Below are positions 1 through 64,000 of a stretch of DNA of 64,000 nt, in pieces (the first letter of the stretch is position 1; every line of letters begins with the position of its first letter). The position numbers and the translations under genes were made by a program. Under the pieces are notes generated by a model. The model made no database searches and was not told where the DNA came from. It saw only the letters and a program-made list of their open reading frames with translations. This DNA is from a virus (Duplodnaviria; Caudoviricetes). The stretch covers positions 14,609-78,608 of the IMG/VR virus record IMGVR_UViG_3300036942_000148. One strand, 5' to 3'.

Positions 1-3
1 CAA

Positions 4-552
4 ATGTTAGCTAATTTTGCTCTCATGGCTAGTAATGGTGGTGGTAGTGGATCAATAAATAATAGTATAGTTGCCAATAATATTCCTAGAAGATCTTCTT
101 CTAGTAAGAAAAAATCTAGTAATGCTACACGTAATGGAAATAAAGCCAAAAGAAGAGCTACTACTAATCCTATTAAAAATATAGATGAAGATAATGAAAA
201 TGAAGATTTAAAAGAAGAGATTGAAGAAGAAATTAGTGATAATTCTCCTGACGCTTTTAATCCCGAAGAGATCCAAGAAGAAGATAGGAATGATGACGAA
301 GAAACATTCGAAATCGAGGACGATGATGATTTTGATATAGATGATTATGATACTACATTTCTAGAAGAAGAGTTGGAGAAAGATATGAATGAGAGTGTAT
401 CCAAGGAAGATGTGGTTGCAGATGAAGAAGATATTGAAAACGATGAAGATAATGATGAAGATGAAGAAGATGATATGGAGTTAGATGGTGGAGATAGCGT
501 ATTAAATAAGAAAAATCTTTTTGATCAAATCGAAGACGAAGATATGAGTTAA
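4..552 (+). CDS. Acidic low-complexity protein, possibly the C-terminus of a gene starting upstream of the window
   Basis: Frame is open from the window edge; S/K-rich linker then a D/E-rich tail; no family recognised. Confidence 0.6.
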   Translation: MLANFALMASNGGGSGSINNSIVANNIPRRSSSSKKKSSNATRNGNKAKRRATTNPIKNIDEDNENEDLKEEIEEEISDNSPDAFNPEEIQEEDRNDDEETFEIEDDDDFDIDDYDTTFLEEELEKDMNESVSKEDVVADEEDIENDEDNDEDEEDDMELDGGDSVLNKKNLFDQIEDEDMS

Positions 553-570
553 TTAAAATTAATCTAAGGA

Positions 571-915
571 GTGCATTTATTTATGGGTAATAATGATGTA
601 TTTGATGGTATAAAAGATATATCTAAAGAAGAAGTAAATGAAAAGAGAAATCAAAAAGGTAATACTAAGATAGGTCAAAAGAAGATAGAATATGAAATAA
701 AAGATGAAGATGATGACATAGTTCAATTATTGAAGCAAAAGATAAACGAAAAAGATATTCATCTTTATGATATGTATGATGAGTTTGGAAGAGAAACGGG
801 GTATAATACTTATTATGGTCTTTCACAGAGGACTTCTATCTCATTTAAGAATTTAAGAAGATGGGCAGACTTCTTAGATTTGAAAGTAGTAATCGATCTC
901 GTAGACAAAGATTAG
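571..915 (+). CDS. Hypothetical protein, possible C-terminal HTH
   Basis: AAGGA upstream of GTG; C-terminal GLSQRTSISFKNLRRWADFLD resembles a Cro/C1-type helix pair. Confidence 0.65.
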   Translation: MHLFMGNNDVFDGIKDISKEEVNEKRNQKGNTKIGQKKIEYEIKDEDDDIVQLLKQKINEKDIHLYDMYDEFGRETGYNTYYGLSQRTSISFKNLRRWADFLDLKVVIDLVDKD

Positions 916-923
916 AATAAAAT

Positions 924-958
924 ATAGACAATCACCTTATAGTTGGGTGATTGTCTAT
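924..958. terminator. Bidirectional intrinsic terminator
   Basis: 13-bp inverted repeat ATAGACAATCACC/GGTGATTGTCTAT between convergent genes. Confidence 0.8.
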
Positions 959-968
959 TTAATATTGG

Positions 969-1517
969 TTACTGACTTTCTAACATCAATCTTTCTAGAT
1001 CGTCACTAACTGCATTATATTTATATTCTACTTCACGTTCATCTAAAATTTCTTTTTTCTCTGCATTGGTCATTTCTTCAATTTCTTCTTCAGTATATAC
1101 TACTATGTCCTGCACTACTTCTTCCTCTTCTACAGATTCTTCTTCTGTAACCTCTTCAGTAGTGGGTTCTTCATTTTGAACTTCTTCTGTAGATTCAACA
1201 GTATCAGATTCCTCTTCAACTACTTCTTCCTCTTTTGACTGTTCTACATCAATTTCTTCCTCTGCAACTTCTTCAGTAGTGGATTCTTCATCTTGAACTT
1301 CTGGAGTAGGTTCTTCTTGTTCATTTTCTTTACGCTCCATTTGTTCCCTGATGGATTCGATGTTTCTTTCATCGATAACTTTAACATCGATCCCAATTGT
1401 CTTTAAACGATTATAAACCTCTTCAGTAACCCAAATAGGAGAATTGATTGGTCCACGTGCATTTAAAAATGGAATGTGCCCTACAGTTTTAACAGTAATT
1501 TTTAATTTTTTTAGCAT
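969..1517 (-). CDS. Glu-rich protein with a short C-terminal helix-extension-helix-like module
   Basis: GAGAGG SD; EEV/EEP-rich linker; C-terminus EMTNAEKKEILDEREVEYKYNAVSDDL. Confidence 0.75.
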   Translation of the reverse strand: MLKKLKITVKTVGHIPFLNARGPINSPIWVTEEVYNRLKTIGIDVKVIDERNIESIREQMERKENEQEEPTPEVQDEESTTEEVAEEEIDVEQSKEEEVVEEESDTVESTEEVQNEEPTTEEVTEEESVEEEEVVQDIVVYTEEEIEEMTNAEKKEILDEREVEYKYNAVSDDLERLMLESQ

Positions 1518-1530
1518 TCATTACACCTCT

Positions 1531-1698
1531 CTAAAGAATTTTTTTATTATCTAATTGTTTGTTGATAGGTTCTACTTTATCTAAATCTTTTATAAACTTA
1601 GCAACTTTACCGTCCATCAAGTCCTTTAAAGTCCTTACTTCTCTTTGCTCTATATTATTTTTCCTTACTTCATCATTAATTTTGTCTATATTACTCAT
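1531..1698 (-). CDS. Small 55-aa protein missing from the ORF track (MSNIDKINDEVRKNN...)
   Basis: AGGTAGGTG SD; ATG at 1698, TAG at 1531; fills the gap between two minus-strand genes. Confidence 0.55.
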   Translation of the reverse strand: MSNIDKINDEVRKNNIEQREVRTLKDLMDGKVAKFIKDLDKVEPINKQLDNKKIL

Positions 1699-1707
1699 TA
1701 ATTACAC

Positions 1708-2898
1708 CTACCTTTGTGTTCTTAATTTAATGTCTTCTTTTAATATATAAATTATTAAAGGAATTAAATAGAATTCCTGTATACTATCAGAATAATTTAA
1801 ATTATTAATAGTTTCTAAAATAGAAGTATCTACCATAGGTAACTGGTTGTTGAAATATTTGATTATGATGTTCTCCAGTTCTCTACCTTCTTCTGTGTAT
1901 TCTACATTATCTTTAATATTACTAATTAAAGTGTCATTGAATATTTTGTATGACCCGTCTGGATTCTCAGTCATGAATACTTCATGATACTCTCTATTAC
2001 TAAAATAAAAAGGCATTGATTGATCAGATATGATGCTTGTAAAAAATCTTTCGTATAATAAATTACTAGTATTGTGATTTTCTATAGATTTATATATGGT
2101 TTTTTGATACATCTTTACAGACTCTATATTCTTCTGAGTGTAATCTTCTACAAATATATGACCAGTAAAAATGTAATCTTCTTGGAGTAAATTGTTTTCT
2201 CTAATAAAAGTAGTTAAAAATCTATCATATATCACCTTTCCATCGTGATTAGCTATGAAACAATTGAAGTCTTCATTGAAGAAATACAGTTTATAGTGAT
2301 CGAATAATCTACTTATGATGTCCTTTTCAAAATCCATTAAATATTTTTCTGTAGATTTTACTATGGTTTGTGATTTATCCCCAATATTATTCACATCAAA
2401 AGAGTATTCTTCATATATTTGTTCGTCAATCAATCCGACTTCGTCCTCAGAGATAGCATAGTCGATTTCATAGAATCTGTCTCCACTAACCTTGTCTACG
2501 TTAACGCTAGTTACTTTAAATAGATATTGTTGGTTTTCATGTTCGAATACGAAATAATCGTCTGGTCTGGGTCTGACTGTATCTGGTAGTATAACTCCCG
2601 ATCCATTATAATCAGAAACATAACCAAAACCATCTTCCTCTATCCCAAGAGCCATTTCGGTAACGCCGTACAGTACAAAATTCTCTATTTTATTAAATTT
2701 AACGGGTGACTCTTCCCCTACAACTTCAACTACGGTGTGGAGAGATTCATCTTCAGTGGTGTTTAAATCGTCAGTAGCGTAGTATGTTACGAAAGTAGGA
2801 GTTCCTTCAAAATACTCTGTGTATTCTGACAGTGATTTATTTAAATAATCTTGAATGTTATTTTCAACTATTTCTTCTTTATTTATAAGTTGACCCAT
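1708..2898 (-). CDS. Putative virion structural protein
   Basis: 396-aa ORF with GAGGTGA SD and an upstream AACA-N6-TA motif; beta-rich N-terminal half. Confidence 0.55.
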   Translation of the reverse strand: MGQLINKEEIVENNIQDYLNKSLSEYTEYFEGTPTFVTYYATDDLNTTEDESLHTVVEVVGEESPVKFNKIENFVLYGVTEMALGIEEDGFGYVSDYNGSGVILPDTVRPRPDDYFVFEHENQQYLFKVTSVNVDKVSGDRFYEIDYAISEDEVGLIDEQIYEEYSFDVNNIGDKSQTIVKSTEKYLMDFEKDIISRLFDHYKLYFFNEDFNCFIANHDGKVIYDRFLTTFIRENNLLQEDYIFTGHIFVEDYTQKNIESVKMYQKTIYKSIENHNTSNLLYERFFTSIISDQSMPFYFSNREYHEVFMTENPDGSYKIFNDTLISNIKDNVEYTEEGRELENIIIKYFNNQLPMVDTSILETINNLNYSDSIQEFYLIPLIIYILKEDIKLRTQR

Positions 2899-2929
2899 TT
2901 TATTTGACTCACCTCAATTCTTATAAAAT

Positions 2930-2941
2930 TATTATATTGTT
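2930..2941 (-). promoter_or_regulatory. AACA-N6-TA late-type promoter
   Basis: AACAATATAATA upstream of the gene starting at 2898. Confidence 0.6.
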
Positions 2942-2977
2942 TTCATATATTGATAAAATTGTTAGGAGTGATTATTA

Positions 2978-3484
2978 ATGAGAAATATGTATGACGAAGA
3001 ATTTACTAAAATAGAAGAAATTAAAAACTTCATAGATAATGATTTATATAATGTAGTAAGGGATGTGAATAATAAAAGAAGAGGAGATTGGAACGATAAT
3101 AAAGATGCTTTTGATTATTATTTTATTATAACTACTGAAGAAAAGTTAGAATCATTCATTAAAACAGTAAATTTAACGTTATACCTCCCAGTAATTCCAG
3201 TTGAGAAAGTTAGATATTATTGTAACATGTCTCATATAAATGCTAGCACTGAAAAAGAATTATATGATGGTTTTCATATAAAGCAATTATTAATCTACAG
3301 TAAAATAAAAGAAAATGGACAATTAAAGAAATGCTTAACTATCATTGATTTTACTAAATATTTTAATGACAGTGAAATATACAAGAAAATAAAAGTATTA
3401 GAAAGTAAAAAAGCTATGGAAAAGAAAATGGATCCAGACAACTATAATCATAAGGAGGCTTCATTACGTGAAGAAATTGTTTAA
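2978..3484 (+). CDS. Tandem paralog family member 1
   Basis: C-terminal motif IIDFTKYFNDSEIY...KKAMEKKM shared with the next five genes. Confidence 0.85.
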   Translation: MRNMYDEEFTKIEEIKNFIDNDLYNVVRDVNNKRRGDWNDNKDAFDYYFIITTEEKLESFIKTVNLTLYLPVIPVEKVRYYCNMSHINASTEKELYDGFHIKQLLIYSKIKENGQLKKCLTIIDFTKYFNDSEIYKKIKVLESKKAMEKKMDPDNYNHKEASLREEIV

Positions 3485-3893
3485 CTACAAAATTAAAAAA
3501 TATCATGACATACAAGGAATTATTAGTAGTGAATTTTATAGTAAGTTTTTCAGTTATATGTTAAATTCTCTTGGAAAACATCCAGGTGACAAATTTAGCA
3601 AGTTTAATATAATCACTAAAGAAGATCAATTAAACCAGTTTATCAGTAGTTATGAAATTTATCCCTATGTTAATATTAAAGGTGGTGTGATGTTTCAATC
3701 TCCTGTCAGATGGGTTGCTAGTTATGAGACATATGAAAATGAAGACGGATTTGTAAAGTATTTAACTCTATATTTTAAATCAAAAGAAATAGTATTCATT
3801 GATTTTAAAAAATATTTTTATGACACTCAATGTTATAATGATATTAAAAATAAGATTAAGAAATCTAGATTAGAACATAAACTAAGGAAGTGA
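3468..3893 (+). CDS. Tandem paralog family member 2
   Basis: FIDFKKYFYDTQCY...KKSRLEHKL. Confidence 0.85.
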   Translation: MKKLFNYKIKKYHDIQGIISSEFYSKFFSYMLNSLGKHPGDKFSKFNIITKEDQLNQFISSYEIYPYVNIKGGVMFQSPVRWVASYETYENEDGFVKYLTLYFKSKEIVFIDFKKYFYDTQCYNDIKNKIKKSRLEHKLRK

Positions 3894-4351
3894 TTATTAT
3901 GGAAGATTATTATGGTGAGAATTATTATAACTACAGTTGTAAAAATATAAAAGATTTAAAGAAAGTCTTAAATAAAAATTTTTATAATAAAATGTATACC
4001 AGGATCAATCTAAGAATCCATCATGAAATAGATTTAAAGTTCAAGTTTTATTCAGTCATTAATGAAGAGAAAGAACTGTCTGACTTCTTTGATAAATTTC
4101 AAATTAACTTAAAGATATCAATATCTAAAGATCTAATATTAGACTCCCCATTTGTTGACAGCACTTACTATGAAATATTTTATGATGAAGATGGAATGAT
4201 AGAACAATTATTATTTTTATATAGGAGATCGTATACAAAATTGTTTGTTATTGATTTTAAAAATGATTTTAAAGATAGTGAAATTTACAGAGATTTATTA
4301 ACACAATCTAAAAAATTAATTATGGAATCTAGATTGAAAGGTCAAATATAA
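3890..4351 (+). CDS. Tandem paralog family member 3
   Basis: VIDFKNDFKDSEIY...KKLIMESRL. Confidence 0.85.
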   Translation: MIIMEDYYGENYYNYSCKNIKDLKKVLNKNFYNKMYTRINLRIHHEIDLKFKFYSVINEEKELSDFFDKFQINLKISISKDLILDSPFVDSTYYEIFYDEDGMIEQLLFLYRRSYTKLFVIDFKNDFKDSEIYRDLLTQSKKLIMESRLKGQI

Positions 4352-4355
4352 AGGA

Positions 4356-4799
4356 GTGGTGGTAGTGAAATATGAAGTAGATATTACAAAGAATGACATT
4401 GATGATATAGAAGGATTAATAAGCGATGAATTTCTTAAATTATTATATGAATATATTATGTTTGAAAATTATATACCTGATAGGATAGAGAATTATAATT
4501 TTTATTATATAATAAATACTGAGGAAAAATTAAAAGAAATATTTAAAGATATTGATTTTCTCACTTATTTATTTAGTACAGATTTATATGCAATTTCAAC
4601 AGATGACAAAATTGAAATCTATAATGAATTTAAAGATGATAATGGATTTATTAAGTATTTAATAATTAAAGTTTGTAATCCTGATAGCTTATTATTAATA
4701 GATTTTAATAAGTATTTCTCTGATAGTGATTTCTATAAAGAATTAAAAAGGAAGATGAAGAAAAAAATCATGGAATCTAAATTAAAGTATAAACTATAG
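4356..4799 (+). CDS. Tandem paralog family member 4 (start probably GTG 4365)
   Basis: LIDFNKYFSDSDFY...KKIMESKL. Confidence 0.85.
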   Translation: MVVVKYEVDITKNDIDDIEGLISDEFLKLLYEYIMFENYIPDRIENYNFYYIINTEEKLKEIFKDIDFLTYLFSTDLYAISTDDKIEIYNEFKDDNGFIKYLIIKVCNPDSLLLIDFNKYFSDSDFYKELKRKMKKKIMESKLKYKL

Positions 4800-4805
4800 A
4801 AAGGT

Positions 4806-5309
4806 GTGATTAAAATTAATAAGAAGACTATATATAATAAAATATTCACTAATTTAGAAGATTTAAAGGGTGAACTATCTGAATCCTTTTATGAAGAACT
4901 AGTTAAAATTCAAATAGATGCTAGAAGAGATATTTCTCATTATACATTAATAACTGAAGATGAGAACCTATATGAATTCCTTAAAATTTCAAGATTAAAA
5001 ATCTGTAATTCTCTATTTCAAGCTAGTAGAAATAGAGTTAACTATTATATTAGTAATGGTAATATTGATTCAGTTGTAATTGGCGATTATTATAATAAAA
5101 ATGGAAGAATAGAAAAATTATTGATTACTATTGCTACGAATAATAGTTATATTTTATTAATAATAGATTTTAAAAAATATTTTTCTAACAGTCCTTTCTA
5201 TAATCAGTTAAAAATGCTAGAAAGGAAAATTATAATGGAGTACAAAATAAAAGACAATCATAATTATGATAGACAAGAGAGGTTGTTATGTGATGAAATT
5301 AAAATATAG
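4806..5309 (+). CDS. Tandem paralog family member 5
   Basis: IIDFKKYFSNSPFY...RKIIMEYKI. Confidence 0.85.
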   Translation: MIKINKKTIYNKIFTNLEDLKGELSESFYEELVKIQIDARRDISHYTLITEDENLYEFLKISRLKICNSLFQASRNRVNYYISNGNIDSVVIGDYYNKNGRIEKLLITIATNNSYILLIIDFKKYFSNSPFYNQLKMLERKIIMEYKIKDNHNYDRQERLLCDEIKI

Positions 5310-5772
5310 TGAAAATTACAATGGTCCTAAATATCCCAAATTATTCGAAGAAGATGAATTTAAAGAATTAAGTGCTCACAGAGTGAATAGTGATTATGAT
5401 ATTAATAATGAGATCATAAAAAAGAGATTAAATAGTATCGTATTCGGAAATACTTCTTTTAGTCATTACTTTACCCATTATAAAGTAATAAAGAAAGAAG
5501 AGAACCTTAGAAAGATAATAGATTACATGGATCTTGACTATGACTCTTTTTATGATGATACGTATGTATTTTTTGATAGGAACGATGTAGATAATTATTT
5601 CTCAAAAAAGAATACAGAAACTGGAGAATTTGAAATATTAATATTAAAATATTTACCTCAATCCTTACTCATTATAGATTTTACTAATCAATTTAAAGAT
5701 TCTAAAATTAGAAAGGAATTCAATAATACAGTAAAGAAAAAAGTAATGGAAAAGAAACTTACCAATAAGTAA
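5266..5772 (+). CDS. Tandem paralog family member 6 (start probably 5290 or 5293)
   Basis: IIDFTNQFKDSKIR...KKKVMEKKL; GAGAGG SD precedes 5290/5293. Confidence 0.85.
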   Translation: MIDKRGCYVMKLKYSENYNGPKYPKLFEEDEFKELSAHRVNSDYDINNEIIKKRLNSIVFGNTSFSHYFTHYKVIKKEENLRKIIDYMDLDYDSFYDDTYVFFDRNDVDNYFSKKNTETGEFEILILKYLPQSLLIIDFTNQFKDSKIRKEFNNTVKKKVMEKKLTNK

Positions 5773-5796
5773 TCTGGTAAGTTTCTTTTTTTTTTT
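5754..5796 (+). terminator. Intrinsic terminator ending the paralog array
   Basis: GAAACTTACCA/TGGTAAGTTTC inverted repeat followed by a long T run. Confidence 0.8.
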
Positions 5797-5934
5797 GGTT
5801 GCCGTAAAGGCTCTAATCATAATCAGTTGTCGCATTTAAGACTCTAATTTAATTAGCAGGTGGACGGCGTATTCCACATCTCTTTATCCAACCATTAAGG
5901 TAGCGATAGTTGCCTGTTCTATCCTCTGCTAATT
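5797..5934 (-). ncRNA. Unidentified structured RNA candidate downstream of the RNAP beta-like stop codon
   Basis: GC-enriched; 9-bp closing stem AATTAGCAG/CTGCTAATT enclosing three hairpins, further 3' hairpins and a possible pseudoknot; no family recognised. Confidence 0.45.
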
Positions 5935-5943
5935 ATTCATTTG

Positions 5944-6021
5944 TTATTCTTCATATATTTCTCTAACTTTCTCTTTTAGATTTAATATGATCTTATTAAT
6001 ATATAGCAAGTAATAAACATC
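5944..6021 (-). CDS. rpoB: RNAP beta-like subunit, exon 4 (DVYYLLYINKIILNLKEKVREIYEE*)
   Basis: Joins in frame to exon 3 (SRMTL|DVYY); follows the intron-terminal G at 6022. Confidence 0.75.
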   Translation of the reverse strand, partial: DVYYLLYINKIILNLKEKVREIYEE

Positions 6022-6259
6022 CAATTATTAATTTATTAACTTTATATTTCTATAAAGATTAGACTATATCATTATCCTTTTTTGAAGGATATTCCCTATT
6101 TCCACTATAATATTAGTGTACTCTCTTTCGAGATAGTCGTTGAACATTCTTATTAATTTATAATAAGATTTGCTGCTGATTGTCCATTAATAATGGATAT
6201 CCCAGCATTTAAAGGAATTTTTCATATAATATTACTATTATAAGGCTCAATGTTTATTT
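6022..6259 (-). mobile_element. Group I intron 3 (238 nt, no ORF)
   Basis: Exon GCUU pairs with intron GAGC (U.G at the splice site); core motifs AATCAGCAGC, GTTCAACGACTAT, GATATAGTCT; ends in G. Confidence 0.85.
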
Positions 6260-6390
6260 AAGCGTCATTCTACTTACTATACTTAATGGAGAACAAATTG
6301 CTTCTATTTTATCATCTTCATCATTTTCTGTATATGGAGCATTTTCTTCATCGAATATATCTCCGATTATACTTTTGAGGGCGATATTAA
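6260..6390 (-). CDS. rpoB: RNAP beta-like subunit, exon 3 (131 nt)
   Basis: Encodes NIALKSIIGDIFDEENAPY...CSPLSIVSRMTL, matching the bacterial beta GNKGVIS...NPLGVPSRM region. Confidence 0.85.
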
Positions 6391-6637
6391 CGTTTTTCTT
6401 TATATAAGATCGTTAATCTTACATCATAAAGCTATATATTTCTATATAGACGAGACTATATCAAAATCCTTAAATTAAGGATTCCCTTTATTTCTAATAG
6501 ACTTCTATTATAATATAGTCGTTGAATGTTCTTATTATTAAATTATAATAAGATCCACTGCTTATCATCCAATTAAGGAGTTTCAAGCAATTAAAAGGGT
6601 TTAGACATACTATCACTAGTATGAATCACTAAAATTC
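6391..6637 (-). mobile_element. Group I intron 2 (about 247 nt, no ORF)
   Basis: Core motifs AATTGCTTGAAACTCC, ATAAGCAGTG, TTCAACGACTAT, GATATAGTCT; ends AAAACG; removal restores GDKFT|FNIALK; the 5' boundary is inferred from frame, P1 pairing is weak. Confidence 0.8.
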
Positions 6638-7826
6638 ATGTAAATTTATCGCCGACTTCCATATAATCTTTATAAGTTATATAATAGACAATCAAAATAC
6701 CATTGACATCCTGACCATTTATCTTATCTTGATCAGTCTGCTTGACAGTAGGAAGATTCATCTTACTTCTAGGAATCCCTTCTTTTTCAGCCATTTCAAT
6801 TCTCTTATCAGTTCTCTCTTTAAATGTTTTAATTAGTTTTTGAATTGATTTAGACATCTCTTCTAAAGGTCTATTATAATATATTTCAACGTCAGAAACT
6901 GTTCCAGTGTACTTACTCTTTATTATATTTTGACCCATTTTATCTATCTCTTCTTCAAACTCTTGACCGAGTTTATCGAGTAGTTCATTAGCTTCATCTT
7001 CATCAAAGGCACTTTCAAACACTAATAGTGGGTCTCCATTCTTAACTTTAGCACCTTTCTCAGTATAATCCTGAATCACTGTACTAGCACCTAAGTTTAT
7101 CTCCTTCTTCATGGTAATTTCAGTAGCCATGTCTTCAGAAAGGTTTCTAGTAATCATAGCACTATCTTCATAGGTTCTATCATTGCTATGGATAGCTACC
7201 TTAGCGAGAGTTCCACCCACTAATTCAGAATCTTTCTTACCACCTTTAAAGAACTTGTCATTTTTAGATAATACATCATTCTTATCGAACTTTTCTCCTT
7301 CTTTTACCGTTGAGGTGTGTTGATTATTTGTATAAAATCCTGAGTTTGAATTCTTCCCCAAGACAGGACTTAAATCGATAAGGTCTTTTTCTCCATTATC
7401 GTATTTAACAATCATCAATTGATTTTTTTCATCTATTTTTTCAACTTTACCACTATCTTTAGCTTTAAATACAAAATCATCATTCAATACTTGTGGCATA
7501 GTCTTCTCTACTCCACTACCAACTAATAACTTATCCTGCTTATCAGTATTGATAATATGCTTAGATTGGATGGAAGTCATCTGAATTCTCTGAGCATCAG
7601 ATCTAGTAGCAGTGAAACTATTGAACATTTCTGAAGGAGCTAATATATCAGCAGCAGTTAGATCCTCTACAGATTTACTAGTATCAATTATTCCTCTAGT
7701 ATTTTCAATAGAAGCATTATAACTCATTTGTCTAACATTACCAACTTTACCACTATCAGGAGTATTAATACTAAACGTACCAAACATACTCTCATCATAA
7801 GCTTTTTGTTCTAATGTAAATGATCT
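6638..7826 (-). CDS. rpoB: RNAP beta-like subunit, exon 2
   Basis: RSFTLEQKAYDESMFGTFSINTPDSGKVG matches beta [42 protein letters not shown] and EVGDK motifs. Confidence 0.9.
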
Positions 7827-8065
7827 CGTTTATATTATTATAGATTCATTAAATCTAAACTATATATTACTATATAGACTAGACTATATCATTATCCTTA
7901 TAGAAGGATACTTCCTTTTTCCATTAGATTTCTAATGTACTTTATAGTCGTTGAACGTTTTTTATTAGAATATAATAAAAATACGCTGCTTATTGTCCAA
8001 CTGGAGTTCTAAGCAATTAAGGAAATTTTCATAAATTATTACTAATTTATGCAGCTCTTGTTAAG

Positions 8066-9439
8066 TTAGTTTAAAAAATCAAATTCCTCAAAATAAGATG
8101 AATTATTTTTTAGATAGTATTTATTTTCATTTAAAACTTCATTTTTATTTGGATTGAAATAATATAAATCATATATATCTATTACTGCTGGATTTATTTT
8201 ATTATCATCTAAAAATAAATTATCTATTATTTTATTTATATTCTCTTTATTCTTATAAGATATTCTTATAAAATGATAATCATTATCTTCAACCCATTTA
8301 TTTTTAGTCCAATCTCTTTTAATACTATCTTTGCTAGTAAATAAACATTTTTCAAAATGTTGAGCACCATCGTATTCAATAATAATATTATTATTAATTA
8401 ATAAATCCATTGATAGGGTATTTATATATTTTAAGTCTTCAAATCCTTTCTCTGTCTCAAAATCTATATTTTTATTTTCTAAAATGTCAATTATTGTTAA
8501 CATTGCTTTTGAAACAGGAGTTTTACAAATTGGGCAACGAGTTCCTTTATTTAAAAATAAATTAGGAGTTGGATACCAAATATGTCCACACTCTTTATGT
8601 TTTGTTTTAACTCCTGTGCGTGTATTATAATATTCTCCCATTATTTCATATCCTTCTGAAACTTCATTTACTTCTTCGATATACATTTCAGTATTTTTAT
8701 GAAGTTTTCCAGAACATCTTGGACAACCAAATGCATCTGTTTTATTTCTTTGAGCCCAATAATGAACCGTTTTAGGATATCCTTTCCACTCAAATCCACA
8801 TACTTGACATTGTAGAAAACATTCTTCTCTATCTTTTGTATAATTATCTATTATTTTAATACGATTTTTAGTAGAATTATCTAATCTTTCTTGCATAACT
8901 TCTTCTGTAATAGTTATTGTCTCTCGACAAACAGTACAAGTTTCTTTGAATTTATCTTGATTTCTTGATCGTATAAATTCAGATGGTAAAATTTCAAACT
9001 TACTATCACAAACATCATGTAATAATTCTACTTTTGTTTTTCCATCAACAAATTTTGAAAGTAAAGTATAATCATTATCATATAATTCTTTTATTCTTGT
9101 TTTAAATATCTTTTCAGTTAATTTATGATAATCTTTACCTCTTGTATCTATATTATAATCATTTAATCTTCTTTGAATTAAAGCAATAGATACATTAAAA
9201 TGATTGGCTACTTCTTTTTGAGTCATTTCTTCATCTTTATATAATCTTTTTAATTCATCTTTTGGAATATGCTTTTTATTTGATCGTGTTTTTATATTAT
9301 ATTTTTTCATCTTTCTTCCAATTGTACTTGATCCACAATCAAAATAATTAGCAAGTTCTTTTTGAGTCATTTCTTCATCTTTATATAATCTTTTTAATTC
9401 ATCTTTTGGAATTTTGATTTTTTTAACCATATTTGTCAC
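8066..9439 (-). CDS. Intron-encoded putative homing endonuclease: two HTH repeats, zinc ribbons and a Vsr-like PD-(D/E)xK domain
   Basis: Duplicated PKDELKRLYKDEEMTQKE HTH; CxxC/HxxC motifs; C-terminal MDLLINNNIIIEYDGAQHF; true start probably ATG 9430. Confidence 0.8.
   Translation of the reverse strand: MTNMVKKIKIPKDELKRLYKDEEMTQKELANYFDCGSSTIGRKMKKYNIKTRSNKKHIPKDELKRLYKDEEMTQKEVANHFNVSIALIQRRLNDYNIDTRGKDYHKLTEKIFKTRIKELYDNDYTLLSKFVDGKTKVELLHDVCDSKFEILPSEFIRSRNQDKFKETCTVCRETITITEEVMQERLDNSTKNRIKIIDNYTKDREECFLQCQVCGFEWKGYPKTVHYWAQRNKTDAFGCPRCSGKLHKNTEMYIEEVNEVSEGYEIMGEYYNTRTGVKTKHKECGHIWYPTPNLFLNKGTRCPICKTPVSKAMLTIIDILENKNIDFETEKGFEDLKYINTLSMDLLINNNIIIEYDGAQHFEKCLFTSKDSIKRDWTKNKWVEDNDYHFIRISYKNKENINKIIDNLFLDDNKINPAVIDIYDLYYFNPNKNEVLNENKYYLKNNSSYFEEFDFLN
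9212..9412. repeat. Exact 57-bp direct repeat (9212-9268 and 9356-9412) in the endonuclease gene
   Basis: Identical copies with a 144-bp period (48 aa). Confidence 0.9.
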
Positions 9440-9455
9440 ATCCTCTAATTTTTAT

Positions 9456-9467
9456 TATATAATTGTT
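9456..9467 (-). promoter_or_regulatory. Intron-internal AACA-N6-TA promoter for the endonuclease gene
   Basis: AACAATTATATA, identical to the copies at 12278 and 20558. Confidence 0.65.
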
Positions 9468-9503
9468 AGTATAGAGGTTGCAACGGTCAATTTAACATTT
9501 TGA

Positions 9504-12257
9504 ACTGAGGTTCTGTCCTGAAGGTCCCGAATAAGAAGAAGCGCCCATTGATTGGACTTCGATAAAAGGATTCAGAATAGAATATTCATTCACATTAGGT
9601 TGGTCTAAAATAGATTTTACAACTTCATCTTTCTTAACTGATATGTTAACATCAGTATTTCCACCACGTCTAGCATCTTTATATTTTCTAAAAGCATCTG
9701 CCATAGATTTATAAAGAATAGCGTTAACTTGTTCTGCTCCACGGAGTCTATAATTTTCCATACTATTCTTATCTTTATAAGCATTATTAGTTAATAACTC
9801 ATTAGCGTAAAGCAACACTCCCACGATATCAGTAGGTTGATCTAAATCTTCTAACACGTCTTCAGTAATGGGATCAATGAATAAATCCATGATGTTATTA
9901 AATGTTTTACCTTTTAATCTACTTCCATATAAATCTTGGAAGAAATCTAAATAAATAGTCTTTTCATTTAATTTATCGAATTCTACTTCTTTAGTGGGAG
10001 GCTCATAAAGTCCATTAAGAAGCATACTATTTCTAAATGGTTCGTTAGAATAATATAAATAACCATCTGCAAATTCCACCATGTTATATTTAGAATCTTC
10101 TTTGGGAGGTAAATTCTTCTTATCTTCAGTAAATTCATAATCAATATCATACCTATCTAAAACATTTTCTAAACCTTCATAGAAGCCTAATAATAAAATA
10201 GTAGGAACTTTTACGTTACCAGTTCTCACTCTACTATATACAAATCTATTACCAGCATTTTTACTATTTACTTTAGCATCAATATCTTCATCAAACTCAG
10301 AAATCAAGTTAGTTATAGTGGAATATAAATTACTACCTATATCATTTTTCTTATTACCATTCAAATAAGTAGAGAATACGTTGAATTCTTTCTTATTCAT
10401 CACCAATAGCTCTTTATCTTCATCGTTATAACCAAGAACTATCAGATCCTTATCATCTTCAACTTTGTCCAGTGCTTTGGTGTAATCTACTTTTTGTTTG
10501 TTTTCTATTTTTTCTATAACTTTAGATCTATCAAAGAATATATAATTATCTCCAATCTTAATTGAAATCATGTATTGAGATAGATCGTCATATTCCAGTG
10601 GATTATTATAATCTTCATTATTCCTCAATGCGTTTCCTTTTTCTACAGTTATTCTATTATAGTTCTTGATTTCTTCCACATTATCTACTAATTGCTTTCT
10701 AAGCTTAGTCATATTCTCACTGACATTAGTTCCAAACCTATTCATAAACATCTTACTGTAATTGCTAACCATCTGAACTTCATCTGGGTTGATCTTAGTA
10801 ATAGGTTTAGGGAATATCTGCTTCTTGATGAATTTCTTACCACCATTGATATAGAAGAATTGACCGTTCTCTACAATAGGAACATCTACTGAAACGGTAT
10901 GAGTTTGTCCGTTAACATCAGAAAACTTTATAGTGTAAGTTTCTTTCTTATTGAACTCGTCAGAAGTATCATCTTTTTCGAAACTTTCAAGGTAGACAGG
11001 AAATTCTTTATCATCATTGAAACCAGTAAGAATTGCAGCTTGATCCTGTTCGAATTGCTTTTCCATATAGTTTCTATCAAAATCTTTCATAGTAGATTGC
11101 TTCAGATCTTCATTGATCACGTCAGCTTCTATATTTTCCTTATCTATTTTTTTAGCTTGAAAGTTTTCTAATATTTCTTCTATAGTCTTTCCAGAATCCA
11201 TTTTAATCTTAGCTTGTTTGTCAGATAATTCATCTTTCCTCTTATCTAACACTTTCTGTTGATTGTTAGATATTCTCTTTTCATTAACTTTCTCTATATA
11301 TTTTTTAAATTCTTCGTTATCTTTTAAGTTTTCTATGATTTCATCCTCATCAACTTCCTGCTCACCTTCAGGAACTTCCTCATCAACTAGTTGTCTCACT
11401 TTCATGAAGTGTTCATTATTAGAGTTAATATCAAATAAATCAGATATCCTTCTAGCTATCTCATCTTTTATTCTTTCCTTACCTTCTTCATCTTCTGTCT
11501 GTTTTTCAACTTCTTGAGTTTTTTCAGTCTCATTATCTTGCTTAATATTATTCATAAACTTTTCTAATTGTGTATTAAATCTAGCACGGTTTACTTCCCC
11601 GTCTATCTTAAACTTCATCCACAATTTTTCTCTAGAGTTGTACAAAACAAAAGTGATATTTTCGAACCTTCTGTTCAATAGGTTCCTAGTATTAACCCAT
11701 TGGTAGATAAATGATAGAGGATGAGTGAGATTACTCCTATCGCTGTAGTCATAATATTCATTAACAGGAACTATGCAGTAAGCATTATCTCTATGAGGAA
11801 CTTTATTTTCATCTAATACTTGGTGTAAATAGTCTTCAAACATATTCACTTTCCGTTTCTTCTCGTACATCACCCTTTGGAAGAAACCATTTATATTAGG
11901 AGAAAGGTCATAAAAATAATTAATATCTTCATAGCTATCTAAGTTCCTTTTAGTCGTCTTTATATATTGGAAATTCTTCTTTAAATATTGGTAGTACTTC
12001 CTCCTATCGACTCTTATTTTAGTACCTCTAATTAGATCAGAATCTATATATCTATTAACGTAATAACCAGTTATTAATCTAGGGTAAAATAGTTCATTCT
12101 TTATCAAATCTTCTAAATCAGTTTTCTCTTTAGAAAGATTAAAAATTACATAATTATCATCATTATCTTTATCGTTAAAGATAAGTTTGTTATAATTATA
12201 TAAGTATAAATTTTTCAACTTTTTTATAGAATACACTAAATATGCACTTCCTTTCAT
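9504..12257 (-). CDS. rpoB: RNAP beta-like subunit, exon 1; the spliced product is 1383 aa, probably the virion RNAP beta N-terminal subunit
   Basis: VPIVENGQFFYINGGKKF, YRLRGAEQV and GPSGQNLS (fork loop 2) motifs; virion-type assignment is inferred from the late promoter and size. Confidence 0.9.
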
Positions 12258-12277
12258 ATATTATCTCATATAATATT

Positions 12278-12289
12278 TATATAATTGTT
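12278..12289 (-). promoter_or_regulatory. AACA-N6-TA late-type promoter
   Basis: AACAATTATATA about 20 nt upstream of the RNAP start. Confidence 0.65.
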
Positions 12290-12401
12290 AAGTACATTTT
12301 TTAACTAATTTTATAAACCTATATTATAATAGTGATTAGAAAGAATTTTGCTATAGCTATGGCAAAGTAAATTAAACAAAAAAATTTATTTCTAATCGAA
12401 T

Positions 12402-12413
12402 AACAAAAATATA
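12402..12413 (+). promoter_or_regulatory. AACA-N6-TA late-type promoter
   Basis: AACAAAAATATA upstream of 12442. Confidence 0.5.
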
Positions 12414-12441
12414 CTTTATAGAAATCCTAGGAGGGATTATT

Positions 12442-13305
12442 GTGGCAAAGAAAATTACTATTAAGAAAAAGAAGCAAGAAGAGGTTAAAGAAGAAAAGAA
12501 AGTTGACCTGAAGAAGAAAGACGAGCCTAAAGAATCTAAGGAAACTGAAGAAAAGACAGAAGAAGTAGTAGAGAAATCTGAAGAACAAGTTCAACCAGAA
12601 CCTAAAGAAGAAATCAAGATGCCTAAAAAGACTTCCAAGAAAGAAAAGAAGTCTGATGCTTCTAATAAGGTAGCTAATATCTTAGCAGAAGTAGTAGGTA
12701 AATTTGTTGATGACGCTGATAAAGAAGAAATTCAATCAGTAGCTAAAGAAGTTTATGACGAATATACTACTGAGCTTGATCTTGAAGAAAACGTTCAGAG
12801 AGTTGAAATTGTTAAAGAAGGTAGAGTTAAGCGTGACGAGTTAATTCACTTATTCTATCAGAGATGTTCAGACAATGGAATTAATTTACCTTCACTTAAA
12901 TTAGCTAAACAGCTAATCGAGATCTTTGAAGGCATCATTCTTGATATTACTTCTCCTGAGAATAAGAGTAACGTTACTGTATTTAACTCTTATTTAAAGT
13001 ATGAAGAAGTTGGTAGGATTGTCAATAATCCTCCAAAGACTGATTATAAAACTCTTAGAGATTATTCAGCTAAGAGAAAGATGAATCAGTACGTTGAAGA
13101 ACCAACTGTATATCACGGTAAAGAAATTGATGATAAGTACTTTGCTGTTAAAGTTCCTGAAGAAGAATTCAAGAATGGTGCTAGAGAATCATTTGCTGTA
13201 TTAATTAAACCAGAAGAAAATCCTGGTCTGAAAGACAAAGTTAAAATCAAAGTGAATGATGATAATGAGTTCGAAGAGTATCTTGAGGAGACTGAAGAAG
13301 AGTAA
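12442..13305 (+). CDS. HU/IHF-like DNA-binding protein with a charged N-terminal extension
   Basis: KRDELI...SLKLAKQLIEIFEGII...NVTVFNSYLKYEEVGRIVNNP aligns by eye with the HU helices and beta arm; AGGAGG SD. Confidence 0.55.
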   Translation: MAKKITIKKKKQEEVKEEKKVDLKKKDEPKESKETEEKTEEVVEKSEEQVQPEPKEEIKMPKKTSKKEKKSDASNKVANILAEVVGKFVDDADKEEIQSVAKEVYDEYTTELDLEENVQRVEIVKEGRVKRDELIHLFYQRCSDNGINLPSLKLAKQLIEIFEGIILDITSPENKSNVTVFNSYLKYEEVGRIVNNPPKTDYKTLRDYSAKRKMNQYVEEPTVYHGKEIDDKYFAVKVPEEEFKNGARESFAVLIKPEENPGLKDKVKIKVNDDNEFEEYLEETEEE

Positions 13306-13342
13306 TTAAATATTAATAAAGTAAGAATAATGTTTTGTCCAA

Positions 13343-13381
13343 CCCGTCTTTATTAAATTAAGGACGGGGAATTATTTTTTT
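13343..13381 (+). terminator. Intrinsic terminator
   Basis: CCCGTC/GACGGG stem plus T run. Confidence 0.6.
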
Positions 13382-13407
13382 GTAATAAACTAGGAGGTAT
13401 ATTTATA

Positions 13408-13965
13408 TTGCTTTTAAATAACAACTCACTGAATCTAAATAAATTATATGAAATGAAATATAAAACATTTTCTAAATTCGATAACCTTAAAAAGTTCAGT
13501 AATAAAGATACTTACATTCATAATCTTGATAGGTATATTCTTCATACATTAGAAGAAATGGCTGAGGTTCAGTTGGATGAAGATGATAGAGAAGAGTCAA
13601 TTGATGTTCTATTATATTTAGGCACTATCTATTCTTTCATATCAAAAACATTAGAAAATAGTTATGATGTTTATTCAAGTAAATTTAATAAAGTCACTAT
13701 TATAGATGTCAATTATAAAGAAGACGAACAAGAAATAATGAACAATATTTTTATTAAGCTTATGCAGATCAGAAGGAAGTTCCCAGAAAGAAAGTGGCAC
13801 AAAAATATCACTGTTGATAGTGAAAAACATAAAGAGAGATTAATAGAATCTAAAGAGTTATTAGAAGAATGCATAACTCTAATATCGATGATAATCAAAA
13901 ACAAGTGTGAAGATGAAAATGAGTTCAATCAACTGATAGAAGAAAAGCATAATAAACTTCATTAA
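13408..13965 (+). CDS. MazG-like all-alpha NTP pyrophosphohydrolase
   Basis: EEMAEV...EESIDVLLY (EExxE...ExxD) metal-binding pattern. Confidence 0.6.
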   Translation: MLLNNNSLNLNKLYEMKYKTFSKFDNLKKFSNKDTYIHNLDRYILHTLEEMAEVQLDEDDREESIDVLLYLGTIYSFISKTLENSYDVYSSKFNKVTIIDVNYKEDEQEIMNNIFIKLMQIRRKFPERKWHKNITVDSEKHKERLIESKELLEECITLISMIIKNKCEDENEFNQLIEEKHNKLH

Positions 13966-13967
13966 AT

Positions 13968-13979
13968 AACAATTAAGTA
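13968..13979 (+). promoter_or_regulatory. AACA-N6-TA late-type promoter
   Basis: AACAATTAAGTA upstream of 14037; overlaps the terminator stem. Confidence 0.45.
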
Positions 13980-14017
13980 ATGTATAGATTTTATTATACA
14001 TTACTTATTTTTTTTTT
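13975..14017 (+). terminator. Intrinsic terminator
   Basis: AAGTAATGTATA/TATACATTACTT stem plus T run. Confidence 0.7.
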
Positions 14018-14036
14018 ATAATGAAAGGGTGATTTA

Positions 14037-15311
14037 ATGGCGTATGATAAGATAGTTGGATATAAATTTAAACCTATATTAAAAGCAATAGTAGATGGCG
14101 AAGATCAAGAGATCGATGTTTCTTCTAATATAAAAAAGATAGTAATTCAATCTGATTATAAAAATAGAATATTTCCTATAATGAAAATGCAACTAATTTT
14201 AAATGCTTCTAGGATAAATTTTTTTAAAGACAACGAACACAAACTTAAATTTAAATTAGATTTGAATAGATATAAATCTCAAGAAGTAGAAGAGGAAGAG
14301 TCATACACTTTTTATGATAATTATATTAAAGATTTAATACTGAAACCTTTTAACTTAAACCTCTCTAAAGTTACTACTTCAGAAAACGATACTAATCACG
14401 AGATAGTTCCCAGTAATCAATTAGAACTTACATTTTTTTCTGTGTTCCACCTCAATTACAATAAGAAAGTCCATAATAAAGTATTTAGGAATTGTCAGAT
14501 GAAGGATGTTCTACTCTATTTTCTAGATCAAAATACTGACGGTAAAAAATTATTGTTAAAGCAACCTGACAATGGTAAGAAATACGAGCAGGTGATAGTT
14601 CCTCCTGATAGTCTCACCAACATATTCTATTATCTTAATAGAAATTATGGAATATACAATAGTGGAATGAAGCTTTTCTTTGATTATAACAAGCATTACT
14701 TGATATCTAACGATTTTAAAAATGAGGTAGCGGTCACTCCTGATGAATATGACACTGTAATTTTCAACGTACTAAATCCTGATTCGGTTAGATATAAGAA
14801 TGTGAACTTTGGAATATTCGAAGATGAGGAAAGTAAAAAATATGAGATTATAATGAGAGATACTATAGAAAAAATAAATGCAACTGATGGTGAAAAAGAA
14901 ATATTTGGTGAAGAACTTTCTTTTCATTCTATAGATAAAAATAGTCATTTTAATGATAGAGATGTTGAAAATAAAAGAATAACTAGAAATGATAGAGATG
15001 ATGATATTAATTTTGAACAAGCTAAAGAAAAAGTATTATGGAATCCTTATAGTCATGAATATATAGAACGAGAATATAAACACCGAACAGAACAAAGACA
15101 AACTCAATTTAAAATTCCATTAGCTTATTTTAAATTAGATCTTATAACTCCTAATAAAAAATATATAATAAAATATAAAGAAGAAGATAATGCTAAAAAA
15201 TTTAATGGAACCTATCACTTAAATCAATTAAATTATCAATTTGTAAGATTAAATAATTATGAATACTTTGATATATATGGGGTAGGTCTATTTGAAAGAG
15301 TATTAGATTAA
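14037..15311 (+). CDS. Putative baseplate/tail structural protein
   Basis: 424-aa ORF in a structural context; hub-like VLLYFL...KKYEQVIVPP...YYLNRNYGIY segment. Confidence 0.5.
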   Translation: MAYDKIVGYKFKPILKAIVDGEDQEIDVSSNIKKIVIQSDYKNRIFPIMKMQLILNASRINFFKDNEHKLKFKLDLNRYKSQEVEEEESYTFYDNYIKDLILKPFNLNLSKVTTSENDTNHEIVPSNQLELTFFSVFHLNYNKKVHNKVFRNCQMKDVLLYFLDQNTDGKKLLLKQPDNGKKYEQVIVPPDSLTNIFYYLNRNYGIYNSGMKLFFDYNKHYLISNDFKNEVAVTPDEYDTVIFNVLNPDSVRYKNVNFGIFEDEESKKYEIIMRDTIEKINATDGEKEIFGEELSFHSIDKNSHFNDRDVENKRITRNDRDDDINFEQAKEKVLWNPYSHEYIEREYKHRTEQRQTQFKIPLAYFKLDLITPNKKYIIKYKEEDNAKKFNGTYHLNQLNYQFVRLNNYEYFDIYGVGLFERVLD

Positions 15312-15320
15312 AATAAAAAG

Positions 15321-15348
15321 CCGATATGACGTATTGCAGTCATATCGG
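15321..15348. terminator. Bidirectional terminator
   Basis: CCGATATGAC/GTCATATCGG between convergent genes. Confidence 0.75.
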
Positions 15349-15371
15349 TAATTTATTATTAAAAATTTATA

Positions 15372-16340
15372 TTAAAACATAAATTGATCTAAAATTCCAC
15401 CAGTAGTTGATTCTTCAAATGATTCATTAGCAACTGCATTTGCTTGAACAATTGCTTTAGCAATCTTATACATATCTTTTGCAGCTCTAGCTTGAACTGA
15501 GGATACTGCTGTGATTGCACGTAAACTAACGTTCAATAAGTTTCTTCTATTAGCTACTTCATCTTTCAGAGCTTTGATTTCAGCAGATTCTTTATCGTCA
15601 CCTTTTTGTGCTTCCACTAAACCTTCTTTAGCTTTCTCAATAGCATTATTTCCAGCTTCAGTTACAGCGTCATGTAACTTTTTATATTTCTCTTCAAGTT
15701 CATCTGCTTCATCTAATACTTTATGCATTAGTTCTACGTCTTTCTTATCTAATTTTCCTTCTTTTTCTTGACTTACAGATTTCTCTAAAGCTTTCTTAAA
15801 GTCTCTAGCAGTTCCTTGCTTGCCAAGATCGAACTCTTCGGAGAACATTTCCCAGATAGCAGGTAACTTCATCTTATTACCATGCTCTTCTAAGTGTCCA
15901 CCTTTAACTAGTTCTACTACTTTTTCTAAGTTAGACAGTCCACAAACTTCTTCTGTCCATTTATATACTTTGATATCAGGAAGATCTCCTCTATAGGATT
16001 TCAATATTTCTTCATGATTTTCATAGTAGTTATAATACTTTTGGAAGGAAGAATTAAACTTCTCTATTAAGGACATAAACCAATTTGCAGCTTTCCTCAC
16101 AAGTTCTACTAATCTGTCATATAAGTCTTGGAAGAATGATTTTAAGCTTTCGTTTAAAGCTTCTTCGTCACTCTCTTCAGTAATGAAATAGTGTTCAGCG
16201 ATAATCATCTTCATAGTAGATTCATGAAGAGTTTCATTACTCTCTATGAATAATTCCAATAATTCATCTTCTGTTCCTTCATATGAAAGAGATTCATCTA
16301 AAAATTTATTTTCTTTCTTTTCTTCTTCATTTAAAAACAT
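15372..16340 (-). CDS. Putative inner-head/ejected protein, MFLxE family
   Basis: MFLNE start, acidic leader, AEH motif, ALNE then an amphipathic helix. Confidence 0.6.
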   Translation of the reverse strand: MFLNEEEKKENKFLDESLSYEGTEDELLELFIESNETLHESTMKMIIAEHYFITEESDEEALNESLKSFFQDLYDRLVELVRKAANWFMSLIEKFNSSFQKYYNYYENHEEILKSYRGDLPDIKVYKWTEEVCGLSNLEKVVELVKGGHLEEHGNKMKLPAIWEMFSEEFDLGKQGTARDFKKALEKSVSQEKEGKLDKKDVELMHKVLDEADELEEKYKKLHDAVTEAGNNAIEKAKEGLVEAQKGDDKESAEIKALKDEVANRRNLLNVSLRAITAVSSVQARAAKDMYKIAKAIVQANAVANESFEESTTGGILDQFMF

Positions 16341-16370
16341 ATGATATTTTCCTCCTTATTCAATAATCTA

Positions 16371-17246
16371 TTATTTATCTGAATTCTTTTTGCTTTCTTT
16401 TACAACAGCTTTTAAAACTTTTAAAGATTCAGAAGCTGATTTACTTCTAGCAGTGATGAGCTGAGTATAAACAGTATAAGCTACCTTACTCTCTGTTTGT
16501 CTATTCTTAACTTGCTGTCTCAATAATGACAATTCACTATCTTGAACGTCATCTTTACTCTTAGCTTCTGACAGTCCTTCTTCAGCTTTCTCTACTGCTT
16601 TTTCTAAAGAATCTCTAACTACAGAAGACATTTCTCTGAAGTCTTTTAATTCTTCTTCAGCTTTCTGAACGTTAACTGAAGCTTCTTTAATTAGACCAGG
16701 GCTAGTCTTTCTTTTTTTCTGCTCTTCCTCACCAAAAACTCTATTATAAATCTCATCTCTAATACTTTCAACTTCTCCACCAAAGATTTCTTCTTTAAGT
16801 TCTCTCTGAGTGATTACTCCTTCTCTTTCTTGACCTACTACTTCTCCCAAACCTCTAAGGATATTTTTATACTCATCGATTCCAAGAGTAGAATAAGTAT
16901 TAACTTCAACACTAACATCAGTAGTAATATATTCTTTATTTTTTTCATACCATTTACTATACTGATTGAATCTGTCCATGGCTTTTCTGAAATACTTCTC
17001 GATCCAATTTCTAACCTTTTGAGCAAACTTCTTAAGAGTATCCATAATTTTCTTAAAGAAATCGGAAGCTGCTTCATTCAGATTAATATCTTCAGTAACT
17101 ACAGCTCTATGTTCAGCGATAACCATAGCGTTTTCGATACTGAACAGTGTCTGATCTGTTTCATAGATAATATCTAATGCACCAGCTAAAGTAGGATCTA
17201 CATCAATTTTATTATATTCTTTACTTTCACTTTCATTTAAAAACAT
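16371..17246 (-). CDS. Putative inner-head/ejected protein, MFLxE family
   Basis: MFLNE start, AEH motif, NLNE then an amphipathic helix. Confidence 0.6.
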   Translation of the reverse strand: MFLNESESKEYNKIDVDPTLAGALDIIYETDQTLFSIENAMVIAEHRAVVTEDINLNEAASDFFKKIMDTLKKFAQKVRNWIEKYFRKAMDRFNQYSKWYEKNKEYITTDVSVEVNTYSTLGIDEYKNILRGLGEVVGQEREGVITQRELKEEIFGGEVESIRDEIYNRVFGEEEQKKRKTSPGLIKEASVNVQKAEEELKDFREMSSVVRDSLEKAVEKAEEGLSEAKSKDDVQDSELSLLRQQVKNRQTESKVAYTVYTQLITARSKSASESLKVLKAVVKESKKNSDK

Positions 17247-17283
17247 ATAAGATTTTACCCCTTTCTATATTTAATTTCAATAT

Positions 17284-17335
17284 AAAAAACGATGTCTATG
17301 AAACCTTAATTAAAAGGATATAGACATCGTTTTTT
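17284..17335. terminator. Intrinsic terminator
   Basis: 16-bp inverted repeat AAAAAACGATGTCTAT/ATAGACATCGTTTTTT. Confidence 0.75.
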
Positions 17336-17366
17336 ATTTATATTATAACTTATTTGATTATATTAA

Positions 17367-18191
17367 TTACTCGTCATCTCCACTATCTTTCTTAACTTTC
17401 ATAGCTTTAGTAGCAATAGAATCTAAAGCACTCATATTTTTTCTGTAAATACCTAATCTATTATTAACGATTTTAAGCTTTAATGAAGCTTCTTTAAGTT
17501 TATCATCAGCTTCTGACTTCTTTTCTTGAAGTTCTTTAACTGCTTTTTCATCTTTAGCGCTATTAGCTTTACTTTCTAATTGATCTACAGTCTTCTGAAC
17601 TTCGTCTACTTCTTTCTGAAGTTTCTGCTGTCTATCAACTAGCATATCAAACTTCTTCTGTTCAGCATCAAAAGCTTTAATAACTTCGTCAGCGGACTTG
17701 AGTTCTTTTTCAGAAGTAACGTTTGCAGCTTTTACACTATCTTTTTCAAAAGCATCTTTAAGACCATTTTTGAATCTTTCAACAGTAACATCTTTAGTTT
17801 TAAGAGCAATAGCTAATTTACCTTTATCAACATTTTTCTTTAGCTTTTCTCCAACTTTAGAGAACATATCTTTCATCTTACCAATATATTCTTTAATTTT
17901 TTTCATTACTGTATTAAAGAGTTTCTTAACTCTTTCTTTCATCTTCTTAAGCTGTTCTTTAATTGTTTTGATAGCACTTTCTAATTTACCTTCAAGAATA
18001 GTTTCATCTTCTTTAAGGATACTGAAATGTTCAGCAATAATTAATTCTTGCTTTAATTCCTGAACTTCAATCATACCCTCAGTTAAAGCACCATACAATT
18101 CAAAGATATCTTCATTAATACTCTCACTAAGAACATCCATACTCATATCACTATATTCATTAGTTTCTACATTATTTTCGTTTAAAAACAT
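17367..18191 (-). CDS. Putative inner-head/ejected protein, MFLxE family
   Basis: MFLNE start, AEH motif, ILEG then a Lys-rich coiled coil. Confidence 0.6.
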   Translation of the reverse strand: MFLNENNVETNEYSDMSMDVLSESINEDIFELYGALTEGMIEVQELKQELIIAEHFSILKEDETILEGKLESAIKTIKEQLKKMKERVKKLFNTVMKKIKEYIGKMKDMFSKVGEKLKKNVDKGKLAIALKTKDVTVERFKNGLKDAFEKDSVKAANVTSEKELKSADEVIKAFDAEQKKFDMLVDRQQKLQKEVDEVQKTVDQLESKANSAKDEKAVKELQEKKSEADDKLKEASLKLKIVNNRLGIYRKNMSALDSIATKAMKVKKDSGDDE

Positions 18192-18228
18192 TTATTTTTC
18201 CTCCTTTAAAGGTTTAATAATCTATAAT

Positions 18229-18240
18229 TATTTTTTTGTT
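18229..18240 (-). promoter_or_regulatory. AACA-N6-TA late-type promoter
   Basis: AACAAAAAAATA upstream of 18191. Confidence 0.55.
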
Positions 18241-18321
18241 TTTTAAAACTGACATGTTTTTCTATAATTTTTCTTATTTAATTAAATATTTAATTAAAAA
18301 AAATAAAACATATATTAAAAA

Positions 18322-19296
18322 TTAAAGAATTCCACTATTGAGATCAATATTAGTAGAATCTCCATCAGTATCATCTTCAATCTCTTTTTTAGCTTCAGCG
18401 TTCCCTTTTCTCTTTTGAACGTCAATCTTATCTGCAACGTCTCTTAACTTGCTGGCTAATTTTGCTTGCTTCTCTTTAGCATCGTCATCAGAGCTGATAG
18501 ACTCTTTATTAAGTTCTACATAATTAGCAATACTGTTTAAATAATCAGATACTTTTGCTCTAGTGAAATATACAAAGTAAATGATTTGCCTAATAGTCCA
18601 TACAAAGAAAAATGTTAGGATAATAATACTAAGTCCAGCACCAACAGCTGCAAAGAAATTTTCATTATCAAGACTCTTATTGGTAAACTTCTCAAATTTA
18701 CCATCTTCAATATACTTATTGAATTTTCTAACTGAGTTGAAAGTGTAATTGGTATCAGTTCCTTTTTCCAAATCATCTTCGAAACTCATTATTAAGTTAC
18801 CTGCTTTATCTTGCTTATATTTAATAGCATTAGTAACCAAATAAGTAATCGAAAATATTAGAGAAAATACTACTGATTCGTAATAGGTCTTCAATAAGAA
18901 ATTATCTTGACGATAAGCTTCTTGAAATTCTTTTTTATATTTATCTAAGTTAATCAATGCTTGATTAAGATTAGGTATAATATCAGGTGCATTATTTTCT
19001 ATATTATAAAGTTTAGTTAGAAACCTAACTGAATCTTTGATATCCTCAAAGTTCTTTATTCTAGAAATATCACCTTTAGTCTTTTCAATTTCTTCCATCT
19101 TAATATTATTAGATTTCTCTTTAATAGAGTCCACTACGCTATTGATTAAATCTACAGAGAGATTCTTCTTATCATTTTCCTGTAAGGAATGAAAATTCCT
19201 TTGAAAACTAACTGGTTTCTTGGATAAGATAGTTTCACTAATAATATGATCTAAATTTTCTCTAGTTTCAGTGATTATTGTGTCTTTTATGATCAA
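18322..19296 (-). CDS. Putative virion protein with a hydrophobic segment
   Basis: FFAAVGAGLSIIILTFFFVWTIRQIIYF hydrophobic stretch; in a late operon. Confidence 0.6.
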   Translation of the reverse strand: MIIKDTIITETRENLDHIISETILSKKPVSFQRNFHSLQENDKKNLSVDLINSVVDSIKEKSNNIKMEEIEKTKGDISRIKNFEDIKDSVRFLTKLYNIENNAPDIIPNLNQALINLDKYKKEFQEAYRQDNFLLKTYYESVVFSLIFSITYLVTNAIKYKQDKAGNLIMSFEDDLEKGTDTNYTFNSVRKFNKYIEDGKFEKFTNKSLDNENFFAAVGAGLSIIILTFFFVWTIRQIIYFVYFTRAKVSDYLNSIANYVELNKESISSDDDAKEKQAKLASKLRDVADKIDVQKRKGNAEAKKEIEDDTDGDSTNIDLNSGIL

Positions 19297-19311
19297 TTGA
19301 ATTACACCTCC

Positions 19312-20505
19312 TTAATTAGAAAGATCTAACATCATTTTCAGGTCACTTCTCTTAAGTCCAGAAGATGACTTACCCTTCTCTAAAGCAGAGAAAGACATTG
19401 TTTGCCAATCTTGAACTGAACTATCCCAAAAATATGCTAAATCATTAATTTCATCTAGAACTACGAAACCCAGTAAGTGATAAATATCCAATAATTTTTT
19501 AACTTGACTAGAATCCATAACGTCAACACCATACTCATTCTTCATTCTCTTAACTTCTTCTTTAGTAATTACGAAAGTAGTATTTGGAACAAACTTGTCT
19601 TTTCCAAATATCTCTCTAAACTTAGATTCAGAAGCTCTAGTCTTAAGTATGTGCCACCATCTAGATTTTCTTCTTCCTTTATTATCTTTTTCAAATTCAG
19701 CACGGATATTATCTAGGTTTAATAAGAAATCTTTGAAGAAACTAATTTCTCCACTAGTCCACTGAATCGCTTTGAATAAAACACTATTATCTTTAACTGA
19801 GTTAGCTAACTTTTCAGTCACTTCATTAGTAGGAAGAGCATGAGCAACAGCTTTAACTCCCAATACCAACTTGGTGTCCTTAATAGTGTTTTCTCCTTTA
19901 TAGTGAATATTTAATTCTAACAGAGAAGGTTGCTTAGAATTAAGTTTTTTGACATCTCTAGTATCGATATTAGCTTGGATCTGCTTATCTCTATCTTCTT
20001 CTTCCGAAATTTTATCTAAAATCTTCCAATCAATAGTTTTATCGTTCAATGAGTCAGATCTTAAATCTTCATCTATTGATTTAAGCATCTTTTCATTCAA
20101 TCGTTCAGCATTTTTAGTAATATATTTCGCAAGATCTTCACTTGACTTTAGACTAGTCGGTAAATTTTCTCTACTATCAGACATATCTATATTTTGATGG
20201 AATCTTTTAATGAACTCTGCTTTACTTTCTTTATCATTCACTAAATCGATAACGTCTTCTAAACCCATAGCAACTTTTACAAAAGAAGCATAATCAAGTT
20301 CAAGACTTTCAATTACAACTCTCAATACTTCTTTATCTACTGCATCACTAACTAATACTGGAAATTGCATTATTCCTTTACTAGCTTTCTTTTCAATATT
20401 ATCAGCAGACTTAAAAATATTGATAATCTTTTTTCCTGCAATTGATTTAGATCCTTTATAGATATCTTTAATAGAATCGACTAAAGCATTTATATCTTGG
20501 ATCAT
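19312..20505 (-). CDS. Putative virion structural protein
   Basis: 397-aa ORF with AGGAGG SD and a late-type promoter. Confidence 0.6.
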   Translation of the reverse strand: MIQDINALVDSIKDIYKGSKSIAGKKIINIFKSADNIEKKASKGIMQFPVLVSDAVDKEVLRVVIESLELDYASFVKVAMGLEDVIDLVNDKESKAEFIKRFHQNIDMSDSRENLPTSLKSSEDLAKYITKNAERLNEKMLKSIDEDLRSDSLNDKTIDWKILDKISEEEDRDKQIQANIDTRDVKKLNSKQPSLLELNIHYKGENTIKDTKLVLGVKAVAHALPTNEVTEKLANSVKDNSVLFKAIQWTSGEISFFKDFLLNLDNIRAEFEKDNKGRRKSRWWHILKTRASESKFREIFGKDKFVPNTTFVITKEEVKRMKNEYGVDVMDSSQVKKLLDIYHLLGFVVLDEINDLAYFWDSSVQDWQTMSFSALEKGKSSSGLKRSDLKMMLDLSN

Positions 20506-20557
20506 TTACGTTTTCCTCCTTTATTTCATAATTAAATTAGTAGTGTATTTAATCTTT

Positions 20558-20569
20558 TATATAATTGTT
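20558..20569 (-). promoter_or_regulatory. AACA-N6-TA late-type promoter
   Basis: AACAATTATATA upstream of 20505. Confidence 0.65.
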
Positions 20570-20706
20570 AATAGAACTAGGTTCTTATTATATTAATAAA
20601 TTAAAAATATATTTTTTATAAAAAAAAATACTCTATTAATAAAATCCCACATTTTATTAATAGATAATATTTTTATACTATTATCCTCTATAACTATCTC
20701 GTTCAG

Positions 20707-20871
20707 TCAAATTAAATAATCCAGTACTATACATACGCTTTCGAAAAAATTAGGGACGTCTACTTCTTGCACTCTTTTAGAAAAGTCAGAAGAATTACTA
20801 TTTGATTTAGCATTGTTTAATTGTCCCTGACTTTCTTTATCCATCTCTTCTTCTTGTTTGGTAAGCTTCAT
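20707..20871 (-). CDS. Small 54-aa protein missing from the ORF track (MKLTKQEEEMDK...)
   Basis: AAGGAG upstream with long spacing; TATATATTAT motif at 20996-21011. Confidence 0.4.
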   Translation of the reverse strand: MKLTKQEEEMDKESQGQLNNAKSNSNSSDFSKRVQEVDVPNFFESVCIVLDYLI

Positions 20872-20995
20872 TTATATTTAACAACTCCTTTTTAATCATG
20901 GTGGTTTAATGTTAGACTAAGAGATTTCAACCAGTAAGTGATAGGTGGGAAAGAGAATAATAACACCATACTGGAGTCTATTTAAGCTTACCATA

Positions 20996-21011
20996 ATTAT
21001 AATATATATTT
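20996..21011 (-). promoter_or_regulatory. Putative early promoter (TATATATTAT)
   Basis: AAATATATATTATAAT on the minus strand. Confidence 0.45.
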
Positions 21012-21029
21012 AAAATATCTTTTAATGTT

Positions 21030-21041
21030 AACAATAAAATA
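21030..21041 (+). promoter_or_regulatory. AACA-N6-TA late-type promoter
   Basis: AACAATAAAATA upstream of 21073. Confidence 0.65.
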
Positions 21042-21072
21042 ATTTTAGTTTAGAAAGGAGTTGTATAGATGA

Positions 21073-22185
21073 ATGGATTTAAATAATATATTCTCTGGAG
21101 GAAGAGGAGCGACTACTGAAAGAATAACAGAAAGAGGTTCAGGAGAAACCAATATAAATGGAGAACCTATTCCATATAAAAGTAATACTAATATAGAACC
21201 ATTAGAATTATATGAAGATAAAGATTATGTTAGCAAATATATAAATTATAGTAGAAAAGTAGGTAACTATAAAGAAGGTTCACTTACTGGATATTCCTAT
21301 ACTTTTTTCACTATACCTAATTTAAATGTGTTATCTGGAAATGGCTACGATCAATATATTGAAAATGGAGAAATTCCAGATTTAGTAAACCAACAAAGGA
21401 TAGAAGGTCAAGGCTTTGGATACGGAGGATCTAATTCAGCAGACAGGAATATGGTAGCTAGTAATTATTTTAGATATATTGCAGCTAACCATCCCGAAAT
21501 TATTAAATTATTAACACGGAGACCTACAAAATCGGGAAATAGTTCTAGTTATAACAACATGTTTATAATTCCGCTATTAACTAACACTGCTACTAATTTC
21601 TCCAATTCAGATACCGTCCTTCAAACTCAATCAATCGGAGAGACTCGAAATGGTTACAAACAAACTCTATCAAAAGGCTTTGTTAACAGTGTAGCTGAAG
21701 GAGACTTTTCAATTAGTTATAGGGAAACAAGTGATTTACATGTATTAAAGTTACACAAAATGTGGGTAGATTATATACATGGAGTCCAAACTGGATTATT
21801 TATCCCTAGTTTCGATACGATAGAGAATAGAGAATTGGATTTTACTTGTTCTGTATATCACTTTAATTTAAAGCCAGATGGTAAAACCATCCAGTATTGG
21901 TCGAAATATACAGGTGTGTTCCCTACAGCAATTCCTTACAGTGGTTTAGATTTTCAAGAAGGAGAACACGAAATAGTTAATTTTGATGTACCTTATGTAT
22001 TCAATTATAAAGAAGATATGAACCCAATAAATCTTTATGAATTTAATGCATCAGTCATAAGTCAAAATAAATTATTCGGTTTTAATGATTCTCTCTTATC
22101 GGAAAATTTCCCAGTAGGAGTTAATAATATAAATACAAAACCAGAACTAGTATTTTATGAACACGATGAAGATGATGAAAATTAA
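21073..22185 (+). CDS. Tail-tube-fold baseplate protein (T4 gp19/gp54-like)
   Basis: FSISYRETSDLHVLKLHKMW...YTGVFPTAIP resembles tube-fold motifs. Confidence 0.55.
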   Translation: MDLNNIFSGGRGATTERITERGSGETNINGEPIPYKSNTNIEPLELYEDKDYVSKYINYSRKVGNYKEGSLTGYSYTFFTIPNLNVLSGNGYDQYIENGEIPDLVNQQRIEGQGFGYGGSNSADRNMVASNYFRYIAANHPEIIKLLTRRPTKSGNSSSYNNMFIIPLLTNTATNFSNSDTVLQTQSIGETRNGYKQTLSKGFVNSVAEGDFSISYRETSDLHVLKLHKMWVDYIHGVQTGLFIPSFDTIENRELDFTCSVYHFNLKPDGKTIQYWSKYTGVFPTAIPYSGLDFQEGEHEIVNFDVPYVFNYKEDMNPINLYEFNASVISQNKLFGFNDSLLSENFPVGVNNINTKPELVFYEHDEDDEN

Positions 22186-22203
22186 TTAAGGTGGTGAATT
22201 TAA

Positions 22204-25200
22204 TTGACAGACCCAATAAATGTTTCAAGTGATATTTATGAAATTGAAGAAGAGATGGTCGAACTAGCAGGGAAGTATTTCAATATGGATCCCGATGATC
22301 CCGAATCATTGAATACATTAAAATCAGGACTATTTGGATACTTTACAGAAGCCATAAGCAATTATACTGCTCTCTCAGCGTATCATAAAGATGCTCTTTA
22401 TGAGGAATATTTTTTAAATACAGCACAAAAACCTGAAAGTATTTACAATTACGCTAAAAGGCAGGACGTTACTATAAATCTAAGTCAGCCTGCTCAAATG
22501 AGATTATCATTAGCAATTAAAAGAAGTGACATAATTGAGTATTCAATTTCATATGACGAATTTTTTAATTCCAGTAACAATATAAAAGATATTTATAAAG
22601 ATAGATATAATATTACTAGAGATTATTTAACCGAAGATTTTAATTATTTTATCATAAGTAATAATAATAATTGGAATATTGGTGACTATAATTTCATGCT
22701 GGACAGAGATATTATATTAACTATTAATAATGAAAATAATACTATAAATGTACAGTATATAATTAATGATAATAAAGAGCATATAGAATCTATAGAAACT
22801 CCTTATATTGATAGTATTATAGATAGTATCAATGGTGAAGAATTTTTAATCTTCTATCCAACAGTCTATCAGATGGAGAAAAATACGTTGACCTACAACG
22901 TATTTTCCCAAGATCAAATCAACAATATCTTTTATGACATAGATTACGATGATCAATTAGCAATATTCAATGTGATATATAACTTAGGCGACACTTCAAC
23001 AGTTTTACCTAAGTATTTTAATGAACAGACCAGCCCAGATGAAGATCAATACTGTTATTACACATTTTTAGACGACGATACTTATCAGATATACTTTTCA
23101 GCTCTCCCTAGAGAATTTAAGCCAGCATTCAACTCTGAGATAGCGATAGAAACTTACACAACTCTAGGTGAAGAAGGAAACTTTACTTTTGATACCGACC
23201 AAGTAATCGACTTTAGATTTATTAGTTCAGATAAGCAAGATGTTAATGTTATATGTATGGCAATGACTGATTCATCGAATGGGCAAGATCAGTTAGATCT
23301 AGTTGCATTAAAAGAAATGTTGATGAGAGACTTTGTAACTAGAGAAAACCTAATTACCAATATTGACTTAAATAACTTCTTCAATGATCTTATCAATCAA
23401 ATAAGTGTGAACGATAGCACCTTGGAATTTATCAAAAAGAGAGATGATATTTTAAGAAGGATATTTTCTTCGTTTATTCTATTAAAAGATAAAGATTTAG
23501 AAGTTATTCCGTCCAATACTTTAAATATAAAGACAAATAAAGAAATATTGGAGGAAAATAATAATCTATTGAACACGGGGTTCAATGTTCTCTTTGAGAG
23601 AGATCCCGAGGAAGATTACGGTTTCTTTTTGAGGAATTCAGACGATATCGCAAATTACAGTGATAAGGATTACTTTAAATATTCTTTACCATATACAACT
23701 AAATCAGAAGTTATAAATGGATCACCATTCATCAATTACTATAGAGATTATGTGAATGAGGAGTATTTCTTAGGGTACGACTTTGTGAGTACTACCTTTA
23801 ACTATGAGTTTATAATCAATACTCTATTTTTAAATAGAAATAGCATTCAAAGTCCTATATTAACTAATGATTCTCCAAACGTATATGAACTAGCAATAGA
23901 AATCCAATCAACCAACATTCCAAGTGAATATATCGGAGACCCTAATAGATTAAGAACCATTGCGATATTAAAAGACGAAAAAGAAACTCCAGTTGGGTAT
24001 TGCAACTTAAATTATATTCCAGATGATAGTCGAGGAGAAATGATCTATGGGACTAATTTAGAAACTAATAATAATTTTGATGGAAATAATGATTTACCCA
24101 TAATAAATGGATTTAGAGATTTAAATGGAAATTTAATGAATGAAGTTTATATAAATTCAGATATGAATATTGATATCGTTGTTTTATTAAATGAAGGTAC
24201 TAATACAACTAAGAATAGTATTTATCTTCAGCAGATGGATGATGCTAAAGCAGATTCATTCACTGATTTTGATAGTAATAATTATGGCGAGATCATCAGA
24301 CTGAATTCAAGGGAATTGGTTACTTTCTTTAAATCACTAGACAGCATTATTTCATCTGACATCTATTATGATGAAAAACAATATGAATTCATCATAGATG
24401 ATACTTCAGTTATAGATGTGAATGATGATTTAACTTTCAATATTAGTGACGATGTAGATACTGAGAATGTAGTTGTTTCATTAACTTCAGGAATGACAAT
24501 CAACGATGCTTTGAATCTGATCAATGACACTATTAATGATAATTCAAATATAGTAACCTCTAGTATAGATTTAGATAATAATAAAGTAATGCTTAGTTCA
24601 AATTATTTAGTGGATATCACTGTTATAAAAGGATCTACTTTAACTTCTCTTACTTTCACTAATAATAGGTTAAATAATATAACTATCAATTCTATGCCAA
24701 TGATTGGTTACAGTTATTTGGATCAAGAAAGTAAATACGATAGCCTATATAATTTATTAAGCACCTTTGAATTTATATTGGAAGATAATTTAAACTCATT
24801 ACAAAATAATACTGATCTTGATATGAAATTTTATAATACATTCGGTATGTCTCAGTACTATGAGATTGAAGAAGGCGGTCAGAGATTTAATAGTGATGTG
24901 AATATGTCTGTTTCATTAAATATTAAACTTAATCAAACTATAGATGAAAAAGAAATAATTGATTTCATAGCCACTTTCATGGAAAATACAAACAATTCTG
25001 ACTCCAGAGTAATTTCAATATCTAATTTGATCACTGAATTAGAAAACAACTTCGATGAAATAGATTATATAGAATTCAATACACTAAATGAGCATAATAC
25101 ACAAAAAATTATATATACTTATGAAGAATCTCAAAGTATTCAAGGAGCTAGTCACCAACAATTAATTAATTTTGTACCAGAGTACATTAATATTAATGAT

Positions 25201-25248
25201 TATACTACGTCTGATGCAGAGAAGAATATAACTATCTCCTATATTTAA
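22204..25248 (+). CDS. Baseplate wedge protein (T4 gp6/baseplate J-like)
   Basis: EYFLNTAQKPESIYNYAK and RENLITNIDL motifs; 1014 aa. Confidence 0.65.
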   Translation: MTDPINVSSDIYEIEEEMVELAGKYFNMDPDDPESLNTLKSGLFGYFTEAISNYTALSAYHKDALYEEYFLNTAQKPESIYNYAKRQDVTINLSQPAQMRLSLAIKRSDIIEYSISYDEFFNSSNNIKDIYKDRYNITRDYLTEDFNYFIISNNNNWNIGDYNFMLDRDIILTINNENNTINVQYIINDNKEHIESIETPYIDSIIDSINGEEFLIFYPTVYQMEKNTLTYNVFSQDQINNIFYDIDYDDQLAIFNVIYNLGDTSTVLPKYFNEQTSPDEDQYCYYTFLDDDTYQIYFSALPREFKPAFNSEIAIETYTTLGEEGNFTFDTDQVIDFRFISSDKQDVNVICMAMTDSSNGQDQLDLVALKEMLMRDFVTRENLITNIDLNNFFNDLINQISVNDSTLEFIKKRDDILRRIFSSFILLKDKDLEVIPSNTLNIKTNKEILEENNNLLNTGFNVLFERDPEEDYGFFLRNSDDIANYSDKDYFKYSLPYTTKSEVINGSPFINYYRDYVNEEYFLGYDFVSTTFNYEFIINTLFLNRNSIQSPILTNDSPNVYELAIEIQSTNIPSEYIGDPNRLRTIAILKDEKETPVGYCNLNYIPDDSRGEMIYGTNLETNNNFDGNNDLPIINGFRDLNGNLMNEVYINSDMNIDIVVLLNEGTNTTKNSIYLQQMDDAKADSFTDFDSNNYGEIIRLNSRELVTFFKSLDSIISSDIYYDEKQYEFIIDDTSVIDVNDDLTFNISDDVDTENVVVSLTSGMTINDALNLINDTINDNSNIVTSSIDLDNNKVMLSSNYLVDITVIKGSTLTSLTFTNNRLNNITINSMPMIGYSYLDQESKYDSLYNLLSTFEFILEDNLNSLQNNTDLDMKFYNTFGMSQYYEIEEGGQRFNSDVNMSVSLNIKLNQTIDEKEIIDFIATFMENTNNSDSRVISISNLITELENNFDEIDYIEFNTLNEHNTQKIIYTYEESQSIQGASHQQLINFVPEYININDYTTSDAEKNITISYI

Positions 25249-25273
25249 AAATCAGAAAGGGTGAAAGATAATA

Positions 25274-26227
25274 ATGTTCAACTTTAATTTTAACGATATA
25301 AAATTAAGTGAAACTGAAACTGGAAAGAAAATGCATAGTGTTTCTCATAATATTATGCTTTCTAGAGATAAGATGATAAAAGAAGAGAAAGAAAAGATTA
25401 GAAAAAGAGAAGAAGAATTAAAAGAGGCTAATGAAGAAGGTTATAAAAAAATAGTCAGTAAGAAGAAACTAGATCAAAAGAAAGAATTAGCTGAAAGAAT
25501 GGAAAACTTGAATTCTTATACCAAAATATTATTGACTGAAGGATTAACTAATATTATTTTTGAATCTATTCATTTAGATAGAAAATTTAAAGTTAATAAT
25601 GAAAAAGGGATTAAAAATTCTGTTCGTTTCTTAATTGAAAAAATGGTAGATGAAGGATTAATTAATAAAGAAAACTTAGAGAAAACTAATGCTATGAGTA
25701 GTTTATATAACGAAGCATGTAAGTACGCTGAAGAAGCATTAGATGAAGATATTGAACTTGTTCTTTCTAAGTTTAACGAAGATGAAGAAGTAACAGAAGT
25801 TTCAGGTGACGTTTCTGAATTTGTTAAAGATAAAGTAGTAGACGTTATCAATAAAGAAAAACAAATTGCTGAACAAAATAAAGAAGACGAAGAAGAAATT
25901 GACGAAAAAACTGAAGGTGAAGAATCGGAAGGAAACGATAGTGAAGATAGTGAAGAAAATGAAACTGTAAAAGAATCATTTATTTCGGCTGGCTATCACA
26001 AAGTAGAATCTGACAAACCTACATTATTCAGATCAATTGCTATTAATGCAGGAAGAGAACCTGTTTCAGAGGGTGTCGATCAAAACTTGGAGATTAGTAA
26101 TACTATTTCTGAAAGTATCATTCAATATACTATCTTAGAAACTCTTCACACTACTAAATTGCTAGAGTTTTCTGCTAGAGATGCTCAAGAATTATCATTT
26201 AAATATTATTTCAATCCTAAAGAATAA
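25274..26227 (+). CDS. Putative virion protein
   Basis: 317-aa helical, acidic ORF co-transcribed with baseplate genes. Confidence 0.55.
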   Translation: MFNFNFNDIKLSETETGKKMHSVSHNIMLSRDKMIKEEKEKIRKREEELKEANEEGYKKIVSKKKLDQKKELAERMENLNSYTKILLTEGLTNIIFESIHLDRKFKVNNEKGIKNSVRFLIEKMVDEGLINKENLEKTNAMSSLYNEACKYAEEALDEDIELVLSKFNEDEEVTEVSGDVSEFVKDKVVDVINKEKQIAEQNKEDEEEIDEKTEGEESEGNDSEDSEENETVKESFISAGYHKVESDKPTLFRSIAINAGREPVSEGVDQNLEISNTISESIIQYTILETLHTTKLLEFSARDAQELSFKYYFNPKE

Positions 26228-26239
26228 TTTATAATAAAA

Positions 26240-26273
26240 ATAAGGATAAACCATTAAATTGGTTTATCCTTAT
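26240..26273. terminator. Bidirectional terminator
   Basis: ATAAGGATAAACCA/TGGTTTATCCTTAT. Confidence 0.8.
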
Positions 26274-26279
26274 TATAAT

Positions 26280-26546
26280 TTATCTAAAAAGTTCAATAAC
26301 AAATCCTTTTTCTTTATATAGTATATTATAATTAATATTATTTATTAATTCATCTAACTTTTCTTCTAACTCTTTGTTACTATAAATTAAATTACCTTTT
26401 ACATATACTTTACCTTTTTTATTTCCATTTTCTCCATAAACCTCTAGATCGTCATTTTCTAATTCGATACTAAAGAAAGATGTCAATTTTCTAACGTGAA
26501 TAGTTATCTGAGACCTTAGACTGCTGTATTCTTCATCAATAAACAT
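26280..26546 (-). CDS. Hypothetical protein
   Basis: Operonic ORF with an AAGGA SD. Confidence 0.65.
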   Translation of the reverse strand: MFIDEEYSSLRSQITIHVRKLTSFFSIELENDDLEVYGENGNKKGKVYVKGNLIYSNKELEEKLDELINNINYNILYKEKGFVIELFR

Positions 26547-26561
26547 ACTAACTATCCTTTC

Positions 26562-27032
26562 TTAAATGAAATACTCTAAATAGACCGAATGAGTCTTAAC
26601 TTCAAATCTCATACTAAATATGGACGAGATGATAATCTTAGTGATATCCCTGAGAGTTCCGTCTTCTTGAAAGAGTTCGGGGTTATCCGTTACGAATTCT
26701 TCGGGATAGTCTTCTTCAATGAAGTAATCAGAGAACTTGTCTATAATTTCATCATAAATAGTATTAGACATAAACTGAATCAATTTATCTTCTTTTCTAA
26801 AATCATCTTCATCAATATCCTTAACTGTAATCATAAATACAGGAGTATTAATATTAATAAATTTTTTAGCTCTTTTATTTTTAAATTTTATATTATCTGA
26901 ATTATCTATCAACTCTTTAATAGTATCGACTAAGTCTTCTTTAGAATAATATGATATCAAATGTTTCTTAACTTTATTTACATTTTCTATTAATTCCATA
27001 TCGCCTTCCGTGAATTCTACGTTTTCTGCCAA
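26562..27032 (-). CDS. Hypothetical protein
   Basis: Operonic ORF with a GAGGAGTG SD. Confidence 0.7.
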   Translation of the reverse strand: MAENVEFTEGDMELIENVNKVKKHLISYYSKEDLVDTIKELIDNSDNIKFKNKRAKKFININTPVFMITVKDIDEDDFRKEDKLIQFMSNTIYDEIIDKFSDYFIEEDYPEEFVTDNPELFQEDGTLRDITKIIISSIFSMRFEVKTHSVYLEYFI

Positions 27033-27038
27033 ATTAAA

Positions 27039-27602
27039 TCACTCCTCTAAATAGTATATATCTATTTCAATCCTGGGATTAATTGAATAATATTTATTCG
27101 AATTAGCTTGTATGATACAACCATCATCTTCCCATAAAACATCATGACCAGAGTCAAAGAAGAATTTATCAAAGTTATCAATATCAGGTCTAGTAGTAGG
27201 TCTGATTATTTTTAATTCAGCCAGTGCGGCTTCTGTTTTGGTGAATGATTTTAAAGTTCTTTTATAAAAATCAATATTAACTATAGTTGCAGTTGTGATA
27301 AGTTCAAAATCTTCTCCAACTTTTTCTCTTATTTTTTGCTTTAACTTTTTCTTATCAGCTTCATCTGGATCGTACATTCTTACATAACCACCTCTACCAG
27401 TAGCTCTAGGTCTCTTTGCAGCTTGTGGATCTGTTTTAATAACCATTGATATTTTATGGACTTTTTTATTATTAATAGTTTCTACTTCATTGATAACTTC
27501 TTCCATCTTTCTATCATTAAATCCAGTTTTAAAATCAAAACTATCTTGATTTTCACTAATTATTTCTGTTATTTCTTCTTCTGAATAATCTATATCAAAC
27601 AC
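27039..27602 (-). CDS. rusA: RusA-family Holliday junction resolvase
   Basis: RPDIDNFDKFFFDSGHDVLWEDDGCI carries the RusA catalytic Asp pattern. Confidence 0.85.
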   Translation of the reverse strand: MFDIDYSEEEITEIISENQDSFDFKTGFNDRKMEEVINEVETINNKKVHKISMVIKTDPQAAKRPRATGRGGYVRMYDPDEADKKKLKQKIREKVGEDFELITTATIVNIDFYKRTLKSFTKTEAALAELKIIRPTTRPDIDNFDKFFFDSGHDVLWEDDGCIIQANSNKYYSINPRIEIDIYYLEE

Positions 27603-27671
27603 ATTATATTCCCCCTTAGAAATATTATCTTTATTTAATATATTAGTTAACAGAAATATTTATTGAAAAAA

Positions 27672-28997
27672 TTACTGTGGGAAATACTTTCTCATTTTTT
27701 GCATGTAATTTTCCATTTCACCTTTGATAGTTTGATTGATATGTCTAATATCATAAAAACCAGACTTAACTCTATGCTCGAATCTTTTGAATAGTATTGG
27801 ATCAGCTATTCCTAGTCCCGCCATATTATCCAAATAAGTAGTCATTCCTTTATTAACTGCTAAGAAAGCTGCAGTTTTATTCATTCTCATAGTACTATAT
27901 AAATCTTCTATATTAACGGTAACATCTATTTGTAAGGGAAGACCACTGGTTGTCCATAAGTCGTCTGAGCCACCCTTTTTAATTGTCATAGATGAAATAG
28001 CACCGATATCAATGCTAAAATGCCCAGGACATTCTGCTTTAATAATAAATGGACTTTTATATCCCATTAAACTATTCTGTCTAGGCAACGCAAATGCAAG
28101 TAACATAATAGTTGGTGCAAATACGTATTTATATATAGCTTTAGGAGTGCCATAAGGAGACCTGAATTTGAACTGTAAACTATAGCTTTTTCTAAAATTA
28201 GAGTCTTTCCATATTTTAGGGAATAACATATTAGAACCTTTAACAAACGAAGACGTACTTTCTGTTAATAAAGTTCCTAATTTATCAGAAAGTTTAGTTC
28301 CATCTGGATTTTCCATATTACTAACGTCTTCATTGATATTTTCTCCAGTTCTATTCATTAATGCAGCCAAGTCTTTTGCAACTCCACTAAATTGTTCTGT
28401 CATTTGAGCAAAAGCTGGTTTATCATAGGTATTATCAATGCTTTCTGTAATGGTACTCGCTTTATCGAAATAGAAGGTTGGTCCAGCTAAATTATACATT
28501 TCATACATATCTACTGGACTGTCTGTATCTTCAACTCCAAGCATTGACATTACATGTACAAGCATTTCTCCTACATATCTAATATAATCATGTCTCTTCT
28601 CATCAAAAGTATAGAATCTTAAATCATCTTCCTCTGCTGCATCTATTTTCTGATTGTCAAATATATCAAAAATAGATTCTGGACTTTCTATTAGTTCTTT
28701 AACAGAAAAGTCATCTTCATTTACTTTTCCACCAAAGATATTAGGTAAACCAGGTAAGAGAGAAACTAAGGGAGCGTCTGCTCCCAAAGTCTCTGAATAT
28801 ACTCTATTTCCAATATCGGAACGACCATACTTAAATGGTGCTCCTGCTACTTTATCTATATATTTCTCATCTGTTCTATATTTCCCACTATTTATACCTT
28901 TAAGGTTACTATAGTTCTCCCAGCTACTTTCATAATCTATTTCTTCCTCATCTGAGTTAGTTGCTTCTTCTGTCGCTTTTCCTTCATCATCTGCCAT
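27672..28997 (-). CDS. Putative baseplate/tube-associated structural protein
   Basis: PKIWKDSNFRKSYSLQFKF and GLPLQIDVTVNIEDL tube-fold-like strands; directly follows the tape measure gene. Confidence 0.5.
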   Translation of the reverse strand: MADDEGKATEEATNSDEEEIDYESSWENYSNLKGINSGKYRTDEKYIDKVAGAPFKYGRSDIGNRVYSETLGADAPLVSLLPGLPNIFGGKVNEDDFSVKELIESPESIFDIFDNQKIDAAEEDDLRFYTFDEKRHDYIRYVGEMLVHVMSMLGVEDTDSPVDMYEMYNLAGPTFYFDKASTITESIDNTYDKPAFAQMTEQFSGVAKDLAALMNRTGENINEDVSNMENPDGTKLSDKLGTLLTESTSSFVKGSNMLFPKIWKDSNFRKSYSLQFKFRSPYGTPKAIYKYVFAPTIMLLAFALPRQNSLMGYKSPFIIKAECPGHFSIDIGAISSMTIKKGGSDDLWTTSGLPLQIDVTVNIEDLYSTMRMNKTAAFLAVNKGMTTYLDNMAGLGIADPILFKRFEHRVKSGFYDIRHINQTIKGEMENYMQKMRKYFPQ

Positions 28998-29013
28998 TAT
29001 TTATCACCCACCT

Positions 29014-32000
29014 TTAACCTGTTGCTATTTTATCTTCATACTTTGTATTCTTACTTCCAGAAACGTTACCGTCATTCATATTTCCAAATAGCATACTGAT
29101 AGCGCTCTGAAGTGAATTCTGTTCCTGTTCTGTTTCTGATTTATTTATCATTTGAACTAATTGAGTTAGAATATCGACTTGTTGTGAACTTAAGTCTTTA
29201 ATATCTTGTTCTTCACCAAGTCTATTTTGAAGGTCTTCTCTTAAATTATCATTTATTTCTTTATTAAAATTCAAGAGTTCCTTAGTAACCTCAATCAATT
29301 CTTTCTTAAGCTGTCTATCTTCTTCGTTCATCTCGTTGCTAGCTTTGATAGTTTCATTGACAGCTGCAAGTACTTCACCATCTTTAGTATATTTATCTAC
29401 ATAGTCACTAGTAGAAGTAGACCTAGCGGTTGTTTGTTCTTGATCATAAAGAGCTAATACATTTTCAAGCTCATTACCTTCAGATCTTTTTCCTAGAAGT
29501 CTATTATAAACTCCTTTTTGAACCGCAGAACTACTACTACTGAAGTAAGCTAACTCGCCATCTTTATTTCTTTTACCTCTTTCATTATAGATAGCTTTTA
29601 TAATATCTTTATCTGACATATCACTAGTTATTCCAGCATTATTAATTAGACTAGTTCCAGCACCATGCTGAACAGCTGTGGAGAATACTGCTTCTCTTAA
29701 AGCTTTACTTTTATTATCTAAATCAATACCCAATTCACTTTTAAATCTTCTTTTCATAGGATCGTAATGGGATTCTTTTATAAATTGACTTTGCAAGGCT
29801 CTGAATCTTTCAGGGTACTTTTTAGCAACTTTTCTCCAATTCTTATCAAAATCATCACTAGTAATGGCAACTTTCCTATTCCTCTTATTCCTAGTAGTGC
29901 TTGGATCTGTATTTAACATCAATTCATTATAAATAGCTTTATCTTTATTGGGAAGAAAATTATTTACAAATGAGTGTAATGTCTTTTGCTTTGAGGACAG
30001 CTGATAGGGACCATAAGACTTTCCACCATGATCTCCTCTACCAGAACTAATAATTCCTGCTCCCGCTCCACCTGATTCATAATGCGAAGCTATATCACCC
30101 ATATTGTAAGATTTACCTGTAACTGTTTCGAGATTAGAATTTTCTGTATTTATAGAATGGTTATTTTTTGGTTCATCTTTACTAAATGGGTTTATTTTAT
30201 TAATCCAACTTCCAGCACCATCTTTAACCTCTTGGAGTTTGTTAGTGAAGAAGTTAGATATACCAGTACTGAAAGAACTGAATGACTCAATGATACTAGT
30301 TTTATCTTTCTGAGCTTTAGCTATTTCAGAGTCTTCTTCATCTCCACCAATATTAATGAATGGAAGTTTATTTAATCCATCAATCATTCCATCTTTAATT
30401 TCTCCCATTCTATTCTTGATATCATTCCATTTATCCTTAATTCCACCAAAAACAGATGAGATACTTCCAGTAATAGTAGATATTACGGAGAATATAGAAC
30501 TAGGCATGAATCCAAGTAAACCACTCCATAAAGCACCAGTAACTCCACTAAAGTACCAACCAGCAGACATTCCATTGATTAAACCAGAAATTCCAGACTG
30601 GTCTTTCAATTCATCATTTACATCACTTTCTTTTCTATCTTGTAGGTCATCTCTCTCAGTAAATGATTTCTTAAGTGAAGAAAACTTATCTGTTATAGAG
30701 TCGTACATATCTTTCATCTTATTACCAACAACAACTCCAAGATCTACTAGCTTAGTAGCACCGAATCCACCGAGTGCCGCACCTAGTATGGTTCCTATAC
30801 CTGGCATTAGCATTGTTCCTAATGCTCCACCGACTAATGCACCAGAGATGCCTGTTGCACCTTTCATAACCATTATTCCCTTTTCTTCATCCGAACTTTC
30901 TTTAAAGTTTTCCTTAATACTTTCAACTTTATCAGAAACAGTATCTTTCAACCATTCTACGCCTGATTTTAACTTCTTACCTAACTTTTCTGTGATATCT
31001 ATTATACCTACTGTTCCTATAGCTCCAATTCCTGCACCTAAAACTGTTCCTATACCTGGCATTAACCCCGTTCCTATGGCTCCACCAGTAAGTGCTCCTG
31101 CTAATACAGTAGATATTTCTCCAAAAGATTTCATTCTTTCATCTTTATCTTCTGATTCTAGCCCATTAAACATATCAGTTACTGTGTCTTTTAACCATAT
31201 AGTTCCACTAAGAATTCCGGTTCCTAATGTAGAAACATTATCTACTATACCCTTTGGACCCATATAACCAAGTATTCCACCAATAGCAGATCCTACTGGA
31301 CCACCAAAAGGAAATCCTGCAGTGGCACCTAGTATTAATCCTCTAAGTCCATCAGTTTCATACATTCTTTCCATTATAGTAGATTCATCATCTTTTTCAC
31401 TGCCACCTAATAATCCATTAGCCATGAAATTAGTAAAGTCTACAAACTTATCTCCAACTGCTTTAAATGCATGTGATGTTTTTTCACCACCAATATATCC
31501 TAATCCAGCGCCTAATGCTGCACCAAGGCCAAAACCTACAGGAGTTGCAACACCGAATGATCCAATACCAGCGATTGCTCCACCTGCCATTCCCCATTTT
31601 ATAGCGTTTTTAACAATATTTGAAGTATCATCTTCTGAACCACTGAAAAATGCTCCTATTCCAGAGAATACTTTATTACTTCCTGTATTTTCTTCAAACC
31701 AATCATCTGCTTTTCCAAGACCTTTAAAGAAATCAAGTACTCCCATTATTCCAGCACCAATACCAGATGCATTTAATAATAATGATCCAGCTCCTTGTAA
31801 AGCTGAGTTAGCTATGATTCCACCTAAAATACCGCCGCCAGCTTCTCCCGCTGTATCACCCATTAGTGTTCCTATAAATTCTCCACTAGTATCACCAATA
31901 AGAGTTGCACCTAATTCAGCACCAATATCAGAGAATAAACCATCTCCTTCTCCGTCACCTGTGATCTTACCAATTCCTTTATTTATACTACCTAATAATT

Positions 32001-35000
32001 TATTTTCAGTTTTTTCTATTTCTAATTCTTCATTAGCTCTAGCTTGTCTTCTTTTATCTGCCCAGCTATCTTTATTAATTCCAGAAGAGTTACTAGATTT
32101 AGATGTATCTATTCTAACTACTTCTTTTACTTTATCTAATACTCCACCTTCAACATATACACTTCCTAGACTTTTTCTTTTATCTCTTCCGATTACTTTA
32201 GATACTCCACTAGAAAGCATGCCTAATCCATCACGTACTAGGCTTCCAGTAGCTTTTGCAAACGACATCACTGTCTTTCCAGCTTCAAAGAAAGCATCCT
32301 TAAGGATATCTAATCCATTGAATAGTCCGTCAACAACAGTATCTACAGCTCTTCCAAAATACTCCACAGTTTTAACAGCGCCCTTGATAGCTCCTTTAAA
32401 TGTTTCTCCAATAAGAGTTCCAAGGGGTTTAATTACAGAGTCTTTCAAGAAAGAACCTGCTGTTGTAATGACTGATTTTCCAACATTGTAGACTTCAACA
32501 ATGACTGCTTTAGAAACGTTATATATCTCTTTTATTCCTTTTTCTAATCCTTTAACAAGACTAGTTACACCCTTAAGAGTTTTAACTATAGGATCTATGA
32601 ATATTCTCTTTAAATTATTCTTTATCCCTTTAAAAACTCCACCGATGGCATTTTTAACCCATTTAACTGGATGTGTAACTACGCCTTTAACGAAGTCTTT
32701 AGCTTTACCAATCCAACTACTTCCAGCTTTACCCTCTTGAGCAGGATCAGCACTAGGGTCTCCTAAACCTCTAGTATTGAGTTCAATTTGTTTTAATAAT
32801 TCTTCATTTTTATTAGTATTTTTATCAATATTAGCTAATCTATTAGAAATAGTGCTTTCTGAATCGATTCCAATAGCTTCCTTGATGAAATCTGAATTAT
32901 TAGATATTACATCTATTTTTTCATTATTATCTATATCTCTATCTTTTATAGTATCTATCACATCAGAAACCTTAGTTGTAATAGTTTCTTTAACGTCTGA
33001 TAATTTAGTAGTTGTCTTATCTTTAATATTAGCAGACATATCTTTGGCTGTTCCAGTCACTGCACTTGTCATGTCTTTCATACCATCAATAGCTTTTAAA
33101 GCAGAGTCTTTAGCACTATTAGTTAAATCTCCACCTATATCAATGCTAAACGGAGAAAAGTCAGAATCCTTAGCTGAAGAAAATACTTTACTTACTGTAT
33201 CAGAGAAACTTTTCCTTAAATCATTATCAACTAACTTATCTCCAATAGCTTCTTTCAAAGCTCCACCCTTTTTAATTATAGATTCATTATCTTCATCACC
33301 GAAGATAGCAGTTGTAAGATCTTTTCCAAAGCCTTTTAGTTTATCCATAGCTTTAGTTAAGATTCCTTCATCACCAAATACTCCTTCTCTAAATGCTTTA
33401 GTTTGAGTTACCAATCCAACTAAACCACCGATTAAAGGACCTCCTGGTAAGAAGAATGATGCTAATAAACCAGAGCTAACTCCAGTTATTCCTCTTTTCT
33501 TCAGATCATCTTTACTACTTCCTAATTTATCTATCAATCCTTCTTTATCTTTAGAACCGAATACTGCTTCTTTGAACACGTCAGTTTGTGTTGCTAATCC
33601 TAGCATTCCACCAAGAACAGGTCCACCTGGCATTCCCATCCAAGCTAATGCACCTACGCCAGCACCCATTCCTCTTTGTTTCATATCTTCTTTACTTAAA
33701 CCAATGCTAGTAGCAATACCATCTTCACCAAACATGAAATCATCGAAGTATTCAGTTTGAGTAGCTATACCTAATAAACCACCAATCACTGGTCCACCTG
33801 GAAGTACTAGGCTTGCTAACGCACCTCCACCTGCACCTATTCCTAGTTGTTTTAATTTATCTCTAGAAATATTGATTGAAGTTAGAATTCCATCATCACC
33901 AAACATGAAATCTTTGAACTGGTCAGTTTGAGTTGCTATACCTAATAAACCACCAATCACTGGTCCACCTGGCATACTTAAGCCTACTAAAGCACCTACT
34001 CCACCAGATATACCCATTTTCTTAGCTTGTTTCTCATCTATTCCACGTTTAGTGAGTTCTCCATCTTCACCGAATAGGTAATCTTTAACTATTTCAGATT
34101 GACTAGCTACACCTAATAGGGATCCTAATAAAGGTCCACCAGGCATTATTAATCCAGTTAAAGCACCTACTCCAGCACCAATTTTAACTCCTTGAATACT
34201 ATCTTCGTTGTAACCTATTTTATTCAAGAAACCTTCTTCATCTTCAGTTCCAAATAAAAATTCTTTAGCTTGATCTGTCTGAAGTGCGAAACCAGTTAAG
34301 GCTCCTAATAGTGGTCCACCTGGTAGTATGAAACTAGATAAGACTCCTATACCAGACGATATTCCAGCTTTCTTAAGGTCTTCCTTATCACTCATTCCAA
34401 TTTTATCTAAGATACCAGTATCTTCATCGCTTTCACCGAACAACCAGTTTTGAACTGATCTAGTATTGAAAGCTAAGCCACCTAATGCTCCTAATAGTGG
34501 TCCACCTGGCAATATAAAACTAGATAGAATACCAACCCCACTTGAAATACCAAGCTGTTTGAATTGATCTTTTTGATCATCACTAGCGAATTTGAACATC
34601 GATTTCTTAGGATTATCAGGATCTATTTCATCGCCTTTGTCCCCAAAGAGGAAATCTTTGGTACTAGAAATCATATCTTTCATTTCATCTGTCCTAGAGA
34701 ATAGTCCTAATCCTGCTCCTATTAGTGGACCACCTGGCAGGAATAGTGACAATGCTCCACCTATCCCAGCTGCTTTGGCATATTCTCCGTTCAACCAACC
34801 AGTTTTATCATCATCATCTTCAGCATTCTTGTCACCGAACATGAATTTCTTGAGAGAAGTTTTTAATCCATCAAAACTATCAGCAAAATTTCCGAAGAGA
34901 CCTTTAATTCCAAAAGGAGACCACCCGCCTAAATCAGGAGAATCGATGTCGAGTCCTTCAGGAGTGTCCATTCCAAATAATAAATTTTTAAACCCAGTTT

Positions 35001-37227
35001 TCATAGGATTAAATAGATTATCTTTCATGGAATCAATTAAAGAAGTTTTGGTTCCATCTTCGTGAGCAAAGAAGAGGTCAGTAATCTTCTGATTCATAGG
35101 GTCTATCACGTTTTCACTTACAAAATCAAAAGGAGCGCTATACATCTTTTGAACTGATTCTTTTATAGCATCAATCTTTCCTTTTCCTCTACTTATTTGA
35201 TCCCCTAGGAAACCTGAATCTTCTTTATCTTCATTTTGGTTTTGCAGTCTTTCTCTTAACTTATCTGTGCTAGATTTCTTATCAGGCTTGTAAGTGGTAA
35301 CCATTGAATTTTCTTCTTCATCTTTATTCTTACCAGCTATCCCTTTTATCTCATTTTTTCTAACGAGCTTTTCCATCTTTCCTTCGTCAAAATCATCTTT
35401 GATCAATTCTCTAGTAACCAAGTCATCATCGTAACTTGAAAGAGAATAGTAAATTCTAGCAAGATACTTAGGAATCACATCGGTAACTGATTTAAATATT
35501 GATTTATTCTTACCACCAGAACCTTGTTGATCTTTAATATTATCTGTATCAAATGCAGCTGCATAAGTCGAACTTTGCCCAGCTTCAGTATAAAGGTCAT
35601 TGAGATTTCTGTTACCTTCCATTATTCTCTTTTGCATTTGGAACATTTCATCATTATCTAAATCGTTCCAGTAGTTTTTCATTAATCCCATTTGATCTTC
35701 ATTTAAATTATAATCTTCAGCACTGTAGTTTTTATCATTAGGATCGAACATTTTTCCTGCTTTAGATATATTAGTGAATATCTCATTTAATTCTTCCTTT
35801 TCTTCATCAGACATCCCATATCCAAATCTACTAGAAGCATCAGTTAATAGACTTCCACCTGCTTCTTTTTGTTCCTTTTCTCTAAATTCTTTTTTAATAT
35901 TCTTCTTAGTAGTAAATGCGCCTTTATCATAATCGTACACTAATTCACTAGAATCCCCTCTAACTGCTGAAAGTATCTTAGAAAGAAGAGAAGGAATGGT
36001 GTGAGTGATAGAACGCTTAGTAATCCCGTCAAAAGGAACTGCACCTTTTTCGTATCCTCCAAAATCAGGACCGCTTTGCATAATGTCTCCCACACCCATT
36101 ACATCTAATATCTTCTTAAAGAATTTATTATCAGTGGAATCTTTCAATCTTTCCATCTGTAATAAGAATGTTTGTGGTAGACTATTTATGATACTATCAA
36201 ATTGCTGGAGGGAATCTTTAAATCCTTCAGGAATCATATTATCAAATATAGCAGTCATAGCTCTCCCTACTGGGTTAGCTACAATCTCTTTAATTCCCAT
36301 CTTGATCATATCAGCCATGCCACCACCGCTAGTGGCACTTTGAGTCACATATTTGAAATATTCTAAGAAATTGAACGAACCATCGGAACCTATTATTCTA
36401 TTAATTGCTTTCTCTTTAGGTCCAGACCCTTTATCTTTTCCTATTCCAAAATAATTATTTCTTTTCTCAGTCTCATCAACCATCTTATTGATACTGGAAT
36501 TCAAATCCTCGAAAGCTGTCAGTGAGCTTTCATAGAAACTGAGGGAAGTACTGTAATAATCCGTAGTGGTCTCTAATTGAAATTCTAACATTGTTCTAAG
36601 TACACTATTGGTCATAGTAATACTTCTATTAATATTAGAACCAATACTTAACACACTACCAGAAATAGATGCTCCAAGTTCCTGCATTTTTCCGGAAGTT
36701 CCTTGAGTAACATTCGTTACACTAACTGGGCTATTATTAACAGTTTGATTATTAATGGTGTTAGTTTGCTGATTTAAAGTCTTTTTATCATTCTTAGTTA
36801 CATTGACTTTACCTTCATCTACTTCAGTACTAGTTCCCACATCAAACTCATCGTCATCGAAATCAAACTCACTCATGTCCATGTCAAAGAAATCAGCCAT
36901 AGCTTGTTCATTGGCTTCTTCTACTCTTTTTTGATTATTGAGTTGACCAGACTTCATGTCGGAAATCGCATTTTTAAGCAGATCAGAAGTAGATTGCTTT
37001 GCAAAATCAATGTTTTCAGATACCTTCCCACTAGAACTACTAGACATGGATTTCTTTATACCTTCACTAATAGAATTAGCTTCTCTAATATTTTGTCTAA
37101 TATCTTGACCTTTATTTATGATTGCTTCATTAGCTTCTATATTCTTAAATAGATTAGGTAAGTTACGCCTAGCAACACTCTTGAGAGTAAACTTCAAACT
37201 TGATTTTAAATTTTTCCCATAACTCAT
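29014..37227 (-). CDS. Tape measure protein with Gly-zipper repeats and a C-terminal lysozyme-like domain
   Basis: 2737 aa; eight PGGP repeats; HYESGG...ISSGRGDHGGKSYGPYQL muramidase-like motif (VgrG3-C type). Confidence 0.8.
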   Translation of the reverse strand: MSYGKNLKSSLKFTLKSVARRNLPNLFKNIEANEAIINKGQDIRQNIREANSISEGIKKSMSSSSSGKVSENIDFAKQSTSDLLKNAISDMKSGQLNNQKRVEEANEQAMADFFDMDMSEFDFDDDEFDVGTSTEVDEGKVNVTKNDKKTLNQQTNTINNQTVNNSPVSVTNVTQGTSGKMQELGASISGSVLSIGSNINRSITMTNSVLRTMLEFQLETTTDYYSTSLSFYESSLTAFEDLNSSINKMVDETEKRNNYFGIGKDKGSGPKEKAINRIIGSDGSFNFLEYFKYVTQSATSGGGMADMIKMGIKEIVANPVGRAMTAIFDNMIPEGFKDSLQQFDSIINSLPQTFLLQMERLKDSTDNKFFKKILDVMGVGDIMQSGPDFGGYEKGAVPFDGITKRSITHTIPSLLSKILSAVRGDSSELVYDYDKGAFTTKKNIKKEFREKEQKEAGGSLLTDASSRFGYGMSDEEKEELNEIFTNISKAGKMFDPNDKNYSAEDYNLNEDQMGLMKNYWNDLDNDEMFQMQKRIMEGNRNLNDLYTEAGQSSTYAAAFDTDNIKDQQGSGGKNKSIFKSVTDVIPKYLARIYYSLSSYDDDLVTRELIKDDFDEGKMEKLVRKNEIKGIAGKNKDEEENSMVTTYKPDKKSSTDKLRERLQNQNEDKEDSGFLGDQISRGKGKIDAIKESVQKMYSAPFDFVSENVIDPMNQKITDLFFAHEDGTKTSLIDSMKDNLFNPMKTGFKNLLFGMDTPEGLDIDSPDLGGWSPFGIKGLFGNFADSFDGLKTSLKKFMFGDKNAEDDDDKTGWLNGEYAKAAGIGGALSLFLPGGPLIGAGLGLFSRTDEMKDMISSTKDFLFGDKGDEIDPDNPKKSMFKFASDDQKDQFKQLGISSGVGILSSFILPGGPLLGALGGLAFNTRSVQNWLFGESDEDTGILDKIGMSDKEDLKKAGISSGIGVLSSFILPGGPLLGALTGFALQTDQAKEFLFGTEDEEGFLNKIGYNEDSIQGVKIGAGVGALTGLIMPGGPLLGSLLGVASQSEIVKDYLFGEDGELTKRGIDEKQAKKMGISGGVGALVGLSMPGGPVIGGLLGIATQTDQFKDFMFGDDGILTSINISRDKLKQLGIGAGGGALASLVLPGGPVIGGLLGIATQTEYFDDFMFGEDGIATSIGLSKEDMKQRGMGAGVGALAWMGMPGGPVLGGMLGLATQTDVFKEAVFGSKDKEGLIDKLGSSKDDLKKRGITGVSSGLLASFFLPGGPLIGGLVGLVTQTKAFREGVFGDEGILTKAMDKLKGFGKDLTTAIFGDEDNESIIKKGGALKEAIGDKLVDNDLRKSFSDTVSKVFSSAKDSDFSPFSIDIGGDLTNSAKDSALKAIDGMKDMTSAVTGTAKDMSANIKDKTTTKLSDVKETITTKVSDVIDTIKDRDIDNNEKIDVISNNSDFIKEAIGIDSESTISNRLANIDKNTNKNEELLKQIELNTRGLGDPSADPAQEGKAGSSWIGKAKDFVKGVVTHPVKWVKNAIGGVFKGIKNNLKRIFIDPIVKTLKGVTSLVKGLEKGIKEIYNVSKAVIVEVYNVGKSVITTAGSFLKDSVIKPLGTLIGETFKGAIKGAVKTVEYFGRAVDTVVDGLFNGLDILKDAFFEAGKTVMSFAKATGSLVRDGLGMLSSGVSKVIGRDKRKSLGSVYVEGGVLDKVKEVVRIDTSKSSNSSGINKDSWADKRRQARANEELEIEKTENKLLGSINKGIGKITGDGEGDGLFSDIGAELGATLIGDTSGEFIGTLMGDTAGEAGGGILGGIIANSALQGAGSLLLNASGIGAGIMGVLDFFKGLGKADDWFEENTGSNKVFSGIGAFFSGSEDDTSNIVKNAIKWGMAGGAIAGIGSFGVATPVGFGLGAALGAGLGYIGGEKTSHAFKAVGDKFVDFTNFMANGLLGGSEKDDESTIMERMYETDGLRGLILGATAGFPFGGPVGSAIGGILGYMGPKGIVDNVSTLGTGILSGTIWLKDTVTDMFNGLESEDKDERMKSFGEISTVLAGALTGGAIGTGLMPGIGTVLGAGIGAIGTVGIIDITEKLGKKLKSGVEWLKDTVSDKVESIKENFKESSDEEKGIMVMKGATGISGALVGGALGTMLMPGIGTILGAALGGFGATKLVDLGVVVGNKMKDMYDSITDKFSSLKKSFTERDDLQDRKESDVNDELKDQSGISGLINGMSAGWYFSGVTGALWSGLLGFMPSSIFSVISTITGSISSVFGGIKDKWNDIKNRMGEIKDGMIDGLNKLPFINIGGDEEDSEIAKAQKDKTSIIESFSSFSTGISNFFTNKLQEVKDGAGSWINKINPFSKDEPKNNHSINTENSNLETVTGKSYNMGDIASHYESGGAGAGIISSGRGDHGGKSYGPYQLSSKQKTLHSFVNNFLPNKDKAIYNELMLNTDPSTTRNKRNRKVAITSDDFDKNWRKVAKKYPERFRALQSQFIKESHYDPMKRRFKSELGIDLDNKSKALREAVFSTAVQHGAGTSLINNAGITSDMSDKDIIKAIYNERGKRNKDGELAYFSSSSSAVQKGVYNRLLGKRSEGNELENVLALYDQEQTTARSTSTSDYVDKYTKDGEVLAAVNETIKASNEMNEEDRQLKKELIEVTKELLNFNKEINDNLREDLQNRLGEEQDIKDLSSQQVDILTQLVQMINKSETEQEQNSLQSAISMLFGNMNDGNVSGSKNTKYEDKIATG
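33370..34780 (-). repeat. Eight roughly 50-aa tandem GxGAL...(L/M)PGGP(L/V)xG..G...FG repeats
   Basis: Eight PGGP motifs counted in the translation; coordinates approximate. Confidence 0.85.
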
Positions 37228-37297
37228 TTAGAAATTTCACCGCCTTAGCTTATTTATATAAAATTATTTATTATCATTAATATTATAAATTTTTAAT

Positions 37298-37309
37298 TAT
37301 TTTATTGTT
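37298..37309 (-). promoter_or_regulatory. AACA-N6-TA late-type promoter
   Basis: AACAATAAAATA upstream of the tape measure gene. Confidence 0.6.
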
Positions 37310-37324
37310 GTCTAGAAAAAAAAA

Positions 37325-37359
37325 ATAATAAATAGAGTCATGAAAACTCTATTTATTAT
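37325..37359. terminator. Intrinsic terminator
   Basis: ATAATAAATAGAGT/ACTCTATTTATTAT. Confidence 0.7.
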
Positions 37360-37373
37360 CTTGTAAGAGGAGA

Positions 37374-38462
37374 TTAAATATACTCTTCACCTTCAAAAAT
37401 TTCTTCTAATTTTAAAGGTGTTCTATATTTTCCAGAAAAATATTTATCATTGATATATCTCAATGCCTGACCATCTACTTTATTCACAATTTGATTGTCG
37501 ATGGATGCTTTCATCTTTTCATTCATCAAGTTATTGATTTCTCTATGTGAAATTTGTTTGAATGACTTTCTTAATCTTTCTTTCTGATTGTCCACAAACT
37601 CATCTTCAAGATCTCCAATGAAGTCATTTATATCTAAATACTCTATATTACTAATCTTTTCATCATCAATCCATTTTTGTATTTTATTAGAAGAACGAAT
37701 ATAACCATAACCATTTAAACCTTGAATATTATACCTTTTGTAACCCACTAAACTAAAAATAATAGGTAATAACTCTGGTATAAAAGTATATTCATCATAA
37801 TCTTTCTCGGTAAGTTTAGGGATAATATCTTCTTTTTCTAATACTTCAGAATTATCTTGCTTACAAGTCAAAACTATAGTATCATCTAATAAGGCATTCT
37901 GCCAAGAAAGTTTAGTATTGTTCAATATGACATTCAATTGATTTTCCTTATGGTAGTTAGTTATAAAATATCTAGGAAAACCTTCAGGATCGAACTCTTT
38001 AGTATTGATGAAATAGACATTAGGTATATAGTTCCCGATAGTTTTAGATAGTTTAATATTCTTCTCCATTATAGAATTTATGTTAGAGAATTCTGGGTTA
38101 TCATCGTTGATTCTTTTAGCATAATAATCCTTTTTATATTCTCTATTGATTTCTTTCAGTTTATCACATTCTCTGGTGGAGTAATAAAAGTAGAATGTAG
38201 TGTAAGTTTGATGTCTCGACCAGAAGTATCTCCTATAATGAGCCGCAATATTGAGTAGTTCTACTGTTATTAGGAACTTCTCACTATTATTCATAGTGTT
38301 AAAGTGTTCAATAGTTCTTGGATTATAAATACTGTTCAATAGTGAATAGATATCGATATAAAATACTACGTCATCCTTTTCTTCGGGTAAGTACTTCGGG
38401 AAGAAATCGTTAAGTATATTATATCTTATCTTTTTTGAATTTAATATCTTTTCAAGTATCAT
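37374..38462 (-). CDS. 5'-3' exonuclease/FEN-like protein, possibly catalytically degenerate
   Basis: N-terminal VFYIDIYS strand and H3TH-like LVGYKRYNIQGLNGYG. Confidence 0.45.
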   Translation of the reverse strand: MILEKILNSKKIRYNILNDFFPKYLPEEKDDVVFYIDIYSLLNSIYNPRTIEHFNTMNNSEKFLITVELLNIAAHYRRYFWSRHQTYTTFYFYYSTRECDKLKEINREYKKDYYAKRINDDNPEFSNINSIMEKNIKLSKTIGNYIPNVYFINTKEFDPEGFPRYFITNYHKENQLNVILNNTKLSWQNALLDDTIVLTCKQDNSEVLEKEDIIPKLTEKDYDEYTFIPELLPIIFSLVGYKRYNIQGLNGYGYIRSSNKIQKWIDDEKISNIEYLDINDFIGDLEDEFVDNQKERLRKSFKQISHREINNLMNEKMKASIDNQIVNKVDGQALRYINDKYFSGKYRTPLKLEEIFEGEEYI

Positions 38463-38485
38463 TTTAATTATCCCTTCCTTTCACT

Positions 38486-38501
38486 ATTATAATATATACT
38501 T
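38486..38501 (-). promoter_or_regulatory. Putative early promoter (TATATATTAT)
   Basis: AAGTATATATTATAAT about 24 nt upstream of 38462. Confidence 0.55.
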
Positions 38502-38514
38502 ATAAATCCAATTA

Positions 38515-39054
38515 CTATATATTAGTAATGTTAGTTCCGTCAGCTCCTGCTACTCTATCTTGATTTTGATAGGTTCCTATATCTTTATATAAATTTTCTA
38601 TGTTCCCAGTATTTTCCATGAGAACTAATTGACAGATAGCTTTTCCTGCTTTAATTTTAATTGGTAGATTATTAGCGTTAAATAACTCTAAAGTAAGTTT
38701 ACCTTCAAACCCAGGATTAACAAAACCTGCATTTTGAATGAATAACCCTAGTCTTCCAATGGATGATTTCCCTTCGATTAACGTGGAAATAGAGTTTGGG
38801 AAAGATACGTATTCTTTAGTGGTTCCCAATATGAAACTCTTACCGGGTATGAATATCTCATCTTTCTCTATCTCTTCATACTCAATTTCTTTATCCAAAG
38901 TGATAATCTCATTGCTTTCTTTCATCTTTAAGTATTTATTATCTAAATGTAAATCAATTGAAGAACTTTGCAACTGTTTGCCAGGATTATAAGGATCTAT
39001 TCTAAGCTTTCTATTCTTAATGTATGTTTTAATTTCTTTATCAGTTAATACCAT
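38515..39054 (-). CDS. dcd: dCTP deaminase
   Basis: LQSSSIDLHL, EGKSSIGRLG, AGFVNPGFEGKLTLEL, ICQLV and YQNQ motifs. Confidence 0.9.
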   Translation of the reverse strand: MVLTDKEIKTYIKNRKLRIDPYNPGKQLQSSSIDLHLDNKYLKMKESNEIITLDKEIEYEEIEKDEIFIPGKSFILGTTKEYVSFPNSISTLIEGKSSIGRLGLFIQNAGFVNPGFEGKLTLELFNANNLPIKIKAGKAICQLVLMENTGNIENLYKDIGTYQNQDRVAGADGTNITNI

Positions 39055-39085
39055 TATTAAAATCCCCCTCAGAATTTAATTTTTG

Positions 39086-39097
39086 TATTATTTTGTT
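39086..39097 (-). promoter_or_regulatory. AACA-N6-TA promoter
   Basis: AACAAAATAATA upstream of dcd. Confidence 0.6.
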
Positions 39098-39125
39098 TTA
39101 TATAAATTAAATCTTTAAAAATAAA

Positions 39126-39153
39126 AAGAGATAATCAATTAAGATTATCTCTT
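39126..39153. terminator. Intrinsic terminator
   Basis: AAGAGATAATC/GATTATCTCTT. Confidence 0.7.
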
Positions 39154-39215
39154 CTTCAATACGAATGAGTAATATTCTCTATTTATTTGTCCGTTACTCT
39201 CGGGCAAATGGATAT

Positions 39216-39335
39216 TTACATAATGCTATATAAAATACCTTTGTGTTCATTTTCTTTATTGAAAAGGCTTCCACTACATTTAGAGCAATGAACCCTTCCT
39301 GAACGATTATTTGTATTGCAATCTTTGCAAATCAT
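39216..39335 (-). CDS. 39-aa C4 zinc-ribbon microprotein missing from the ORF track
   Basis: AAGGAGG SD; MICKDCNTNNRSGRVHCSKCSGSLF (CxxC-x10-CxxC). Confidence 0.7.
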   Translation of the reverse strand: MICKDCNTNNRSGRVHCSKCSGSLFNKENEHKGILYSIM

Positions 39336-39392
39336 AATTATTCCTCCTTGTTATATTAGTTATAAAGTTATAGGATTATTATTTTATTTATA

Positions 39393-40343
39393 TTATAAAA
39401 CCATTTCATCGATATCAATAAAAGCATCTAATGTTTCTTTTGCTTTCTTTTCTTTCTCTTTCTTAATTTCATCTAATTTATTATTTAATCTTTGGTACTC
39501 TTCTTTATAATGTAATAAATTTTCTTTATGAATCTCTGTTCTTTCTTTTAAATCATTTAATTTTTTCTGATCTGGATTATCTTGTTTCTCTAAAATAGAA
39601 AGTTCTTTTTTAATTCTTTCCATTTTAGCCTTTTCTCTACCTTCTGCTCCATCTAAACTTTTTAAATCTCTTTTAATTTCTTGTATTTCTTCATATAATT
39701 CTAGTTCTTCCTGTTGTAATTGTTCCCATTTCTTCTGTTTTTCATTCTTAGCATTTTTTAATTCTTCGTTCTTACCCTCTAGTTGTCTAGAAATTTTTAA
39801 CATTTCCATTTCAAATTTCTCAGGGTCAGCATCAAAGTCAAGATTTTCAACTTCTCTATTGATTTTTTCATATTTTTTAGTATCAGCTAATATCTTGTCT
39901 AATTCTTTTCTTCTTTTCTTTGAATCTTTTAATTGTCTCTTAGCTAGATCATTAACTTTTTTATTAGTAGTTTCTAACTTCTTAGATTCTTGTTCTGTTT
40001 TTTGTATGCTCTTTTCTACTTTTTTATTGGATTTAATATCTTTCTCTGTTTTATCAGCTTTTCCAAATATCTTTTCTTTAATCTTCTTGAAAAAGTTCTT
40101 AATCATATCTAGTAACTTTTTAACCTGATCTTTGATCCAATTAATAACGTCTCCAATTTTACCTTCTAATAATTCTTCATCTTCATTGACAATAGCTTGA
40201 TGTTCTATTAACATGAACTTTTGAATCATACTATAATCTTCAATTAACATCTTGTTGAATTCTTCTGTTAATTGATATATTAAAGGATCTATATTAATAT
40301 CCTCTTCTAAGTATGGATCATTATCTAAAAACATAATTATCAT
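39393..40343 (-). CDS. Putative inner-head protein, MFLx family (start probably 40334)
   Basis: MFLD start, IEH motif, LLEG then an amphipathic helix and long coiled coil. Confidence 0.6.
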   Translation of the reverse strand: MIIMFLDNDPYLEEDINIDPLIYQLTEEFNKMLIEDYSMIQKFMLIEHQAIVNEDEELLEGKIGDVINWIKDQVKKLLDMIKNFFKKIKEKIFGKADKTEKDIKSNKKVEKSIQKTEQESKKLETTNKKVNDLAKRQLKDSKKRRKELDKILADTKKYEKINREVENLDFDADPEKFEMEMLKISRQLEGKNEELKNAKNEKQKKWEQLQQEELELYEEIQEIKRDLKSLDGAEGREKAKMERIKKELSILEKQDNPDQKKLNDLKERTEIHKENLLHYKEEYQRLNNKLDEIKKEKEKKAKETLDAFIDIDEMVL

Positions 40344-40408
40344 CCTTAATTGAAAATTTATATTAATTAACCTTTTCTACAATATTACATTAAATTACCC
40401 TATTATAT

Positions 40409-40420
40409 TATTACTTTGTT
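40409..40420 (-). promoter_or_regulatory. AACA-N6-TA late-type promoter
   Basis: AACAAAGTAATA upstream of 40343. Confidence 0.55.
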
Positions 40421-41234
40421 AGTTTAAGACTTTCTGGTTTTGAAACTTCATTTGTAATTAATAAACATTAATACACAATTATACAAAATAATTTTATAAA
40501 ATAATTTTTAAAAATAATTACTTTATAAAATTTAATTGTAACTGAAGTTTTATTTCAATTGAAAAATACTATTCAAATTAGATTATTGAATAGTATTATT
40601 ATTTTGAATTATGATATAAAATATTATTAAAAATTATTACCTAAACCCCCTTACCCCCTTAAATTACTCTTTCTCACTGTGTCTTTTTATTATTTTTGTT
40701 TTTCAATTCCACTCTTTTTAAATAAAAAATAATTTTCCCACCTTTAAAATTTAGTACAAAACTTTTTTCTAGCACTTCCATAATATATTGATATAATTAG
40801 TAGCGCACTGCGCTGCTAATTATTTGCAGCTCGGCAAAAATCTAATAAAACTTTAATGGTCGGTAAATCTCTTATTGATTTTCAATATAATCTGTGTAAA
40901 ATTTTTAATTAAATTTTAATAGTTCAAATTCATTTTTCTAAGGGAAAATTATATAAATCAAAATTGTAAAATTAGAATCTAATATATTTTGGACAATAAT
41001 CTCAAACAATATTAGAAATCAATAAACTAATTTATATATTAAAAATCAATAATAAATAAAAATTAAATGTAATAATCATTAATTTTCAATAAATTAATTT
41101 CAATTTCATTTTACTTTTCTGAAGGGAAAAGTATATAAATTTTGATAGAAATAATTATTTTAAACTGTAAGAATATTAAAAATAATCTAACAACGTGAAA
41201 AATATTTAATCCAACAATAGTTATTCAAAATTAA

Positions 41235-41246
41235 AACAAAATATTA
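41235..41246 (+). promoter_or_regulatory. AACA-N6-TA promoter
   Basis: AACAAAATATTA upstream of 41284/41296. Confidence 0.5.
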
Positions 41247-41283
41247 AATATCATCCAAAATTATTAAATATATAATAAAAGAG

Positions 41284-42738
41284 GTGCTTTTTAAAGTGGA
41301 TTGGAATGAAATTAAACAAGATAGAGATAAACTATTAGAAAAGTTAATAGAATTAGGCACATACAGAGAAGTTGGTTTTGAATATAATGTCTCTCACACT
41401 ACAGTTTCAAGATGGGCTAAGAAACATGATATAGAGCCAGAAGACTACAAAAATCCTAAAGAAGTTAAAGAAGGAAAGGAAGAAGTAAAACCAGATTATA
41501 AATTCTTTTCAGATAAAGATGAGGAATATTACATTATATATAAGAAGAATGATGAGATAAAAGTTACAGAAAAAGAGCTACAAAGATTTAAATATCTATA
41601 TTGTAATAAGTACATGCAGAAGTCTCTTAATTATTGTGTAAGAGAGCTTGAAATTCCTAGAGATAAGCTTTATGCTATCAAGACTGCGTTCTCTATCACT
41701 CATGACGATATTGAGTTCACTGAACATCAACTGCAGTCACATACTATCAAAGAACTTACAGATAAGAGTCTCACAAGAAAGAAAGATGCTGTTTATAAAA
41801 ATATTGAAGATAAGTCTTTAAAATCAGACTTGAGAGAACTGAAGAAACTCAGACAGGAAGACTATATTGTAACTAAATGGTTAGATGGGCTCTCAGAGAT
41901 AGTTGATGATTATCAATATATACCTCCTAAATATAATATAAATAAAGAAGATAGAAAAAGGAGATCAGTTATATTAAATTTAGCAGATATGCATGTTGGT
42001 AAGAAAGTTGAAGGAGAATCATTACTGAGTGGTAAAGGAGATTACAATAAGACGGTTTTTGATGAAAGTAAAGAGAAACTGATCAAAGAAACCATTCAAT
42101 ATATTAAGATAGTAAAACCAGAAAAACTTTATATATTGAATTATGGTGATGGAGCAGATGATCCTGCAGGAAACACCTATCCAGGTCAGAAAGACAATCA
42201 GGATCTTAGAAAAGAAGAACAGTTGCTTGCTTACGTAGATGCTCTAAATGATATTATATTTTCTCTTAGAGATTATGTAGAAGATATTCATTACTCAGCA
42301 GTTCCAGGTAACCATTCAGATAGTGTTAATTGGGATATAGTAGCAGCAATGTTTCTTAAGAGATATTTTGGGAACTATGATAATATAACAGTTGATGCTA
42401 GAATGAAACCTGATAAGGTACATTCTATTTATGACTCACAAATTATTCAAACCCATGGGAATAATATTAGGACTGGTAAGTATACTAGAGAGCGTGACCT
42501 ATTGAGCATGCTTAAGATAGCTAATATTACAGCTGATAAATCATATATTTGTCAGGGACATTTACATCATAAAGAAAGTTTTGAAGGTGCAGGTTTTGAA
42601 TTCATATTGATACCTTCTTTTGTTGGTGGAGATGGATTAGCTGAGAACAAGATGAGAACTACCTCTAGAGCGAGACAGTTACTGTTTACAATGACTGAAG
42701 AAGGAAAGAAAAACGTTCATAATATTTATTTTGACTAA
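41284..42738 (+). CDS. HTH plus calcineurin-like metallophosphoesterase (start probably GTG 41296)
   Basis: VSHTTVSRWAKK HTH; ADMHVG, GDGAD, PGNH, THG and GHLHH motifs. Confidence 0.85.
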   Translation: MLFKVDWNEIKQDRDKLLEKLIELGTYREVGFEYNVSHTTVSRWAKKHDIEPEDYKNPKEVKEGKEEVKPDYKFFSDKDEEYYIIYKKNDEIKVTEKELQRFKYLYCNKYMQKSLNYCVRELEIPRDKLYAIKTAFSITHDDIEFTEHQLQSHTIKELTDKSLTRKKDAVYKNIEDKSLKSDLRELKKLRQEDYIVTKWLDGLSEIVDDYQYIPPKYNINKEDRKRRSVILNLADMHVGKKVEGESLLSGKGDYNKTVFDESKEKLIKETIQYIKIVKPEKLYILNYGDGADDPAGNTYPGQKDNQDLRKEEQLLAYVDALNDIIFSLRDYVEDIHYSAVPGNHSDSVNWDIVAAMFLKRYFGNYDNITVDARMKPDKVHSIYDSQIIQTHGNNIRTGKYTRERDLLSMLKIANITADKSYICQGHLHHKESFEGAGFEFILIPSFVGGDGLAENKMRTTSRARQLLFTMTEEGKKNVHNIYFD

Positions 42739-42749
42739 ATTATATAATG

Positions 42750-42780
42750 AAAGCATAACCTTTTTGGGTTATGCTTTTTT
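42750..42780 (+). terminator. Intrinsic terminator
   Basis: AAGCATAACC/GGTTATGCTT plus T run. Confidence 0.8.
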
Positions 42781-42853
42781 ATTTTTATATGTAGGGATTT
42801 GATTGTTTTTATCGAATAAAATAAATAAGGGTGCATAGTTTAAACTATAATTT

Positions 42854-42867
42854 AAATATATATTATT
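42854..42867 (+). promoter_or_regulatory. Putative early promoter
   Basis: AAATATATATTATT, identical at 46926 and 54532. Confidence 0.6.
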
Positions 42868-42922
42868 ATTCTGATAGAGAATAATTTTATATTAAAAACT
42901 AATAAGAGAGGAGGAAATTACA

Positions 42923-43333
42923 TTGGAGAAAAATAAAATTTCATTTGAAGATTTTCCTTTTAATGGAAAAGGAATTGATGCTATTAAGTTTAGATTCTTT
43001 TATAATAAAACCACTAAAAAGATTGGATGTGAAGGTTTAGTATATTATAAAAGAAAAAGACCACATAATTTTTATGAATGTGGTTTAAATAATAAGTTTT
43101 TAAAATTAGTTAAAAGAAGTAGAATAAGAGATTCAGTTTTAAATAACTCTAATCATTTTAAAGGTTACGAAATACTAAATTTATTTAACGATGAAGTAGC
43201 TGGAGAGATTAGAGAAGGAAATATATTTATAACTTGGAAGAAAACTTTGACTACTTCTAAAAAATTTAATTTAAATAGTTTGTATGATGAAGAATATGAA
43301 TGTACTCTATATAAAGAAGGAAGTGAAGTTTAA
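42923..43333 (+). CDS. Hypothetical protein
   Basis: GGAGG SD, TTG start. Confidence 0.75.
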   Translation: MEKNKISFEDFPFNGKGIDAIKFRFFYNKTTKKIGCEGLVYYKRKRPHNFYECGLNNKFLKLVKRSRIRDSVLNNSNHFKGYEILNLFNDEVAGEIREGNIFITWKKTLTTSKKFNLNSLYDEEYECTLYKEGSEV

Positions 43334-44532
43334 TGTATAAAACTCATGAAGAAAAAAAGAAAGATTTTGATCATAAGTTAAAAAGGATAGTTAGAGATGA
43401 GTGTAGAAAGCCAATTACCAGTAGAGATAATATATCTGAATATAAGAAATATTATGATAGTATGTTTGATTTAAATATTAAAAATGGTTATATCTATGAC
43501 CCTGAAGAACCTGATACTGACTCTTTTGCTTGGGTAAATGAATTTATTTTAGATATTGGGATGGTTCCTACTGTTGAATCATTAAAGGAACTTAAGGTTA
43601 AAACTGAAGATTATCATAAATATGTAACTGAATTTCTTAGTGATGACTTTGGAGATAAAAATATTCCCCATATTGATTATGTAGAGTTAAATCTCAGTGA
43701 AAATTATAACGGCGTGATTGACCTAACTGGGTTCAAGAACTATTTTTTAAAAACAGAACCAGCATATACTAGAAGTTTCCAAGAGAATATAGAAAAAATA
43801 GTTGAATTTATAACTACTTTTCATATCTATCCCACTGGAGGGTCTCTTGAAACTCTTAATTGTGGCACTCTTTATTATCTCACACAATTCACTAATGGTG
43901 AGAATTTAAGTTATCTTGATTTCATAGATAAAATATTTGATCTTTATGACTTAGATATAGATAATTATAGAAAAATAAATATTAATAAGATGTTTGATAA
44001 ATATCTAAAAGGTATAAAGATTACAAGAGAAACTACAGTGAAGACTGGTAAAGAAAACTTGGGTGGAGCTAGACTAGTTGAAATTGAAGTTGATGGAAAG
44101 TATAATTTTCATATTGATAGTTTAGAACCTGAAATACATGAAAACTATACTGAAAATGAAGAAGCAATCAAAAAGATAAGAGAATTTATTGAAACCACAT
44201 CTAACAGAGAACCCTATAACAAAAGATCTTATAGTCAGAATTTATTAGATAGAATAAAAAATACAAAAACATTTACTAGGGAGGATTTACCTAAATTGAG
44301 CATTAAAAAAGACATAGATAGAGATGAAGTTCAAGAGTTATTGAAAGCTTTAGTTTTCAATGATATTAGAGAATCCTTAAACGAGAAAGAGTTGGAGATA
44401 TTAGAATCATTCGGGTTAGAAGGCAGTATTGATAAAATGATAGATAAAGCTATTAACACTACTGTACGTGAAATTAGCAATCATGTAGAAGATAGAGTGA
44501 AGAATATACTAGGAAATTTTGATATACAATAA
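43333..44532 (+). CDS. Hypothetical protein
   Basis: 399-aa ORF coupled by a TAATG overlap. Confidence 0.8.
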   Translation: MYKTHEEKKKDFDHKLKRIVRDECRKPITSRDNISEYKKYYDSMFDLNIKNGYIYDPEEPDTDSFAWVNEFILDIGMVPTVESLKELKVKTEDYHKYVTEFLSDDFGDKNIPHIDYVELNLSENYNGVIDLTGFKNYFLKTEPAYTRSFQENIEKIVEFITTFHIYPTGGSLETLNCGTLYYLTQFTNGENLSYLDFIDKIFDLYDLDIDNYRKININKMFDKYLKGIKITRETTVKTGKENLGGARLVEIEVDGKYNFHIDSLEPEIHENYTENEEAIKKIREFIETTSNREPYNKRSYSQNLLDRIKNTKTFTREDLPKLSIKKDIDRDEVQELLKALVFNDIRESLNEKELEILESFGLEGSIDKMIDKAINTTVREISNHVEDRVKNILGNFDIQ

Positions 44533-44922
44533 TTGGGAGGTATATTAATGGAATTAATGGATATAATGAATAAAGTTATTGAATATTACAGCAGGGTAGA
44601 AAAACCTGAAGAGCACTGTGTGGTTTTTGACGATGGGATAGTAACTATTGGAGTTGAAAATAATTCACCACAATTAGAGATCCATGCAGGTAGTTATCAT
44701 TTACATGAAGAAACTGGAGAAAATTATTCAGAAGATGTTCATAATTATATGAATCAAGGAGATTGGGATGAATTAGATGAGGAAAGAATAGTTTATGAAG
44801 ATAGAGTAGTTATTTTTGGAATTAATGAGAGTTTAAATAAATTCATGAAGCAGTATTCTAGCTTTGATAGAGTTAGTGAGAAACTAAATTTAGTTGAAAG
44901 TTATGGAAAGGATGAGGAATAA
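44533..44922 (+). CDS. Hypothetical acidic protein (start probably ATG 44548)
   Basis: GGGAGG SD lies inside the called N-terminus. Confidence 0.75.
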   Translation: MGGILMELMDIMNKVIEYYSRVEKPEEHCVVFDDGIVTIGVENNSPQLEIHAGSYHLHEETGENYSEDVHNYMNQGDWDELDEERIVYEDRVVIFGINESLNKFMKQYSSFDRVSEKLNLVESYGKDEE

Positions 44923-45394
44923 TATGAAAATATCTAGAGATGCTCTTGATAAGATTTGGGAGATTCAGAGAGAATTTATTAAAATTATGAAGAAACACGA
45001 TCCAGGTAATAATGAGATGGAGTTATGTGCCATGAAAGATAAGAATCAATGCAAACAACCTGAAGAAATGTTATATATGCAGATTCATTTTCCTAAAATG
45101 GGTTTAGGTGAATATGAAGTTTCAGTTCTTCCTTATAAAGATGATGAAGGAGAAACTGATTTTGATATCATTGCAAGTGAAAGCTTTAGGGAATCTAACG
45201 ATATGCATAGATTAAATATGATTAAAGAAAACCTCAATAATGATAAAATAGTTTTATCGTTAAGAGATGAATTAGAAAAAGATGAAGATATTCTATCTTA
45301 CGTGACTATTTATGATTATTGTACTAAAGAAGAATACATTGAAAAGTCACAAGATTTCTTTAAAGAATTAAAGTTACTAATAGAAAAGTATTAA
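44894..45394 (+). CDS. Hypothetical protein (start probably 44924)
   Basis: GAGGA SD before ATG 44924. Confidence 0.75.
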   Translation: MKVMERMRNNMKISRDALDKIWEIQREFIKIMKKHDPGNNEMELCAMKDKNQCKQPEEMLYMQIHFPKMGLGEYEVSVLPYKDDEGETDFDIIASESFRESNDMHRLNMIKENLNNDKIVLSLRDELEKDEDILSYVTIYDYCTKEEYIEKSQDFFKELKLLIEKY

Positions 45395-45402
45395 AATAAA
45401 TA

Positions 45403-45439
45403 AAAGTAGGATATCTTAATAGGATATCCTACTTTATTT
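45403..45439 (+). terminator. Intrinsic terminator
   Basis: AAAGTAGGATATC/GATATCCTACTTT. Confidence 0.75.
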
Positions 45440-45453
45440 CATTAAGGAGGAAT

Positions 45454-46188
45454 ATGATGGAAGAATATAAATTAAAAATATTAGGAACTACACTACAATC
45501 AATTTTAAATAAAGATTTTAATTCTTATTATGATGCTGACTATGGAATGAAAGTTATTAAAGGTTTATTAGATTTTCCTTCGGATATAAAACCCTATTTC
45601 AATTCAATTAATTTAACTATTAATGAAAATGATCTATCAAATTTTTACGATGTTAAATACGAATTAAAAAAAGTATTTGGAATTGAAGGGTTTAACGAGG
45701 AAATAGAAAAAATTGTATTAGACAAAGACTTGAGAATTAGACAAAGAGAAATAGATAAAAATAAAACTGTTTATTTCGAACCGCAATATAATTTTATAAA
45801 TAACTATCTTCAAGTTCATGATTATGATTTTACAGGAGAAGAAATATTCGAATTAATTGATTCTACGTTTAATCAGTTTAATTTACTAATGTCAATTATT
45901 AAAGATCGCAAAGGGAGTAATGAAACCACTACAGATATCCTCAAACAATATGCAAAAGAAAAAATAAAAGATTTAAATGAAGAAACATTAATATTTCTAG
46001 TTATTAGAGAAATTAAAAATGGCTATCAATTTCATAGAGGTAAAGAAATTAATAAATTAATAGAATTTTTTGAAGATAATTTTGATGATAATAAATTTAA
46101 ACAACCAATCAAAATACTAAAAATATTTCGTGATTATAGTGATGATTTTGATAGTTTTAAGAAAGTGAGGTCTCTAGAAAATGTCTAA
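45454..46188 (+). CDS. Hypothetical protein
   Basis: AAGGAGG SD; 244 aa. Confidence 0.8.
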   Translation: MMEEYKLKILGTTLQSILNKDFNSYYDADYGMKVIKGLLDFPSDIKPYFNSINLTINENDLSNFYDVKYELKKVFGIEGFNEEIEKIVLDKDLRIRQREIDKNKTVYFEPQYNFINNYLQVHDYDFTGEEIFELIDSTFNQFNLLMSIIKDRKGSNETTTDILKQYAKEKIKDLNEETLIFLVIREIKNGYQFHRGKEINKLIEFFEDNFDDNKFKQPIKILKIFRDYSDDFDSFKKVRSLENV

Positions 46189-46927
46189 AGAATTTGAATA
46201 TATTAAAAAAGTTATGAAAGCACTTCAAAGACATAGAAATGACATGAATCATGAAATATTTGGAATATTCTTAACTAATATTGATACTGAAATTTTAGAA
46301 ACTATTATTGATGAAATAATTCCATACTACGAACAAGATTTAACAGAAAGAGGACTTGAAGATGCCACTAAATACTATGCCTCCTCTTATTTTGAATATT
46401 TAAGGCTATTAATGGGGTTAGTTCATTATAAAAAAGAAGATAAAAAAGTAAATATTAAAAATTTAGAATTATTAAATGAAAAGAAACTTCCTCATAAAAT
46501 CTTAAAAATGGCTACTAATGATTATGAAAAAATGGATCTTAATAATGTAACCAAGAGATGTATTAAAATAATGTTAGGTTTATTTAATTCAGATAAGAAG
46601 ATATTAAAACCATATATAGAAAGTAATTTTGCCAAAGAATTAATTACCGAGACCATTGCTGGAAACGCTCAGTTTTGTGAAATATTAGAGTATGATTTTG
46701 ATGATGCGTATACAAATAATAATTTTCAATATGAAGAATTTGAAAAAGTTTTTCTCGAAAGTATAGCTGATTTACATCCAATGAGTAAATCTAGATTTGT
46801 GAGAAATGCTTTTAATAATTCGGATTTTGAAAATGAAACTGCAGGAATTCCATTAGTAGGTATGATAAAGAAGAGTAAAGATGAAAGAATAAAGAAAGCA
46901 TATTTAGAACAAAAACTAAAAGTTTAA
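46181..46927 (+). CDS. Hypothetical helical protein
   Basis: Overlaps the previous gene; ends KKAYLEQKLKV. Confidence 0.8.
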   Translation: MSKEFEYIKKVMKALQRHRNDMNHEIFGIFLTNIDTEILETIIDEIIPYYEQDLTERGLEDATKYYASSYFEYLRLLMGLVHYKKEDKKVNIKNLELLNEKKLPHKILKMATNDYEKMDLNNVTKRCIKIMLGLFNSDKKILKPYIESNFAKELITETIAGNAQFCEILEYDFDDAYTNNNFQYEEFEKVFLESIADLHPMSKSRFVRNAFNNSDFENETAGIPLVGMIKKSKDERIKKAYLEQKLKV

Positions 46928-46939
46928 ATATATATTATT
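46926..46939 (+). promoter_or_regulatory. Putative early promoter
   Basis: AAATATATATTATT upstream of 46985. Confidence 0.6.
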
Positions 46940-46984
46940 TAAATGATAAAAATGAATTAACATTAATTATAGGAGAGTGATAAA

Positions 46985-47482
46985 ATGATTGAAATTAAAA
47001 GGTTTGAAGATGTTGAAGAGTTAAAAGAAAAAGGGCAAGTTGATATTAATATGCAATTAGCACTTAACGAAGTTCTTAGAGGTATAATTACTTCTCTAAG
47101 TAATTTTCATATGGACTTTGATCCTGATGAAAAGGGTTACGTAATTCTGTTAGAACCTACTGATGGAGCTAAAGAATTAGCTGAAATTGGACTTAATGGT
47201 AGCTTTGAGAATATCAATCCTGAGAGTATTTCTTACGATGAAAACTTAGATTTATATCTCATTCAAATACTCCATAACAACGAGTTCATGAACTTCTATT
47301 TGGTCGAAAAAGAAGGTATCGAATTTATACCTGGTTTGGAAGATTTAATAGAAGAACATGAAGATTCTATCACACAGACTATGTTGTTGAGAAGAGTATA
47401 TGAAGAGTCGTCTAAATTCCAAAAAACCGCAGAAGAAGTTTCAGAAGGACAAGAAGATGAAGAAAACGATGTGCCATTTTAA
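46985..47482 (+). CDS. Hypothetical acidic protein
   Basis: AGGAGAGTGA SD; 165 aa. Confidence 0.8.
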   Translation: MIEIKRFEDVEELKEKGQVDINMQLALNEVLRGIITSLSNFHMDFDPDEKGYVILLEPTDGAKELAEIGLNGSFENINPESISYDENLDLYLIQILHNNEFMNFYLVEKEGIEFIPGLEDLIEEHEDSITQTMLLRRVYEESSKFQKTAEEVSEGQEDEENDVPF

Positions 47483-47531
47483 TTGTAATTAAATACACTA
47501 GAGAATATAATACTTTAATGGAGGAATTGTA

Positions 47532-47879
47532 ATGGCTACCATAATGATGTATAATGATTTTTCAATTACACATATTCATTCAGAGAACGAAAATGAATAT
47601 ATCAATATAGATAGTAAATGCGAATATGGCACTGAGATAGATAAAGTCTCATTGGCTCCATTTCATGGAAGTATAGAGAATAATCCTAGATATAATGCTA
47701 TGGTTTCTATATCTCTGAGGAATGTTAAGAAGGATAAATATACTAATTTTATTATCTTTCATGATTATGATAAAGGGGTTAATAATGATGAATTAAAAGA
47801 AGGAATTATAGAATATATGAGTATTCATTTTGGGATGGATATAGAAGATATACTTAAGCAGTATCCAGATCTTAAATAA
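47532..47879 (+). CDS. Hypothetical protein
   Basis: GGAGG SD. Confidence 0.75.
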   Translation: MATIMMYNDFSITHIHSENENEYINIDSKCEYGTEIDKVSLAPFHGSIENNPRYNAMVSISLRNVKKDKYTNFIIFHDYDKGVNNDELKEGIIEYMSIHFGMDIEDILKQYPDLK

Positions 47880-47889
47880 TAAAAAGGAA

Positions 47890-48168
47890 GTGAATTTAAT
47901 GCCAGAAACTAGTTATTATTACTTTGCTTTTAATAAAACTAGAATCAGTGATAATAAGTTGATGAGCGATGACGATGTCCTTCAAATTAGAGATGACTCT
48001 TTCCCATTAGCTCAAGTTAAAAGATTATTTATGGATAGAGGATATTTAATAGCTATCAATAATATAATGGAAATAGATAAAGATCTTTATAATGAATTAT
48101 TAGAAGATAAAGAATTTGAAGTAAATAAATATGAGTATGATGAGTATGAAGGTATTTATTTCTTATAA
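47890..48168 (+). CDS. Hypothetical protein
   Basis: Operonic ORF; start could be GTG 47890 or ATG 47899. Confidence 0.7.
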   Translation: MNLMPETSYYYFAFNKTRISDNKLMSDDDVLQIRDDSFPLAQVKRLFMDRGYLIAINNIMEIDKDLYNELLEDKEFEVNKYEYDEYEGIYFL

Positions 48169-48173
48169 AATAA

Positions 48174-48203
48174 AAGCATAAGGATAACTAAATCCTTATG
48201 CTT
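48174..48203. terminator. Bidirectional terminator
   Basis: AAGCATAAGGA/TCCTTATGCTT between convergent genes. Confidence 0.8.
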
Positions 48204-48212
48204 AATTTTTTT

Positions 48213-48641
48213 TTATCTATTGATTACTAATTTTAGTTCTTCATATCTTTCAGTTAGCTCTTCAAATCCTTCATTTTCATCATTAATATCATTCAGTTTA
48301 CTACTTGTTTCTTCTATTAATTCTCCTAGCTTGTTGTTATCTTTTTCGTCTAAGAATTTACTATGTGATTCTAGATAAGAAGAAAGGTAAAATAAGTTAT
48401 CTTTTACGTTTTCTAATAATCCATTCTCTTCCTTACAGTCATTAATGATATCTAAATTATTTTCTAATTGAACTTCAAGTATATCTGCAATATCTTCTTT
48501 AATTTCTTCATTTTCTTTTAGTACTTTATACTCATTGATATCAGAAAAACGATCTACAAAAAGATTTGTCTTTTCTTCTAAAAATTTTACTTTTTCTTTG
48601 AGAGGTAATACATTAAACTCTGTCTGTTCTGTTAAAAACAT
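48213..48641 (-). CDS. Acidic helical protein with an MFLTE N-terminus
   Basis: AGGAGG SD; same ATGTTTTTA start as the MFLxE family; late-type promoter. Confidence 0.7.
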   Translation of the reverse strand: MFLTEQTEFNVLPLKEKVKFLEEKTNLFVDRFSDINEYKVLKENEEIKEDIADILEVQLENNLDIINDCKEENGLLENVKDNLFYLSSYLESHSKFLDEKDNNKLGELIEETSSKLNDINDENEGFEELTERYEELKLVINR

Positions 48642-48668
48642 TTGAATTCCTCCTATAATATTATTTTT

Positions 48669-48680
48669 TAATTAACTGTT
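48669..48680 (-). promoter_or_regulatory. AACA-N6-TA late-type promoter
   Basis: AACAGTTAATTA upstream of 48641; overlaps the upstream stop codon. Confidence 0.5.
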
Positions 48681-49455
48681 ATTTTAAATTTTTTGTAGTA
48701 AATTCTTTCACGTATTTTAGGAATTTACCGTATTTCTTATCAAATATTTTTATATAATTATAATTACTCTCTTTTACTACTTTATCCTTAGTCCTTTCAA
48801 TGTCTATATCACGTTGTCTGTAGTGTTTATTATTTTTACTCTTAATTTCCACTATTAATTCCATAGAAGGTATATAAGCATCTGGTATATAATAATGTTC
48901 TTCATCATCCTTGGGACTGATATATTCGAATATCATAGGAGCTGGCATTATAATATCATCTGGATTCCATTTAAATAGTTCCAACATAGTAATTATAAAA
49001 TCTTCTTCATAACTCCCAGTATAATCAAATTCATGTTTATTTCCATCTTCATCTTTGAATTTGTATGTTCCCGATATACTTCTATTAGCTAACATTTCTT
49101 TCTGCTTTTCTGGGTCGTCCAATAGATGTTCTTTACCGTATTTCTTCATCATCCGTTGCTTGAATCGCTCTCTATATATTTTTTTGCACCTTTCGCTACA
49201 CAATCTGTTATACCTTTCGGACTTCTCATTGAAATCTGTAGGTTTTTTATCTATAATGCATTCACCATGTTTTTTATTGAGATTATAATTATTTCTATAA
49301 TTAAAATAAACCTGTGCTGGAGATATATCATCTAACTGATCATCATGCTCGTCTTCCATATGTCCGTACAGCTCTTCTTTTGCTTCTTCTTTCCCATCAG
49401 TTTTCTTGGGTATAGCATATCTATCATCGCAGTAAGGACATTTTATAGTTTTCAA
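48679..49455 (-). CDS. Zinc-finger plus PD-(D/E)xK (TnsA-like) endonuclease
   Basis: CPYC...HMEDEH finger, CSERC, and YIPDAYIPSMELIVEIKS active-site pattern. Confidence 0.7.
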   Translation of the reverse strand: MKTIKCPYCDDRYAIPKKTDGKEEAKEELYGHMEDEHDDQLDDISPAQVYFNYRNNYNLNKKHGECIIDKKPTDFNEKSERYNRLCSERCKKIYRERFKQRMMKKYGKEHLLDDPEKQKEMLANRSISGTYKFKDEDGNKHEFDYTGSYEEDFIITMLELFKWNPDDIIMPAPMIFEYISPKDDEEHYYIPDAYIPSMELIVEIKSKNNKHYRQRDIDIERTKDKVVKESNYNYIKIFDKKYGKFLKYVKEFTTKNLK

Positions 49456-49511
49456 TCACTTCACCTTCCTTTTTATTAAAAAAATTTAATAAACAATAAT
49501 AATAAGTAGCT

Positions 49512-49523
49512 TATAAATATGTT
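49512..49523 (-). promoter_or_regulatory. AACA-N6-TA promoter
   Basis: AACATATTTATA upstream of 49455. Confidence 0.5.
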
Positions 49524-49553
49524 AAGTTAATTATGAAAGTAGGTGAAAGCTGA

Positions 49554-49958
49554 GTGGGTAAAGAAGTTAAACTTGAAGTAAATCAATTTAAAACTTCTGG
49601 TGAATATGAAGGGATGATGGAAAAAGCTAGACTGATACAGAATTTATTTTTAATGAAGAAAGGTTCACATCCCACGCATCCAGATATAGGTTTAGGTATA
49701 GAACAATACGAGTTTGAAAGGTTAGATGATTCATTGATAAGAGAAATAACGGTAGAAGCTAACGAACAAATTCAGAGGTTTATTCCAAATAATAACTTTA
49801 CAGGTGTTAACATCCAGCCACTAGAAGGTAAGGATGGATCGATTAGCACAGTTGGAGTTTCAATTGGAATTAATACTGAATTATCTGAAGAACAAATAGC
49901 AATTTTATTCAATAAAAGTGAAGTAAACAGTAAAATAGTTTCACACATAATTATTTAA
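49554..49958 (+). CDS. Baseplate wedge gp25-like protein
   Basis: IQNLFLMKKGSHPTHPDIGLGIEQYEFE resembles the gp25/GPW motif. Confidence 0.7.
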   Translation: MGKEVKLEVNQFKTSGEYEGMMEKARLIQNLFLMKKGSHPTHPDIGLGIEQYEFERLDDSLIREITVEANEQIQRFIPNNNFTGVNIQPLEGKDGSISTVGVSIGINTELSEEQIAILFNKSEVNSKIVSHIII

Positions 49959-49971
49959 GGGGGAAGTTTTA

Positions 49972-51315
49972 ATGCCAGAAATCGATAACAGTATTAAAGA
50001 AAAATTAAAAGGACTTACACCAGAACAGAGAGAAGAATTGGGTATTTCCGATTTACAATTAGATAATGATGATGAAGAAGAAGTAAGTAAAGAAACAGTA
50101 GAAGAAATTGAAAAAACAGTAGAAGAAATTAGAGAAAATAAATCAAATGAAGATGAAGACGAAGAAGATAGAGTAGTAAATGAAGGTCACTTACCTATTA
50201 AAGATAATGCAGAAGTTCCAAGAATAAATCCTGACGATCTACCAGAAATGGAAGAAGAATCACAGTCAGGAGAAAGTATTAATAAAAGTGAAGACAGTGA
50301 GGTCAAAGGAATCACTCAAAAGAAAAATGATAATGTTGTTAATATCAGTCAAAAAGATGATGTATTCAGTAATATGGACTTAGAAAGTATTGAAATTACT
50401 GATAAAAATCCTTTGGATCAGTTTGATGATTTTAAAGAAGTATTCAGTAATGACAAATCAACATTCCAAGTAGGTGCCATTCAATCAGGTTACATTGCTA
50501 ATATGTCTGCTCTTGATATGGGAGATATTAATAAACTTATCACTTCTTCTCAAGATGCTTATAATGAGAGAAAAAGTTTATATAAAACTATCTATGACCA
50601 CGTAGAAAATACTAGTGTTGGTAAGATCACTTTCAATGATTGGTTGAAACTCACTTCATACGATGACATTCAAACATTACTATTCGGACTCTATGCTCAA
50701 ACATTCCCAGATACTAATAAATTTAATATTCAATGTCCAGAATGTGGAGAGCAAGTAGGTATCGAAGTAGATAATAACATGCTAATCCAAACTGAAGGTG
50801 AAGGAATTACTGACAAGATGAGAGAGTTGTTAAAGCAACAACATGAATCTGCCAGAGAATTACTAGAGAAATCTTTAGTTCATTCAACTGAAAGAGTTAG
50901 ACTTCCTGAGAGTAACGTTATTTTAGATATTACTACTCCTTCACTTAATGATCATTTAAAGTTATTGAGTCAAGACAGTAAGTTGATAGAGAATAACGCT
51001 AGTGAAGCATCATTAGTGTTATTTACTAAAAAGATTTTAATTCCAGACTATAAAGCTTCTAGAAAGAAAGGTAGACCTGTTTATAGTGAAGTAACTCAAT
51101 TTAAGAAGAAGATTCAAATTCTTAAGAGTCTTGGAGTTAAAGATGGTAAAGCTGTTAATCAAAAGTTTGCTGAAAGAAGTAATAGATATAAGATTGATTA
51201 TGCAATTAAAAATTATGAATGTCCAAACTGTCAGTCTCTGATTGATGAAATTCCTGTCGATCTTGAAACTGCGCTTTTTACACAAATAGTAAAGGTATAC
51301 GATCAGAGACAATAA
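49972..51315 (+). CDS. Baseplate hub assembly protein (T4 gp26-like) with an acidic N-terminus
   Basis: FNIQCPECG, ILDITTPSL and YECPNCQS motifs; follows the gp25-like gene. Confidence 0.55.
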   Translation: MPEIDNSIKEKLKGLTPEQREELGISDLQLDNDDEEEVSKETVEEIEKTVEEIRENKSNEDEDEEDRVVNEGHLPIKDNAEVPRINPDDLPEMEEESQSGESINKSEDSEVKGITQKKNDNVVNISQKDDVFSNMDLESIEITDKNPLDQFDDFKEVFSNDKSTFQVGAIQSGYIANMSALDMGDINKLITSSQDAYNERKSLYKTIYDHVENTSVGKITFNDWLKLTSYDDIQTLLFGLYAQTFPDTNKFNIQCPECGEQVGIEVDNNMLIQTEGEGITDKMRELLKQQHESARELLEKSLVHSTERVRLPESNVILDITTPSLNDHLKLLSQDSKLIENNASEASLVLFTKKILIPDYKASRKKGRPVYSEVTQFKKKIQILKSLGVKDGKAVNQKFAERSNRYKIDYAIKNYECPNCQSLIDEIPVDLETALFTQIVKVYDQRQ

Positions 51316-51512
51316 AAAAGATAGAAAAGAATGCTAAGTTCATCACGTCTATTTTAGATCTATTCGAAGGTCAACTCAGTGTTGATGATATTAATCACAC
51401 TGAGATACCTTTGCTATTTCAACTTATAGAAGCAAGGGAAAATCTAATTGAAGAGAAGAATAAAATGAGAAAAGATGCTATAAATAAAGAAAAACAAGGT
51501 AAAAATAAATAA
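51267..51512 (+). CDS. Startless 81-codon reading frame in the -1 frame overlapping the end of the 447-aa gene
   Basis: Open from after TGA 51264-66 to TAA 51510-12; protein-like (NAKFITSILDLFEGQLSVDDINHTEIPLLFQLIEARE); no ATG/GTG/TTG until about codon 48. Confidence 0.55.
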   Translation, partial: NCAFYTNSKGIRSETIKKIEKNAKFITSILDLFEGQLSVDDINHTEIPLLFQLIEARENLIEEKNKMRKDAINKEKQGKNK

Positions 51513-51566
51513 AGAAAAAGTAAGAGGATGCTTATTAATATTGGTAGTAAATAAAATGGAAGAAGG

Positions 51567-51932
51567 TTGATAAATATGAACAAGGAAATTTACAATGAAC
51601 TAACTAGTTTTGTTGGTCAAGAGCATTCCTCTTCTAATTTTCTTAATAGTTTAGATTACAAAGATAATGGAAAACGTTTAACTAAAATAATTACAGATTT
51701 GAAAGAAATCTTTGACATAGAAATTAGAGAGGGATATAAATCCGAAGAATTAATCGAAGACGAAGTTTTGACAATTGATAGAGAAGAAGATAAAGAATTT
51801 AAGTCATGTAAATTTGTATCGTTGAAAGAAGAAAATTTAACTTCTATTAAAAGTTATATAGAAGATAATTATATAAATGAAATTAAAGACATCAAAATAG
51901 AAAATGAACTATTATACTTAATATTAAAATAG
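51567..51932 (+). CDS. Hypothetical protein (start probably ATG 51576)
   Basis: Operonic ORF before the chaperonin; no GroES motifs. Confidence 0.7.
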   Translation: MINMNKEIYNELTSFVGQEHSSSNFLNSLDYKDNGKRLTKIITDLKEIFDIEIREGYKSEELIEDEVLTIDREEDKEFKSCKFVSLKEENLTSIKSYIEDNYINEIKDIKIENELLYLILK

Positions 51933-51941
51933 ATATGTTTT

Positions 51942-53807
51942 TTGAGGGGGAAATATTGGATGGAAAGTATTTTAGATAAAATGGATAATGTAATGAAGAA
52001 TAATAAAGTATTAAATTCTAAAGATACTACAGCTGAAGAAACTATTGAAGAATTAGATAATACATTAAAAGAAATTAAAAGTGAAATGTCACAGAGACCT
52101 GATTTTATTACTAGTAATATTATAGAAACTGATAAAGCATTGAATAGAATAGAAGAAACTTTAGAATATATTGCAAGTGTGCTATCAACAACCCTTGGAC
52201 CATTTGGTTCAACTACCATTATTCAAGATAGAATGTTACAACACACTATTACTAAAGATGGTTATAATGTATTAAAAAATATTGATATTGAAGAAGATTT
52301 ACCTAGAACAGTATTAGATATTGTAAGAAAGATTAGTCAGACGCTAGTTAGATCAGTGGGTGATGGTTCAACTTCATCTGTAATTATTGCTAATAACTTA
52401 TTCAAATCATTGAAAGAGTTAACTGAAAAATATAACGTTCCACCTAAGATTATTGTGGATCTTTTAAATAAATCTGTAGACATCTTCTCTGAAGAAATTA
52501 AAGAAAAAAGAACTCCTATCACTGATGAGAATTTCGATATTATAAAAAAGATTGCTTCTATCTCTACTAATAATGATGATGAAGCAGGAGAAATGGTTCA
52601 TGAAGTGTTCGGTAAGATTGGGAGACACGGCTTTGTTAATTTTGAGTTAGCGGACGCACCTGAAGATTATTATGAAATTTCTAATGGAATGGAGATCACT
52701 AGAGGTTATATCAATCAACTCTGTACTAATGATGATAATAGGAAAATTGCTGAATATGAAAATCCATTAGTATTCATGATGAATGATACTATGATGAAAG
52801 AAGATTTAGAATTAGTACATCAAATATCTCAACTGGCAACCTATGAAAAAGAAAGACCTTTAGTATTAATAGCTCCTAGTTATAGTTTATCTGCAGAGAA
52901 GTTTATTCATGAAAATCTTCTTAATAAAAGAAAAAATAAATTTAGATTAGTTGCTATTGATATTCCATATAAAAGACAGCAAGATAAAGATCAGTTTAGA
53001 GACTTAGCAATTTCTCTTGGATGTACTGTTTATGATAAAGTAGCAGGAGAAAGCTTCACGGGTAAAAGTTCTATAGATGAGTATGATTGGGATAGATTAG
53101 GAACTTGTAAAAAAATAGAAAGTAGATCTAACGTCACTAAGTTCATTGAACCTCAAGGTGAAGAAGAGAAGATTGAAAAAAGAGTAAAAGAAATCAGAGA
53201 AAAGTTAGAGAATTTAAAGCAAGATGATAGACCATTTAATATTGATGAAGATATATTCAGAGCTGAAAAACGCATTGCTTCTCTATCAAATTCTATGGCA
53301 ATCATCTATGTTGGTGGTAACTCTAATTCTGAGAAAGAAACTAAGAAACATTTATATGAGGACGCAGTCTATGCTACCCGTTCTGCACTGGAGTACGGCT
53401 ACATTATTGGTGGAAATTTAATTCTGCCAATGATACTTGAAAATGATGATAAATTTGATTCAATAGTGAAGTCCTTACAAGAAAAATTACCTAAAAACTT
53501 TTTCAAAAATTCCGAAAAAGAGGTAGGTTTTCTGGAGGATTTTCTGAATATTATAAATAGAGCGTTCAAAGGATCGTTTAAGGCAGTTCTTAAGAACGGT
53601 ATGATTGAAAAAGAAGAAGCTGATGATATTATAGATAAATGTATTGAAAACGAAAAGATTTACAACTTGAGAAATAAAGAATATCAAGATGGGGAAGAAG
53701 TTATTAACTCTGCTGAAACTGATATCGAAATCATCAAGTCTACGTTTTCTATCATCGGTTACCTAGTTACTAATGGTCAATTTATCACTCTGAATAAGAA
53801 TGACTAA
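51942..53807 (+). CDS. groEL: Phage chaperonin, GroEL-like (start probably ATG 51960)
   Basis: STTLGPFG, ITKDGYNV, VGDGSTSSV, EDAVYATRSALEYGYIIGG. Confidence 0.9.
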   Translation: MRGKYWMESILDKMDNVMKNNKVLNSKDTTAEETIEELDNTLKEIKSEMSQRPDFITSNIIETDKALNRIEETLEYIASVLSTTLGPFGSTTIIQDRMLQHTITKDGYNVLKNIDIEEDLPRTVLDIVRKISQTLVRSVGDGSTSSVIIANNLFKSLKELTEKYNVPPKIIVDLLNKSVDIFSEEIKEKRTPITDENFDIIKKIASISTNNDDEAGEMVHEVFGKIGRHGFVNFELADAPEDYYEISNGMEITRGYINQLCTNDDNRKIAEYENPLVFMMNDTMMKEDLELVHQISQLATYEKERPLVLIAPSYSLSAEKFIHENLLNKRKNKFRLVAIDIPYKRQQDKDQFRDLAISLGCTVYDKVAGESFTGKSSIDEYDWDRLGTCKKIESRSNVTKFIEPQGEEEKIEKRVKEIREKLENLKQDDRPFNIDEDIFRAEKRIASLSNSMAIIYVGGNSNSEKETKKHLYEDAVYATRSALEYGYIIGGNLILPMILENDDKFDSIVKSLQEKLPKNFFKNSEKEVGFLEDFLNIINRAFKGSFKAVLKNGMIEKEEADDIIDKCIENEKIYNLRNKEYQDGEEVINSAETDIEIIKSTFSIIGYLVTNGQFITLNKND

Positions 53808-53812
53808 ATAAA

Positions 53813-53862
53813 AAATAGTGGGAAGTTTATTATGGGAATATAAAATAAACTTCTCACTATTT
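53813..53862 (+). terminator. Long-stem terminator
   Basis: AAATAGTGGGAAGTTTATT/AATAAACTTCTCACTATTT with one G.U pair. Confidence 0.7.
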
Positions 53863-53912
53863 CTATCTGTAAAAACTTACAAATTTATTATGTTGAGGAG
53901 AGGAGATTATTT

Positions 53913-54533
53913 ATGCCAAAAAAACTAACGTTAAACCAATTTATTTCAAACCCTACTGGAAAGTATTCTGCTGAGGTGGGACGGAGAGATTTAATTAAAA
54001 GTTCATTAAAGCGTCAGTTCCAACAACTTTTACGTGAGCATAATAACAAGTTTCAGTGGAGGATCTATCAACCAAGTGCTAATAAGAATAAATTCTTATT
54101 TCATTTTAAAATTCCTTCTACCACTAAGAAAGACTTATTTTATGATGTAGTACTTCAATTTACTGAAAATGATAAGGGGAAAACTACTATATCTGACTTT
54201 GACATGAAAGTATTTAGCAATGCACCTAACTTCATGTTCACCTATGCTTATGTATTGAATGAAGATGATCTATTGATTGATTTATTGAAATCCAAGATTG
54301 ATAGGAGAGCACTTACTCAAGAACCAGATAAGAGAAATCCTAGTGAGGATTTGGGTTTTGAAAAAAGTATGTACTTTGCGGGTCTTTACATTAAGGACGC
54401 CAGAATGTATTACATCAGTCAAATTAAGAAAAACGTTAGCAAGTGGAATAGGGAAAGTTTCCTTGATTCCATTGCAACCACTACTGAAAAATTAGAGGAG
54501 TATCAGAATAAAGAAAAGAAAGATAAAAAATAA
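53913..54533 (+). CDS. Hypothetical protein
   Basis: GAGGAGAGGAG SD; 206 aa. Confidence 0.8.
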   Translation: MPKKLTLNQFISNPTGKYSAEVGRRDLIKSSLKRQFQQLLREHNNKFQWRIYQPSANKNKFLFHFKIPSTTKKDLFYDVVLQFTENDKGKTTISDFDMKVFSNAPNFMFTYAYVLNEDDLLIDLLKSKIDRRALTQEPDKRNPSEDLGFEKSMYFAGLYIKDARMYYISQIKKNVSKWNRESFLDSIATTTEKLEEYQNKEKKDKK

Positions 54534-54545
54534 ATATATATTATT
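54532..54545 (+). promoter_or_regulatory. Putative early promoter
   Basis: AAATATATATTATT upstream of 54613. Confidence 0.6.
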
Positions 54546-54612
54546 TTAATGAAAGTTTAGTTTGAGGTCAGTTTATAATAAATATAAAATATAAACAGGA
54601 GGATGATTAGTA

Positions 54613-56076
54613 GTGGCAGAATCGGATAAATGGGAGGACTTAATTCATAGGACTGACAGCAGGGATCTCATAATAAGATTCGATGAAATATTCAATCAAC
54701 CAGACATCGACCACATGAACGACTTCTACATTAGAAAGAAGAAAAACTTTTCTAATACGATTGATGACGTAGTAGAAAGTGTCCAGATAGGATTTAGAAA
54801 CACTGAAGATATCGATATGGAGTATCTGACTCTAAAGTATAAGATGATAAAGGAAGAAATTTCGACAGAAGATGAGTTATACGACTATATTAAAGAAAAT
54901 ATTCTCACTGACGAGTTGTTGGAAACGTTTAGTAATTTCGTGGAGGAAAATTACCAAATTGACTTAGAGGACGTGGAGGATGAAGATGTAATTAATGAAA
55001 GTCTACAGATCAATAATAAACATGGTAAATGCATTTATAAGTCAGCGTATACTATTAGGTTTATCGCTCCATTGATCACTGAGTTTTATAATATTCAGAA
55101 CACCAAAGTGGACAAAAAATTCTTAATGAGAATGTTCCATGCAGTTTATGAAAAGTTCAATACAGATGACATTGATTTATTCAATAAACTTCATAAATTC
55201 GTCCAAAGTAGAGTTGTTACAACGCAATATTCTGATAGAAAGCAATGGAACTTCTTTAAAAGACTTGGTTTATCTTCTAAAGATCTAATATCAGAAATAT
55301 ATGAAAAGATATTAATCAATAGTATCCCTAAAGGTCTTATCGATCAAAATATAGTTAATTACTTTGCAGTAGTCATCAGGAGAAGCATCAGTTATTTCTT
55401 CCAGAGACCTTATGAATCTGACTATAGTTCCATCAATCTGAATTATGTAGATAGTGATGGATTAAGTAACTTAGATAAGTTAGAGATCAATATGGAAAGG
55501 TTGGATGAAGGTGAAGCTATATTAAAAAGACTTAATATCGATAGCACCATCAAAACATTGTTGAACAGGTTTGACTTCACAGTTACTAAAGAAGAATTAG
55601 ATTACTATATGGATAATGTTAAAATCAATAAACTTCAAACTAATCTCGTATTCTTGTTTTATTCTAGACATATGGGAAGTTATAAGAATCTTTATAATTG
55701 TACAAAGGAAGAATATATTGTAATATTAATCTTGATGTATAAGTATTTAGATAATAATGGTTTCTCTGTACTGAATAAATATCTGACAGGAATACCTTAT
55801 GAATTTAATCCTAAGAAGATGAAGAAAAAGAGGTTTGTTGAAGATCTTGTAGAGAGTAAGAAGTTTTTGAAATTAATGAATTACAAGTACAAGTATGTAA
55901 ATAATATAATGGTCGATAGTGGAGTAATTACTAAGATGATTTCTACCATCAATAATAATGAGTTTTACCATCTACCCCCTCTCGAAGAAGCAGAGGACGG
56001 TATGGAAGCTGAATATATTGATTATGGAATTAAAGAAATTACTAATGAACTATTAAGATTTATAGAGATAATTTAA
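54613..56076 (+). CDS. Candidate sigma-like promoter-specificity subunit of the non-virion RNAP (AR9 gp226/phiKZ gp68-like)
   Basis: 487 aa; NSIPKGLIDQNIVNYFAVVIRRSISYF resembles sigma region 2.3; two genes from the chaperonin, as for AR9 gp226 and gp228. Confidence 0.55.
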   Translation: MAESDKWEDLIHRTDSRDLIIRFDEIFNQPDIDHMNDFYIRKKKNFSNTIDDVVESVQIGFRNTEDIDMEYLTLKYKMIKEEISTEDELYDYIKENILTDELLETFSNFVEENYQIDLEDVEDEDVINESLQINNKHGKCIYKSAYTIRFIAPLITEFYNIQNTKVDKKFLMRMFHAVYEKFNTDDIDLFNKLHKFVQSRVVTTQYSDRKQWNFFKRLGLSSKDLISEIYEKILINSIPKGLIDQNIVNYFAVVIRRSISYFFQRPYESDYSSINLNYVDSDGLSNLDKLEINMERLDEGEAILKRLNIDSTIKTLLNRFDFTVTKEELDYYMDNVKINKLQTNLVFLFYSRHMGSYKNLYNCTKEEYIVILILMYKYLDNNGFSVLNKYLTGIPYEFNPKKMKKKRFVEDLVESKKFLKLMNYKYKYVNNIMVDSGVITKMISTINNNEFYHLPPLEEAEDGMEAEYIDYGIKEITNELLRFIEII

Positions 56077-56185
56077 ATTCGTAGTGGAAGATAAATTTAA
56101 ATTTTTGATAATGAAGTGGGTGATATGAATCGGATTAAACTTATTTGACAAACTAAGCAATGAACTTAATGTTTGTTACACTAAC

Positions 56186-57145
56186 GTGTCTGGAAGTGAG
56201 ATAATAACTAGATGTCCTGTCTGCGGAGATAGTGTTAAGAATCCTCATAAAGGACACCTTTATATTGAAAACGAACCACCCTTTAGAGTTCACTGTCAAC
56301 GATGTAAGTTTTCATCAGTATTGAATTCTAACTTTTTGAGAGAGCTTAAAGTTCACGATAATGAACTCAAGGTATTCGTAAATAAGAAATCCAAGCAGTA
56401 CAGGTATCAAAATAACATCAGTACTAGAAAGATAAATAAAATAGGATTCCAAACAGACAGCCATAAGATACCTATACTAAATTGGACTAGTAATCACGAG
56501 AAAAAGTTAGACTATCTGAATGATAGATTGGGAATAGATATCAAACTAAATCAAACCAAAGATTATAAAATAATATTAGATCTCAAAGAATTCATAAAAG
56601 TTAATAAAATTAATATACTAAATAATAAAGATATCTTACCCGACCTTCAGAAAGATTTTATAGGTTTCCTTTCTTATGACGAAAATTATATAGTGTTTAG
56701 GAATACTAATAAAAATAATAATCTCGATAGATACTTCATATACAATATATATGACAAATACGACAACACTAATAAATTTTATGTGATCCCGAATAAAATT
56801 GACGTGCTGTCTGAGAGTATAAACATCAAGATAACTGAGGGTGTAATAGATTTATATGGAGTTTATTTCAACTTATTCAACCAAAAGTCCGATGGAAGAA
56901 CTCTTTACATTTCAGCTAATGGGAAAGGGTACGGTTTCGTATTGAAATATATAGCTAAATTAGGTTTTCTTGATATGAATATCGAATTCTATGCTGATTC
57001 GGAAGTAGATATCAGTTACTTCAAATATATAAAGAGAAACACGGAATTCTTGAAGGACAATCGAATAAAGATACTGTACAATAAGAAGGATGAAGACTTC
57101 GGGGTTAAAAAAGAAAATATAGAAACAAAATTTAACTATATATAA
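56186..57145 (+). CDS. DNA primase (zinc finger plus TOPRIM); N-terminus may be frameshifted
   Basis: RCPVCGD...HLY...HCQRC zinc finger; ITEGVIDL and YADSE TOPRIM motifs. Confidence 0.8.
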   Translation: MSGSEIITRCPVCGDSVKNPHKGHLYIENEPPFRVHCQRCKFSSVLNSNFLRELKVHDNELKVFVNKKSKQYRYQNNISTRKINKIGFQTDSHKIPILNWTSNHEKKLDYLNDRLGIDIKLNQTKDYKIILDLKEFIKVNKINILNNKDILPDLQKDFIGFLSYDENYIVFRNTNKNNNLDRYFIYNIYDKYDNTNKFYVIPNKIDVLSESINIKITEGVIDLYGVYFNLFNQKSDGRTLYISANGKGYGFVLKYIAKLGFLDMNIEFYADSEVDISYFKYIKRNTEFLKDNRIKILYNKKDEDFGVKKENIETKFNYI

Positions 57146-57183
57146 TAAGATGAGGATAATGTTCTCATCTTATTTTTTTTTTT
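57144..57183 (+). terminator. Intrinsic terminator
   Basis: AATAAGATGAG/CTCATCTTATT plus T run. Confidence 0.75.
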
Positions 57184-57687
57184 ATGAAAACAACTTTTAA
57201 CAATTATTATAAAGGAGTGATTTTGAATATGATAGAAATTAGTTTAGCTAATGTATCTTATTTTTTTAACTTTTCTCTTATTTTTATTATAATCTATTTA
57301 GTGAGAAAGAACAAGCAATACAAACAAGCCAATCAAAAAGTGTCTTCAGAATTACAAAGAGCTAAGAAGAATATCGACTACGAAAAACATATAAAATTTT
57401 TACACAATCTTATTCAATTCAAATTAGAAGTTAACAAGGATTACTATATAGAAGCATTAGTAAGTGGGGAAGAGATGTTAGTTAATGATGATATTTATGA
57501 GAAATATTTACGGGATATCTCTAAGGAAATCATAGATAGTCTGAGCGAAGACTATAGATACACCATGAGGAAATATTTCAAGGATGAGTCTTTAGATGAA
57601 TATATCATATCTTTGGTTAATTACTCTCTGATAGAGATGATCAACAGTATAAATAATGATAAGATAACCGATATATTAAATCGATGA
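57184..57687 (+). CDS. Single-pass membrane protein (start probably ATG 57229)
   Basis: AAAGGAG SD before 57229; YFFNFSLIFIIIYLV followed by RKNK. Confidence 0.7.
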   Translation: MKTTFNNYYKGVILNMIEISLANVSYFFNFSLIFIIIYLVRKNKQYKQANQKVSSELQRAKKNIDYEKHIKFLHNLIQFKLEVNKDYYIEALVSGEEMLVNDDIYEKYLRDISKEIIDSLSEDYRYTMRKYFKDESLDEYIISLVNYSLIEMINSINNDKITDILNR

Positions 57688-57690
57688 ACT

Positions 57691-57702
57691 AACAATTTTA
57701 TA
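57691..57702 (+). promoter_or_regulatory. AACA-N6-TA late-type promoter
   Basis: AACAATTTTATA heading the tail operon. Confidence 0.65.
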
Positions 57703-57730
57703 ATTAAAGTAAATAAAAAGGAGGACGAAT

Positions 57731-58666
57731 ATGAAAAGTTTAATGGAATTAGATCTATTTAAAATTTCCAACAGTTCAAATAAAGAACTCGAAAAGAAAT
57801 TAACCAATATCAATATGAATAGAGATAAATTAGATCTTTCTGAAATAGAAGGTAATTTATCTACTATTAAAAGAAGATTTAAGTATGCATATAAAAGTAA
57901 AGCTTTGCAAGATGTTATAGATGAGAAGGTAATTTTCTTATATAATAAAGAAACAGTGGATATTCCTGTTTTTTTACCTTTTTTCTTGATGAATGAGGAT
58001 GGCGAGGTAGTTACTACAGTGAACCTAACTCCCTACGGAAGGTATGACAGAGATGATAATTTTGTGGTTGACAATAGATTACTGTTTTCTCTAATGCAGT
58101 CCGCTTCACTGACTAGAGAGATGTACTTTGACTTTAATAAAGTTAAGAATAATACTAAAATCGTTAAAAACACTGTACAAGCTTTTGCTAAATTAGTAGG
58201 AAAGTTACTTGATAGACACTTTGCTATTAATTTGAATCAAACTGTTACTGATTATATTTATTATTTAACAGCTAAGTATTTCTTAGTTAATGTGTTTGAG
58301 AGAGATCTGAGTAAGAGCGTGGATGACTTAGCTTATCAGGCTACTTTCAACGGAACTACCAAGAGTGGAATATCTACTTTTGAAGATGGATTGAGTGAAG
58401 AAGCCTTCACTTCAGTTGAAGGATACATCAATGCTCTGAGTGATATTGAAGGTCTAGATGATGTAACAGTGAGATTTTTCTTGAATGAGTGGATGAATAC
58501 TTATCATGAATCAACAGCGTTTGCTCTAGAATATTTACCTTATTTCTTTAATATGATATTCTCAGCTATGCTTACTGCTCATATTAATAATGAATTCTTG
58601 ATCGATAGTATTTTAGAAAAAGAAACTACTACAATATATAATGAATTGTCTAGAATTTTAGAATAG
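57731..58666 (+). CDS. Putative virion structural protein
   Basis: AGGAGG SD; first gene of a late tail operon. Confidence 0.6.
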   Translation: MKSLMELDLFKISNSSNKELEKKLTNINMNRDKLDLSEIEGNLSTIKRRFKYAYKSKALQDVIDEKVIFLYNKETVDIPVFLPFFLMNEDGEVVTTVNLTPYGRYDRDDNFVVDNRLLFSLMQSASLTREMYFDFNKVKNNTKIVKNTVQAFAKLVGKLLDRHFAINLNQTVTDYIYYLTAKYFLVNVFERDLSKSVDDLAYQATFNGTTKSGISTFEDGLSEEAFTSVEGYINALSDIEGLDDVTVRFFLNEWMNTYHESTAFALEYLPYFFNMIFSAMLTAHINNEFLIDSILEKETTTIYNELSRILE

Positions 58667-58681
58667 GAGGGAGACTAAATA

Positions 58682-59962
58682 ATGGCTATAAATCTTAATG
58701 ATCTATACACTTCCCTCACTCAAAAAGAAGCTAATGTTTTACCCGATATAAAATTTAATTATATAAGGAGAAAGGACTTTCAGCAGAATAAAGATTTATT
58801 GACTGAGTTAGTCCAGAATAATCCTTACAATATTAAATACTTGATGGATGAACTGTTTAATCCTATTTACAGTGAGACTTTTTCTTTCAAGATGCCTAAA
58901 AATAGAGCTGAAACTATAGATGGAAAAGAATATGTTAGAATTGAACTTAACTTTAGAAATAGAGGTCAAAATCAACAATATTTTAAGATTCATGTTTTTA
59001 GTAGAGGATATAAAGTTCCCGATGAAGAATTTAAATTTGTTGGTGATGACCTTTTAGTTTCCTTGGATTATGTTTATTATAGTGGAACTATAAATGTAAT
59101 AATATTCAAAGGATATAATAATATTAAATATGAAAGAATTGATATTACTACTTCACATGCAACTTATACTGATAGTGTTCCTTTGGAAAACTTGGGTAAA
59201 AATTATTATTCTAATACTGATTATTCTATCTATTTAAGATTATCATCTGAAGATTATTTCAAACCAATATCTAATTACACAACTACTATCAATGGAACTA
59301 ACTTAGATATTGAAGTTACTGAAAGTTTGACTAGCGGAGATTCATTAATGATTATGAATAATAATATTAACTACTTTGATAAAGTAACGGGAACTGGGAA
59401 TGGGACTTTTAAAGAAATTCCTCTCCACTTTGAAAATGATAACTTTGAAGAAGTAACCCTTCCGATAGAAAATAGAGAAGAAATAATTCTGTTTGATAAA
59501 GATGGTAAAAAAATACATGAAAGTAAATATGCTATCGATTTTACCGATGAACCTAAATTAATCCTTGTAGATGAATATAAGGAGTTAGAAATGATTATAA
59601 GTGGAACTAATAGTTTTTACACAGGGACGATTTCAGATGACGGGATGTATTTCTTAAATAACGATAATCCTCTGACTAAAGGAAACTTAGATATTTATTT
59701 AGAAGGAATGAGACTTAATAAATATCAATATAAATTATTAAGCGACAACTTGATATATATTAACCCACAGATGTTAGAAACTGGGGAAGTTTACGATATA
59801 GAAGTAATTAATTATTCTAAAGCTACAGAGTTCGAATATGACTTACTTTCTGAATATACTACTAATGGAAGTGCCATGCAAAACGCTTTAGATAACTATA
59901 CGGAAACAGAAATAAGAGATTACGTAGTTAACAATGGATCTCATATTAAATTTGATAAATGA
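58682..59962 (+). CDS. Putative tail/baseplate-attached protein with beta-sandwich repeats
   Basis: Repeated x(I/V)(Y/F)xxGx(K/R)x...Y/F modules. Confidence 0.55.
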   Translation: MAINLNDLYTSLTQKEANVLPDIKFNYIRRKDFQQNKDLLTELVQNNPYNIKYLMDELFNPIYSETFSFKMPKNRAETIDGKEYVRIELNFRNRGQNQQYFKIHVFSRGYKVPDEEFKFVGDDLLVSLDYVYYSGTINVIIFKGYNNIKYERIDITTSHATYTDSVPLENLGKNYYSNTDYSIYLRLSSEDYFKPISNYTTTINGTNLDIEVTESLTSGDSLMIMNNNINYFDKVTGTGNGTFKEIPLHFENDNFEEVTLPIENREEIILFDKDGKKIHESKYAIDFTDEPKLILVDEYKELEMIISGTNSFYTGTISDDGMYFLNNDNPLTKGNLDIYLEGMRLNKYQYKLLSDNLIYINPQMLETGEVYDIEVINYSKATEFEYDLLSEYTTNGSAMQNALDNYTETEIRDYVVNNGSHIKFDK

Positions 59963-59980
59963 TGGGAGGTGTAGTTTTAA

Positions 59981-61555
59981 TTGACTATTCCTAAATTAGA
60001 TTATGATAGAAGTAACAACGATGCTGGGTTTTTCAACTCTAGGTTCGATGGAGATCCTACCAATGCTATTCATGAAGCAGTTAAAGGAGCTTTGACTAGT
60101 TCCTATAACTATGATTATCAACCTACTCCTTATGTAGTTTGGGAGAGCGTTAAAGGTTTCGATGAATATGATAGGGAATACGTGAGTAATAGGAACTATT
60201 ACGACGATAGAGGGAATAGCATGATCTTCCTTGAAAATACCAGAGTGTACACATTCAGTAGAAACAGAGATAAAAATGAAACAGATCTAGAATTATTTAT
60301 AAATGGAATTAAGAAAGATATAGATGATTATTGCATTAGATTCTCTGAAGAAAATGGTATAATAAGGTTATACATTTATGAAAGTAAAATGGATACCGAT
60401 ACTGAGATCAACTTAGTTTCATACAAATCAAGAGACATCTCAGAGAATGATTATTATATAGAAAAACCAAATAGTAGAGTATCTGCTGAAAATGAAATAG
60501 ACTTTAATATGGATATCTTTCATGGTTACACTAGGAATTTAGATGACTTGATTCTGTATGAGTACAACGATCAAGAAGGATTCTATTACCTTCTTTCTAA
60601 AGAATTTGACTATATAATGACAATTGAAAAAGGATACATCCATGTTGAATTTCAAAGGGAAATTAGAGGAGATTTAGTTTTAGTTAACACTAGGAAAAGG
60701 ATGAGTGTTAAGAAAACTATAGATAGTAATTATTCGTTTCAACTATCAAACAATAATGGTTCTTTTATTACTAATAATATTCCTCTTCCTTTTAACGGAA
60801 TAAATACAGTGGACATATACTTCAATGGGCAGAAGCTAGTGAGTGATGAAGATTACAAGGTCAAGATGAATGAAGGTAAAATATGGACTCCTCCCATCAT
60901 TGAATTCACTATGAATTTACCACTGGGAGAAGAGTTAGATATCGTATGTAACGGATTACCTAATGATAGTAATTGGAGTACTTTTCAAGAAGTCATCACC
61001 GACCCTGATAATGGATTCTTAGTGTTCGATGAAGGTTTCTCTGGTAAAGAAGTGTGCGAAGTGTACACTGATAATAGAAGAATTCCCAAGAGTCGCTATG
61101 ATGAGAGAGTTGAAGGGATATTCAAGTTGAATGAAGCTTATGCTAATAAAAATGTGGAAGTAATCACTAGAACGACTTCTTACAAACCAGAGTTTAAGAT
61201 TACTTCTGACGAGATCAGTAGATTCACTCAATTCGTTGGTGGAGAACAAATTATTCCATTAATAGTTGGCAATTGGGAAGGAGAAATAACTCCTGGTAAT
61301 TTAGCTAGTATGATTACCGAGAGAATCCAATATGATGCTATTGACTCTGGAAATTTAGATCAATATCCTGATTTAACTTCATTCTTGAATAAATTTGTTA
61401 ATTATCTATCTTTTTATTCGTTTGGTATAATTGATCAAAACGTGGATGAAAATTACTTCATAGATGAAGATTTTGTAATAGATTGTGATAATGGACACGT
61501 AGGATTAGATCAAGACTATGTATTAGATTGTAACACCGAAGTGACATTTCCTTAA
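59981..61555 (+). CDS. Putative tail/baseplate-attached protein with beta-sandwich repeats
   Basis: LELFINGIK, VDIYFNGQKLVSDEDY and CEVYTDNRRIP modules. Confidence 0.55.
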   Translation: MTIPKLDYDRSNNDAGFFNSRFDGDPTNAIHEAVKGALTSSYNYDYQPTPYVVWESVKGFDEYDREYVSNRNYYDDRGNSMIFLENTRVYTFSRNRDKNETDLELFINGIKKDIDDYCIRFSEENGIIRLYIYESKMDTDTEINLVSYKSRDISENDYYIEKPNSRVSAENEIDFNMDIFHGYTRNLDDLILYEYNDQEGFYYLLSKEFDYIMTIEKGYIHVEFQREIRGDLVLVNTRKRMSVKKTIDSNYSFQLSNNNGSFITNNIPLPFNGINTVDIYFNGQKLVSDEDYKVKMNEGKIWTPPIIEFTMNLPLGEELDIVCNGLPNDSNWSTFQEVITDPDNGFLVFDEGFSGKEVCEVYTDNRRIPKSRYDERVEGIFKLNEAYANKNVEVITRTTSYKPEFKITSDEISRFTQFVGGEQIIPLIVGNWEGEITPGNLASMITERIQYDAIDSGNLDQYPDLTSFLNKFVNYLSFYSFGIIDQNVDENYFIDEDFVIDCDNGHVGLDQDYVLDCNTEVTFP

Positions 61556-61572
61556 AGAAAGGATTGATATAG

Positions 61573-61764
61573 ATGAGTAGTAGACTTATAGTAATACCTT
61601 TAGATGAAGCTAATATAGATAAAGCGTATGACAACGAAATAATTACCAATAAAAATAATGGACACGTGATGCTTAAGAACGGTGCTGGTGAAACAGTCAG
61701 TGCTACTTATAAGAACGAAGCAGACAACCGAGATACTCGACTTAGAAATTATATGGGGGTGTAG
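61573..61764 (+). CDS. Small tail-operon protein
   Basis: AAAGGA SD; 63 aa. Confidence 0.65.
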   Translation: MSSRLIVIPLDEANIDKAYDNEIITNKNNGHVMLKNGAGETVSATYKNEADNRDTRLRNYMGV

Positions 61765-61772
61765 TTATATAA

Positions 61773-62078
61773 ATGGATACTTTAAAACAAATTGCAAAAG
61801 GTACTTTAGCGGATACACAGGGAACTCTCTATACAACCCCTGCAGGAACTACAGCAATAGTGAGATCTATAATTATTGCTAATCCAACTTCAACTGATGA
61901 GCAGGCAACTGTCATGTTCGATGGAGTTAACATAGTTCCAGGACACACTGTTCCTGCTAATGATACTTTAACTTTAGATTTAACATCCGTACTTGAAGAA
62001 AATATGCTAATAGAAGGATCAGCTAGTACAGCTTCTTCTTTAGATTATTATATATCTGGAATTGAGGTGACTACCTAA
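61773..62078 (+). CDS. Small tail fibre-associated beta protein
   Basis: LYTTPAGTTAIVRSIIIAN...YYISGIE; coupled to the next gene. Confidence 0.7.
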   Translation: MDTLKQIAKGTLADTQGTLYTTPAGTTAIVRSIIIANPTSTDEQATVMFDGVNIVPGHTVPANDTLTLDLTSVLEENMLIEGSASTASSLDYYISGIEVTT

Positions 62079-63907
62079 TGAGTAAATCATTACTTAGTGA
62101 CCACTTAGTAGGTGAGTCAGCTAGGATTAGAGAAACTTTGAAGGATGACGGAGTAAAATACAGCGTGGACAATGGTGTTGAAAACTCTTATCACGTAGAT
62201 ATTAAAGGCGTGGAAGAATACTTCAATGGAATGAAAGTTGCGTTCAAAGCTAGTAACAATAATAGTGACACTAGTACGTTTGAGATAAATAATCTTGGAC
62301 CTGTTCCTATAACTAAGAGTGGAACTGATGAGTTAGACCCAGAAGACGTTAAAGCTGATCAGATATCTATCCTTATGTACGATGGAACTAATTTTCAAAT
62401 CATTAGTGGTACAGGAGGGACAATCACAGCTACGAGAACCAATAGAGTTGTATTAGGTTTTGAAAGTAACACTTTTGATTTAGGCATTGCTAATTTTAAC
62501 ATTTCTAAAGATTACATTCAACTTTACCAAAATAGTACTTTCATTCAAATTAATGAAGATTATACTATTAGTGGTTCTACAGTTACCAAAAGTAGCGGAA
62601 CATGGGCAGCTGGAACTATTTTTGACGTAATAGTGATGAAAACGGTACAAGAAAAAGCCGATTTATTATATACAAATATGCAAGATGACACTTACACAGC
62701 TTCTACTGACGGAGAAACTGAGATTCCTTTTAATATTTCTTTTTCTTCTACTACTGATAAATTAATGGTCTACTATCAGGGCACTAGAATGGTAGAAGGA
62801 GATAATTATACTCTTAATGGAACTGAAGATGGAATAATCCTTCAGGATTTTGTTATTGATAGCGGAGAGAGTGTTTATTTTGAAGTATTAAAGAAAGTTA
62901 CTAATACCGACAATTTAACTTCTGGTAGTCAACTTAATGATCATAGTATTAATGAAGTAAAATTATCAAATGAACTTATAGATAAGATTAATATAATCAC
63001 TGCTAATGAAGTGAATTTTACTGACACTAATGTTAATTTTACAGCTAGTGATCTTCAAAGTGCTCTTGAAGCTTTAAATAATTCTTCTAATATTTCTTTT
63101 GATGATACTAATTTTTTTGGAAGTTCTTCTACTGTGAAAGAAGCTTTAGAATTAATTGGAAATAGAACAGTTCCAGTACAAATTATTTCTTCCTCGGATT
63201 TTATTAGTGGAAGTGAATTATCTAGTGCTTTAGGAATTACTGCAGGCACACTCCAGTTTTCTAATACTCCTTGGATAAGATTTCCTTCTCATTTAACTCC
63301 TAATGGTAAAACTCTTTATACTACTCTTAAGACTATTAGATATGGAATTTCTTGGGATGCTTTATATCAAGCTGGTGCAGTTTATGGCACTGGATCAACT
63401 ATTAGTGATGAAGAGCAGTATGTTTTAGATAACGATACTAGCTATAATGGAACTAACGGGACAGTCACACGTGTTGTTCAAGACGCTCAAGTTACTGTTA
63501 ATAATGCTAATTATAAAGTAAGACTTTTCAAAGGAGCTAATGATATTTATAGTGATGATAATGATACTGATAGGAGTAGCATTGGTCCTAATAATGAATG
63601 GAATTTATTAATGTTACCTTTACATGAACATGCTGAAGATGGCAATTGGAATTACCCTGAGCATGTTCCTGATAATTTGGAAGATTGGAATTTGCACTTT
63701 AATGATAGTGAAATGTTAACACATAATAATTTTGGAGCTGGAAATAGATCGTGGTGTCAAGAGTTTGGAAATTATGATGAAGGAAGTGGAGAATTCAGAC
63801 GAAGAGTGGATCGTGGCTATTATGGAGCGTCGTACTTGTGTCATACTAACTCGTACTATTCGGACGAGAGGGTTGGGTGGAGGCCAGTCTTGGAGATCGC
63901 CGATTAG
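62078..63907 (+). CDS. Tail fibre/receptor-binding protein with a C-terminal C-type-lectin-like domain; probable DGR target
   Basis: N-terminal fibre modules; C-terminus SWCQE...RVDRGYYG...GWRPVLE typical of CLec-fold variable proteins. Confidence 0.75.
   Translation: MSKSLLSDHLVGESARIRETLKDDGVKYSVDNGVENSYHVDIKGVEEYFNGMKVAFKASNNNSDTSTFEINNLGPVPITKSGTDELDPEDVKADQISILMYDGTNFQIISGTGGTITATRTNRVVLGFESNTFDLGIANFNISKDYIQLYQNSTFIQINEDYTISGSTVTKSSGTWAAGTIFDVIVMKTVQEKADLLYTNMQDDTYTASTDGETEIPFNISFSSTTDKLMVYYQGTRMVEGDNYTLNGTEDGIILQDFVIDSGESVYFEVLKKVTNTDNLTSGSQLNDHSINEVKLSNELIDKINIITANEVNFTDTNVNFTASDLQSALEALNNSSNISFDDTNFFGSSSTVKEALELIGNRTVPVQIISSSDFISGSELSSALGITAGTLQFSNTPWIRFPSHLTPNGKTLYTTLKTIRYGISWDALYQAGAVYGTGSTISDEEQYVLDNDTSYNGTNGTVTRVVQDAQVTVNNANYKVRLFKGANDIYSDDNDTDRSSIGPNNEWNLLMLPLHEHAEDGNWNYPEHVPDNLEDWNLHFNDSEMLTHNNFGAGNRSWCQEFGNYDEGSGEFRRRVDRGYYGASYLCHTNSYYSDERVGWRPVLEIAD
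63740..63907 (+). other. Candidate DGR variable region (VR)
   Basis: Abrupt GC and codon shift (TCG TAC TTG TGT CAT ACT AAC TCG TAC TAT TCG GAC GAG AGG) over the last codons of the CLec domain; 5' boundary approximate. Confidence 0.6.
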
Positions 63908-64000
63908 GCGATCGGCTCTTACCTCGCTCGTATGGTCTTAGAGCTGGAGGCTCGAACGAAGGTGAGAGCGTAAGCTCAGAGTCGGAAGTCCGAGCGAAGG
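63895..64000 (+). other. GC-rich hairpin cluster at and after the VR 3' end
   Basis: GATCGCC-GATTA-GGCGATC (63895-63913); CTCTTACCT/AGGTGAGAG (63916-24 with 63960-68); CCTCGCTCG/CGAGCGAAGG (63922-30 with 63991-64000). Confidence 0.6.

Follow-up and report, generated by a model that had tools for sequence, protein, structure and literature searches.

A probable diversity-generating retroelement variable region at the tip of a tail-fibre-like protein in an AR9/PBS1-like jumbo phage

The stretch of viral DNA analysed here (the window, 64,000 nucleotides) closes with a gene for a 609-aa tail-fibre-like protein, and the question raised by this locus is whether the unusual 3' end of that gene represents the variable region (VR) of a diversity-generating retroelement (DGR). 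The preliminary description had proposed such a role for positions 63740-64000, on account of a switch to GC-rich codons, a set of C-terminal motifs and a hairpin spanning the stop codon, and all three observations proved to be real. The GC content of 100-nt segments rises from 0.31-0.35 (63600-63799) to 0.52 (63800-63899) and 0.57 (63850-63999), as compared to 0.29 for the whole contig; the switch is indeed abrupt, yet it comprises the last ~36 codons (from ~63800) rather than the ~55 originally assigned to it. The translated ORF ends with ...SWCQE...RRVDRGYYGAS...GWRPVLEIAD and thus contains the SWCQE...RVDRG...GWRPVLE ending that had been described. The protein matched no family in a Pfam search, its PHROG matches consist only of families of unknown function and "virion structural protein" families, and its residues 123-358 resemble a protein of the Bacillus phage CampHawk, which is encoded between the tail-fibre and tail-spike genes. 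Base 64000 is the end of both the window and its contig, the latter being 78,608 bp long and 31% complete according to CheckV. This 78.6-kb contig contains no RVT_1 match, no second copy of the 261-nt region and no template repeat (TR), and an Rfam search of window positions 63400-64000 returned rows at chance level only. The coordinates of the features are collected in Table 1.

Table 1. Features of the target gene and its 3' region in the window, and of the accessory gene on the adjoining contig
Feature	Position	Strand	Basis
DGR target gene, 609 aa, tail-fibre-like virion protein	62078..63907	+	ORF; PHROG; CampHawk resemblance
C-terminal domain, residues 370-609, predicted C-type-lectin/FGE-like fold	63185..63904	+	AlphaFold, VIA
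VR, 29 codons, residues 576-604 of 609	63803..63889	+	87-nt gapless match to TR
IMH-like VR end: 15-nt GC-rich block (63875-63889) and 5 nt of divergence	63875..63894	+	VR/TR alignment
Hairpin 1: perfect 7-bp GC-rich stem, loop GATTA, stop codon inside	63895..63913	+	Inverted repeat, folding
Conserved post-VR hairpin motif, copy A, 37 nt	63941..63977	+	Alignment, covariation
Conserved post-VR hairpin motif, copy B, cut by contig end	63979..64000	+	Alignment, covariation
bAvd, 118 aa	L040 13249-12893	-	PF22296, 54.5 bits, cut-off 40

A candidate continuation of the locus is provided by a second contig. The exact 24-nt pattern that follows the stop codon is present in two IMG/VR contigs of one sample, G006 and G007, and the minus strand of G007 (32,816 bp) starts with exactly the last 127 nt of the window and then reads on. 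Neighbouring contigs in a k=127 de Bruijn assembly have exactly such a 127-nt overlap. On G007 the rest of motif copy B is followed by a terminator-like hairpin (15 bp, with a T run), by ~150 nt of AT-rich spacer and by the bAvd gene, after which come a 92-nt TR, an RNA of the Rfam family RT-9 and a reverse transcriptase (RT) gene split by an in-frame TAA. The RT-9 match (RF03080) lies between the TR and the start of the RT, scores 76.1 bits against a gathering threshold of 46.1 and extends over positions 1-92 of the 92-position model; by analogy with known systems, this RNA would be the spacer that primes cDNA synthesis. The two halves of the RT yield RVT_1 scores of 37 and 39 bits, each above the cut-off, and when read through the TAA the protein is 33% identical to the Brt of phage BPP-1 over 95% of its length (E=3e-48). 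Its further best matches among cultured phages are also DGR RTs, and its GLPLGNxTSQ and YMDD motifs can be aligned with those in RTs from related DGR loci; a search of IMG/VR for a close relative of this RT found none.

The TR counterpart of the window's VR is located on the minus strand of G007 (L040 12842-12756). The two differ at 14 positions, 13 of which are TR adenines (Fisher p=2.2e-6), such that 42% of the 31 TR adenines are changed, and the mutated positions span 63809-63873. For the VR on G006, comparison with this TR gives 15 mismatches, of which 14 are at adenines (Fisher p=5.8e-7), and the one non-adenine change in each of these VRs is a T>G. A near copy of 63740-63907 with differences mainly at adenines, as had been anticipated, therefore exists, but it is confined to ~87 nt (63803-63889). 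In frame, the TR reads R V N R G N N G A S N L N H N N S Y N T N E N N G W R P V and includes 11 AAY codons, which correspond to 15^11 ~ 9e12 (about 10^13) possible tips. An AAY-rich TR is the classic DGR design, from which stop codons cannot arise. The TR copy with its adenine-specific mismatches, together with the bAvd and DGR-type RT encoded on G007, supports the assignment of the region as a DGR VR.

The placement of the VR in the protein was expected to be the C-terminus of a C-type-lectin (CLec) fold, and the structural prediction is in agreement. The AlphaFold model of the C-terminal domain (pLDDT 80, pTM 0.83) was used in a VIA structure search, where the best 50 matches are all CLec/FGE folds, Mtd included, with middling Z-scores (TvpA 6.9, Mtd 6.1, TaqVP 5.8). 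Foldseek against the PDB gave nothing at E<=0.001 and recovered the same families weakly, at E>0.01; the weight of the predicted fold is thus carried by the uniformity of the match list, Z-scores of 6-7 being middling. The target resembles TvpA (2Y3C), TaqVP (5VF4) and Mtd (1YU0) in its predicted CLec/FGE-type fold and in the location of the variable residues within the final ~30 residues before a conserved GW.PV-type end, yet it differs from them in that sequence identity is only 12-16%, the target matches no Pfam family, and its domain family is also found without a DGR in phiKZ-like virion proteins. The homologues (n=20) share the frame WCQE...RRV.RG..GAS..L, then ~12 hypervariable residues and then GWRPVLE. 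In three unrelated viral contigs, a near-copy is found 450-600 nt downstream of the 3' end of the homologous gene, adenines of this downstream copy account for 6/6, 12/12 and 9/10 of the mismatches, and each contig has an RT scoring above the Pfam cut-off further downstream. The protein family is therefore a DGR target family.

Additional evidence comes from the third contig. The minus strand of G006 (97,794 bp) starts with a paralogous target gene of 290 aa, the C-domain of which is 60% identical to that of the window's protein and the last 127 nt of which are identical to those of the window. The window's contig (G000), G006 and G007 have no ORFs in common, except for the target domain and one multi-copy family, and they share a family of ~200-nt dispersed repeats and a GC content of 0.27-0.30; their CheckV completeness values add up to 82% (31+38+13%). 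A virion protein encoded near the target (window 57731-58663) matches only AR9, PBS1, BpSp, LPJP1 and Staphylococcus S6-type phages, at ~31% identity, and the tail sheath encoded on G007 is 44% identical to that of AR9/PBS1, a sheath gene being absent from the window's contig. An exact 127-nt assembly junction, a complementary gene content, common repeats and similar GC suggest that the target and the cassette belong to one genome, and we consider it highly likely that the three contigs belong to a single AR9-like genome of ~250 kb with a two-target DGR. The arrangement of the targets in it is suggested by smaller indications. The intact-RT protein P0141 and the 290-aa target variant P0263 both have a longest contig of 6,312 bp, and there are hints that the 290-aa gene adjoins avd, with the window's gene as a remote target; given the common 3' tail, the cassette may adjoin the 290-aa gene rather than the 609-aa gene. 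The TR, accessory gene and RT which had been predicted just past base 64000 were all found on G007, possibly next to the sister gene rather than the 609-aa gene.

The region downstream of the variable codons is equally structured. The 15-nt GC-rich block at the end of the VR is identical between VR and TR, and directly 3' of GGGTGGAGGCCAGTC the VR continues with TTGGA and the TR with CTGAA, the five bases where they part containing one C>T and one A>G. The block may function as an IMH/IMH*-like pair, by analogy with BPP-1 (PMC5758913). In hairpin 1, GATCGCC (63895-63901) pairs with GGCGATC (63907-63913) and the stop codon TAG occupies 63905-63907; the hairpin is situated 5 nt past the end of the TR/VR homology and occurs after the VR only, not after the TR. 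The perfect 7-bp GC hairpin reported across the stop codon is thereby confirmed, and the proposed order of an IMH and a hairpin after the VR is recognizable as a shared 15-nt block, a divergent segment and the 7-bp hairpin, the IMH being putative by sequence. Folding of the post-stop region stands out from that of shuffled sequences (z=-6.4 for RNA, -6.7 for DNA). Post-VR hairpins have been described as GC-rich stems of 7-10 bp with 4-nt GRNA loops, 4-34 bp from the VR, and the BPP-1 hairpin encloses the mtd stop codon (Guo et al. 2011, PMC3240598). The position of hairpin 1 fits this hairpin/cruciform, but its loop has 5 nt rather than 4.

The "further stems" noted after the stop codon turned out to be two tandem 37-nt copies of a covarying hairpin, which is conserved in related DGRs. 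The remainder of copy B, 15 more nt, is found on the minus strand of L040 (13393-13407), and L002, L003, L008 and L006 each have the motif once, downstream of the target's stop codon and ahead of avd. Pairing is kept in the outer 5-bp stem despite changes in its sequence, and the core consists of GGAAG followed by AGCG-N-AGGCG-N-AG. Among the six instances, a small sample, all eight tested pairs changed on both sides, and 95.5% of the cells are paired as compared to 16-42% when the partner is slid; none of 500 shuffles reached the score. The motif appears to be associated with the target, since the terminator separates it from avd and at least the first 59 nt of the motif region are present after both targets (609 aa and 290 aa). 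It may represent an extended version of the post-VR hairpin already known. A scan of IMG/VR viral contigs with a degenerate core pattern gave 20 hits; genuine instances are only L040 and L065 (the L003 contig), the others being GC-rich coding DNA without a target-like gene end or an RT nearby. The motif is therefore restricted to a small subfamily, as the scan gave no further true instances.

The RT encoded on G007 ends prematurely at residue 198 of 360, upstream of the YMDD motif, owing to a single CAA -> TAA change at L040 12001-11999 which replaces the Gln of GLPLGNxTSQ. The truncated form of 197 aa (P0142, P0143) is recorded in three contigs (two from JGI, including G007, and one from Logan) and the intact form of 360 aa (P0021, P0141) in four (one Logan, three JGI), the first 197 residues being identical in all four members. 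Both RT alleles therefore exist in nature, and the window is joined to the null allele. An assembly error was ruled out as the origin of the stop codon, the 197-aa product being recorded in three contigs from two sources; recoding of TAA was also ruled out, since this codon ends 48 of 64 long ORFs, as was a suppressor tRNA, no tRNA being found in the three contigs (209 kb). The activity of the element can be followed in the 290-aa target cluster, which comprises three natural variants from different JGI contigs, P0263 among them. These differ at 12-16 of 290 residues, and 9-10 of the differences are inside the 29-codon VR. All 11 variable VR codons contain a TR adenine; they comprise ten AAY codons and a single CAT, changed to CGT or CTT. 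The element has therefore been active, because the variants differ mainly in the VR and there only at adenine-bearing codons. The adenine-specific variation sought in relatives is consequently seen at a sister target served by the same TR. Exact-pattern scans of viral and metagenome contigs did not recover the full-length gene of the window a second time, and a pattern scan of metagenome contigs with the post-stop tail gave no match.

On this evidence, 63803-63889 is very probably a DGR VR at the CLec-fold tip of a tail-fibre-like protein of an AR9/PBS1-like jumbo phage. We infer a retrohoming mechanism in which the hairpins play a role, receptor binding by the tip, and the membership of the three contigs in a single genome. 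According to the BPP-1 model, the avd-TR-spacer RNA would be reverse-transcribed by an RT-Avd complex, which would misincorporate opposite template adenines, and the resulting cDNA would replace the VR, guided by the common GC-rich IMH-like block and the hairpins just downstream. The 11 AAY-templated codons would thus be randomised to give ~10^13 possible tips, with no stop codon ever made, and the one TR on G007 would serve both the 609-aa target of the window and the 290-aa target of G006. As the RT allele joined to the window is a nonsense allele, the tip in this strain is probably frozen for the time being.

The alternatives differ in how much of this proposal they dispute. The most radical holds that there is no DGR target at all, and that the GC-rich end is the conserved terminus of a lectin-like domain followed by a terminator, as in phiKZ-like virion proteins. 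The homologous C-domain is indeed found in PhiPA3, PhiEaH1, SCTP-2 and other jumbo phages as part of virion structural proteins, and no RT was found within 10 kb in the jumbo-phage contigs L014 and L023-L035; yet the presence of a TR with adenine-specific mismatches, bAvd, RT-9 RNA and a DGR RT, together with natural variation in the sister target that is confined to adenine-bearing codons, renders this explanation extremely improbable. A second alternative accepts the VR as such but assigns G007 to another phage or strain, so that the phage of the window would carry an orphan VR without a cassette of its own. Such an arrangement would account for the lack of an RT on the window's contig and for the fact that this contig and G006 both lead into G007, as would be expected of separate genomes with a repeat in common. 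It is nevertheless improbable: the junction is exact over 127 nt, 13 of the 14 differences between the window's VR and the TR of G007 are at adenines, AR9-type single-copy structural genes are found on both G000 and G007, and the three contigs are complementary in genes, alike in repeats and GC, and sum to ~82% of one genome.

The remaining alternative concerns the present rather than the past state of the element, and its probability falls only a little short of even. It proposes that the VR was written by a DGR which is now dead in the window's strain, the RT nonsense mutation being fixed and the tip a frozen relic. The TAA in place of a conserved Gln, the record of the truncated product in two sources, the general use of TAA as the main stop and the absence of a tRNA, hence of a suppressor, from the 209 kb all point in this direction. 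However, an intact and otherwise nearly identical allele is on record in four contigs, and a mixed population can hide behind a metagenome consensus. Moreover, outside the adenines the TR and the two VRs disagree at a single position only, and the TR has kept its 11 AAY codons, such that any inactivation of the RT must be very recent.

A comparison with the DGR of BPP-1 (mtd-avd-TR-brt) places the element among known systems. The two are alike in the order target-avd-TR-spacer-RT, in the location of the VR, at the 3' end of a gene of the receptor-binding type whose product has a CLec fold, in an AAY-rich TR with adenine-specific mismatches at ~40-45% of its adenines, in the GC-rich block at the 3' boundary of VR and TR, in their RTs (33% identity to Brt) and in the GC-rich hairpin just 3' of the VR with a TAG stop codon inside. 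The full-length RT-9 match, which lies outside the window, is placed where the cDNA-priming spacer RNA of BPP-1 lies. In contrast, BPP-1 is a 42-kb podovirus, whereas the host phage here would be an AR9/PBS1-like jumbo phage of ~250 kb with two target genes; the hairpin loop is the 5-nt GATTA instead of a 4-nt GRNA; two extra conserved hairpins and an intrinsic-terminator-like hairpin lie between the target and avd; and the RT is polymorphic for a nonsense codon. The element is a canonical DGR by every defining feature examined, and its mechanism is already known. DGRs are very common in phages (PMC8241571), yet no published DGR was found in the literature on the AR9/PBS1 lineage. The RTs of MarsHill, Madawaska, Machias and DC4, AR9-like Staphylococcus jumbo phages, have been described as retron-like and of unclear function, and the DGR hallmark regions are reported to be absent (bioRxiv 10.1101/2020.12.14.422802; PMC10638138). 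These phages are comparable to the present one in that an RT gene is carried by an AR9-related jumbo phage with presumed uracil DNA, but here the RT is accompanied by a TR, a VR, Avd and the spacer RNA.

AR9, PBS1 and S6 are uracil-DNA phages, and by its AR9/PBS1-like lineage uracil DNA is plausible in the present phage as well. The bRT-Avd complex exhibits a ~10-fold preference for dUTP, which may be relevant where dUTP is high (Handa et al. 2018, PMC6182149); mutagenesis itself needs no dUTP (Naorem et al. 2017, PMC5703328). A more far-reaching proposal combines a complete DGR working in a uracil-DNA phage, the double hairpin as a lineage-specific target-recognition element and the CAA/TAA change as a natural on/off switch; we regard this combination as speculative and rather unlikely. 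If it were true, cDNA synthesis would draw on a pool rich in dUTP and poor in dTTP, the cDNA would enter U-containing DNA, and the ~10-fold dUTP preference (PMC6182149) would be the normal working condition, yet with ~42-45% of the template adenines mutated. A covarying double hairpin would then be common to two distant targets, and an RT polymorphism would switch diversification on and off.

The present work describes a complete, probably two-target DGR which fills a gap, since the published descriptions of AR9-like phages give an RT without the DGR hallmarks. The covarying post-VR hairpin and the polymorphism of intact and nonsense RT alleles offer leads on target recognition and on the switching-off of diversification. 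Should the phage have uracil DNA, it would provide a natural system for adenine mutagenesis with dUTP replacing dTTP, a question raised by Handa et al. 2018.

The two variable regions (VRs) derived from the single template repeat (TR), one at the end of the window's 609-aa target gene and the other in the paralogous 290-aa target on contig G006 (locus L039), have some substitutions in common. Among the seven positions mutated in both, four carry the identical substitution, namely AAT to TAT (twice), AAC to TAC and AAC to GAC, which together encode G-Y-Y-G-A-S-Y, plus D. In distant homologues tyrosine is likewise common at these sites, suggesting that structural residues inside the VR are selected for.

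Alignment of each VR with the TR also revealed exactly one non-adenine change per VR. In both cases it is a T>G adjoining an A>G, such that a TR codon AAT has become AGG (Arg), yet the codon affected differs between the two VRs. Such paired changes may reflect either selection for arginine or dinucleotide misincorporation.

The DGR RT of the cassette contig (G007; locus L040) exhibits a natural CAA/TAA polymorphism at the codon for the glutamine in the conserved SQ motif; four contigs encode the intact 360-aa form, and three the truncated one of 197 aa. For both the intact RT protein (P0141) and a variant of the 290-aa target (P0263), the longest contig is 6,312 bp, and the two probably lie on one JGI contig, in which case the 290-aa target would directly adjoin the DGR cassette. 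A variant of the window's target gene (P0006), 99% identical and found on a JGI contig of 3,691 bp, has lost roughly residues 131-192 through an internal deletion and shifts frame at about residue 462, so that the gene as assembled there is truncated well short of the VR.

A match to AACA-N6-TA, the AR9-type promoter grammar, precedes the start of avd by about 25 nt, although it may be a chance occurrence, since the pattern fixes just six bases and the DNA here is AT-rich. An IS605-type TnpB is also encoded on G007, about 3 kb away from the DGR RT, beside tail-tube, amidase and C92-peptidase genes. A family of dispersed repeats of about 200 nt, with 68-83% identity, is common to the window's own contig, G006 and G007, and group I introns are probably its explanation.

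Coordinates of VR codons, cassette-contig features and dispersed repeats
Feature	Sequence	Position	Strand	Detail
AAT to AGG codon, window VR	window	63869-63871		VR codon 23
AAT to AGG codon, G006 VR	L039	about 160-158	minus	VR codon 19
Substitutions common to both VRs	window	63818-63823; 63833-63835; 63863-63865
CAA/TAA site in DGR RT	L040	12001-11999	minus	outside window
AACA-N6-TA match	L040	13285-13274	minus	AT-rich spacer
IS605-type TnpB	L040	7636-8781	plus	OrfB_IS605, Cas12f1-like TNB, HTH_OrfB_IS605
Dispersed repeats	window	6022-6602; 7827-8032
Dispersed repeats	G006	12060-12267; 37434-37672; 40313-41162; 55425-55912; 89663-89870
Dispersed repeats	G007	13786-14498; 19011-19549

Many virion structural proteins of phiKZ-like jumbo phages carry the lectin-like C-domain seen in the window's target; it is present in jumbo-phage contigs (loci L014, L023 and L026-L035) and in the cultured phages PhiPA3, PhiEaH1, SCTP-2 and RsoM3USA. 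A scan within 10 kb of these phiKZ-like C-domain genes found no RT-like ORF or TR. Thus this domain family is in use both with and without a DGR.
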